Part shown: in pieces, positions 1 through 64,000 of the stretch
Layout of the letters: each line of letters begins with the position of its first letter
Position numbering within the stretch: the first letter of the stretch is position 1
From: Eledone cirrhosa
Taxonomy: Eukaryota
Length of the DNA: 64,000 bases
Assembly (NCBI GenBank): GCA_964016885.1
Contig: OZ024740.1
Span: 191,952,001-192,016,000, forward strand
Direction: 5' to 3'
Program-made: the position numbers and the translations under genes
Notes under the pieces: generated by a model
Seen by the model: the letters and a program-made list of their open reading frames with translations, nothing else
What the model was told of the DNA's origin: nothing
Database searches by the model: none

Positions 1-560
1 TAGATGTAGACCAGTTAGGCTACTCCGAGTAGTGGATAGTATTAACGCTTTGGTGTAAGATGATGTCACCAATGTGGTAGAGAATAGTATATTTAGAGAG
101 TTGTAATGTCGCCACGAGGAACCAGTGGTGTTTACCTTAGCACGGTCTAGCTGGAATTGATAGCGTCCTCAAATCTTTGAGGGCTATTTCTCCCTCAGAA
201 CGCGTAGGGATACATCCTCTTCTACTGGCGCTGATTGGCTGAGCTGAGCCAAATCACGCACAGAGAACGTATGTGAGCCCGCGGAATGTAGGTCACTACA
301 ACGCCTTCTATGTTTGACTCAACAAGACGTTTCCATAGTGATGCTGCGAGTACGCGGTGATTTCTATGTAGTTTACACTTGGAGTAATAATAAATCAAGA
401 AAGAAGAGTGACATGGTTTACTATACAATAAGGGATTTATTCACATTACTGACAATTGTTTCTCTGAACTGGTAGGTCTAGAGATCGCTACCCGCCTGTT
501 TTTGCGTCAATCGATCACCAGTCTATTCATTAGAGCATGCGAGAATGAAGGAAATACACA
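1..560 (-). mobile_element. PLE pseudo-LTR/tail with a degenerate hammerhead (444-539); same family as 29210-29915
   Basis: Reverse complement of 1-60 and 310-520 aligns by eye to 29600-29880. Minus strand reads CATGCT-CTAATGA-..ACTGGT..ACCAGT..-GAAAC-AATT-GTC-AGTAATG, then AATAAA. Confidence 0.65.
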
Positions 561-837
561 GGCATGGCTTCTATATATAGTAGTGGCATTAAATTAGAAC
601 AATAATAACAATACTCAAATAAATTAGCTTGATAGTAAATAGTTAAAATAATCATATCATTCTAAGTAAGAAATAGAGTATACTGATCACTTTACCATGT
701 AAAACGAGCTGATACGAAACAGATGTATGAAATGGACATGTAAAAGCTTTCATGGGGTATATTATATATAGCGTAGAGATAACCTGGGTCTTGAACATTT
801 ACTTTACTGTAGGTTTGCTGACCATAAGATTTATTTA

Positions 838-1761
838 TTACCATTCCTAGATATAATTATAATTAAAAACTACACCTCCATTACCACGGTAATATATTAT
901 AAACACAGAGACACCCATCAATATCTGAATTTTAAGTCGTGCCATTCTCCTCATACAAAACGCAACATCCCATACTGCCTAGCCAGAAGAATTTGTACCA
1001 TTGTAGAAGATACGAATACCAGGTACAAACGCCTAACAGAACTAAGAGAATTGTTGCTCAAACAAAAATACCCATCTATACTTATAGAAAATGGCATACA
1101 GCGGGCTATAAAAATACCTATACAACTTAGGACAACCCAAGGAAGAAGAAACCAAGAACTGGTCATACTATTTATAATGACACACAACCCATGTCACCAG
1201 AATATCTTCAACACTGACAAATCAAACCTACCGATCATTGCTCAAAGTAATGAATTAAAAGGCTTAATCACAGATCGATCTTTGACTCTTAGTAAAAGAT
1301 AGCCGAACAATTTGAAGCAATTACTAACAAAAGCAAAGTTTGACCTTAACAACAAAGACCAAGCATTCACTGTATCTAAATGCAATGATAGTCGATGCGG
1401 CACATGTCAATCCATACACGCCGGTCAATATATGAAAACAAAAACTGGAAAAATATTCCCAAATGCAAATATGAACTGCAAAAGCAGAAATCTAATTTAC
1501 TGCATTAAATGCCCGAATTGTGAAGAACTATATGTCGGTCAAACTGGAAATGAATTATCGCAACGTGCACGGGTACACCGACAGCAAATCAGAGACCCAA
1601 ATGTCCGTCAGATACCCCTGAATAACCCTCTAGCAACATGTGGTCAGGGAATATTTATAATATTCCCATTCTGCAAATTACACAGCCCAAGTGAAATCAA
1701 GAGAAAAATCAAAGAAAATAATTTTATTGATAAATTCAAACCCAAGCTAAATGAACAATAA
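838..1761 (+). pseudogene. Penelope-like element (Neptune-type): RT thumb, Zn-linker and GIY-YIG endonuclease; 5'-truncated and frameshifted
   Basis: PFLDI..YYKHTETPINI..F.SC thumb region at about 840-950. ORF 1312-1761 has CNDSRCGTC..CKSRNLIYCIKCPNCEELYVGQTG..R..H..E..FIDKFKPKLN. A stop at 1300 and frameshifts upstream. Confidence 0.88.
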
Positions 1762-2289
1762 TAATGGAGGATTACTCCTACTATGACTATGACTACGACC
1801 ACTAACAACAACAACAACAATAATAATATTTAAAAAAGTGATGTTGATAGTGATGATTACTAGAAAATGCTATTTTCATCATTTCTAAAAATAGCAAAAC
1901 AATTGATGCTTTGGATAGGATCAATTAGTGGTCGTTAGATATGCTCAACCAACCGTCACTTTCAGCTTATATCTGGAGTCTAAAAGACAACCACACCTAA
2001 TATAAGTTACACTGGGAGATCCTAGCTAGGGCTAGATCGTATCACGGAAATAAAAGACCATGTGACATCTGCGCCGCTGTGCCCCTGGAAATACTCTACG
2101 CCTCACACCACATCTTCAACAAAAAATCTGAGGTATTTTCGGCTTGTAAACATAAATTGCACAACACTTTCCTGTATTACAGCCCCACATTATACCCTAA
2201 CGGATAGTACGATCTATACGTGGATATTTTACGTCTTGATGTGGTAGCTAAGTATATGTTATGTTTATACCATTACTTATTTGCATAGG

Positions 2290-2543
2290 GAACGTTTCCA
2301 CGAACCAAAGTATCGTCCTCCTGTCTTCCTCCGGTTGCAACGTTTTTTGAAATATCCACTTCTGCGTTTACAGATTGACTTTGTTTGTTTCAGAAAATCC
2401 CGTTAAGGGTGAAAGCATCGATTCTTTGCTGAAACTTTAATATGTTATTTTAATAAATATTTGCTCTACGGTTCTTATATATTTGATATATATTTATCCT
2501 CATCGAGCTCTCTTTGGATTTTAGTCTCCAAATTTATTATTAT

Positions 2544-2548
<5 letters not shown>
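2290..2548 (+). mobile_element. PLE 3' pLTR/tail with a variant hammerhead-like motif; copies at 12775-13040(-), 13848-13955(+), 43365-43455(-)
   Basis: Shared block cagattgactttgtt..gtttcagaa(g/a)atcccgttaagggtgaaagca.cgatt.tttgct.aaactttaat..ttttaataaatat, ending at (TA)n. Lies downstream of the GIY-YIG ORF. Confidence 0.65.
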
Positions 2549-2595
<47 letters not shown>

Positions 2596-2944
2596 AGTAA
2601 GTTCGTTCGGATGCGTCCATAGGTGGTATGCCTCTTAAGCACTCTATGCCTCTTCAGAGCAGACTATGCTATTATGGAAAACTAAGAATCATCAATGCAA
2701 CGAAACGCAATTTCTTAACCAATACAATGGTATTACGTTAAGAATGATGGCAGATTAAAAAAATGCAAAGGGACGGAATGTAACAGAGAGAGGATTTGCT
2801 TCGAAGTCGCTAGACGTATCTCAGGAACTTGCAAATGCAGAGTCTGGTTCGATTCACAATTAGATCGTAGCTGGAGCTGTTCGCCGGAGAAACAATAGTA
2901 TTACGTTAATAAATTGTTTCGTTGCATCAATGATCTTTCGTTTT

Positions 2945-3009
<65 letters not shown>

Positions 3010-3022
<13 letters not shown>

Positions 3023-3185
3023 CTGTGTGTGGGAATGAAGTATTTCTGTCAGAAAGGTACAGGAAAATAGAGTGCATTATGTACGATACAGAGCTTGTTA
3101 GTAATGTAATAAACAACATAAGATAATTATTTCATTTACCAGTGGTTTCTTGAAGACTGTCTTCAAGAAACCAGTGGTAAATGGT
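3010..3185 (-). mobile_element. 3' tail of the microsatellite-rich PLE pLTR family, ending in a short palindrome
   Basis: 3035-3155 matches the reverse complement of 18310-18425. 3133-3184 is an inverted repeat: catttacc.gtggtttcttgaagac-t-gtcttcaagaaacca.tggtaaatg. Confidence 0.6.
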
Positions 3186-3244
3186 ATAATTAACTTAACG
3201 ACCTACACTGCTTCGGGCTCACCACCACTGACATCCACCAACTC

Positions 3245-3668
3245 CTATCCATCGTCGTCGACAACACCTACTTCGAATTCCTTAACCAAATATACCAACA
3301 AACCTCGGGATTGCCCATGGGATCAAGTCTATCAGGTGTGCTAGCGATCTCCTACATGGACAACCTCGAACGCAAGGCACTCAACGCCTGCCACCCCAAC
3401 GCCGTAGCCTTTTTCTCAAGATACGTGGACGATATCCTCATCCTCACATCTTCCCAAGATACGGCGAACAGAATCTATGAGACGTTCAACAACACGGACG
3501 AGAACATTGACTTCAGTGTCGAACACCCCAACGAAGACGGGTCACTTGCCCTCCTCGACTTCCGAATCAACATCACGGAACAAGGAGGGATCTAATGCAA
3601 CTTCTACATAAAGGCAGCCTGCAGGGACCTATTCGTTCACTACAAGTCCGCCCTCCCTAACAGTGCCA
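3245..3668 (+). pseudogene. PLE reverse transcriptase core fragment (Penelope/Poseidon- or Nematis-like)
   Basis: GLPMGSSLSGVLAISYMDNLE..FFSRYVDDILIL..FSVEHPNEDGSLALLDFRI, then a stop and FYIKAACRDLFVHYKSALP. Confidence 0.85.
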
Positions 3669-4145
3669 ATATATATATATAAAGATGTATTCCTGTCTGT
3701 TTGTTTGTTTGTTTGTTCATGAACTACTCCAATGGTTTTGGAGATAAACCCCCCATAACCATATATATTCTGAAATTACAATGCTCAGTGTACTTGGATA
3801 AGTATATTTCATTTTAATCAAAGGGTACCCACTGAAAATCCCGGCTGAAAATATTTCCCCTTCGATTTATATGAAATTTAAACCATACGTAAATGACAGG
3901 ATATGATGCCTATTCGAAAAAGATGTCAGACAATTTCAATAATATTAAGACACCCAATGCAGATTCAACCCCTTTTGAAAATGTTTTCCGTTCGAGTTAT
4001 AAGAAATTTAAACCATAGGTAAATGACAAGATATGATGCCTTTTCACAAAAGTTTTGAATTGATATTTTGAAAAAATGATTTACAAGAAACCAAATAATA
4101 ATAAGATTTAATAATGTTATTTTGATTTGGTATGTTACAAAAAAA
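3669..4145 (+). mobile_element. Non-autonomous Helitron-like element (5' part), same family as 10374-10711
   Basis: About 180 bp nearly identical to 10380-10558 (tatataaagatgtattcctgtctgtttgtttg..). Internal repeat of about 60 bp at 3861-3922 and 3990-4052. The 3' end is interrupted by the RTE tail. Confidence 0.65.
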
Positions 4146-4168
4146 AGAAATGTATATATATATATATA

Positions 4169-5612
4169 TCATCATCATCATCATCATCATCGTTTAACGT
4201 CCGTGTTCTATGCTTGCATGGGTTTGGACGGGAGTTTTCCCACTTGAGGCAAGAGTGGTTGTCTTGCTCGCATAGGACTGTCTGGCGGGTTTTCTACAGT
4301 TGGATGCCCTTCCTAACACCAACCTAATTTACAGTGTGGGGTTGGGAGGTTTTTACCGTGTTGCCTACACGGCCACATTACAGCGTGGACTGTCTGGCAG
4401 GTTTTCTACAGCTGGATGCCCTTCCTAACACCAACCACATTTACAGTGTGGGGCTGGGACGTTTTTACCGTGTTGCCTACACGGTCACATTACAGCGTGG
4501 ACTGTGTGTTTTTTTTTTCGTGACACCTACACGATCTCATTTGTTTCGGCCTGGATGTTGTGGCACCAACATAACTTTACATTGAAAGGGGCGGTGTGGA
4601 TGGGGTGGGGGTGGTGGGATGGGGGTGTATTTTGTTAGAGATGCCTACTGCCGTAGTAGGTTTTACCTTGTATTTAGGTAACGCGGGTCTTCTCTGTTAC
4701 TGAGTACCGCCAAAGGTCTCGGTCCAGTGACATTGTCTTGGAGAGGTGTAAGTGTGTGAGGTCGGAATTTATCAGCTCGTCCCAGGTTTTTCTGGGTCTG
4801 CCTACTCCGTGGCTACCATCTATCTTTATTGCCCTGCACTTTGTTATACAGCTGTCGTCTTTCATGCGCATCACGTGACCATACCAACGTAGCCGTTCGC
4901 GTATATTACTATTACACATCCAGCGGAGCATGCAAGCTTCGTTCCTCTCTAGTCTGCGTATATCCTCTGCACACAATGCCCAGGTCTCACTGCCATGCAA
5001 CATTGCTGTTCGTATGCATGCATCATACAACCTGCCTTTCACTTTTAGGGAGAACCCTTTAGCGGCTAATAGTGGTATAAGCTCTCTGAACTTTTTCCAT
5101 CCAGTTCTGACTCTAGCTACTGTACTTTCGGAGCACCCTCCCCCACTGCTGATTTTGTCACCCAGGTAACGGAAGCTGTCCACTATTTCTATAGAACCCT
5201 CTGCGCAGTTGAAAGAGCTAGTATTTGTGTGGGCACTTGCTGCTACTTATTGCACCAGAGCACCGGCCACATGTAAAATCTGTGTTCTTAGTTAGCTTAC
5301 CTGTAATCCCACTACATCTTTTATGCACCCATACTTTGCATTTGGGACATAAAATGGAGTTTCTACCTACGCCTTTCCTACACACTGAGCATGGCCATTT
5401 CCCGGAAGGGACCGGCGCCTTATTTTCTTTCCTACAAACTAGAACTTTAGTCTTAGCCATGTTAATTGTAAGGCCTTTTGATTCTAGGCCGTGCTTCCAT
5501 GTTTGGAATTTCTTCTCTAGCTCGGCCATTGATTCAGCTATGAGCGTTAGGTCATCTGCGTATAGGAGTTCCCATGGGCAGCCGGACTTGAACTCCTCTG
5601 TTATAGCCTGAA
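4169..5612 (-). mobile_element. 5'-truncated RTE-clade LINE: RT C-terminus with PHD-like finger, 3' UTR and (TGA)n tail
   Basis: GCPWELLYADDL near 5550-5580. WPCSVCRKGVGRNSILCPKCKVWVHKRCSG..CGRC. DSFRYLG..RLRWYGHVMRM..GRPRKTW..DRDLWR. 3' end is (cat)n-cgtttaacgtccg. The UTR has a tandem duplication of about 116 bp at 4275-4503. Confidence 0.92.
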
Positions 5613-5666
5613 GAGCAATAATATATATATATATATATAGAGCAATATATATATATATATATATGT

Positions 5667-5732
<66 letters not shown>

Positions 5733-5734
<2 letters not shown>

Positions 5735-6096
5735 TAAAGAGTTAAACAAGATTCAATGAGTACATCAAAGAAAGAGTTTTACAGTAGATTGGAAGCACTC
5801 TACAGCGAAGATTTTCCTGAGTTATTAATATTAAAATACAAATATTAATAAAATATATGTTCTTTTGATAAATTAAATTGTATTATACATATTGCTGAGG
5901 TACAACAGTACGTCCTCATCAGACAAAATATAATGATACATTACAATGCCTGAGATGTTAAATCTTAACTATTTAACATCTCAGGGTATGTCATGTATCA
6001 TTATATGTTGTCTGATGAGGACGTACTGCTCTACCTCTGTAATATGTATAATAAAATTTAATTGATCAAAATAATATTTTATTAATATTTGTATTT

Positions 6097-6100
<4 letters not shown>
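5733..6100. mobile_element. Non-coding palindromic PLE-derived cassette with two diverging degenerate hammerheads (5877-5929 -, 6005-6057 +)
   Basis: 5830-6100 is an imperfect palindrome. Each arm has TTGT-CTGATGA-GGACGTAC..TACCTC-G(C/T)AA-TATGTA-TA-ATA. Paralog at 10720-11058. (TA)n on both sides. Confidence 0.75.
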
Positions 6101-6151
<51 letters not shown>

Positions 6152-6182
6152 TACTTATGTAATAAAAAACATAAGATAATTA

Positions 6183-6242
6183 TTTCATTTACCAGTCGTT
6201 TCTTGAAAGCAACCAAAATTGCTTTCATTCATCAGAATGAAA
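6183..6242 (-). ncRNA. Type I hammerhead ribozyme, canonical core
   Basis: TTTCATT-CTGATGA-a-TGAAAGCAA-ttttgg-TTGCTTTCA-a-GAAAC-gactg-GTA-AATGAAA: 7-bp stem I, 9-bp stem II, GUA cleavage triplet. Confidence 0.88.
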
Positions 6243-6493
6243 AAATCCTGGTGTCTTTATTGACACAGGATTTGAAAAACAAAAATATAACAGATATGAA
6301 AGTGAGGCTGGAGGAAAAAAAAGTGTGTTTGTGTGGGAGGGGGGTATAAGAAATAAGAGTATATAAAAACACACACGTATACATACACACACACACACTC
6401 AGATACACACACATATATACATATATATATATACACATAGACACATATACACACACATCCATATATATATATCCATACATTACACACCAGCAT

Positions 6494-6551
<58 letters not shown>

Positions 6552-6556
<5 letters not shown>

Positions 6557-7895
6557 AATAATGGAGCTGCGGCGTTGCAAATGGGATACATATGAAAAAG
6601 TGAGTCCTTCCTCAGTGACCCTCCAACCGTCCCAGGCATTTCATCGCTTTAAGGGCCATATACCTCAGGTTGGTGCGAACAACGGCTAAAAAAAAGTCGT
6701 TGCGACACGTAAATAAAGAGAACGTTAGGGTGAACAAACAAAATGGTTCAGGCAACAGAAGGTGAGAAGAAAGAGACAAGTCCCTGATTTCTATGAATAT
6801 AAACTCGATAAAACCGTGAACTAGAGAATAAAGACCATCAAACCTGGTTGAAATGTGAGCGAGGAAGGAATTTCGCACAGTTTTTCTCTCTCTCTCTCGT
6901 CTGCGTCTTCACAGAACTTATGTTTACCGAATTCGCAGACCAGACCCCTTCTTCTTCCCCCCTGTTAGACCTGTGCGAAATTCCTTCCTCGCTCACATTT
7001 CAACCAGGTTTGATGGTCTTTATTCTCTAGTTCACGGTTTTATCGAGTTTATATTCATAGAAATCTGGGACTTGTCTCTTTCTTCTCACTTTCTGTTGCC
7101 TAAACCATTTTGTTTGTTCACCCTAACGTTCTCTTTATTTACGTGTCCCAAAGACTTTTTTTAGCCGTTGTTCGCACCAACCTGAGCTATATGGCCCTTA
7201 AAGCGATGAAATGCCTGGGACGGTTGGAGGGTCACTGATGAAGGACTCACTTTTTCATATGTATCCCATTTGCAACGCCGCAGCTCCATTAGTATCATAT
7301 TTACACATATATTTTTTCCTCTGCTGCCACCCGTCTGTTTCGTTCTTTGTATCTTTAACCCTTTCTAGCAGTCTCTCTCTCTCTGTTAGCCTCTTCCTCA
7401 ACTTTCACTCACTCATACCCTGTCACTGCCTCTCCTCCTCTCCTCTTTCTTCCCGCTTGACCTGTCCGATTTCTTTTCTCGCGCACTCTTGGCCAAGCCG
7501 GTATGAAATTTTTTTTCTCTCTCTCTCTCGTCTGCGTCTTCACAGAACTTGTGTTTACCGAATTCGCAGACCAGACCCCTTCTTCTCCCCCCCCCCCCCC
7601 CGTTAGACCTGTGCGAAATTCCTTCCTCGCTCACATTTCAACCAGGTTTGATGGTCTTTATTCTCTAGTTCACGGTTTTATCGAGTTTATATTCATAGAA
7701 ATCTGGGACTTGTCTCTTTCTTCTCACTTTCTGTTGCCTAAACCATTTTGTTTGTTCACCCTAACGTTCTCTTTATTTACGTGTCCCAACGACTTTTTTT
7801 AGCCGTTGTTCGCACCAACCTGAGGTATATGGCCCTTAAAGCGATGAAATGCCTGGGACGGTTGGAGGGTCACTGATGAAGGACTCACTTTTTCA
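6552..7895. mobile_element. Young non-coding element: one inverted and two direct copies of a 330-420 bp unit (pLTR-like layout)
   Basis: 6552-6880 is the reverse complement of 6970-7298. 6881-7260 is repeated at 7512-7897 with few differences. Bounded by (TA)n. Confidence 0.8.
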
Positions 7896-8602
7896 TATAT
7901 ATATCTATATATATACATGCACACACATATATATATATATACATATACATATACATACACATACATACATACACACACACATACACACATATATACACAC
8001 ATGCATACGTTCTCACATATAAAAGGATACATATGCACACACACTAATAAGGATAAATAACCAGAGGATGCCGTCACATACACATAAGCAAATCAAAAAT
8101 AAGGATTAAGAAAATAAAAAAAAGATATTAAGTTGAAAGCGATACCAGACGGCAACATTTAAAATAAAAGTAAAAATAATAAAAATAGTAATAATAATAA
8201 TAATAAATGACCAAACGCACGTGGTAAGCAAATGCACAACAAAAAAAAATATATATATACACACACTTAGATATATATATGTATATATATATATATATGT
8301 GTGTGTGTGTACATACACACACATACATATATATACATATACACAGACACACATACACACACACACACATATGCATACATATAAATATACAAGCACACCC
8401 CATACATATAAACACAGCACAAGCATAAAAGAGTATATATACATACAAATAATATACACTCACACCTAAATGCATACACACATACACACATATAGTATAA
8501 ACATTCCTTAAAATAAAAACAACTTTAAAAATTATAAAGTTACATACACACATACGCTTAAGTACGTACACACGCACGCACACACACATGCACACACACA
8601 CA

Positions 8603-8644
<42 letters not shown>

Positions 8645-8814
8645 AATATATATATATATATATGTAAATACGTATACATATATATATATATGTATATACA
8701 CACACACATATACACACCTACACACATAGACACACCCATATATATATATAAATATATACACGCACACATATACGCATATATACATACACGCACATACATA
8801 CATACACACATATT

Positions 8815-8870
<56 letters not shown>

Positions 8871-8985
8871 CCTATACACATATATATACATACAGACATA
8901 CACACATTTTCAATATTATGCATATATATATATATATATTCATACATATATACACATACATACACATATATAAATATATTAAACA
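7895..8985 (-). repeat. Microsatellite-rich dispersed repeat (internal part of the PLE pLTR family)
   Basis: Same ordered unique islands (gccgtcacatac; gttgaaagcgatac.agacggcaa; gaccaaacgcacgtggtaagc; agtacgtacacacgc; ttttcaatattatgc) as 11160-12460 and, inverted, 17550-17900. Confidence 0.8.
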
Positions 8986-10124
8986 TATTATTTTAACTTG
9001 AAATATTCTATAATATTTTGAGATATTTTAGTATTTTGATGTTTGTAGAATTCCTTTGCCTTTTAAGTTATATTGATATAATTATATTTCCAAAATATAA
9101 TCCTTTTGTATTTTATATACTCAATTGTACTATGGTATATGTTGATGTATACTTATGTCTATATACGGCTTATGTATCTATATGTGTGTGTTGACATACA
9201 TATACATGTGTTATAGTTTTTTTTGTGATTATATGTCTATGTGTATATATGCATGAGTGACGCGTGTATACCAATTGAAGATGCACACACATATCTATTC
9301 ATGTATAGCTAAGAATTATGGGTGTGAATGTACAGGCTTACACATGCAGCTTTTTATTGCAGATATGCATAATTTAACAGCCATAAATGCAGAAAAGTTA
9401 ATCCTATATATTCATATATATATACTTAAATTGTTTAATTAATAACACAAGGAGTGTATAGCAATAAATAAAAAATCACTTCTGCTTTGTATGTATACAT
9501 TATGTGCGGGAGTAGATATAATGTGTATTTTCTGAGTGAGTGAGTATATATATATATTTATGTACCTTTGCCTATGTATATGTGATATATGATAGATAAT
9601 CTCTCTAGCAATATATATATTTTATAATCTTTAAATTCCAATTTTTAATATATTGACCTCAACTTTTAAACTAAATATATAATCATAATTAAACAATGTG
9701 TAATTTCTCATATTATATATCTATATTCCATTCACGAATATTAATATTTCTAATTTTATTTATTAATTTCATCTCAATTGTTAACGCAACTTAATATAAC
9801 ATAACTTAAGGTTTTCGTTCTCTCCCCCCTCTCTCTATCTCTGCATATCTCTCTCTTGAGTTCTTTCTCTGTCTGATGTTTTGATATCTCCCCGTTATTT
9901 TTCCTCTGTTCTCTTTTCTTTTTGCTTTCTTCTTTCTCTTTATCTATCTTTCCCTTCCTTTTCTCCACGTGTCTCTCTCTCTCTCTCTCTCCATCTTTTT
10001 ACTTACTCTTAACACTATGACTTACTAAAGTAAACAAACCACTATCCGAATGGCCTCCCAAAACAACGGTCACTTTTTTTAAAGGGTACGTCAATATCTA
10101 TTTGTAAAACTGTTATATATTGTA

Positions 10125-10185
10125 TTTTGTCTGAAGAAGGCATACCATGATTTAACTTGGTATCCTTGAAATATATATAATGAAA
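10125..10185 (+). ncRNA. Type I minimal hammerhead ribozyme
   Basis: TTTTGT-CTGAAGA-AGGcATACCA-loop-TGGTATCCTT-GAAA-TATATA-TA-ATGAAA. Followed by AATAAA, GAGTGC (10251) and (TA)n at 10319. Relatives at 31263 and 31451. Confidence 0.8.
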
Positions 10186-10314
10186 TAAATATGGTTTTAT
10201 AAATATAGTTTCCATTTATTAATATTGTATATCTACTCTAAATATTTGTCGAGTGCTTTATATCAGTTATAATAATATTTGCTTGTTGTATCCCAACAAT
10301 TTAAATAGAACTTT

Positions 10315-10373
<59 letters not shown>

Positions 10374-10374
<1 letters not shown>

Positions 10375-10711
10375 TATATATGAAGATGTATTCCTGTCTG
10401 TTTGTTTGTTTGTTTGTTCATGAACTACTCCAATGGTTTTGTAGATAGACCCCCATAACCATATATATTCTGAAATTACAATGCTCAGTGTACTTGGAGA
10501 AGTATATATCATTTTAATCAAAGGGTTCCCACTGAAAATCCCGGCTGAAAATATTTCCAATTTTTCATGCATTACATTCTACATTGAGTAATATTGAAGT
10601 ACAGAATATTTCTCCATAAATTACTTCAGTGATTTAAAATCAATCTTCATTTTCTTACAAAAAAAAAAAAACAATGTTTGAAACGCAGCAGTGCGCGGGT
10701 AATTCGGCCAG
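10374..10711 (+). mobile_element. Non-autonomous Helitron
   Basis: tatata..aagatg 5' end with a (gttt)n tract. 3' hairpin cgcagcagtgcgcgggta..ggCCAG|t, a variant of the CTAG terminus. Second copy at 3669. Confidence 0.7.
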
Positions 10712-10719
10712 TATATATA

Positions 10720-12460
<1,741 letters not shown>

Positions 12461-12526
12461 ATATATTGTTATACTTTGGGAGGGTCATATTGCCAATAAG
12501 AAACACACGCACCAAATTCAGAAACG

Positions 12527-12567
<41 letters not shown>

Positions 12568-12710
12568 TATATGCTTATATATATACATACATACACATAA
12601 TAAAAATATTTTTTATTTGTCGTATGCCCTACTATTTGAATAACCCTTCCTTCTCTTTATTTTAATTTGGTGTATGTATGCATATATATACGTATATGTA
12701 TATGTATATG

Positions 12711-14056
<1,346 letters not shown>

Positions 14057-14224
14057 ATGTATGTGTATATATGTAAGTATATATATATATATAAATACAT
14101 ATACATATATATATATACACACATATACATACCTACACACATAGACACACCCATATTTATATATATAAATATATACATGCACACATATACACATACACAT
14201 ATATACATATTCGCACATACATAC

Positions 14225-14325
<101 letters not shown>

Positions 14326-14362
14326 CGCATATATATACATACGCACATTTTCAATATTATGC

Positions 14363-14394
<32 letters not shown>

Positions 14395-14395
<1 letters not shown>

Positions 14396-15203
14396 CAGTA
14401 TTTACGTATCGAGAGAGAGAAATAAAAAGGGGGAAGATAGTTGATACATATAGTTATTTGCCAAGTAGCGTATGCCAAAGGTGCTCGATACTAGTGCCGG
14501 CAGTATTAAATATTCGAAATGTTAATATTTAGTGGGCGAGAGGATTAGCAGAGCGTAAGCACGTGGGAATGTAAGAAATCAGAGAATAGACCGTTAAAAC
14601 ATGTTTATTTAAAACAGCACCTACGTACGTTTCGCCTAGTTGCGCTTCTCAAGGGCATAAGTAATCAAAAGTGTTCCTTACATTGTTCGGGAAGAGTTTT
14701 TGGGGTTAAATCCACGTCAAGGTTCATTGCTCGCAAAAATAGCTTGTTTTGATTTTGCAGCAAGTCAAGTGAGGTAATTCTGGCCGGTGGTAGGGCAGTC
14801 TTTCCCGGACAAATTTTTTTATCCGCTACGAGATGAGGTTACAACATTACCATTGTCGATACGCATGTAATCAACGCTTATTTTGAGAGTTTTTTTTATT
14901 TTTGCTGCATCTGTTTGTCTGAGTTGTTTGAGGCTGGGTCTGGTATGCAAGGATAGTTTCCTGGGTGTTCTTTTACAGCGCCTGCCCGCCGGGATGTTAA
15001 GACTTGTTGCAGGGAGATCCGGTGCACGGTTTCGCTCCTCATCCTTAACCCATCTGAAGAAGGATATTTTTAAGCGATGTGTACAACTTATCGCTGTTTC
15101 AGTTCTGCTGTTGATGATCCCGCGGGGTGCAGTTATGATGTGGTAGAGCTTCATGAGGCAAATATCGCATTTCCTCTTGAAGTTGTACGGTGAGCCCTGC
15201 CGA
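14395..15203 (-). mobile_element. 3' end of a YRDD-type PLE: endonuclease C-terminus, 3' pLTR and hammerhead
   Basis: [33 protein letters not shown] matches the C-terminus of the 33017 ORF (GIPFN..CDLCAEE..LNLRT..CCKHR). Confidence 0.75.
14617..14657 (-). ncRNA. Minimal hammerhead-like motif with CTTGAGAA core variant
   Basis: tGCC-CTTGAGAA-GCgcaactagGC-GAAAC-GTAC-GTA-GGtGC. Palindromic stem III (ACGTACGT), AATAAA about 8 nt downstream. Confidence 0.6.
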
Positions 15204-15238
15204 CAATACATACATGCATATATACACATGCATACACA

Positions 15239-15325
<87 letters not shown>

Positions 15326-15540
15326 TTATATATATACATACATACACAAAATAAAAATAAAGGGAAGTAAGGAGTACTCAAATAGTAGGGCATACGACAA
15401 ATATAAAATAATGGTATAAATGTTTATATTAATGGTATTAATGGTATAAATGTTTATATTAATGGTAAGAGCACTCAAAAGTTCCTGGAGCAAATAATAA
15501 ATAAAAGTAAGCATTAAAACACATACACACACACATATAA

Positions 15541-15573
<33 letters not shown>

Positions 15574-15622
15574 CATACATACACATACACATATATATAT
15601 AAAACATGTATACATACATATA

Positions 15623-15679
<57 letters not shown>

Positions 15680-15961
15680 ACATACACTTAATTACACAGA
15701 TACACGACAACATACATACACGTAAAATCAATATCTAAAAATCAAAAGGAGCGGATATGTAAAGGGTAAGTTGGAGAGTAGGTGGGAATAAGCAAAATAA
15801 ATAACATAAGGAAAAGTTAAAAAATAAAAGGAGATAAGAGAGAAAGAGAAAATAAGAGTACAGAAATTGAGTTCAGAGAGTAATATAAGTCGTAGTAAAT
15901 GTAAGGTGTAAAGAGCAAAGAAGAAGTTCAAGGTGGTTAATCATCGTAGCAATAAAGAAGT

Positions 15962-16760
15962 TTAAGGTGGTTGAGTCATCGTAGGAATGTCAATCCAGTT
16001 ACAGAGCAGATGTGATTTCAGATGGGGACAATATCTGAAGATCTCGGTCCTGGAGTTAAGGCAAGTTGAAGTGGCTTTCAAATTCTGTAGAATTCTAAAT
16101 TTTTCAGTGGTACACAAAGAACAATTCTTTGAGCCCCTTTGGTATTCACTCGAATGGTCTAAATTAGACCAATCGATAGAGTACGGGATGTTATTATCTT
16201 TGAATTTCCAAACCTTATTAGCGAGGGCCGCTGCTGTTCTTTTATCAGAGTGTTTAAAAGAAGCGACATATGCATAACACCTGGTTTTAAAACTGTCTTG
16301 ATTCATACCAACATATCGTTCACTCCTGGCTGGCTGGTTGTTAATCAAAGATGTTACTTTCGCCTCATATACAACGGATTTGGTGTTACATTTGCCCTGT
16401 AATGGGCATTCATCCGGCTTTCCGCATCTGCATCCTGGATTTATTCTCGAACAATTACAGTTGGTGATTTTAGATTTCATAAAAGCGGAGCAAGAGTAAC
16501 TAATTTTAACTACATTTCTATTAAATATCTTATAATATCTATGATTATGGGGAAAATGCTTATCTAGGAGGTCAAGGAATTACCTTCCTACATTAGTTTT
16601 GACAGTTAGAGAGAATGGGGGTGTAAACCAAATAATTTTCCTTTTCCTATTATTGTGATTAGTTTTAGGGGAAGTGTAGGTAAATATGTAATCTGTTCTG
16701 TAAAGACGCTGTTAATGAGGGGCTTTATTATAATAAGGGGCAGCTTTATTAATTTTTCTT
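15962..16760 (-). pseudogene. YRDD-type PLE linker and GIY-YIG endonuclease, 5'-truncated
   Basis: RKIIWFTPPFS..KTNVGR*FLDLLDKHFPHNH..IFNRNVVKISYSC, then CRC..CPLQGKC..VVYEAKV..YVGM..FKTR..CSLCTTEK..LNSRTE..CPH. Confidence 0.88.
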
Positions 16761-16789
16761 ATGTTACTTATTTTCCTTATTCCCACCTA

Positions 16790-18430
<1,641 letters not shown>

Positions 18431-20889
18431 ACATATATATATATATATATATAAACATCAGGACATATGGATTTTATTTTCAACACATACTTTGCAGGTA
18501 TCAGTTGATCACCGGGTCGATGTAGCTTCTCTTTCTATTGCGTTACCTTGTGGTTTGAATTGACCTGTCTTGAGTTATTGTACCGTTTATTTTGTTTAAT
18601 ATCGTCATTTTATAATTTCACAATCCTTACAAATTGTGGGAAATAAATTCAATTTTAGAACCCTAAAGACCTTGTCACTTTCGAAACTCTAATACCGTTT
18701 AATATACGAAATATATTTTCATCCTCTTCATCTCATAAGATTACATTTATTAAACAACGCAACTTGAAACTAACATATTTCTAACAGTTAATTTCATGGT
18801 TATTCGTTATATCGTTCGAATTATAAAACATTACATAGATTAGTTTTAAGAAACGACGGCTTTCAATTCCATTAATCGTTTGCATCACATTTCCTCTCTG
18901 CCGAATTTATTATTTTTACTGGAAACACACAGAGTAATTAATATATATTTAAGTTAATCACACAATGCATAATGCATTGTGATATAGTGAACTAAATGTT
19001 GACAGTTTCTCATGTACTGTCCTCATTGAAACATAAACTACGCCGTAGAAAAAGCGATAGTGGTGTTGCAAAATAAATGTGCCATCTTATGCGCTGTTTG
19101 ATGCTGATTAATAGAATTATTGAAGGGAAAATACTACTGTATGAATTACTATACTTACGTTAAGGTTGACATTAAAACTTTCCTTTCAAATAATTAGAGA
19201 GCCATCCGAAACACAAAACCTCATTTTACTATACCGGTAACACTATCTTTATTAGGTTGTTAGTTCACCAAAGGCCAGGATAGTTACTAAATCAATAACT
19301 ATTTCTTGCTTGGTACTTCATTAAACGCACCTACTCACTTCTATTTCTCGTTAAATGACTCAACAAGCTGCCATCTAATTTTGAAAATATAGTTGCATCT
19401 CGTCTAATCGGTTCTCACTCGCAATATACGTCCCTGAATAACATTAAAAAATGACTACGTATATATTATGTCCATCCAATTAATATGAGTCTTCTTACCT
19501 ATGCGACCAATCAAACATTATGCCTTCCTTCCTAGGCAGACTAATTTAGTTTGTTTCCACTTAAATATTTTCATGAATTACTAATCTTCAGTACATCAAA
19601 AGAAACATTAACTAAACGCAGTCGCCTATTATTGTTCAGTCAAAAGTGCCTAATGGCAGATAGGTTTATCTCTGCATCAATGTATGAAATATATCGCTAT
19701 CATTCAATCAACATTATTCCTCTAGATTCATATTGCTATATCTAATAATTTAATTATTTTCTTGGATACAAGAGCTATAACAATCCAGTAACTAAATTTA
19801 TAATTAATGTATATATAGAGAGGTATGTTCGTGTATGTTGTAGATTGATATGGAAAATATAAAATAATTAGTTTCTTTGCCAGATCAGCCCTTTTAATGG
19901 AACATTGGTTTAATCGATTAACTCGACGTAGGAATATTACTATCATAAATGTCATGAGCGATATAATACTCAATGTTACAGTACATTATGGTGAAGAATA
20001 CGCAAAGCGTATGTAACCTCTCTATCAACATTAACCCCTTACGCTAATGAACATATTTCTTACGTTATTCTGAAACCTAAAATATATGGTAAAGTGAAAA
20101 TGTGAATTTATTACATTAGCGGTTCCATAGTAGCATCAGTTATGTTGCTGAGAATAATAAATAAGAATTATATTATATTAATATATCCCTCAGTTTACAT
20201 TGTATGATAAAAATATATGCATAAACAAATAGTTACTCAATTTGAATAATCTAACTTAGTTTGCATGTATGCTCAAATTTGTTCAATATACTGAATGGTG
20301 TTAAATAGTTAATCCTCTTATCTAATTCACATATGAACCAGTTGATTAAACTTCATTTACGTATATAGATAATCGTAAAGACAGACAACATGCAGAGTTG
20401 CACCACTCTACTGTAATTGCGAATGATATTTAATGAAAGAGTTCACGTTTTTCACTATTTTATTGCTTATTTAGAAGTCGAAGTATTATAAGAGACATGT
20501 GAATCTAAATTGTTGTTTTTGTTTTTAATTGAAATCGATACTAAAATACACTCTAGATATTATAAACATAAATCCCAGCAAAACTGATTAGAATGTTTTG
20601 AAGCCATCATCCCCATGATATTAGTGATAGAATAGAAATCACTACAATATCCACTCTATATAAGAAATCGATAATTTAAAAACAGGAATCTATGTGCAGT
20701 GAAAAACAATTTGTTAAAATGTACTTGGCGAAACCAAATGGGTTTCCGAAATATATTAACGAATTAATGATTTGAAAACTACTCCATTTGGACTATCCCA
20801 CAAAACTCGATAAAAACTATTTTATGACTGACGAATTGTTTGGAATACTTCTTTAGAGAGTATGCAGGGTATTTGTGTATGTACCTTAC

Positions 20890-21060
20890 CATACTGTACC
20901 GAGGACAAACTCCATTCTTTTCACGAGCATCTGGGCCAGAATCCTAATATCTGCATTCATAATTGTTACGAACTGGAAAGTGCTGATTTCATGGTTGATT
21001 GTGTAGTTCCTTTATAACGCCCCACCCTGTTTAATACTTGGCAAAATATCCAGTTAGTTG
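20890..21060 (-). pseudogene. Ancient L1/Tx1-like RT fragment
   Basis: Minus frame FQFVTIMNADIRILAQMLVKRMEFVLG resembles the L1/Tx1 motif RPITLLNADxKILAKxLAxRL. Confidence 0.55.
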
Positions 21061-21719
21061 TTAGCGGTCATGGAGGCAACCGAAAAGTCCAAGTACATTA
21101 TAAAACATTAATCACAGATTTACAGCATAACATCTAAATCAGATGATTTTAAGCATGCAAAACCGCCCAGCACCTCTTTTATCTATCTCCTTTTTTTTAA
21201 ATGTTAATTCTTTTTTTAACCTTCCACTTTTTCTTTTGAGAGGTCCAGCAAGCCATCGGCCTTGGAATTACGATCCTTACTATCCAGCTTACTATAATTT
21301 ACAATCACGTACTAAATATGTTTCCGACGTAGCTCACGAAAATGATATGAATCAAAACAAACGCCCACTCCGTATTCTATAAAATACTTAGTTTTAGATT
21401 CCTGTTCAACTTATGCCTCTCTCCTTTTCTATATCATCGAATGGTTAGGTAATTGTGTCTGAAATAATGCACCGTATTTTTACATTGTATTCTCGGTTTA
21501 GTGTTTCAACGAAATGATCCAGTCACCTTGTAACAGCGAGCAATACATTTTTCTGACTGGCTTTTCTTATGTTGCGAACTCACCTCTTTCTAATTCATTC
21601 TTCTCCCTCGTTTCTTCTTTGCTACAACCTATGCATTGAACGTAATGTGCACTCTTTTGGGGATGCTCCACTATTTAATAAACATAAACTTCAGGTTAAT
21701 TTAATTTCCTACAGCCTTA

Positions 21720-21970
21720 AGGTTTCCACGTCACGTGAACATCTACTCGCCAGTAAATGTTCACTTATCAAGATCAATAATATATCTAGCAAATGATCTC
21801 TCTAGTCATCATGTTGCAAGCGTAGCTTCTTTAAGATAAACGTCTCTCCCATGTATGATTCTCGACAACCAATGGAATCCAGCCGCCATGTTCTTCTCGG
21901 AGATGAAAGGAGAAGTAATCTGCATGCACCAGACTTCCGGATATTTATGCCCACGTGATCCAATTGATAA
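21720..21970 (-). promoter_or_regulatory. Candidate housekeeping-type promoter/TSS region
   Basis: Non-repetitive, locally CpG-richer cluster: CACGTCACGTGA (21727), CCAAT (21869, 21960), YY1-like AACATGGCGGC (- strand, 21882-21892), ETS CCGGAAGT (- strand, 21933-21940), E-box CACGTG (21952). Confidence 0.4.
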
Positions 21971-22463
21971 TCTTGACGGAGCTCGTGACACCGAATCATA
22001 CCTCATCCTCGCACAAAAAAAACACACGCTTAAATTCCGCTAAATTCTTGTCAACGGAAATATATGTTCACTTTGTAGCCGAATAGAAGACTTATGAGAA
22101 CGTGTGTGCAAGAATGGCTAAGACATTGAATTTCTTCTACAGTAAATTGACAAGAAAAAAACGTTTTTCTCGAGGTCTCTTCTTTTTCTTACATCCTCAG
22201 GTTTATTTTGAAGAAGGATATTTAAATATAAGTAATAAACATTTCATTTTTCCTTATATGATTTTACAGCGTGTCGTGGATATATTAATTTAGTATGTCT
22301 CTTATTTAATGATTGTGAGATCTCTCAAAATACTCCCATGAAATCCTAGCACACTCAGATTCCGGCTCATTTCATCTCCTGGAATTTGTCTTCGTCGTAG
22401 TATATCAAATAATATATATAAACACACACGCAGTAACCGCCTCATATATATATATATATATAT

Positions 22464-22560
22464 ATAGAAACGAGTTCCTATTACCCTCTCTACTACCCTA
22501 GGTATTGAGTACTTTGGTGCGTTATGGTCCATCTGGTTCCTTACCACATTTCCTTCGTTA
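22464..22560 (-). mobile_element. Hairpin-element family copy with the hairpin deleted
   Basis: Reverse complement matches 56891-56963 and 43085-43157. The palindrome has collapsed to tagaaacgagttcctat. Confidence 0.7.
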
Positions 22561-22633
22561 TATATATATATATTGCATTCTTTTTTCTATGTCCATATCT
22601 GCATTGTCTTGGCCTTATTACACATATTCTAAC

Positions 22634-22701
<68 letters not shown>

Positions 22702-22775
22702 CATTAAATAGGTATGTATGTATGCTTATATGAAATCACACTATATATAATACCGAGAATTACACACACACACGC

Positions 22776-22839
<64 letters not shown>

Positions 22840-24446
22840 ACTATATCTATATCTATATCTCTCTCTCTCTATATATATATATATATACTATATTGTTTTA
22901 ATAAGTATGTATCAATGTGCATGTATATATGCATATGTGAAAATATATTGTTTTTCACAGGAGCTAGTAAAAAGTTATATAAATAAAAAATGAACAAAAA
23001 ATATAAATCTACAGGCCACACTTTCTGTATCAGGACGTTGAAAATTCTTAAATTTAAGGACGGCATTGGTAGCTGACTTCGAAATATATAGTGGTAAAAG
23101 AAATAACACACACTGTAACAAATATGATGTGGATATTGCAATAATCTATTAAAAAAAGAAAGTTATTATGAATGCAGCCAGAAATACAATAATAGGATAA
23201 GTAAATAGGAAACATACGATAGAACCGGAGAAAGTATGCTTTATTAAAATGTTACATATACAACTGCAAAAAACATAGGAAAACAGGTACAACCTGTTGT
23301 GCAAGGGAATAGGTCGGAAAAGAAGGGAATATTGGCGTCTTTCGTATGGGAACAATACAACGTGGTGAGAGGGAATAAACAATTGGTTTACTGGGACGAA
23401 AACAGTATGCGAATGCTAATGTGAGAGTGCAAACATAGAATGGGGGAAACCTATAGGGAATGGGACCGTAGTACAGTATTTGGGATTGCGTCAAAGAGGA
23501 AAGTATGCAAGAGTCGTGGAAAAAGAGAGACAGTCAGAGAGAAAACAGATACGTATATGTGATATAGCGACAGAAAACGGGGAAAACACTCAGTCGTATA
23601 TTTACAAAGCCATACAGTATATTTTTCTGTGTAAGTTTCTATTTGTACATATATTTGAAAAGCTGTCCATATATGTGTTAGTCAGAATGTGACAAACATC
23701 AAGGATTTGCTTTCAAAACACCACATTAGATGCCGAATCGGATATTAAAATTGATATTTAGTTTCGATGAAATATTTTATATAACAGCAATTTGAATAGA
23801 TAGGCCTTAATTGCATTAACCCAATCTAATGGTAGTGTAAAGATCACCTAGATGACATGTATTTAATTAAGACTTTGCCTTGATTATTAAGAAGTTATTG
23901 ACAATTTGACTGATGCCAAGCGAAAGTTCATTCCGCATTTAATGAATGAAATAAGGACTGAATAGATTAAAGTAATTCAAAATCAGAGTAGCACCTATCG
24001 AAAACTCACCATATAAACGTAGGTGTGCTGGAATTGCGTGATATATCGCAGGAGAGATGGTGTAAAAGTGATATGCATTATTACTTTCTCTAAGGTTTTA
24101 ATAGTTAGTAAACGTTCTGTGGGGTTTTCAATATTTTGTAATATTGCGGTATGTCCATCTGTTGCGGAAAATTATTGTCATATCGAAGATTTGATATTTT
24201 GTGAAATATGTATTCAAAACTACATTGAGATTCTATTTCCATTGTAAATTTCTGTGTATATAATTTAATCTGCGTATCATATATTGTAGAAATTATGTCT
24301 GTCACTTCACATCAAATTGGAGTCGATATTCACGTATTCATACGTGTCTGCAAAACAGTTGTAGAGCAGTTTTAGTGTCATAATATTTAAGTAGAACAGG
24401 TGCTCCTTACAATTAAGGTGAACGATCAATGTAGATCGAAATTAAT

Positions 24447-24632
24447 TGTTTCTACTTTTGGCACAAGGCCAGCAATTTCCCAGTGCATTACTGGTACTTT
24501 ATTTTATCGACCCCGTAAGGATGAAAGGCAAAGTCAACCTCGGCGGGATTTGAACTCAGATCGTAAAGGGTCGTAACTATGCTGGAAAGCATGGCGTCCG
24601 ACCCTCTACCGATACTGCCAATCCACCGCCCT
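24447..24632 (-). mobile_element. tRNA-derived SINE, full length, 17-bp TSD
   Basis: Minus strand: A box TGGCAGTATCGG, B box GTTCAAATCC, central GCCTTTCATCCTTACGGGGTCGATAAAATAAAGTACCAG. TSD tgtagatcgaaattaat at 24430-24446 and 24633-24649. Confidence 0.92.
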
Positions 24633-25964
24633 TGTAGATCGAAATTAATAACAGTAAATGTATGTATAAATTATAGATAAATTCCCGAGTAGAATAGGAT
24701 ATTAATGCTTGGACGAACCACATTAAGCATATTAACTTACTAATACATAAAGGTCCATTGTCATAGATTCTACGAGACTTACGTTTTAATCCCAACATCA
24801 ATTTGCGTCATCGATTAACGAGCGCGAGTGAACATGTTAGACAACTCGTCATTATTCTTGATCCTTTACTGTACGTCAACGTAGACGAAATGTCATTACG
24901 ATGAAAGATATTTGAACATTACCTAACGCTTCTTTTCTCCTTAGATATGCTTTAAATAAACTATCAATACATTCACGTTAGTGCAAATATAACAACACAC
25001 ACGTATGGATTTTGGTGTCCATCTGCAGACTCCCATGAATAAATAAATTCATATCAGTCATGTTTAGTACAGATACGAATAATACTTTACAGGAAATGTT
25101 CATGTAGTAATGCACTTTAGTATTTAAAATTGATGAATAGCTGGTAAGGACGTAGATTAAGTGGTGCCTACATCAGAACAGATACACACACACATGCAAT
25201 GCCGTCACCCTGACATTTGTTCTTCATTGTTTCGACACCGTGATGGAACTTGGACATGCAAAACATGAAATTAAAACCTTCAAACGAATGTTTGCCAAAA
25301 TCATTTTTGTCATTCTATATGATATTTGATAATCTCTTTTTTTTGGTGATCTTTGCCCCATTTTTGTTTCCAAATAAGAAAAGAAAATTACGAATTTTTG
25401 AAATCTGATTGTTTAGCGAATATTCACTCTGATTTCCCTGATTTTGATTTATTAATTTGCTTTACAATAATATCTTTTGGATAAGCGTTTAATTACATTT
25501 TGAAGTGGCTGGATAAATACAATAATTTTGTTATTGGCCTATAAGGAAATAGTTTCGATTAAAACACAATATTAGGAGACAATGTTCTTTTGAATATTTG
25601 AAACACGCAAGCAAACTTCGAGGTATTGGAAAATTGACTAATTAATAGAATGACTCCATTAATATTGATCGCATACTTTACAGTTCTTGGACAAGTCTGC
25701 CTCCAGAACTATCTATTCATAGAAAATGGCGCCTTTTTCAGAAGGAAATTTCATATCAAGTAACCCCCTGTAGTTCGTAGTGAACGACATAAATCCAGGC
25801 TGACGACACGTAATTTTGCTGCACGCAATTTATTCACAACCAGGCAGAAAAATCATAGTCACTCACGCATTAAATATCTCCGGGAAAAATATTAGCTATT
25901 GCATTATGTATTATATTCATAATGATTTCTAACCTAAGCTCATGACATTAAATGTGGAGTAGGA

Positions 25965-26110
25965 TAACTGCCGATTTTATCGACCCACAAAACCTGACTT
26001 GTATTTATCTATCTTCCTGGAAGGATGAAGGGCAAAGTTAACCCGAGCGATATTTCAAAAGATACATTGTCGGAACAAATACTGCACGCCATTATATTCA
26101 ACCCACTAAT
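25965..26110 (-). mobile_element. Degenerate SINE related to 24447
   Basis: Remnants atcgaccc..ttgtatttatc..gaaggatgaagggcaaagttaacccgagcgatatttcaa. Confidence 0.55.
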
Positions 26111-26449
26111 CATTTTAATAATCTAATTCCGTGTATACTTTATTGAAAAAAATATTTTAAATACAAGATGCATGTTATTTATACTTCTTAAAGGGACAAT
26201 ATCAGAAGTTGAGGCATGAATCGAGGAGGCCTTCATTGAAGGATTATACATGTCATTCTGTGCTTAACTGTTTATACAAGGGACGACGTAAAATGTTGGG
26301 GCCTCAAACAGAAAGCAAATATATATGCAAATGGAAATTTCTTTTTCAAATCTGTGACATTTTCAAGTAGGGTTAGCCAAATTGGAGGGCCTAAACACTC
26401 TTCCATTACTTTAAGCAAAATCTTAAAGTTGATGTACTTAAGCGTTTTA

Positions 26450-27485
26450 TTACAAATGGAGGCATGCGAGTATGAATCAGTGAGCAAGTAACTGCAGATG
26501 AATCACATGAGCCCAGCTGAGATGACCTTCTGGTAGAGATGCTCTGTCATCTGTCACGGGTATACGATGGGCCAATGAAGCTCGGCAAGGAAGGATTGCG
26601 CTATGATCTAAGATAGGCGAGGGCGTCAAAAGTGACCACACCAGAAATAATTAAGCTTGTCTTGAGATGATGATGGAGGCTTGACAACCTCCATCTCGCA
26701 GTAACCAATCAATAATCTTCTGATGAATGAGCCTGGTTTGGGAGAGGTAGCTGCATGGTGGGGTTCTTTAATGTTGTATCATGAACAAATGCGCACTCGT
26801 CAACGATGGATTCCTACAATTTGGAACGTTTTGAAAATGATCCAGATTTCCTGGTACGATTTGTACCTATGGACGATCTACGTGCATCACTATCAACCTG
26901 AAACTCTAGGACAGGCTAAAGAGCGCATGCTTCCATTCTCAATCCCCCCGAAGAAGGGCACGATCACACCATCAGCCAGAAAGTTCATAGCTATCATTTT
27001 CTGGGATGCACAAGGAGTGTTATTGGTGCATAATCTGAAAAAAGTAGCCACACCAGCAGCCGACAATACTAAACCAACCTGCTTATACGAAGGTGCAAGA
27101 ACAATAAGAAGGGGCCAGGATTACTGACGACAGAATTCTTGTTCTATCATGACAATTCTCATGCCCACATCTCAGTGATGGCAATGGTAACAAAACGCTA
27201 CTGGAGATCGCAACTTATCCCTCATCCATCATACATGAGATCTAGAACCCTCCAAAATCCAACTATTCTCAAACATGAAAAACAATATAACCGGACAACA
27301 CTATGCCATTCATGATGACGCCAGATATGCTGAGAACACCTATCTGGAGGACCAAACTAATGAGCTTTACTTCAGTGGGATCTAGACATCTGGGGAAATG
27401 TGTGGACCGAAAGGGAAAGTGTGTTGAAAACTAAAACGAGAGATTTCTATCGTTTCGCGAAGGCTCAAAGCTTTTCAGTCGCCTG
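26450..27485 (+). mobile_element. Decayed Tc1/mariner (mariner-type) transposon
   Basis: VHHYQPET..PSARKFIAIIFWDAQGVLLVHNLKK; LFYHDNSHAH; LIPHPSY..LFSNMK (remnant of HPPYSPDLAP); TIR-like ggctcaaagcttttcagtcgcc at the 3' end. Confidence 0.85.
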
Positions 27486-28159
27486 TGAGAAAGGCATAAA
27501 TTAATAGTTAAAAATATAATATTGAGTATGCTGTAATGGGTGATGTATTACTATTAAAATTCCAATTCCATTGCTTCGATATACCTAGCCATAAATATCT
27601 GAGTTCCCATGCGTTTATGAGTTCATCACTCCTTGTATAACTGCTGTATACAAGTATATATTTCGACGAAATGTGTTATTGTCTTGAGAATCTGAATATA
27701 TGGAAATGAAAGTTGTATGTCGTAGATAATTATAACAAACAGCAAATTTGTTTGAAAGACGTGAAAGTCAGAAAGTACAGATGTATATATATAACAGTAC
27801 TATATAAAGTATGGCAAGTGTTAATGAACACAGAGACAAATTTGTCTGAAGCTACCAAAAGTCTAATATCATACATTGAGCAAATGAGAGATGCATAATC
27901 CTTAAAGTCTGATCAGTTGTTTATCTTATCAACACAGGATTAAGACCTGGAAATCTGGAGAGGTGGGTTTTGGCACACAATCAAATTACAGGATATGTGG
28001 TGCATAAGGGGAGCTGTGGAAAAACAATATTTACCACAGAAATATATAATTCCACAAGACATTTCTAATAGAAGAGTACATATTCTTGTTTGAAGCGTGG
28101 CGTGACACACGCACATCACGCACAATCATACACAGGCACACGCTCACACACATACACAC

Positions 28160-28252
<93 letters not shown>

Positions 28253-28271
28253 CATACATACATACACACAA

Positions 28272-28330
<59 letters not shown>

Positions 28331-28715
28331 CACGTCTGATAACAATGCATGATCCATGCACAGACATAGTTCCATCATGATTGAAGCTACTCGGGTACTT
28401 TTATTTTACTGATAACAATCTATGTAATATAGATAAATAAATTCATATCACCCATGTTTAGTACAGATACGACTAATACTTTACAGGAAATATTCATGTA
28501 GTAAGGCACTTTAATATTTAACATTGATGAATAGCTTGTAAGGACGTAGATTAAGTGGTAACTACATCATAACAAAGATTTTGGAGATACTTTTTTGTAG
28601 TTTTAGTAAAAGCATCCTTCATTTACTTGCGTTTTATTTACAGTGGGGTAACGGGATAATTAATCCTACTCTACTCTAAATATATATAAAACCACAGACC
28701 CTCCATCTCAACTCT

Positions 28716-28753
28716 ACTTTTGAAAAGCAGAAGAACTGCGAAACCGGTAAAGG
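28716..28753 (+). ncRNA. Minimal hammerhead-like motif with TTGAAAA core variant
   Basis: CTT-TTGAAAA-GCAG-aagaa-CTGC-GAAAC-CG-GTA-AAG: perfect stem II and palindromic ACCGGT stem III. ATTAAA follows and the tail ends at (TA)n 28890. Confidence 0.55.
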
Positions 28754-28882
28754 AACCAATTAAATATATATATATATTTTAAATAAGACTCCAGTTGCAT
28801 TTACGATTTCATCTTTTTTAATTAATACTTTCAATCGTGTAGGACACCTCGGTTATTTTTCATTTTGTAAAATAAACCTCAC

Positions 28883-29209
<327 letters not shown>

Positions 29210-29210
<1 letters not shown>

Positions 29211-29915
29211 ATTAAAGAAAGTAACACGGTTGGCTGTACAATAAGTGCTTTATTCAAAGTGCTGACAATTGGTTCGTTGATCTGGTGCGTCTAGAGTTCG
29301 CCAATCGCTTGATGCTGCGTCAATCGATCTTCAAAACAATAACATCAGTAACCAAATAGCTAGAGAGTATTACTACTACTTTTAAAGTACTCTATCTTAG
29401 ATTTCGCATTTCACTTCAAACATTTGTATCATCTCTGTTTATTTAACTTGCGTGTTTTATTATTGATGTTATTGTTTTAATTATTCACTATCTAGCTATT
29501 TTGTTACTGATATTATTGTTTTGGTTTAACACCACTCTTGTATAAAAGCCATGCCTTACGTATTATTTTCATATCCACTTGCTCTGATGTATTGACTGGT
29601 TGTAAACAACGTATTGGAGATCGATTGACGCAGTATCAAGCGATTAGCGAACTCTATACGCACCAGATCAACGAAACAATTGTCAACACTTTGATTAAAG
29701 CCCTTATTGTACAGCCTACCATGTTACTCTTCTTTCTTTAACTATTAATACTCCAAGTATAACCTGCATAGAAATTACCGTGAACTCGTTGCATCACTAT
29801 GGAAGCGTCTTGTTGAGGCAAACTAAGCCGCACGTTAAAACCATCCACAACACGGAGTACTCTAACTAGACTACCTCTAAGTGGATCACCTATACCGATA
29901 ACTTGTTATCCCATA
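29210..29915 (+). mobile_element. Palindromic PLE pLTR cassette with a degenerate long-stem-II hammerhead (29580-29688)
   Basis: 29211-29335 is the reverse complement of 29615-29740, with inner inverted repeats 29335-29365 and 29490-29522. HHR reads TGCT-CTGATGT-ATTGACTGGT..ACCAGATCAAC-GAAAC-AATT-GTC-AACA; the other arm has AGCA. Confidence 0.7.
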
Positions 29916-30718
29916 TATATATATACTTAATAGACCACTTTTTTCAGTTTGTATCATATTGTTTAGCTCTGGTTGTTTAACTATGGAGGGCTTGCCAGCA
30001 TAATTCTGATTTTTGCGTTTCGTTTCGCTTTTTCTACCCGCCGAAATGTGATTCTCGCTGAATCTATATTTCTATTAATCTCCCGATTCTTACAATTAAC
30101 CTATTAATAATTCTATTGACAGATTAATTGCATTCTATTGACAGATTAATTGCAGTTTATTTTAAAAACTATTCGGTTGAGTGTTTATTCGATTTGTGCT
30201 ATTTATGCAATTTTGTGCATGATATACACATACTGAATTCATTTGCCAACATCTGGCGTTTTTGCTCTTGTGAATTACACATGTGCTTTTACGAAGTTCT
30301 ACGTCACAAATTTGGTAAAGAGCAAAACACCTGTTGACAACGAGATATTCCTTGTTCGATCATTATACCTAAAGCTTATAGTTTTATGCAGACAGTATTA
30401 TTGATTTAGGTGTCATAGAAACCTAGCCCTTGAATTTTACCATCAATTCCAATGGGCCCAGGTCTGTATTTTTTTTATCATTTATTTTGACCTGCTTAGT
30501 TTGATTTTTTATCATTTGTTTTGACCTGCTTAGCTTGATTTGCTTTTTAGCTTAGGTGGTGGATGCTTTCTTGACCACATTTTCAGTTTGTATGTCGTTT
30601 TAACTTATTGTTTATCTTGTTTTTTTAACTATGGAGCGCTTGCCAGCATAATTCTGATTTCTGATTTTTGCGGGGTTTTTTTGTCTTATCCTACACGCCG
30701 AAATGCGATTCTCGCTGA

Positions 30719-30795
<77 letters not shown>

Positions 30796-31254
30796 GAAGG
30801 GATATTCAATTTGTTGGTAATTCAACAAATATAAATGATTCAGATACATATGCAATTATTAATATATACAGATATGTGTACGTATAACCTACTACAAAAT
30901 TGTAATAAAATAAATACTTACAAACATAATTATCCATATAAGTATATACATAATATAGGTAAATATTTAAATGTTTTCCCCAAAGTTAAAGTAAATGTAA
31001 GTTCTTCTTTTCTTTTTTCCTTTTTCATTTTCTCTTTTTCATCCTTTTCTTTCTTTCCTACTAATACAAACACATATCTAAATTCTCCATAGCGTCTAAA
31101 ATAACGTTTTTTTCAAACATTTATCTCAACCTCATTTACATATTCATTTGCATACTCATCTTAACAATTTTGAAAAATGTGTCTGTAAGTCCAGTATCCA
31201 AGGAAAATTTCAACCGTTAAAGTATGTTCCTTGATTTTGTTAATATTTATAATC

Positions 31255-31363
31255 ACACTTTGTATTGTATCTGATGGAAGCGTACCAAAGTTGTTGGTAC
31301 CCTTGAAATATATATAATAGAATAAATATGTTTTTATAAATATAGTTTCCATTTATTTAATAT

Positions 31364-31410
<47 letters not shown>

Positions 31411-31560
31411 ATTAAATAAATGGAAAACAATATTTATAAAACCATATTTATTTCATTATATATATTTCGGGGATATCATATTAACAATATGCTATGCCTT
31501 CATTAGACAAAATACAATATAAACAGTTTTATAGATAAATATATTCAACATACCGTAATA
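31255..31560. mobile_element. Two convergent hammerhead-bearing pLTR ends around a (TA)n (31263-31324 +, 31451-31512 -)
   Basis: Cores are CTGATGG and CTAATGA, each followed by stem II, GAAA-TATATA-TA and stem I. Same family as 10125. Confidence 0.7.
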
Positions 31561-31874
31561 AACATCAACTTCATTTGAAGAGGTTTACGCTAGCAGTGAA
31601 AATACAGAGAGAAAGAAAGAGAGAGAGAAAAGAGGGAAATAAGAAAGAAAGAAAGACAAAACAAAGAAAAGGAAGAAAAAGAAGAAAAAGAAAAAGAAGA
31701 AATGCATGGGACAAAATAGAGAGATGGAAAAATAGATAAAGCGAAGAGCTTCACGTAAAGAGACAGAAAGAGATATATATATATAGAGAGAGAGGAAATA
31801 GAGATAGATACATATATATATATAGAAAATTAGGTAGTGGGAGGTCATATTGAGTAAGTGTATCAATGATGCAT

Positions 31875-31909
<35 letters not shown>

Positions 31910-33016
31910 GCTCAAGTATTAATGTAAGGGAGATATATAGAGAGATATAGAGAGATATAGAGAGAGAAAAAATTTAAAAATAGCCAGACATATTCGAGGC
32001 GTAGACAACCCTATGTTTTAATGTATTAGTATTTATAAAACTTACACTATATTGTAAATATCAGTATTCCTGAATGAAACAAGTATTCACAATGCGTGAA
32101 AATTCATTATCTTATGTTTAGTTTTAAAAAAATTCATATGTCTATGTGACAGCTACAAACATCAATGTGAATCCAACTGATTCACTCCGCAAATTCTAAG
32201 TTACCGGAAAACATTCTCAATGTGGTATAAAAATTTGAGCGTATTATTATTCTTGCGATTACTCTACAAGATTATCTATCAAGCAGAAATAGAGAGCAGA
32301 TTTCAATATACTAATCGAAAATATATATTATATTATAAACAAAGATAACAATAATAATGATAATAAGTAAAAATATATAAAAATATAGAATATAGAATAG
32401 AAAACTAAAAAATATTACGAAAGAATATTACATAATAAAAATATTGCATATTAAAAATACTACGTATTAAAAATATTACGTATTAAAAATTTACATATAA
32501 AAATATTAAAAATAAAAATTTACATATAAAAATATTAAAAATAAAAATAAAATAAAATAAAAATAAAAATATTATAGAATACTACAATACTAAAAGAATA
32601 AAAATAAAAATAAAAATAAAAATAAAAATAAAAATGAAAATAAAAATAAACCACAAAGAACAACCCTTCAAAGTTAATTGACAATATATTGCCAAGTTCA
32701 TTACAAGACAAAGCCAAAAATTATCTATCAAATCACATCTAGCAAGGAATATCGCAAAAAAAGATTATGATGTCCAATAATGTCTACATATGCTCCTATA
32801 TTTAATATATAAGTTTATCTAGTGTAAGGTTAATTCAAAAAATTTGGAGCATCGGCTTTTAGGGTAGCTTAATTTTTCATGAGGAATGTTTAGATAAAAA
32901 TAAAAATAAATAAAATAAAATAAACAATAAAAAGAGTAAAAAGAGGGAATCAAAGATTTAGGAATCAAAAGATTTATCGGCTAGTTCTCATATAAATATA
33001 AATCAAACTAAATATA

Positions 33017-34615
33017 CTACATTTTAAATTTAAATTTATATTTAAACGTTGAGTTTAATCTATGTTTGCAACAACTGAATAAATGTGTCCGTAGGTTAAG
33101 GGAATTTTTAGATTTTAGTATAAAGAATATCTCCTCTGCGCAGAGGTCACATGTCTCAGAGGATGAGTTAAAAGGAATCCCTCTTGAGACTATATTCCAA
33201 GCCGTCGAATATCTAACATTATCTAGCTTAAGTTGCCAGAGTACCCCTGATAGTGCCGTTGAAGATTTTTTATTTGGATCTGTGAAAGAATTCTTGTGGT
33301 TATTATAGCGAAGTTTAAATTCCGTCGATGTGGAACCGACGTAGTTAAAAGAATTAGAGTCAGTATTAACATTACAATTGTATACTATATTTTTAACTAA
33401 GCAGTTGTTATTTAACGGACATTTAGATCTATCTCTACAGTTACATTTGTTAACTTGTATATTATTTATGCTATTATCAGTAGGTTTTAAGTTCCTATTA
33501 TTTATTCTATTAATATTTTGTGCTAAATTTTTGGTGGATGAGTAGGTTAATTTAATTGTATGCCTATTGAAGATTGAGTGGTACCTATGTGTTCTAGGGA
33601 AGCGATTATCAAGAGCTTTGAAAAATAATTTAGCGATGTGGGTTTTAATGTTTAGTGAGAAAGGGGGGGCAAACCAAATTATGTTCCTAGTTCTATTTCT
33701 TTTTTGTCCTTTGGAATTATTGTAATGCTTTCTATTATAGTTGTTAATGTTGTTGCCGTAATTAAAAAAGTTGTTACTTTGTTTAGTTTGTTTATCATTA
33801 TCTATGTACACAATCTTATCAGCATACCCTGCCCTAGCTAGTGCATCATTATAGTATTGGGCCTTTTCGTCAAAAATCTTTCTATTCGACGAGATCCTAG
33901 AGATACGTTTTTGGACTGAGTTTACTATAGTGTTTTTGACAGATCTGGGGTGGTTAGAGTTAAAGTTGACATAGTTTAAGTTTTCATTCAACTTGTGAAA
34001 AGGATAGTGGAGACATGTGTTGAGATTTAATGTTATATCTAGGAAATTGACTATTCTATGGTTGTTCTCAATTTCTATTTTAAGGTTAAAGTAATTAAAA
34101 AATTTTGTAATTTGTTTACATTTTCTATTTAGTTCAGGGTTATTATTATTAATAAGTAAAAGCATGTCATCCCTATATAAACCTCCGGTAGTACCAGGTA
34201 TTTTCCTATGTAGCGAATTGATTAAAAATAAGCCCACAAGGTCAGTTACCTGAGCTGAGTCGGAAGATCCCATAGTTATGTCAAAATTACTATCTCTATC
34301 TGCTCTGGTCCATAATTTGTCATCAAATTCTATCAAAGTTTTCCTAGCCGATAATATAATATGCATTTCTTTGCTAGTTAGGTCAGTATGTTTGAATGCG
34401 TAATTTAGTGCCTTATTTAGTAGACTAGGGGTAATAGAAGAATAATAGTTAGCTATATCAAGTTGAATAAACCTATTATTATTGTCATATTTAATTTGCC
34501 TAAACCACTCAACAACCTCTCCATTTCCCTTCCACAAGCTCAGGTTAGATACACAATCCAAGTTCTTAATTTGCAGTATCACCCTGTCAAGAATGTTTTT
34601 GCTTAATTTGCCCAA
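33017..34615 (-). CDS. Penelope-like element polyprotein, RT plus GIY-YIG endonuclease (YRDD type); main ORF
   Basis: 532-aa open frame: FIQLDIANYYSSI, MGSSDSAQVTDLVG, LYRDD, VNFLDITL, SNHP, IIWFAPPFS, CNCR..CPL..C, IVY..YVG..FKLRYNNHK, CDLCAEE, LNLR..CKH. Confidence 0.93.
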   Translation of the reverse strand: MGKLSKNILDRVILQIKNLDCVSNLSLWKGNGEVVEWFRQIKYDNNNRFIQLDIANYYSSITPSLLNKALNYAFKHTDLTSKEMHIILSARKTLIEFDDKLWTRADRDSNFDITMGSSDSAQVTDLVGLFLINSLHRKIPGTTGGLYRDDMLLLINNNNPELNRKCKQITKFFNYFNLKIEIENNHRIVNFLDITLNLNTCLHYPFHKLNENLNYVNFNSNHPRSVKNTIVNSVQKRISRISSNRKIFDEKAQYYNDALARAGYADKIVYIDNDKQTKQSNNFFNYGNNINNYNRKHYNNSKGQKRNRTRNIIWFAPPFSLNIKTHIAKLFFKALDNRFPRTHRYHSIFNRHTIKLTYSSTKNLAQNINRINNRNLKPTDNSINNIQVNKCNCRDRSKCPLNNNCLVKNIVYNCNVNTDSNSFNYVGSTSTEFKLRYNNHKNSFTDPNKKSSTALSGVLWQLKLDNVRYSTAWNIVSRGIPFNSSSETCDLCAEEIFFILKSKNSLNLRTHLFSCCKHRLNSTFKYKFKFKM

Positions 34616-35020
34616 TCCGATTTTGAAGGTGCGATCAATCTAACTGGCAGGTCAATTTCAAAATTCCTCTTGTGGTCCTTCATATTGATCTTCGGTTTCC
34701 TGGGCACGAAAGGTTGTGTTCTGTTCTCAATTTCCAACTCATGCATTATACAAGATGCTTCAACATTCATTTTCTCAAGTTCGGCCTTATCTGCTACCTT
34801 GTATTTTTTCCTCAGCTCTTTCAGTATGAGGCCATTATACATGTCTTTCCGCACTCCATAGAGGTTGTTGGTCTTGTCAGATTTCACCAAGATCTTCTCA
34901 GTTTTCTCTAAGCTCTCAATGTTATCCTTAATGCCTTTCAGATATTCCTGGCCTTTAAAGTTTCTCTTGAATTTGACCCCTTGTATGATAGAAATTATAT
35001 CGTTTTCAAAGTCAGATAAA
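34603..35020 (-). pseudogene. N-terminal part of the same PLE ORF, separated by a 1-nt frameshift and 5'-truncated
   Basis: LSDFENDI..VKFKRN..VKSDKTNNLY..KYK..MKDHKRNF..VRLIAPSKSD joins LGKLSK if one T is added at tcggat(t)tgggc near 34613-34620. Confidence 0.85.
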
Positions 35021-35937
35021 AGATATATATACATACATATATATGAGGGAATGGTGTCTTCCACATAGGATTTGAAGTCCAGGAAATTTGCATATCAATA
35101 ATATCGATAATATTTATATGCAGTACTTCTTATGTAATCAATACTACATTTGACTATATTACCCATATTTTATTAATATAAAGTTTAAAGTTAAAATATA
35201 AAGTTAAAATATATAAAGTTAAATAAATATAAAGTTAAAATAATATAAAGTTAAAATATAACGTTTAACACATTTCTTCTCCATGCAGTAAATGTTTTAT
35301 CTAAACTATAATAAAGTAAGGATTGCGGGACTGCACCCACAATACATTTTTTTATATCTCGTTTGTAAAATAAGTTGGATTACTTTAAATAATTAATGAA
35401 TGAATATTACATAATGTATGTACTAAACTTCGTAAATAAATGTCGTATTTATAAATAATTTGAAATCGACTTCTTTCAAATTCACAAATTTCTTCACTTC
35501 CGTATACTCGTCGCCACCACCATCAGTTCAACTACCATATACATAGAAAGAGAGAGTGTGTGATGAGCGAGATAGAGTTATAATGATTTTCTGCACGCTG
35601 ACGCGTATGATTGTGCACATACATATATCTATATATATGAGTATATAACTATAATTGTGCAAACACAAATTTATGAAAATACACCCTCACGAACATACAT
35701 TCAGATAAATACACATACTTTCACACAAAAAACATTCACACATACATTTACACAGACACACATACAGTCATGATAGCGTTCCGTGAATTGTAAACGAGAG
35801 GGTGAAACAAGTATAACGTTTTATTTATTTATTAACAACACAGTTTTACTTTTTTTATTTTTAAACTCATTTGTATAAAAATTTAATATAATGCTTGCAG
35901 AACGAAAACACAATCAAATACAAAATATACAAAGGAA

Positions 35938-36075
35938 AGGGAAAATGGCTCTTGCAGCGCATCTCCCTTAACATCCTCGGGAGAAACGCCTTCTCCATCC
36001 TGTCCGTCGGGGCTGTGATGAGGCCAGCATGTGGGACCCATTTTCTAACCATACAGGTCAATAGGCAAAGTTATA
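35938..36075 (+). pseudogene. Probable 3' fragment of an RLE-type (CRE/R2-like) non-LTR retrotransposon
   Basis: KWLLQRISLNILGRNAFSIL resembles the terminal QRISIAIQRGNAxxIL motif. It is a GC-richer insert between two copies of a ~220-bp duplication. Confidence 0.5.
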
Positions 36076-36499
36076 AACTATTATGATAATGTAGTTAGCT
36101 AACAGAACACGGTAGCAAAAGAGTCATTAACTGTGACGTCCCGTTCATACAAATACACATACTTTCAGACAAACACATACATACATTCACACAAACGCAC
36201 GTTCACACATATACATTAACACAAACACACACATGCAGTCATGATAGCGTTCGGGGAATTGGAAATGGGTGGGTAAAAGTATAAGTTTTTATTTCTTTAT
36301 TAACAACATAGTTTATCTCTTTTTTTTAAAACTCATTTGTATAAAAAATTAATATAATGATTACAGAACGAAAACACTACCAAATATAATATATACAAAG
36401 AAAAGGATAAGCAAAAAATAAAAATAAAAAATAGACAAGCACGTAATACCCGCACACAAACACACATACACATTGTGTGATTGACGGGTGGATAGAAGT

Positions 36500-37150
36500 C
36501 CCTCAAATTGATATACATGTGAATGGAATTCTACTGAAGCAGTTAGAGAAGTTCAAGTATTTCAAGTCTTCATGAGTGATGGAATGCAGGAGGCTGAATT
36601 AATTGCAAGAATTGGAAAAGGTGATGCAGTAATGCGCCAGCCTCAGCATTCAGCAATCAGCAGAAGGGGGTAGGTGTAAAAGCCCAACTCGCTGTCTTCC
36701 TGGTATTCCTGTCGACTCTTACCGACGATCATGAATCTTGAGTAATGTCCAAAAGAATATAATTGCAAATAAAAGCGGCAGAAATGGGATTCCTCCGAAG
36801 GGTCTTTGGAGTAACGTTACTCGATAAAATGCATAACTCAGAGACCAGAGAATCACTCCGTTTCATCTCCGAATTGAGAGATCACAACTTCGATATTATG
36901 AGCATGTGGTTAGAATGTCTCAGTAAAGAATTGGTGAACACAATTTAAAGGCAAAACCAACCGTCGAGAGACCTACAGGTAGACCCTGAGCAAGATAGTT
37001 GGATAGCATCCATGCGTTTGGCTCGTCACGCTTTCGGATAAAACTGCATTAGTTAGAGATGGTTGCTTCTGACAGACTCGCTGGAAGGTGTTTTTGAGAA
37101 GGCCTCTGCCCCCACGACCCCCTCAGAAATAAATGGGCGAAGAAGAAGAT
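36500..37150 (+). mobile_element. Decayed RTE LINE 3' fragment
   Basis: IHVNGILLKQLEKFKY, IARIGK, QIKAAEMGFLRRVFGVTLLDKMHNSETRESL, RPTGRP; ends in cccacgaccc..(gaa)n. Confidence 0.85.
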
Positions 37151-40100
37151 ATTATCAATTTACTTCTTTCATTTACATATATATATTTGCATATAATACC
37201 AATATGCATACTACATATGCTAGCATATAATACCAATATGCATACTACATAGGCTAGCAGAAAACCGGCCGAAGGGTGGTTTTTCTGCAAGTGTGCGTAA
37301 TGGATTGTCACAATCGTATGATGATCAGCACGATTACTTTAATATTCATGATCTTTATTATCACCAGCCAGTTTCGTTCTATAGACACTATGACAGCAGG
37401 AATATCAGCAAGCATTTAAAGAGCTCCGATAACATTTTACTACTCGTTTTAGAACGATTATGAAGTTTCTATTTAGTATATACGAACAATTCTCATTTGG
37501 ATTGTGCCACTAATTCGATGGTTGAATTCAAACACGACATCAATGTAATAGTTAAATAAATTAAAACACAAGTTCGCTGTTTTAATTAAATGGCGTATAA
37601 ATAATGGTTCAAATGTATATTCATTTTTCTACCATAATTACTGCTCAATGGTAACTTTGAATTCTATAAATGATTACTACCGATAACTAATGACGTTATA
37701 CAACGAGCATCTTTAACGTTTTGCTGATAAACAGGAATATGCTGAGGATGACAGCTGCCCATGTAGCCGGGCAACGGTAACGAATCGAAAATCAATTTGT
37801 ATTAAAGTGAACTATTTAACTACATGCACATATCTACCCTCTTTAATATTTTAATTCGAAGATTATACTATACAATGTTTGATTCTGGGTTTAGAATGTT
37901 TCCTCTACAGATATCATGTCATCCTAAAAGGTTAGAAACCATATCCCCTGCGCTCTTCATTCTAGTGATATCCACTTCAATGCTGTCTTTTTTTTAGCAA
38001 TTACCTGTTCGTCACACAATGTTACTAACTCTTGCATTATTCATTCTAATATCCTGTCACGGGTTCTTCACGTTGATACTGGCCTTTTAGTAAAAATTAT
38101 GCTTTCGTTTTTGTACAGGCTTTGAAACATTTTTCATGCGAAAATATCTGTTGAAACATATATTGTTAAAATTTGGCAGCATAACCCTCCCAAATTATAA
38201 CAATATATGTTTTCCTTTATTATAACATAAATCATATTCTATATATAATTAATTATTTACAGACTTAGATGTTGCGCTTAATGCCACATATAATAGCAGT
38301 CAAGCAAAACCCGTATCATAGAACTCTGCACGTTTTCGACTTTATTTACCTTACTTAATTCCATGCACATAAATATGAGTAATTGTAACATCTATAATAT
38401 CTTCACGCAAAACAATAAATAAAATTAGTAATTAACTTACTTGGTCATTTGTCCTAAACACTACATTATATTTATTTAGCTGTTTCATTTTTGTTTGAGA
38501 GTTTAATAACTTATCCATAAATAACAGCAATTATCGAAATTAAAACTACAAAATTAAGGGTTGATTATGTATTATCGTGGAAAACTATAAATCTGCAGAA
38601 CCGAATTTGAATGGAAATGAAACGTATGTTTGCGAAAGATTCAAAATTAAAGAACATATATCTTAATGTATTTTGTTTTCTATTTTTAGTGTATTTTGTT
38701 TTCAGATTTTTTTAAATGTAGAAGCTGCTTAATATATTCCTTCCAATTTTTGGCTTCGGATATTTCATTTATTTCATTAAAATATATTTATTATACTAAC
38801 TAATTCTGAGCTTATATATTTCTAAATAGCACCAAATCTCTTTTAGATTGAATTTTATAGTATAATGTATTCATTGTTGTGATGAATTGTATAAATAATT
38901 GCTGGAAGCGTCCTTTTCCGATAAATCTCATTTTTAGAGTGGTCCCAATTGCCGTTTGCAATAAATGAGTAACAAAGTGGTATCACCGCATTTTATTCGA
39001 CAGAGCATCAGTATTCTTGCAGAATAGGTCATTTAGAATGTCATAATTTTATGTACAGAAATTGTTACTATAATGTTTGCAACAAAATTTATTTTCAGTA
39101 CATCTAGTTTATAGACCATTTAAATGGCCGTTTGCAATTTTTAGAAAACGTAGTGGTGTTATCTTATACGAGTTCTTGTTCTTAAAACGCTCAATAGTCA
39201 CCCTTTCAATACTTCTTACGTATGAATGGAACCTAACTAGAATCCTTGAAATCGATCCAAATGCTAGAACATATGTTCAAAACGCAACAACTCCTCTAAC
39301 CCTTCTTTTTCGAGCCAGAAAATATTTCAACCAACAAAAACTAATACCACATTTATCACATCACTGTCAAGTACGTCAGTGACACTCTCCGGCGTTTGGT
39401 CGACAGACTTCCTGCCTGATACATCTGCCTCTTATATGATTATACTACAATTGTATCTGTTCCTCCTCGCTTGCCAATAAACGTCACTTCACCTGATCCA
39501 CACGTCTTTCGATGGCGTGAAACTGTGTTCACACGAAAGTCATCCAATACCTCCTTTCTAGAAAAATATCAGCCTGCACACCTCTATTCGATAAAACATC
39601 GACCACTATCAGTCTAACTGAAATATCGAAGGCTGCAGAAAGACAAGCTTCCCCAGTCCCTTCTCCTGGTCTAATATGTAAAAAAGTATGTAAATCGAAC
39701 AAATCAATGCAGGAAATCAGCAATCTAAAAGTAAAATGAAGATGTTCATGCCAATACCCACGATAAGATCTGAAATGTTAAAGTTATAATAACAGTTATG
39801 GAATACTATCTTCTGGAATTCTACTTGTAATGCATTAATGGTGAAAGTCCCCTCTACGCGTTTAAAACGTTTGGTTGAAAATAGTATTAAGGTATATTAT
39901 ATCACATGTTTATTTTCAATAAACAGAAACACTTTTGTGTTTCGTTGATATGGAGTATAAATTTAATGCCAATTTGTAGTTAGTCTTGCAATACAAAATA
40001 CATTATATACAATACGAACTTTCTTTGTAGTTATAAATTATTATTTTTGTCAAAAGAAGTCAAATTATAGCTAGTCATTGAAACTTTCAGATATATATAT

Positions 40101-40948
40101 TTTTTTTTTGGAAACTGCTGGTGGAACCTTATTAATAAAACGATTTTTTTTTAAAACTAGCTTTCAACAATTGATTCTTATATATTGAAAGTTACATTGG
40201 TATATTTCTCCAAAGTTATAAAATTGAAATATAAGCAAATAAAATATCATTTCCATATATTCGACCGCCAAGTAAATAGGTTTAGATATTGAAGGTATCT
40301 GGTGCCACAAGGGATAGGTTTATAAATGTCTATAAATATTATGTTATCCTAAGCGTAAATACTGAGATCAGATACGAAGACTTTGATGTATATAACTATT
40401 AGTTTTAAATCATTCAATCACGACTGCTTTGAGATATAGGTTGATATATTGTTTGTTTGTATAGATTCAATTGACTGTTGAAGGTTTACAATGAGAAAAC
40501 TTTTCCCAAGTACATTATTTCTCTTTTATGTTGAACGATCATAGAACAAAAGATATGATAATTTTAAAACAAGCGAGACGTAAGAGTATTTAAAAAGATC
40601 TAATGATTTCTACTGATTAAAAACACATCTGCTCTACATATTGCAACATAATAGTGGAATGGTTGCCTGAGAAATTAATTTCCTATTCTGATATTAATAC
40701 ATAAACATATAAATATGTGACGGTGATAAACATTATGGTTACAGATATCACCACAAGAGAAATACTAGATGGGAATATATCATCTTGTAAATTCCAAATA
40801 CTATTAGCATATTAGCGAATTTGATTCATCGCATTTAGATATATTAGTAAAATATTGTATATATGGATATTGATTCACATCTATATATCTATTTATCTAT
40901 GTGACTAGATCACTGCCCTTCTCTCTCTCTCCCTCTATCTCCATCTAT

Positions 40949-40982
<34 letters not shown>

Positions 40983-41626
40983 CAAATAATGTTAGTAAGT
41001 ATATATGTATGTATATATGTATATATGTGAGTTTCCTATTTCATTCGAGTGTTCATGTGATGAAAAGTAAATATGTTACATTATATTTTAACATAATATA
41101 ATAAAACGAAATGTATTACGTATAAATGAATGCATTCAAAAATAAATACGAGAAGCATGAGGAAAATAATCAAAGCGGCCGTTCACAAGAATTATTTGGG
41201 GAATATTCTCCTCTTTTATATTTCTTCATTCCATATATTTAGTGTTGAAATGAAGTTTGACTAATAGGAAAATAAATAATCAAAGACATTATGTGAGCTC
41301 CATTCCGATCATACTACCGAGTGTATATATACACTCACACACACATTCACACCCTCGAACATGTATAGGTTGTTCAGTGGATATATATATAGGTGTGTAT
41401 ATATTAGTATAATGTTAGTGTGTATTTGAAAATTCCGAGGGTATGTGTTCTGGCAGGAAACTTTAGAAATTCCATTGTCTCCTGATCACTATTCGTATAT
41501 CTTTTTATAATATATAATGCTCCTGCTTGCAGCAATTATACAGGTTGTTGTGCGCATATTTGCATCCGATTCGAGGCTGACCTTCCGTAATGGGGTCCAT
41601 ATACCCTGAGTCGGTAAGCAACATAC

Positions 41627-41679
<53 letters not shown>

Positions 41680-41682
41680 CGT

Positions 41683-42360
41683 TTGTTATTACTCTAATGT
41701 GACACAACCTTATCGAGTGCTTTGCTGAACATTCCTGACTGTATATCGTTACCTTCGTCACAGCCAAAACTTCGATTATACTAAACTTCCATTTGTATTA
41801 TTATCTCCAAGACTTAATAATTAATTAATTTAATTAGACAATACTATAAATTGGTTAATTATTTATGTTTGTATAATAACATATGGTCGAGTGCTTTATT
41901 CTGTTTGTGGAATGGAATGTATTCCTTTGTTCAAAATTTGTATTGGCCCGACAAAAACCGTGGGCTACATCCCTTTGGGGGAAAAACCACATGATCGGCA
42001 GTAGTTTACTGCTACGATTCACACCGGCTCGCGGCACAGAACGGAAGATTGTTGATACAGTGGATCTACTGTTAGGTAATCCCAAACCCAAAACGTGCAT
42101 AATGCGCAACTGGATTGTTGATTTCGGAGATATTGCTTAATATCGATCGATATGGTCCAGGTTGTCAATACCTGATTGGTTTTCTCGTTGCTGTGGTTCA
42201 TGTGGCTGGGTCACTGGTTGCAGTTTTCAATTTGTCAAGCTTTCTAACGCATGTTATTACTCTAAGGTGATACAACCTTATCGAGTGATTTGTTGCACAT
42301 TCCTAACTGTATATAGTTAGCTAGGCCACAGCGAAAACTTGGATTTAAACTAAACTTCCA
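41683..42360. repeat. Unclassified element bounded by ~108-bp direct repeats
   Basis: tgttattactctaa.gtga.acaaccttatcgagtg..aacttcca at 41683-41790 and 42253-42360. TA repeats lie outside both copies. Confidence 0.6.
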
Positions 42361-42470
42361 GATATATATACGTATATATATACGTATTTATATATATGTA
42401 TATATATATATATATATATATGTGTGTTTGTGTGTGAGTGTGTGTGTGTATGTATATGTGTGTGTGTGTG

Positions 42471-42513
<43 letters not shown>

Positions 42514-42919
42514 TGTGTGTGTGTGTGTATGTGTGTGTGTGTACAGAGGGATAGTGAGATATCACGATATATAGATGGAGAGAGGAGAGAGAGAGAGAAA
42601 GTGGAATTGGAAGTAGCACGAAAAATATATTTAAAGATCTGTTATACTTGTTTTCTTTTTTCATCCGTCAAAGTGACATGATTGGGAAGGTGAGAGGAAC
42701 ATTTTATTTTTTTTAAAGGAGTTTTATAAGTTATATATAATGTATTAAATATAATCAGTTTGGATATATCAAATGTTGATAAATACAATTAAAATGAATT
42801 AAACATTTAACATTTAAAATTAATTGTTGAAGAAGGTCTGTTCATCTTTCTTGTTGAGAATAAGACTGGGTCTAAAATGGAATATTGTATATATATATAG
42901 AGAGAGAGGTAGACATAAT

Positions 42920-42936
42920 GGTAGTAGTAGTAGTAT

Positions 42937-42990
<54 letters not shown>

Positions 42991-43075
42991 CAGTAGAAGT
43001 AGTGATATTAGTAGTAATAGTAGTAGTAGTAGTAGTAGTAGTAATAATATTAGTAGTAGTAGTAGTAGTAGTATT
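42920..43075. repeat. (TAG)n microsatellite
   Basis: Directly visible in the sequence. Confidence 0.95.
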
Positions 43076-43084
43076 AGCGGTGTT

Positions 43085-43287
43085 ATGGTAAAGAACCAGA
43101 TGGACCATAGCGCACCAGAGTACTCAATACTTAGGGTAGTAGAGTGGGCAATAGGAAAATGTATGATCCCGATGGCAGAGTTTAAGCCGTTTCGAAAGCT
43201 ATTTCTATACTAAAATAATTTTTTTTAGTCTAGAAATAGCCGTCGAGACGGCTTGAGGTCTGCCGTCGGGGTCATACATTTTCCTAT
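43085..43287 (+). mobile_element. Hairpin-element family copy (137-bp terminal palindrome at 43151-43287)
   Basis: ataggaaaatgtatga.cccga.ggcaga..tctgccgtcggggtcatacattttcctat. Leader shared with 56891 and 22464. Confidence 0.75.
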
Positions 43288-43292
43288 ATATA

Positions 43293-43370
<78 letters not shown>

Positions 43371-43456
43371 TAAATGATTAAAGTTTAAGCAAAATATCGC
43401 TTCTTTCAACCTTGACGGGATCTTCGGATTTTAGTCTTCACATTTATTATTACTAG

Positions 43457-43489
<33 letters not shown>

Positions 43490-44231
43490 ATGTCCAATGG
43501 TGTGTGGGATCTACGTCAGAGAACTGTGGCTTACGTTCCATTCTAGATGCATTATTCTATGGTGTTTAGGTATAGATAATACCACTGCATCCATTTTACT
43601 AGTCTTGTTTACACTAATTACACTGCATTTCTCCGGAGAAAATGTGTTAATCTCATTTTCAATATAATTGATTAACTTGATAACAGTTGAATAAAGGAGA
43701 TGACCATAAATGGCCAGTAACTGCAATGGATAAAGTACCATTTCCAATGGATTATACATATAATCTTATAATATGCCGATGATTAATATATCCATTTGTT
43801 GAATTACTTTCCTGCCGAATGTATTTACTTTTACTTCAGATCAGCCTCGCAATTTATAATTAATGGAGCGGCTTTGTTCAACAGCAACTGTAATTGTTAC
43901 TACTCTCATACGAATTCACTTTTCTAATTATAATGGGTTGTTATTACTGAGGGATAATCATTTAGATTAAGGCGCCATATATCCTGGAATAATGGAACGT
44001 TATGTTCTGTGTCAATGGATGTATAACACAAGGTATGTTAACGTGACCAAATCTAAATATGGTTGTCTCCTTTTGAATATAATTTTGACCTATATATACA
44101 TATACGCCCGCATAAATTATATATATATATATATATATATAGAATTGTTTTATGTTTTGCGATGAAGTTTCGATAAAATTGACTTCAAATTTCCAGTAAT
44201 TAAGATATATATTTAAGTTATATATATACGT

Positions 44232-44316
44232 AGAAGAAGAAGAAGAAGAAGAAGAAGAAGAAGAAGAAGAAGAAGAAGAAGAAGAAGACGACGACGACGA
44301 CGACGAAGAAGAAGAA
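44232..44316. repeat. (GAA)n/(GAC)n microsatellite; another (GAA)n at 54330-54437
   Basis: Directly visible in the sequence. Confidence 0.95.
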
Positions 44317-44634
44317 ACGCAGAGAAAATGCTGAATATGGAGGTAGCCCAAATACATTTAAGGTAAGATAAATTAACGTAAATTTACAAGACTTATACTA
44401 ATATTTCGAAAGTTTATACAGAATGTTATAGCGTAATCTATCATCATTAATAATCGTAGTGCCATTATTTAACATACCATAAACATGGATAATGTCCTGA
44501 GGGGGCGTGAATCATAATTATGAAGATTTGAATTTAAACCTACTATTAGGGGAACACTGGAAAGATGCATTATAAGTGGAAATTAATTTCACATATGTCC
44601 GTGTGTGTGTTTGGGTGTGTATGTTTGTAATAAA

Positions 44635-44692
<58 letters not shown>

Positions 44693-44864
44693 CGTGTCAG
44701 GACACCAACGGCTGAGATCTTACCGTTTCAACAGCTGTTGAGGTCAGCCGTCATTTTCCTGACGCATTCATATAAACATTCTCTACTCAACTATCACCGA
44801 GTACGCTGGTAAGTAATGACCAAACCCGTTTCCCACTAAATTCATCTTGATTCATATATATATA

Positions 44865-45818
44865 CTAGCAGCGTGACCCGGCGTGGCAAGGGGGAGGAAA
44901 CTTGAAATAGCAACACGCATATACAAATATTGAGGAATTTTTGATTTCCCTTATTCTCAAGTAGTGATTGAGGAGCGACGTAATCAATTGTGTGAAAATC
45001 AAGTAGGGATGTACGTTTAACTAGGGATATTGAGATGACGAAACCAGCGTGGCAACGCAGCTGCAGCAGAAGGGGCTCACAGTGCAATTAGCACAAACGC
45101 TGGACGGCACTGGTTGCACTGCGTTTACACAGCAACAAAGGTGAGAAAAAAGGGGTCTCTGCGGAATTAGCACAACCGCTGTTCGGCGTACTTGCTTAGG
45201 GCGTTCATACTGCGGTGTAGGTGCAAGAAAAGGGATCTTAGTAGCAGTAGCACAGACGTGAGTTTTACGTTGTCAATAACATGGCAACGTACACAGGGCC
45301 CGGATTTGCGCATGACGAAAGCACGAAGCGTCAACAGGGCACCGATAAACATTTTAAGGTCGTCCTCAATTCCTCAATCCCCACAAAATGGTCCTGGCTA
45401 AAAGTAAGTAAGTGCTATGCCCTCTGTTAAATAATCCAAATTTATTAACGAAATATTATACGCTGTTTACGATGTTTATGTAGCGTTTGTATTGAAAATG
45501 AAAATGGAATGTAATGCCCAATGCTAATTTGTAAATTTCTTAGAAATCATTAATGGAACCGGAAATGTCTTTTTGCCACAGCATTGTGAGGAGACTAACT
45601 AGTATGTGCTGCAAATGTTGAGGAAATCGGCTGGATTATTATTATTTACGCCTAAAAGTGGTATTTTCGCTTAGGAGAGGAAAAATTAGTTTATTTTAGC
45701 CCATTGGAATTCAAGAAATATAAGTAACGCATCTGTAAAGTTTGAAAAAAATAGGACGGGTACTTCTCGAGTTTTAAGGATTTACGCAGACAGACATCCT
45801 CTGTTATATATATGGAGA
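44865..45818 (-). mobile_element. Non-autonomous Helitron
   Basis: Minus strand begins TCtccatatatataac..gatgtctgtctg and ends ccttgccacgccgggtcacgctgCTAG|t: 5' TC, subterminal hairpin, 3' CTAG. Confidence 0.7.
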
Positions 45819-45898
45819 GGTAATATATATATGTGTTTTTGTGTGTGCGTGTATGTGTGTGTGTAATGTGTGTCTCTGTCTGTCTCTGTGTATGTATG

Positions 45899-45962
<64 letters not shown>

Positions 45963-45965
45963 CAT

Positions 45966-46271
45966 ATTCTTCTTTTTGGTAAATATCATATTGGTTAAGA
46001 GAGTGGGACTGGCTTTGTGCAGTGCCTTTGGTCACTATAAAAGCTTCACGGCACAGGCATTGCTTTATATCTGGAGAACTCTCTGCACTTGTCGTCATAT
46101 GGTACCATGGGCCCAGCCCTATGTGTCAATAATTGTCACAAGTGCAGTGTTTGTACCAGAGTTTTCAAGTCGCTGGCTGGACTAAAAAGTCACACTCGTT
46201 TAGCGCATCAGTAGCGGTTCTCCTACATGGATATGAAGTAGTGGCCGTACTCGAAAACGAGTTGGCAGCCA

Positions 46272-46274
<3 letters not shown>
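45966..46274 (+). mobile_element. RTE-like LINE 3' end with C2H2 finger; second copy at 50704-51011
   Basis: HKCSVCTRVFKSLAGLKSHTRLAHQ* (C-x2-C-x12-H-x4-H), then the stem-loop ggccgtactcgaaaacgagttggcagccacc. Confidence 0.65.
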
Positions 46275-46324
<50 letters not shown>

Positions 46325-49300
46325 CGTGCGTCTGTATATATATATCTATATAGAGAGAGAGGGAATGCGGAAGATATAGGTAGATATGCACACTTTTGTA
46401 ATATCTGCGCCTCTACACAAGAACGTCAAGTGCTAACTGACGTACGTTAAAATCATTCAAATAACTTTCTAGTACTTTCATGTAAAGCATTATTAGAAGG
46501 TGTGCGCAACCATATTTTAATATGTATTACATTTATCAAGATTTTAGACTGCAACTATACATGTTGCCGCTTTGTATTATTGTGCATAACATGTCACATT
46601 TGACTATTGAGATTCTGCATTCTTCAGTGAAAAAAGAATTGTACAATAAATCTAACTATACAAACTTTGAGGTATTTCTATACATATATGATTAATAATT
46701 TTTAGTCATTTTTAACATAAAATGCTATGAAAGAAATAGCATCCTGTGAGCTACCTTCATTTCAGTGTTTGTTATTATCAATCACATCATGGCAGAACTA
46801 TTTGACATATCACAGCCCTCCTCAACATATAGCGATATAAGAAACTCACTATAAGAAACTATAGAGTAAACTGATATATACCATATCGATGATTTTACCA
46901 TATTTCAATAAACTACATAACTTTCTTATTTTTTTCCTAATTAGACGCTTCATGCATTCATATAATGACAATCAATGTTTTAAACATAATTGTCCTAACG
47001 GCCTGAAGCAACTATGCTTGCAACCAATATTCAAATACATATTCTGTAGAATTATTACTAAAGTGAAATACTACCTTAATATCTACGTTACCTATATTGC
47101 ATAGTTTTAACTGTATTTTTGAAACATTAACAAAACATATTTATAATAGATATGCTTATGTTAGTAATACACTTTTATAATATTTCTGCTTTAAGTATTA
47201 ATGTTAATATTCGCAGGTAAATGGAAAAAAAAAAATCTCTCGGAAAAGAAGCATATTGTATTTTATTCACAATTACCGCCTATTGTTTTGTTTCATTTAA
47301 CTTATTTGTATACATACACACAACTACTCTACTGAACTTAATGCATTGTGTATAAAACGTAACTAAAATCTACATATGGCTCTGAAATTGAATAATAGTA
47401 TAATTACCGGCATTATAAAATGGCGCAGCATATTAATTTAAATACATAATGGGATATATTATCCAGTCCCTTTCTCGTTAAAGGTTTTCATATTTTATGT
47501 CTCCAAATGCATTTTAATTTATTTATTAAAACATTGAATCCTCGAATTGAAACATTATTAATATGTAATGGGAAATGTATACACATATTCAGTTGAGCAC
47601 TTCTATTTTACTTTGGCAATTAAGGCCATTATCGTGTATCTAATACACTTAGAGATGATATGTACTTCATATTAGACATTAGTTAAATGTCTACTACCCC
47701 AAACTCAAATCTAGTCAGATTATAAGCCACAATCTTATACACTGGCTAATATAAAAAGCAAACTGCTGATGAATGATGTCGTGAGAGGTGCACCAACTCA
47801 GTGAGTATGAAATTCCTGTATGTATATTTTACACAATTTTATTATATTCCATAATTATGTAACTTGTAAAAAATCAAACACTCTTATATACTTGATTATC
47901 GTTCCGTTGTAAATATTAAATATGATTTTGAAAAGCTAATGTAAAAATGCATTAAGCAAAGGATATAGTTGTAAATGCGGCAAGTTCGTGGCTTGATCAA
48001 TATGGGGTGGGGGTACTTTTGTAGTTTATCAATGTATGCCATGAGTTTCTCGGCAACACATGGAATCAAAGCTAAATGATGAGGGAAAATACAAATAGTA
48101 AATATATTAATAGCCGACGTAACTTATTTCAATGTTTTATATATCCGATTCTTTTAATAAGTTACCAAAAATTACATCGTGAAAGTTTAAGGATTTCCGC
48201 TCCGCATAGAACCACCTGCGAAGACAATGTCTTTGCTATCGAAACTCATGATTTCCCGACTAACCTTTGTGAAAACAAGGAAGGATTGCTAGGCATTTGG
48301 AATAAATCCAATTTCTAAAACTATATTCGGCCTTATATCTTCATCTACTTTCATGGCCATTCGAGTGCATAATATTGTATTAACGTTGTTAATGTCTCAG
48401 GCAAGGTACACATGCATATACTAATGTTCCATTTCATTAGAGCTGCGGACTTATTCTATACATGGAATACATATGTACAAATTATTATTCATATGAAATA
48501 TAGGTGATTAGTTGATATTTTGAGGTAATATATGCGTTTGTTGGTATGAACACTATTTCATTGAGTTGTTTTCTACTGAATACCGAACATTCAAATAAAA
48601 GTAACTGTTTACACTTTCTGTGTTTAAATTTATTTTGTATGCAAATATTTCTAGCTTTGCAATCAATATAAATCAACACCTACTGTAGGCTTTCATATGT
48701 TTGTGATGGTTCACGTATTTACAGAGGTTTCATCTGGAAAGAACCTGAAATGTCAGATAACTGGACGGATACAATGGTTAATGTATTCTAACAAAATGGA
48801 TATGATAGCTATGACTCAGAAACATGATCAAAGAGAAACAAACAATAACAATTAAGTACGTTGCCATTGGATTATATATGTTCTAATGGGCAGATATCGA
48901 CGATATATTCATCGGTAGATATTGAGGTGCAATAAAAACATGTCTATCAAATATCATACGTTTATTTACAATATACTGTGATATACTATATTTGAGGCGC
49001 TATTGATCCAACATATATATTGTCTTAGAAATGTCTCAACGAGGGTAGTGAATATATAATTCTTATTTTTAGGAGCTTGTGTACAATGCCTGTAATATTT
49101 ATGCTGATACAATGCATATTGTTTTTCACCCCCATATATGAAGACATCAGCCTGAATATAAATAAAAATGAACCAAACACGGTTAATAAATGTTAGGAAA
49201 AAGTGTTTATTTGCTTTCCGATAATCTATATATCATCATAATTCTATTTATATAACAGTCCAACCAATTACTGCTGAGTATTTCTGTCATATATACATGT

Positions 49301-49329
49301 ATATATAAGTATTCGTATATACATGCATA

Positions 49330-49360
<31 letters not shown>

Positions 49361-49500
49361 TTAGTATATCTTGGTGTTATACCAACGCATCAGTATGCAG
49401 AATGGAGCACTCGACGAAGTGCGCAGGTTGGTTTGGTTACTCCGAAGTAATGTAAAATAAAATAAACAAGTCTAATGTTTAAAATTTGGCTTCGTTTATT

Positions 49501-49555
49501 ACTGCTATATATATTTCGGTGACAGCCATCTTTGGCTGTGACCTCTTCAGGCAGT
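49501..49555 (-). ncRNA. Type I minimal hammerhead ribozyme, canonical
   Basis: ACTGC-CTGAAGA-GGTcACAGCCA-aaga-TGGCTGTcACC-GAAA-TATATA-TA-GCAGT-AATAAA. Confidence 0.92.
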
Positions 49556-49720
49556 CCGAGTTAGTGTAGTAGAGATGAGTACACATGTTGTTGAGGTGTT
49601 TAACTTTGTCAACACTCTGATATGCCCTGTTCCTGGTTGGGTTGTTATTTCACTGAGGAACTGGAAGAGTATTGACAAAGTTAAACACCTCAACAACTCG
49701 TCTCTACCACACTAATTCGG

Positions 49721-49775
49721 ACTGCCTGAAGAGGTCGCAGCCAAAGATGGCTGTCACCGAAATCTATATACCAGT
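49721..49775 (+). ncRNA. Type I hammerhead, mirror copy
   Basis: ACTGC-CTGAAGA-GGTcGCAGCCA-aaga-TGGCTGTcACC-GAAA-TCTATA-TA-cCAGT: core intact, one stem I mismatch. Confidence 0.8.
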
Positions 49776-50500
49776 AACAAACGAAGCCAAATTTTAAACA
49801 TTTGATTTATTTATTTTATTTTATATATATATATATTCCCCTCTGCAAAAGTAACTTTAACAGACAAACTTTAAACACACACACAGAAACACACACAACA
49901 ACCCCACACATATTTACGCAAACAACACTCGTATATGTGTACTCTTGTATATACACCCTCACACTCTCTCCATACATGTGTGTGGGTATGTGTGTATGTG
50001 TGTGTGGGGGGGGGGGATGCACACATCCCAACCTACCACACTAGTGAGCGCCTACAACCCCCTACCTCCTTTTGAACTATTGACAACTAGATTACTCAAA
50101 ACAGTCAGAGCACATTTCTCACACCAAAAAAACATCTTGGCGTAATTTCCTGCCAACTTTTCAGGAGGCATTATGGAAGAAGTTTTACTCAAACATTCGT
50201 TTTTCTATTTTAATTTTAAACCTTTTTTTTACTCCCTTTTTAATTAATTTTATGCACTGAATTTGACAAGATGGATCTTAATACATCGAATCCAGTAATG
50301 TTCTCATACACATTATATACTTCATGGAAAACATTTCAAAAAAGAATTGTCCCTCTCATTTTTTAAAAACATCATGTTTTTAATAACACTATTTTTTCAA
50401 AATGTCACTTTGATGATTCAAAGAAGAAAAACAGACCCTTAAACATATCTCCCGTGCTATATCTAACTTCATCTTTTCTCTCTCTCTCTCTCTCTCTCGC

Positions 50501-50603
<103 letters not shown>

Positions 50604-50703
50604 GCATATATCTATTCATAAATTTATGCATGTATGTATCAATGAGAAGGAAAACTCTGATACAACACCTACAACACTGATGGTATCCAATGATGTTGAC
50701 TTG

Positions 50704-51011
50704 TTCTTCTTTTTGGTAAATATCATCTTGGTTACGAGAGTGGGACTGGCTTTGTGCAGTGACTTTGGTCACTATAAAAGCTTCACGGCACAGGCATTGC
50801 TTTATATCTGGAGATCTCTCTGCATTTGTCGTCACATGGTACCATGGGCCCAGCACTATGTGTCAATAATTGTCACAGGTGCAGTGTTTGTGCCAGAGTT
50901 TTCAAGTCGTTGGCTGCACTAAGAAGTCGCACTCGTTCGGCGCATCGGTGGGGGTTCTCCTACATGGATATAAAGTAGTGGCCGTACTCGAAAACGAGTT
51001 GGCAGCCACCA
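50704..51011 (+). mobile_element. RTE-like LINE 3' end with C2H2 finger (copy of 45966-46274)
   Basis: Colinear and highly similar to 45966-46274. Confidence 0.65.
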
Positions 51012-51044
51012 TGCACATAGGTATTTATGCATATATATATATAT

Positions 51045-51560
51045 ACTTAAGGTAAATATTGATGCAATTCAATTCAAGCTTTCAACGTACTTTTTCCACA
51101 TAGGAGTGATGGAGTATATATCGAATAAGAAAGCGAAGTAGTTTCAAATGTTAAAGTCCTTTAATAATAATTGTTTCTACTTTAGGCACAAGGCCAGCAA
51201 TTACTCAGTGCATTACTGGTACTTTATTTTATCGACCCCGTAAGGATGAAAGGCAAAGTCAAAATCGGCGGGATTTGAACTCAGATCGTAAAGGGACGTA
51301 ACTATGCTGGAAAGCATGGCGTCCGACCCTCTACTGATACTGCCAATCCACCGCCCTTAACAAGTACTTTAATAATAATGCTGTGATACATATTTCAATG
51401 ACAACAGTGGCCACACGGTTCGGTGCGCCCAGTCCCGTGACATTATCAGACAGCTTGTTATATAATAAGTTTGTTTCCGAAGCAATCCAAATTGAATCGA
51501 CATGGAAACGAACAAAGTGTGTGCTCTAGAGTTCATCGCCCGTTCCTTTGTGAGTCCCAA
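51045..51560 (-). mobile_element. PLE pLTR end with hammerhead at 51380-51454, interrupted by a SINE; paralog at 53365-53660
   Basis: GCTGT-CTGATAA-long stem II-GAAA-TATGTA-TC-ACAGC. The paralog at 53488-53563 has CTGGTGA, so the consensus is CTGATGA. Confidence 0.72.
51172..51358 (-). mobile_element. tRNA-derived SINE, full length, 13-bp TSD
   Basis: Near-identical to 24447-24632. TSD ctttaataataat at 51159-51171 and 51367-51379. Confidence 0.92.
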
Positions 51561-52405
51561 TTCACCCCCACCGGTCTGCGCAGGCGCAAGTCCAAAGGAA
51601 GTTGACCATCAACTACCGCAGAGTTCAACGAAACACGCCTAGGCATATCCCCCTCTCAACCAAACAATGACCCCATCCAGGCCTGTAATATAACACGGTT
51701 ACAGCTTAGTGCTAGCCACCCAGTTAGTGGCAGTCGGCCGAAAGTTAGTGGGGGTGGGAGAGTATGAGTATCAATAGGTCCCACTACTACCCCTAAATTA
51801 AGCATGGACAGTAGAATTGACCATCAACCGCTAAGAGAATATATACTTATTTCTACGTATTATGGTTTCACAGTGTAAATTATAAATGAGAGCTGGAAAT
51901 TAACACTAAAAATTATAAATCAAAAATCAAAAATCAAAAATTTACAAGTTGGAATCTAGATTGAAGTAAGTAAAACATATATATGTACATATGATAACTA
52001 ATAAACAGGGAGATGTTTAAGTCATAGTAAGAAGTTTTGAAAGTGGGATCAATCTTACAGATATATTATCTACATATTGAACGATACTACCGTACAGTAG
52101 AACGGGGGGTAGATTACAGTATGAAGCGTAGTAGTTAGGCGAATACATAGTTAATATCTCTATCACATGGAACAAAACAAAAATGCAAGGTATCACATTG
52201 ACAAAAAATACAAAAAAACACATGAAATACATAGATGTAAATGAGATAGGAGATATATATAAGAAACATATGCGAAGAAGGTAATGAGGGTATATGGAAA
52301 TGAGGGTATATGTGGTTAATATGATTGTCAATTTGTCCATATAAAGGTTTGTTTTCTGGTGAAGTGAGGGGGCTTCTGTTCAAGGCCTCTGTGCAGATTC
52401 TATTT

Positions 52406-52472
<67 letters not shown>

Positions 52473-52870
52473 GGTGTGTGTGTGTGTGTGTGTGTGGGAG
52501 AGAAAGAGAGAGAGTGTGTGTGTGAGTGTGCGTGTGTGTGTGTAAGGGTTCAATAGGGGGTAAGCATAGTAAGTAAGGTACTCAATACATAGTAGAGTAT
52601 AAATATTTAATTCATAATTGGTTTCTACCTGGATTAGAACTGTTTCATTCGGGCGAAATTGTGATGAAGGCGACTATCAATGTAATTGGTGGTATTTATA
52701 CATCTTTTGATGGTAGGAGTGGGTAGAAGTCTTTGATTGACTGATTTAAAGGAAGGGGATTCTTTAAAAACTATATTTAGGGAAAATCGGTGATACAAAG
52801 TCAGAAAGACATTCACGCTAAATACCTATAGACAAACGCAAACACACACACACAGAAACAGAGAAACACG

Positions 52871-52929
<59 letters not shown>

Positions 52930-52941
52930 TCACATACATAT

Positions 52942-53084
<143 letters not shown>

Positions 53085-53097
53085 TCTACATATATAT

Positions 53098-53134
<37 letters not shown>

Positions 53135-53195
53135 TCTACATATATATATACATACATATGTATATATATATATATATATTTATCTACATATATAT

Positions 53196-53243
<48 letters not shown>

Positions 53244-53260
53244 CTACATATATATATACA

Positions 53261-53314
<54 letters not shown>

Positions 53315-53325
53315 TATATATATAA

Positions 53326-53361
<36 letters not shown>

Positions 53362-53364
53362 AAT

Positions 53365-53660
53365 TACGGTAAACCTTGTTGCAATTCAATTCAAACACTC
53401 TTACTTTTTCCACATTGGAATGACGCAGTAGATTTTGAATAAGAATATCCGGTCTAGTTTCAGATGTTAAAGTCCTTTATTGATTAGGCTGTGATACATA
53501 TTTCAATGAATTATTGTGGCCACACAATTCCGTGAACCCTGTGACATGACATCACCAGACAGCTTCTTACATAAACAAATGTTATGTTCCCGTGGCAATC
53601 GAAATTGAAACGACAAGGGAACATACAAAGTGCGTGTTCCTGAGTTCTTCCCCCATTCCC
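53365..53660 (-). mobile_element. PLE pLTR end with hammerhead at 53488-53563
   Basis: GCTGT-CTGGTGA-..-GAAA-TATGTA-TC-ACAGC..AATAAA. Colinear with 51045-51560 without the SINE. Confidence 0.7.
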
Positions 53661-53759
53661 ATACATAAACACACACACACACACACACACACACGCGCAT
53701 ACATATATATATATATATATATATACATTCTCATACCCACACATATACGTACACACCAT

Positions 53760-54265
53760 AACTAGGAGTTTCTTCAAATTGCTGAATGAACACTTCGCCA
53801 CACATCATAGGCAATACACTCTCTTTAATAAGAATAAAATATGACTCTCCTACTCCATTACACCTAACTTAGCTAGGAGTATCCCTAAATCAAATAAGCC
53901 TACAACTGCTAAATTAAATAAGCCTCCTACGTCCGAAACCCCTCCCTGTGCGGGAGCATTGTGCAACTTCCAAAATAAGGAAGCTTCCCCACTCAAAAAT
54001 AAATGGCTGACGAACGGCATCGTATTTAAATGTGATGTCGTCTCAGGCATTGATGACAAAAACATAAGGATATATATCGGAATGTCTGCCAACAATTTTA
54101 AGACCTGGTGGTATGCTCATACCCTCTCGTTCAGAGACCGTACGAATTCAATCAGACAACACTCGCCTCAAGTGGAACTACATCCCTTTCACGCTTAAAT
54201 GGAAATTACTCCAGAGAGCCCGCTCACACATGGGAGGACACAGGTGATGCCAAGTGCCAGACACT
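53760..54265 (+). pseudogene. Decayed YRDD-type PLE linker/GIY-YIG fragment
   Basis: SFFKLLNEHFATHHRQYTLFNKNKI*LSYSITPNL..CNFQNKEASPLKNK..IVFKCDV..YIGMSANNFKTWWYAHTLSF. Confidence 0.75.
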
Positions 54266-55234
54266 AAGCAAACTCTCTGAACAATTCCTTAAATACATAC
54301 ACAAACACTTTGCAATACACAAATATTTCAAGAAGAAGAAGAGGAAAATGAGGAGAAGTAGAAGAAGAAGGAGAAGAAGAAGAAGAAGAAGAAGAAGAAG
54401 AAGAAGATGAAGAAGAAGAAGAAGAAGAAGAAGAAGACGAACGTGGTATTGATATTTATGTAAAATATCTTGCGGCTATTTATTTATAATCGTATGAAAA
54501 ATATCGGAGGGGCCCTCACCATTCGGCATGTATTGATTGTAAAAATATATTTCACAAGAGCATGTTTAGATGTACAAATCAAGTCTTTGATATTTGCACG
54601 TGAATTTTAATGTAATGTTATCCGTCACATCGAAGGCAACATGGAAGATGATGTCATCTATTTTTTTTTATATTCGATTTAATTTTCTATACAAACACCA
54701 ATAGGAATATAACATATCTTTAATTCTAGGCAGCTAGTTAGCTGAGGTTTTATAATGTCGAGATTTCTCCGTTGCGAATTCTAATCTCATCGGGAGAATT
54801 CTTCTTCTCACTCTATCGGAAATATATTCCCCCTTCCTCTTTTATCATTTCTCGGAATCGACTCTGACCTATTTCAGACCTTTTCGGCATCACACCTATT
54901 AGTACGTACCGGGGAGTTGCTCCTGCCTTTCTAAGTTATATCCAAACACCACCCGACGGCCCAAAACTTTCTCTCCATTTTAAACTTTTCTCGATTACTG
55001 GAAATTAAAGTAATGTTAGGACATAGATATTCCTGCCAAATAAAACGTGAACTGCTCCGCGTCATGGATGCATTTAAAACGAAATAAGAGATGCGTATTT
55101 TACACCACTGAAACTATTGTCAGAAATATATCTGTATTTATACATTTTACCCGATTTTCCACAAACAGTTTGGATGATTGTCAATTTAGAATACAAAACT
55201 AAACATTTAAAAATCACGGTAATACACAGTTTTG

Positions 55235-55296
<62 letters not shown>

Positions 55297-55301
<5 letters not shown>

Positions 55302-56240
55302 AATAATAACAGGTAGACATCATAAAAAGGTAATTTATTATGTGTGCTTACACATGTTTCCACGGTGGTTATACAGCCTAGTTATGCTATGTGCAAATTA
55401 ATAACTAATTGCAAAACTCAATTATCAAATGCTGTGACCACAGTATCATCAGAGCAGAATGGTTAAAATGTACAATGTAAATACACTAAGGGAGGTTATT
55501 GGGGGTGATACAGTAGAAAAGGAAGAGAGAAAAGAAGGGGAGAGGGAGAGAGAGAGTGAGATATGCAGGGGTTGGATAAATGGGAGAGAGTGGTGTGTAG
55601 ATATCTTAATCAACATGTTGTGGTAGGCCTTTTATTATACTGGTTACTCTTAAAGCGACCACCTTAAGCCATGCGTTGATAGTCAAGTTTGGGATTATGT
55701 ATTGCCCCAGAAGGCAGGTTCATAGATGTGGAGAGGGAGGGAGGTAGACCAAGGGCAGGAGAGAGGAAGAACGAGAGAGATATAGAGAGAGCGTGGAATG
55801 GATAGAGAGGGAGATATAGAGAGGGGACAGACGAAAGCCATGGGGTGGGTGTACATTTGGTTCATAGTAGTAATCTGCGAATTGCACTAAGTTTCCATTT
55901 ATAGTGATAAGAAGGGCATTGTCTTGTAGTGTGGGGGAAGAGAAAGTGCTTAGCTAGAAAGCAATGTTACAGTTATGGGTTCGAATAAATTTGCACATAG
56001 CATAACTAGGCTGTATAACCACCGTGGAAACATTTGTAAGCACACAGAATAAATTACCTTTTTAAGATGTCTACCTGTTATCATTGATTAGTTAACTACA
56101 CTCTGGAATACAGAAGGATAAAGAACTAAGTTTCTTCAACAATTCTTCCATAACTCGTTCAGTAACCTCTCACCGTACGTCAACTCTATCCAGTGTAGTA
56201 ATTAACCATTACTGCATCCAGGATAATCCTATACCTAATA

Positions 56241-56245
<5 letters not shown>
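55297..56245. mobile_element. Non-coding cassette with inverted pLTR ends: full hammerhead on the left arm, half on the right
   Basis: 55300-55399 is the reverse complement of 55988-56085. The right arm continues into a tail up to 56245. (TA)n on both sides. Confidence 0.78.
55345..55456 (-). ncRNA. Type I hammerhead ribozyme with extended stem II
   Basis: TGCT-CTGATGA-TACtGTGGTcACAGC..GCTGTataACCACcGTG-GAAAC-ATGT-GTA-AGCA..AATAAA. Confidence 0.8.
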
Positions 56246-56287
<42 letters not shown>

Positions 56288-56291
<4 letters not shown>

Positions 56292-56788
56292 ATACGTGGG
56301 GAATGTCATATTGTTATAATAATATTGTCGGAAATAATAACAGAACGCACTCACTGTTTGGTTGGTTTTCGCTTCTGTATCTTTTATATCTGCACAGCTA
56401 ATTCATTTTGGTAATCAAGGTTTATCATTGACTGACCAACGGTCAACAATACAGATATAAATACATATATATTGTCTAACAACGTTCTTTCGTTGCACAT
56501 CTGTAACATCATCAGTGGTACTATTAAAATAAAAATGGCGTAGATATACAATACATCAGTAGGAACATAATAGTAGCACTGATGATGTTGTAGATGTGCA
56601 ACGGAAGAACTTTGTTAGACAATATATATGTATTTTATCCTTATTGTTTACCGTTGGTCAGTCAATGATAAACATTAACTGTGGAGATATAAAATATGCA
56701 GTAGCGAAAACCAACCAAACAGTGAGTTTGTTCTGTTATTATTTCTGGCAATATTATTGCAAAAATATGACCCTCCCCAAGTAGAACA
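56288..56788. mobile_element. ~500-bp foldback MITE with TGT..ACA termini and ATAT TSD (Ginger-like)
   Basis: The whole element is an imperfect palindrome. Termini are TGTTATAC and GTAGAACA, flanked by atat. Lone termini at 12467-12500 and 38175-38202. Confidence 0.75.
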
Positions 56789-56834
56789 ATATTTGTTTCG
56801 ACAACGATTTCATATCAAAAACCTCGCAAAACAA

Positions 56835-56890
<56 letters not shown>

Positions 56891-56892
<2 letters not shown>

Positions 56893-57073
56893 CGAAGGAA
56901 ATGTGGTAAGGAACCAGGTGGACCATAATGTACCAAAGTACTCAATACTTAGGGTAATAGGAACGAGTAGGACCCCGACGGCTGAGCTCATGCCGTTTCG
57001 ACGGCTAATTCTGGTCCAGAATTAGCCGTCGAGACGGCTTGAGCTCAGCCGTCGGGGTCCTACTCGTTCCTAT
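56891..57073 (+). mobile_element. Hairpin-element family copy (117-bp near-perfect palindrome at 56957-57073)
   Basis: ataggaacgagtaggaccccgacggctgagctca.gccgt.tcgacggctaattctgg|ccagaattagccgtcga.acggc.tgagctcagccgtcggggtcctactcgttcctat, set within (TA)n. Confidence 0.8.
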
Positions 57074-57113
57074 ATATATATATATATATATATATATGGG
57101 TGTGTGTGTGTGT

Positions 57114-57203
<90 letters not shown>

Positions 57204-60200
57204 TGTCTATGTGTGCATTACGTTTATTTGACGATCTTTTAACGGAAATCTGTAAAATAATTTATATTTTCAAAGCATAATTGACATATCTTATTAAACG
57301 GCTGAATATAATAAATGAAATCAATGATTCGTAATATCAATTTCATAAATTAATGCATGGAAATAATTTATTGGAATTTAATGAACGTGCAATTCAAATT
57401 ATGGTTAATTAAAAATGTTTAAATACACAACTATGATTAAAATATATTTATGAACTGTTGACGTAAATTATAGACGTTATTTAAAAGCTAAATTTTATAT
57501 GACAAAGAATTTAGTTAAATTTCAGTGATATGAACTTACCCATATCATAATGAAAATCACTCATATCCTAATGGAAATCACTCAAACATCAAATATAAGC
57601 GTATCGCTCAAGTCTCCTATCATTATAACCACAGTGACATTAATGTTGATTAACGAGATCGTGTCAACAATGTGATATAGGATTCCCTATCAAAGAAAAT
57701 TATAAATAAATTATAAATGTAAATTACTCATAAACCATATCAGGATGATCTATCGGGCTTTGTATTAAATATTCATGAACATATAAGCGTGTGTGCATGT
57801 TAGCAGAGGGATTTGAAATATTGCACACTATCTAGAAACCAGATCAATGGTAATGGGATATGGGGGAAGAATTTCGTTCCTAAGGGTGAATATATATATA
57901 TATTTATTATTATGGTGACTCAAAATCGTAGTCTAGACATAATGAATCGAAATTGAAGCATATTTAGTTTCCTGAAGATCCTGTATTTTATGATGTGTCT
58001 ATTCTATATACGTTAAATTCTAATTATATGTTAATAAATAAAACCAGGTGCACTTTGAATTTCTATTGAGATATTTAAAACATATGAGTCGTATTGTTGG
58101 TTCAGTTTCTGAGTATGGTTACGGAATTAGTTTAGCCTATTCAAAGGTTAAGGAACTGTTAAATGAGTGAAATAAATATTTTAATAAATGCATATTGTTA
58201 CTAAGGAAATTGCACGTGTACGGCATCAGCTCAACTGTGTCTGTTCATTCTTTAACTTGTAGGAGGTAATGTAAGAAAGCATTTAGCCAGCTAAAACGTT
58301 GCGTAGCAGCTAACGTATTGGCTCAGTTGTTAATGATTATAAGAAAACATATTAATTCATCCTGGTTTACTATTTTTTTCATAACATGTTATCAATCCAG
58401 ATGTGGTTAGGTTCTAATAGGATTCAACAACAATCGTACAGCGTGAACAAATAAAAGGAAACGGTATAACGTTGTAAATTTGAATGATAGTCCCATTTCT
58501 CGGTGACAAAATAGTCGGAGTTAGTGAGGTGTTTAGGGTCGATGCTATTTACAAAATCGAAAACTTAAAGCAAGCAAAATCCTGCTAGAACGTTTCATAC
58601 ACATTTAGAAAAATCGTCACCTCTAAATAAATCCATTTATATTAGAATTATTTTTACAATATATAGGTTATAGCTTTAATCCACCTAATGTTGCTTTGAA
58701 ACACCTATATTAAACATAAATATGTTTTGGAAAAGAACCCCAACACTAGATTCCACGTGTACAACTAATTGGTGCACTCGATATCAATGATTATAAATGA
58801 GGCAGATTGCAAGTATTAATGTAATAATTGATCGCATTTCCATATCCTCTTATGTCTCTGAGTTAAAATTTCACCTTGGTCGACTATTCTGTCATCGCAG
58901 AGGACTAGATAAAATAGCTATCAGTTAGGTACAACAGAGATAATATTATGAGATTGGACACTATTTCCAAAAGTGTAATCAGTTTAGATATGTTATAACC
59001 ATTCATCGAGAAGTGTATAAAACGTGAAGCCATCATACTTATCCATGACATTATCACGAGGATGAATTATCCTTTCGCAATAATTCAGGATGTATCACCT
59101 CTACCCTAATATAGTCGATACACTTAGGTATGTGATCATATTATAGCTTCCACTATAATATAAGCTGTTGGTTAAAATCTTTACAAAAGTGTCTCATGAA
59201 ATACCTGGTTTTCTTTATAATCTCGGGAGTACTTAAGATTGCAGAAACTTACTTTGATTACACAGTTCACAGAATAACTGATATGTAATATATGTCAATA
59301 ATAGTTTATTATGTATTAAAAGATGTATGATGTTACATGCAGTTTATTATGCATGAAGGTCGTCACGGCTCACATTAAATTAAGCTAAGAATAAAAACTC
59401 TCTGAATTACTCCCTTCTGTATTTATGGGTCTCGTTCTGATAAACTTGCAATCACTAAATATATGACAACGAATTTGAAAGTCACACACAGCATGAAGCT
59501 TGAACGAATCAAAAATATAAATGCAAACTTATAACTAATGTATATTTTTTACGGTGAGTTTTGTTTTAATCAAAATACAATTTCTGCGTCGCCTTGTGTA
59601 ATGTATTTGTCTTCTTACTGCATCATAATTCATATTGAATTACTGCTTCTGCAAACGTTGATTTCAAAACAATAGAGGGTACCATTAAAATACAATAAAT
59701 GTAAATGAGCAATTTTATTGATTTTCCAAAATATTGCATATAATACATATTTCTTAAAAGACCCAAAGCAATATATCATGTATTTTGTATACGATGAAAA
59801 CACTAACAAATAATTATGGAAACTTTTTAATAGACATAGGCCTGTTGAGAGGATATAACGTAATCTGTTATGCTCGATGCCAATTAAAATTCCCCTTTAT
59901 AGCGTAAAGAGACAGAATATCTAACAGGGTATCAGAAAACTCGTTACTGAAGAAGAATGTTGGAAGTATGGGGATTTATAATAAGATTTGTTGGTGGAAT
60001 CATACGGTATCCTGTATAATATAATTGGCGATATGATGGTTGCTTTTAAAGTGTAAAAAACAAATTTAAAATTGTTTTGCTGAAACCATATTAAGTTTTA
60101 CATCGTTGTTTAAATATATCAGTAGGAAAGTTATCACATAATCAATATATCACAAGCACGTTAAACTACTAAGAGTTTGTACCGTTAATATAGTAATACT

Positions 60201-61939
60201 TAGTACTGCAAAAATATGTGTACAGCGGAATTTCATAATATCTAAAGATATGTTCCATGATCAAAACGTTCCAGCGAGGAAAGTGTTAAAGCTATATAAA
60301 TTATCTGTATGTAATCTAAAGTTGAGCGAACATTATGCTGTTTAAATATCTGTTGTTGCCAGATATAATAATCTACGTAGAATTGATTTCAACATAAAAT
60401 CCCAATCCAAATGAGTTCTTTTTCTATTATACTAATAGCTATATAACTTTTGTGTTTTGTCTTTTAAAGTTCAACTATGAGTGTACAAAGCAAAAGAACA
60501 TTGATAATACTACATACGCATTTTATCATTATGTGTATGTGTTCCCATAGGTAATAAGTCTAAATAGAGCATAAATCAAATTTGTTTTCTTTGCGCTAAA
60601 GCATACAAACTATCGTATGGTATTATCAAGATTATGGCAAAGTATAATATTAGAACAATCAGAACATACGTAAAACATTTCTTATTGTCCTTGTCAAATT
60701 TGCAAATGTATTGTTTTATCTCATACTCCAAATTCGGTCAACGTTTTAATGAATATTAAAAAAGTTTAATATATATACGATTATACTTTTACTTATATTT
60801 TTCTGCCCACAGGAATTAAACAATATCAAACAAAGACATTGAACATGATAGCAGCATTTCTATGAAATTAAATTTTCTTTATCCCTTCAACTATTGTCTC
60901 ATATCTATATAACCCCCGGCTACGCTGCAGGAAATATTATGGACTCACAAACATTCTATAACTTTCAATATTTTTTATCGATTTAATGATCACTTGTGGG
61001 GCTTCCGATAAGGAGTGACTGTGTGAAAGAGGAATCCTTGTCCCGCAAAACACCACTGTGAATGCAATCAGCAAAATTCACTCACAAATAATACATGGAA
61101 TTAGCTAGATGAATAAATCTATCGAAAAAGTTGTCAATGTGGAGGCAGCTCTTCCTTATTCAGTTACATTTATTTGCGATTTACCTGGTAAACGTAATTC
61201 CCAAACTTTATATTTGGTCCAACAACATGTTTGCCCATATTCATGTTGACAGACATTGTAATACTTAGTCTATGTTAAATTTCTTTGCGTTAGAAACTTG
61301 TTTTCCTATTGTTAATAGATGTAAACATATAGTCAGTTGAGCATACATACATGTATAAATGGAGTTGGATTACTTTTTAACACGAGTAAATGTTATTTTC
61401 TTTCTATCCAACGACAGCTCTATAAAATTAGATATATTGTATATTTAATACGTTTAGGTTTTAACGTTCAGAAGAAAGGATGTAGATATTGTAGTTGAAA
61501 ACGAGCAATTTTATTTTCCGTCCGATTATTTAAATAAGATTTGATGGAGCTTTGTTTTTTATGGTGTCCCATAAGACCAAATGATATATAATATATAATT
61601 AATTGAACAAGTGGCAATACGCTGATAATTAATGAAACCATAGAAACTAATCTGAGATTTCTTGGAATCATAAAAATATAACTCATATATCAGATTAACG
61701 ATAAAGAAATTTCTTCATTACTCAATCATACAAAACTTGCTCAAACTTGTTTGTTCTAACATAAATATTTACAGACACAACAAAATGCACACACCGACAC
61801 CCATATATATATGTATATATATATAGGTAAAGTGAAAAAGGAAAACACCCTTACGAATGACCATGGAATTTGCACCTAGAAAATTCTCCTCCGAGGTAAA
61901 ATTCAGCGCAGCTTTGTTTGTGAAAGAACAAATGTCGCA

Positions 61940-62130
61940 CATGTATACCAGTCTCCCCTCACCACCCGACAGATGTTGTCCAAGGAAAAGGCAAATGTCG
62001 ATACTGTTTGGCACTAGTGACGTTGCAACTCATTTCTACAGTTGAGTGAACTGGAGCAATGTGTAATAAAGTGTCTTGCTCAAGGACACAACATATCACT
62101 CGATCTGTGAATGGAATTCAGAACCTCAAG
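61940..62130 (-). mobile_element. Degenerate CORE-like SINE
   Basis: gagtgaactggagcaatgtg.aataaagtgtcttgctcaaggacacaac. Confidence 0.65.
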
Positions 62131-62631
62131 TCTCCGTGTTCTTTATTATGATTAAGTATGAGATTAGTTACACTGAAGCTTTACGGGAGCACCTACATTA
62201 TCTCCATACAGGACTGAATGTGACGGAGTGACAGAATAAATAGAAGGTACAAGGGGAGGCAATGTGTAGATGGTGATTTTGGAGGAGATATGTTCAATAA
62301 AAGAGAAGATATGAATAAGAAAAATAAATATGAATGAGCAGAGAGAAAGGGCTGAAGAATTCAAAAGCACAGGAATGACAAATAGAAAATGATGAAAGAA
62401 AAAGAAACGAAAAAATAAAAAAAATGCAGAAAAAACGGGACATTTAGGGAGAGGAGTAAAAATAGGGAAATATAAAGGAGGAGACATAGAGGGGTCAGGA
62501 GTGTAGAAATACATTGTGGGAGGAAGTGATGATGATAGTTGAAGAGTATAAATACAATACAATTGGTGAATGAATCTGTTTTAAATGGAACGTTAAAGTC
62601 ACTTTTGCCAGAATAATGATAATTATGATCA

Positions 62632-62928
62632 TTGTTTCTACGTTTGGCACAAGGCCAGCAATTACTCCAGTGTATTACTGGTACTTTATTTTATCAACCC
62701 CATAAGGATGAAAGGCAAAGTTAACCTCGGCGGGGTTTGAACTCAGTCCGTAAAGGGACGTAACTGTGCTACAAAGCATGGCGTCCGACCATCTACTAAT
62801 ACTGCCAATCCACCGCCCTAATAATTGTTTCTATTCTTGGCACAAGGCCAGCAATTACCCAGTGCATTACTGGTACTTTATTTTATCGACCCCGTAAGGA
62901 TGAAAGGCAAAGTTAACCTCGGTGGGAT
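62632..62928 (-). mobile_element. Tandem tRNA-SINE (full unit 62632-62818 plus truncated unit 62825-62928) inside one TSD pair
   Basis: Same family as 24447. TSD tgataattatgat at 62617-62629 and 62929-62941. Confidence 0.88.
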
Positions 62929-63189
62929 TGATAATTATGATAATGATAGTGGAAGTGATAGATGGTGATTTTATTTAAGGTAGTTATAGTGAAAAACGAC
63001 AGAGTAATTAAATATGTGGGTATATGAGTGTATATCAAATAATGTGAATAAACAAAAACTGACGGAGACAAGTGGGCAGCTGAAGAATATTTAGTGAAAA
63101 AATGACTGATAATGATAGATTGATAATTATGATAAAACTCTGGAGGTAGTGTAAAATATGATGACAGTGATAACATGTGTAGTAATAAA

Positions 63190-63560
63190 CTACTAGTTTA
63201 GCAACTTGTATATAGAATCGAAATAGAGGAAAATATATATATGGAACTGGCTGAAGAAAACCGTCACATCCTGCTTCTTTTAAAACCTGAACAGGTTCAA
63301 GATCAAGCGATTGGAGTTCTCAAAATCCTTGTCAAGATACAATAAACACATGACAGTTAACGATATCATAAATCCCACCATCAAATGGTATATTGTTGCA
63401 AAAGCGAAAACTTATAATGAACAAGGTACGAGATATAATTTATATACCATAGATATAAATATATGTTTTCAAGAAATATCCTGATCTTACGAGAATAATC
63501 TTTTTCGCTTTTTCTTCCTACAATAATGTTCGAACTTTGTGCCTTGAAGCACATCCAATT
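63190..63560 (+). pseudogene. Highly decayed PLE GIY-YIG C-terminal fragment
   Basis: INPTIKWYIVAKAKTYNEQGTRYNLYTID resembles YSxxWxIVxxxxPYxxxxxxCxLCxxE in the 33017 and 15962 ORFs. Confidence 0.45.
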
Positions 63561-64000
63561 ACCAGATTATTCCAACGTGCACACTGGATAATTATAGATT
63601 TTACTGACCACCTAACACTACATTTTAACAATATGTAACCGGATTGTACAAATAGGGGATGACCCATCTACATCCTCAGGCCTCAAGAGGTCAACACCCA
63701 AACCTACTCACAGCAATATATACACCTACACCCATCCACACCACAACCAACGCCTACCCAACACCCATCTACACACGATTAAGCCCAATCTTCCTTTCAG
63801 GCTCTGAGCACCCAGAGTGTCCCTCGGTATATGTACAAGAGCTGTAAATTACGGTATGTACCATATCAACTACATATTACAGTAATTATTCTAGATTCTT
63901 CATCTCGTCAACAAACTAGCTACTGCCATCGACTATAATTTGTAGACTGGGGACAAACTAATAATGCAAATATTTATTTGTTATCTTTCTAATATTTCAA

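What the first reader, a model, noticed from the sequence alone, without database searches (positions are those of the whole stretch)
49360..49820. Cleanest example: 460-bp palindrome with a canonical hammerhead on each strand
Both arms keep CUGAAGA and GAAA with a 10-bp stem II. A transcript from either strand would contain one sense ribozyme and its antisense copy. The ~160-bp foldback would compete with ribozyme folding, giving a potential self-inhibiting switch (inference). Stem III is only A-UAUAUA-U. Such short palindromic stems are the type described as working through dimeric HHRs.
Basis: partly seen in the sequence, partly recalled or inferred. Interest (0 to 1): 0.72.

Follow-up and report, generated by a model that had tools for sequence, protein, structure and literature searches.

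The report
Head-to-head Penelope retrotransposon end stub
This DNA palindrome is two short copies of the hammerhead-bearing end of a very common Penelope-like jumping gene joined head to head, a known layout likely left by one insertion event, and its long hairpin is predicted to keep the ribozyme shut rather than act as a switch.

Summary
The inverted repeat is real, but it spans 49450-49826 (377 bp); 49352-49449 is a one-sided tail. Both arms are the pseudo-LTR (pLTR) of a Hydra-clade Penelope-like retrotransposon (PLE). Long relatives carry the reverse transcriptase and GIY-YIG endonuclease with every Hydra hallmark tested. The 43-nt hammerhead core occurs 1,193 times exactly. Only the minus-strand hammerhead is intact; the plus-strand copy has lost the stem I pair beside the cut and its stem III palindrome. 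Of 87 sampled insertions, 40 have a head-to-head partner. All 40 pair one tailed with one untailed end, fold points vary, and the arms share source-element variants. This fits two cDNAs copied from one RNA into a cut (TA)n, then joined. Fold-back outweighs the hammerhead fold by about 71 kcal/mol, and the antisense arm is transcribed first on either strand, so a switch is unsupported. Inverted pLTRs with a one-sided tail and opposite-strand hammerheads are in print, and this scan noted the same layout on other DNA. Cleavage and expression were not testable.

The parts
49327..49351 (.). (TA)n microsatellite, left flank of the insertion
   Evidence: sequence; (TA)n follows the 3' end of most sampled copies
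49352..49449 (-). About 100-nt tail: pLTR-downstream 5' UTR sequence ending at the long (distal) 3' end, plus an A run; present on this arm only
   Evidence: runs on into the 5' UTR and ORF in long copies L097, L098, L101; the 30 tail-selected copies end at or near the same point
49450..49618 (-). Left arm, paired part: 5'-truncated pLTR copy, sense on the minus strand
49501..49555 (-). Intact type I hammerhead: stem I 49555-49551/49505-49501, CUGAAGA 49550-49544, stem II 49543-49518, GAAA 49517-49514, palindromic helix III segment, predicted cut between 49506 and 49505
   Evidence: matches the family majority throughout; stems I and II form in the isolated fold
49619..49666 (-). Unpaired 5' overhang of the left arm (pLTR positions -116 to -69 relative to the core C); forms the hairpin loop
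49666..49667 (.). Head-to-head junction with about 1 nt of overlap
   Evidence: WIN row
49667..49826 (+). Right arm: 5'-truncated pLTR copy from position -68 to the short (proximal) 3' end; carries an 8-nt deletion
49721..49775 (+). Damaged hammerhead copy: changes at 49737, 49764 (helix III) and 49771 (stem I pair beside the cut)
49822..49836 (.). (TA)n microsatellite, right flank of the insertion
   Evidence: sequence

Best explanation
It is a short insertion of a Hydra-clade Penelope-like retrotransposon, made of two 5'-truncated copies of the element's hammerhead-bearing pLTR joined head to head inside a (TA)n repeat, likely made in one event and predicted to be inert. Shown: family identity, the pLTR-ORF link, two fixed 3' ends about 100 nt apart, one long and one short end per palindrome, variable fold points, shared source variants, and decay of one ribozyme. 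Inferred (about 0.65): the GIY-YIG nuclease cuts both strands of (TA)n. Each DNA end primes reverse transcription on the same RNA, one at the distal and one at the proximal start site. Both cDNAs stop early, often near position -122 (possibly the transcript 5' end), and are joined by short microhomology. The hammerhead is a passenger from the pLTR; in the full element it would likely cut tandem precursor RNA as a dimer or with protein help (from the literature, untested here). In read-through RNA of this stub it is predicted to be locked in a 160-bp duplex.
For: Family and ORF: 1,193 exact copies of the core, control 0. Copies extend 5' into a GIY-YIG domain (Pfam E 1e-4 to 7e-4, one of three proteins just over the cut-off) and an RT region. 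The layout pLTR-tail-UTR-ORF-pLTR is seen in L097, L098 and L101. The Hydra motifs are seen (against PMC8557442 section 11). One-long-one-short rule: 40 of 40 head-to-head pairs among 87 insertions (p=9e-13 against 0.5; unpaired copies are 25 short, 18 long, 4 other). It also holds in 11 of 11 and 11 of 11 pairs in two further sets of 30 loci, the second selected on the tail and including the window, and in 5 of 5 long elements with both ends visible among 9 fetched. One source: shared non-majority bases 1.42% against 0.33% in shuffled pairs, 0 of 2000 shuffles (28 pairs). 5' ends lie within 25 nt in 20 of 27 pairs against 8.6 expected, 0 of 10000 shuffles. Against simple copy-back: the untailed arm reaches further 5' in 25 of 40 pairs, and the arms share no sequence in 3 of 40. 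Junctions overlap by 1-9 nt in 25 of 40. Purified PLE protein cuts and extends both strands and starts RT at two sites that bound the tail (PMC11167929).
Against: No intermediate or transcript was observed. In the window itself the tailed arm is the longer one, which also fits fold-back. Deletions at the hairpin centre after insertion could create the asymmetry that I read as independent truncation. Gene conversion between arms could add shared variants. The tail (about 100 nt) is longer than the 30-40 nt usually described, and the element (about 4 kb) is longer than most Hydra families (under 3 kb). Pfam did not recognise the RT (0 hits); it rests on motifs and on tblastn to a neighbouring Hydra-like ORF. 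No tree was built. Two of 87 loci have tail-to-tail short-short partners, outside the rule's definition. The 87 loci all come from one chromosome and were selected on an exact core. A target-site duplication cannot be read in (TA)n.
Confidence: 0.85

Rival explanations
1. Same element, but the mirror arm arises by self-priming (fold-back) of an antisense template or first cDNA at a short palindrome, as proposed for rotifer Penelope, with later trimming or deletion at the centre.
For: Proposed in PMC3846280 (passages). Arms share variants and have correlated 5' ends. A short self-complementary word sits at the -124..-119 hotspot. In the window the tailed arm holds the loop.
Against: In 25 of 40 pairs each arm holds sequence that the other lacks, and in 3 of 40 the arms do not overlap at all. 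L181 has identical arms (0/186) yet the untailed arm is 19 nt longer. Fold-back does not by itself explain a fixed second 3' end.
Confidence: 0.25
2. The palindrome is a selected self-inhibiting ribozyme switch, or an exapted source of double-stranded RNA, at this locus.
For: The fold-back is very stable. The minus-strand ribozyme is unchanged from the family majority. Over 67 arms the core varies less than the flanks (16/666 vs 342/7571, p=0.0095).
Against: That signal vanishes when only private changes are counted (4/265 vs 34/2924), so it likely reflects source elements. The plus-strand copy is damaged. Fold points vary. The antisense arm precedes the sense arm and the gap is about 71 kcal/mol. 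No host exon was recognised among the 47 long ORFs of the window, 5 of which were scanned with Pfam.
Confidence: 0.04
3. The palindrome is a self-propagating unit (MITE-like or retrozyme-like) that moves as a whole.
For: Very many short palindromic copies exist. 27 of 83 5' ends fall at -125..-119.
Against: Junctions and arm lengths differ between copies. There are no tandem ribozyme repeats as retrozymes need (bioRxiv 10.64898/2026.07.22.740005, part 1 of 5). The ends coincide with those of full-length PLE copies.
Confidence: 0.04
4. Two independent insertions into the same (TA)n, or an assembly fold-back artefact.
For: (TA)n is the preferred target, so repeated insertion occurs; 2 tail-to-tail cases were seen.
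Against: There is no (TA)n at the junction. 40 of 40 pairs are long plus short. Arms share variants. The window's arms differ at 11 of 143 sites plus an indel, unlike a chimeric read.
Confidence: 0.02

Closest known systems
Hydra clade of C-terminal-endonuclease Penelope-like elements (PMC8557442), e.g. Hydra-1_Obim listed in its supplement
   Same: RWK, DKT and CxCX5C motifs, no CCHH, CxxC and CxH around E and N, (TA)n target, hammerhead in the pLTR. The N-terminal RT motifs match Hydra-1_Obim by eye.
   Different: A different family: the hammerhead stems differ from the one tabulated for Hydra-1_Obim. The element is about 4 kb with a repeat-rich 3' region, has clear pLTRs and a tail of about 100 nt.
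PLE insertion unit with inverted 5'-truncated pLTR and one-sided tail (Adineta Pen2a, D. virilis Penelope; PMC3846280, PMC8557442 Fig. 2 legend)
   Same: Head-to-head inverted pLTR, tail on one of the two inverted ends, short overlaps at the junction.
   Different: Here the unit is reduced to the two pLTR stubs with no ORF. The tail is about 100 nt rather than 30-40. The one-tail rule holds in 40 of 40 pairs.
Minimal or PLE-type type I hammerheads (PMC4209133)
   Same: Long stem II, 5-bp stem I, short palindromic helix III, predicted dimer activity. The paper already reports dual motifs 100-700 bp apart on opposite strands.
   Different: No unpaired base between A9 and G10.1 in the best fold; stem II carries a C.C mismatch kept in a sister family. 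Activity is untested here.
Non-LTR retrozymes (bioRxiv 10.64898/2026.07.22.740005)
   Same: Type I hammerhead, PLE pLTR origin, non-coding.
   Different: Retrozymes are direct tandem repeats with two or more sense ribozymes; this is an inverted pair with one sense ribozyme per strand.

Membership tests
EN+ Penelope-like element | Single ORF with RT followed by a C-terminal GIY-YIG endonuclease | tested here: met
   GIY-YIG in Pfam at E 1e-4 to 7e-4. RT by motifs and tblastn only; Pfam RVT_1 not hit. All long copies examined are broken by stops or frameshifts.
EN+ Penelope-like element | pLTRs flanking the ORF, with a hammerhead | tested here: met
   The window's arms match the 5' and 3' repeats of L098 and L101.
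EN+ Penelope-like element | Inverted 5'-truncated copy and one-sided tail | tested here: met
   40 of 87 insertions have such a partner, and 40 of 40 carry one tail. The tail is about 100 nt.
EN+ Penelope-like element | RT groups with PLEs in a phylogeny | not tested
   No named reference sequences were held as session sequences; comparison with Hydra-1_Obim was by eye.
Hydra clade | RWK motif and DKG changed to DKT | tested here: met
   RWK in L101; DKT in L097 and L099.
Hydra clade | CxCX5C linker; CCHH absent; CxxC and CxH around E and N | tested here: met
   Translations: one Cys only between the IY and YIG motifs.
Hydra clade | Insertion into (TA)n | tested here: met
   Both flanks here; most 3' ends.
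Hydra clade | Generally under 3 kb | tested here: not met
   About 4 kb between pLTRs. The paper gives this as a tendency, not a rule.
Neptune clade (considered) | CX2-5CxxC linker and CCHH motif | tested here: not met
Type I hammerhead (minus-strand copy) | CUGANGA, GAAA and UH core with stems I and II | tested here: met
   one compensatory C-G to U-A change in stem II of a sister family
Type I hammerhead (plus-strand copy) | Stem I closed at pair 1.1-2.1 and a pairable helix III | tested here: not met
   C.C at 1.1-2.1; helix III homoduplex -0.2 against -3.2 kcal/mol. That such a mismatch lowers cleavage is recalled; the paper was not held.
Type I hammerhead | Match to an Rfam hammerhead model | tested here: not met
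Type I hammerhead | Self-cleavage as monomer or dimer | not testable with these tools
   Needs an in vitro assay.
Non-LTR retrozyme | Direct tandem repeats, each with a hammerhead | tested here: not met
   Inverted pair; the window holds no other copy of the family.
Riboswitch-like regulatory switch | Two folds close in energy, with an input | tested here: not met
   About 71 kcal/mol gap, pairing probability 0, antisense arm first. Equilibrium model only.

The most novel reading that the evidence does not exclude
These stubs are a genome-wide record of how Penelope-like elements integrate. Both ends of one cut (TA)n prime on the same RNA, always one at the distal and one at the proximal start site (40 of 40 pairs); both cDNAs stop near the same point, often the predicted transcript start at about -122; and the two are then joined. 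This twin-priming model would replace self-priming as the origin of PLE inverted repeats and one-sided tails, and it names exact RT start and transcription start positions for a Hydra-clade element.
Probability: 0.6. Interest if true: 0.5.

Novelty: new member of a known kind. Interest (0 to 1): 0.22.

Why it matters
The locus itself is an ordinary, partly decayed transposon stub and should not be pursued as a ribozyme switch. The family is more useful. How PLEs make inverted pLTRs and one-sided tails is open in the papers read (PMC3846280, PMC8557442, PMC11167929). The strict long-plus-short pairing, shared variants and arm asymmetry favour two primings on one RNA, and they give exact coordinates for a 5' RACE or in vitro test. 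It also warns that palindromes with a hammerhead on each strand are routine in PLE-rich genomes.

Tried and rejected
Rfam scans: no hammerhead hit. My first regex scan missed the motif because it demanded 4 unbroken stem II pairs. Sequencing runs: no RNA holder listed. Contigs of three runs from one sample covered the repeat as many short pieces, and none spanned the locus, so they say nothing on the allele or on expression. I first filed the element as Neptune, then rejected that on the linker and CCHH motifs. Footprint of ribozyme cutting: 5' ends within 5 nt of the predicted cut (+45) in 3 of 100 arms not selected on the core (2 of 40 partners, 1 of 30, 0 of 30); no clear peak. Cap-derived G before the -122 ends: 5 of 12, inconclusive. 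Target-site duplication: unreadable in (TA)n. Lunse et al. (RNA Biol, dimeric PLE hammerheads) was not held and was seen only through a review; a paper on helix I mismatches was not held and a search gave nothing useful. Earlier-findings look-ups by place and by sequence were empty. No structure prediction, tree or protein database search was run.

Full report
Observation. The window is microsatellite-rich DNA (GC 26-41%) from a 3.0-Gb genome. Self-alignment gives an inverted repeat with arms 49450-49618 and 49667-49826 and an 8-nt indel. It folds at -277 and -275 kcal/mol on the two strands, with 0 of 100 shuffles as good. The stretch 49352-49449 is not part of the palindrome. Both arms hold CUGAAGA and GAAA, with a stem II of 3 + 7 pairs around a C.C mismatch. 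The minus-strand motif (49501-49555) equals the family majority. The plus-strand motif differs at 49737, 49764 and 49771: helix III is no longer self-complementary (homoduplex -0.2 against -3.2 kcal/mol), and the stem I pair beside the cut becomes C.C. That this harms cleavage is recalled knowledge. Rfam finds no hammerhead.

What it is. The right arm has 1,264 first-look candidates in the genome, and the 43-nt core has 1,193 exact matches (585 plus, 608 minus; reversed control 0). Walking 5' from copies selected on the tail led into a GIY-YIG domain and then an RT region. In L097, L098 and L101 the tail runs on into a 5' UTR and the ORF; in L098 and L101 the 5' repeat also holds the hammerhead region, and the same repeat closes the element. 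The arms are therefore pLTRs of a Penelope-like element. The protein shows RWK, DKT, a CxCX5C linker, no CCHH, and CxxC/CxH around E and N, which are the features given for the Hydra clade (PMC8557442, section 11 read whole). Its supplement lists Hydra-1_Obim, whose N-terminal motifs match by eye but whose hammerhead differs (searched for terms only, long runs cut). Pfam does not hit the RT and I built no tree, so clade membership rests on motifs.

The family. I analysed 87 insertions drawn from the first 100 listed core matches, all on one chromosome. They cover 97 of the 100; ten matches were second members of a pair, and the window and two others were left out. Copies have two 3' ends, near +98 and near +196 to +211 relative to the core C, usually running into (TA)n. 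Forty have an adjacent head-to-head partner. All 40 pair one long with one short end, while unpaired copies are 25 short, 18 long and 4 other. Two further sets of 30 loci gave 11 of 11 and 11 of 11; the second was selected on the tail and includes the window. Five of five long elements with both ends visible agree. Two loci have tail-to-tail short-short partners and lie outside this count. The partner holds a whole hammerhead in 27 of 40 pairs. Fold centres range from -27 to -382, and 27 of 83 focal 5' ends cluster at -125..-119. The window pairs a long arm from -116 with a short arm from -68, with about 1 nt of overlap.

Mechanism. The arms of a pair share non-majority bases far more than shuffled pairs (1.42% against 0.33%, 0 of 2000; 28 pairs including the window). 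Their 5' ends lie within 25 nt in 20 of 27 pairs (8.6 expected, 0 of 10000). So one event and one source are likely. The untailed arm reaches more than 5 nt further 5' in 25 of 40 pairs, the tailed arm in 9, with 6 level, and in 3 the arms share nothing. Neither arm can then be a simple copy of the other, unless the centre was deleted later. Junctions overlap by 1-9 nt in 25 of 40, carry insertions in 13, and 2 are other. A purified Poseidon protein cuts and extends both strands of AT-rich DNA and starts RT at two internal sites that bound the tail; its hammerhead cuts only with protein and is not needed for insertion in vitro (PMC11167929, parts 1-2 of 4). I infer twin priming on one RNA (about 0.65). 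The rival is self-priming, proposed in PMC3846280 (passages). That -122 is the transcription start is a guess by analogy with the internal promoter of D. virilis Penelope (PMC2377424, passages); the cap-G test was inconclusive (5 of 12).

The switch idea. Forcing hammerhead stems I and II in the full transcript costs about 71 kcal/mol on either strand, their pairing probability rounds to 0, and the antisense arm lies 5' of the sense arm in both directions. That predicts a constant off state. One result favours selection on the ribozyme: over 67 arms not chosen on the core, the core varies less than the flanks (16/666 against 342/7571, p=0.0095). Counting only private changes in partner arms removes this (core 4/265, stems 18/755, flanks 34/2924), which points to selection in source elements rather than in stubs, though the sample is small. 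A sister family keeps stem I, the C.C mismatch and one compensatory pair, and other hammerhead candidates in the fetched loci share the same AU-rich helix III. The ribozyme fold is thus credible at family level.

Known or new. PMC4209133 (parts 1-2 of 4) reports minimal hammerheads in pLTRs, weak dimer-only cleavage, and dual motifs 100-700 bp apart on opposite strands. PMC8557442 (passages) and PMC3846280 describe the inverted 5'-truncated copy and a tail at one end only. The layout is therefore in print. A search for Penelope-like, tail, inverted and twin priming returned one unrelated review (listing only), and a search for Neptune, Penelope and octopus returned only PMC8557442. These few searches of an open-access library cannot show that the twin-priming reading is unpublished, and unread supplements, including those of PMC11167929, may bear on it. 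Earlier AI notes of this scan describe the same layout and a similar mechanism on other DNA; my reading and the 40-of-40 count preceded that look-up, and the notes are not independent support.

Verdict. A real but ordinary stub of a new Hydra-clade PLE family, with one intact and one damaged hammerhead; new member of a known kind; interest 0.22. The family-level pairing rule is the part worth testing.

Noticed in passing
window 33017-35094 (-): Near-complete ORF, in two frames, of a second Hydra-like PLE family (51% identity to this family's RT part; CxCX5C linker).
   Followed up: partly
window 15962-16579 (-), 772-1761 (+), 3194-3595 (+): Further PLE-like fragments: a Hydra-type endonuclease end, a GIY-YIG with CCHH-type cysteines (Pfam E 7e-8), and an RT fragment (RVT_1 E 5e-11).
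   Followed up: partly
window 5828-6102, 6538-7312, 10817-11058, 56284-56792, 3119-3197, 43151-43287: Other fold-back palindromes of unrelated sequence. 10817-11058 has a hammerhead-like core on each strand, one with a core change; likely stubs of other PLE families.
   Followed up: no
window 4674-5733 (-): Fragments that look like the C-terminal part of an RTE-type LINE (label recalled; no Pfam hit for the one ORF scanned).
   Followed up: no
L002:1798-1867 (-); L226-L237: Sister hammerhead family (19 matches) with the same stem I, a compensatory stem II change and, in most copies, AA in place of the U before the cut site; in L002 it lies 250 nt upstream of this family's hammerhead on the same strand.
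   Followed up: partly
L011, L013, L047, L048 (3' region between ORF and pLTR): The element's 3' region holds internal duplications of about 100 and 150 nt and a pyrimidine-rich microsatellite of variable length.
   Followed up: no
L213, L214, L205 (G000:C3:338835513-338845338): Three same-strand copies 4.1 and 5.7 kb apart, possibly a tandem array of long elements in which dimeric ribozymes could form.
   Followed up: no
L115, L118: Tail-to-tail pairs of two short-ended copies separated by a few TA units, unlike the head-to-head rule.
   Followed up: no
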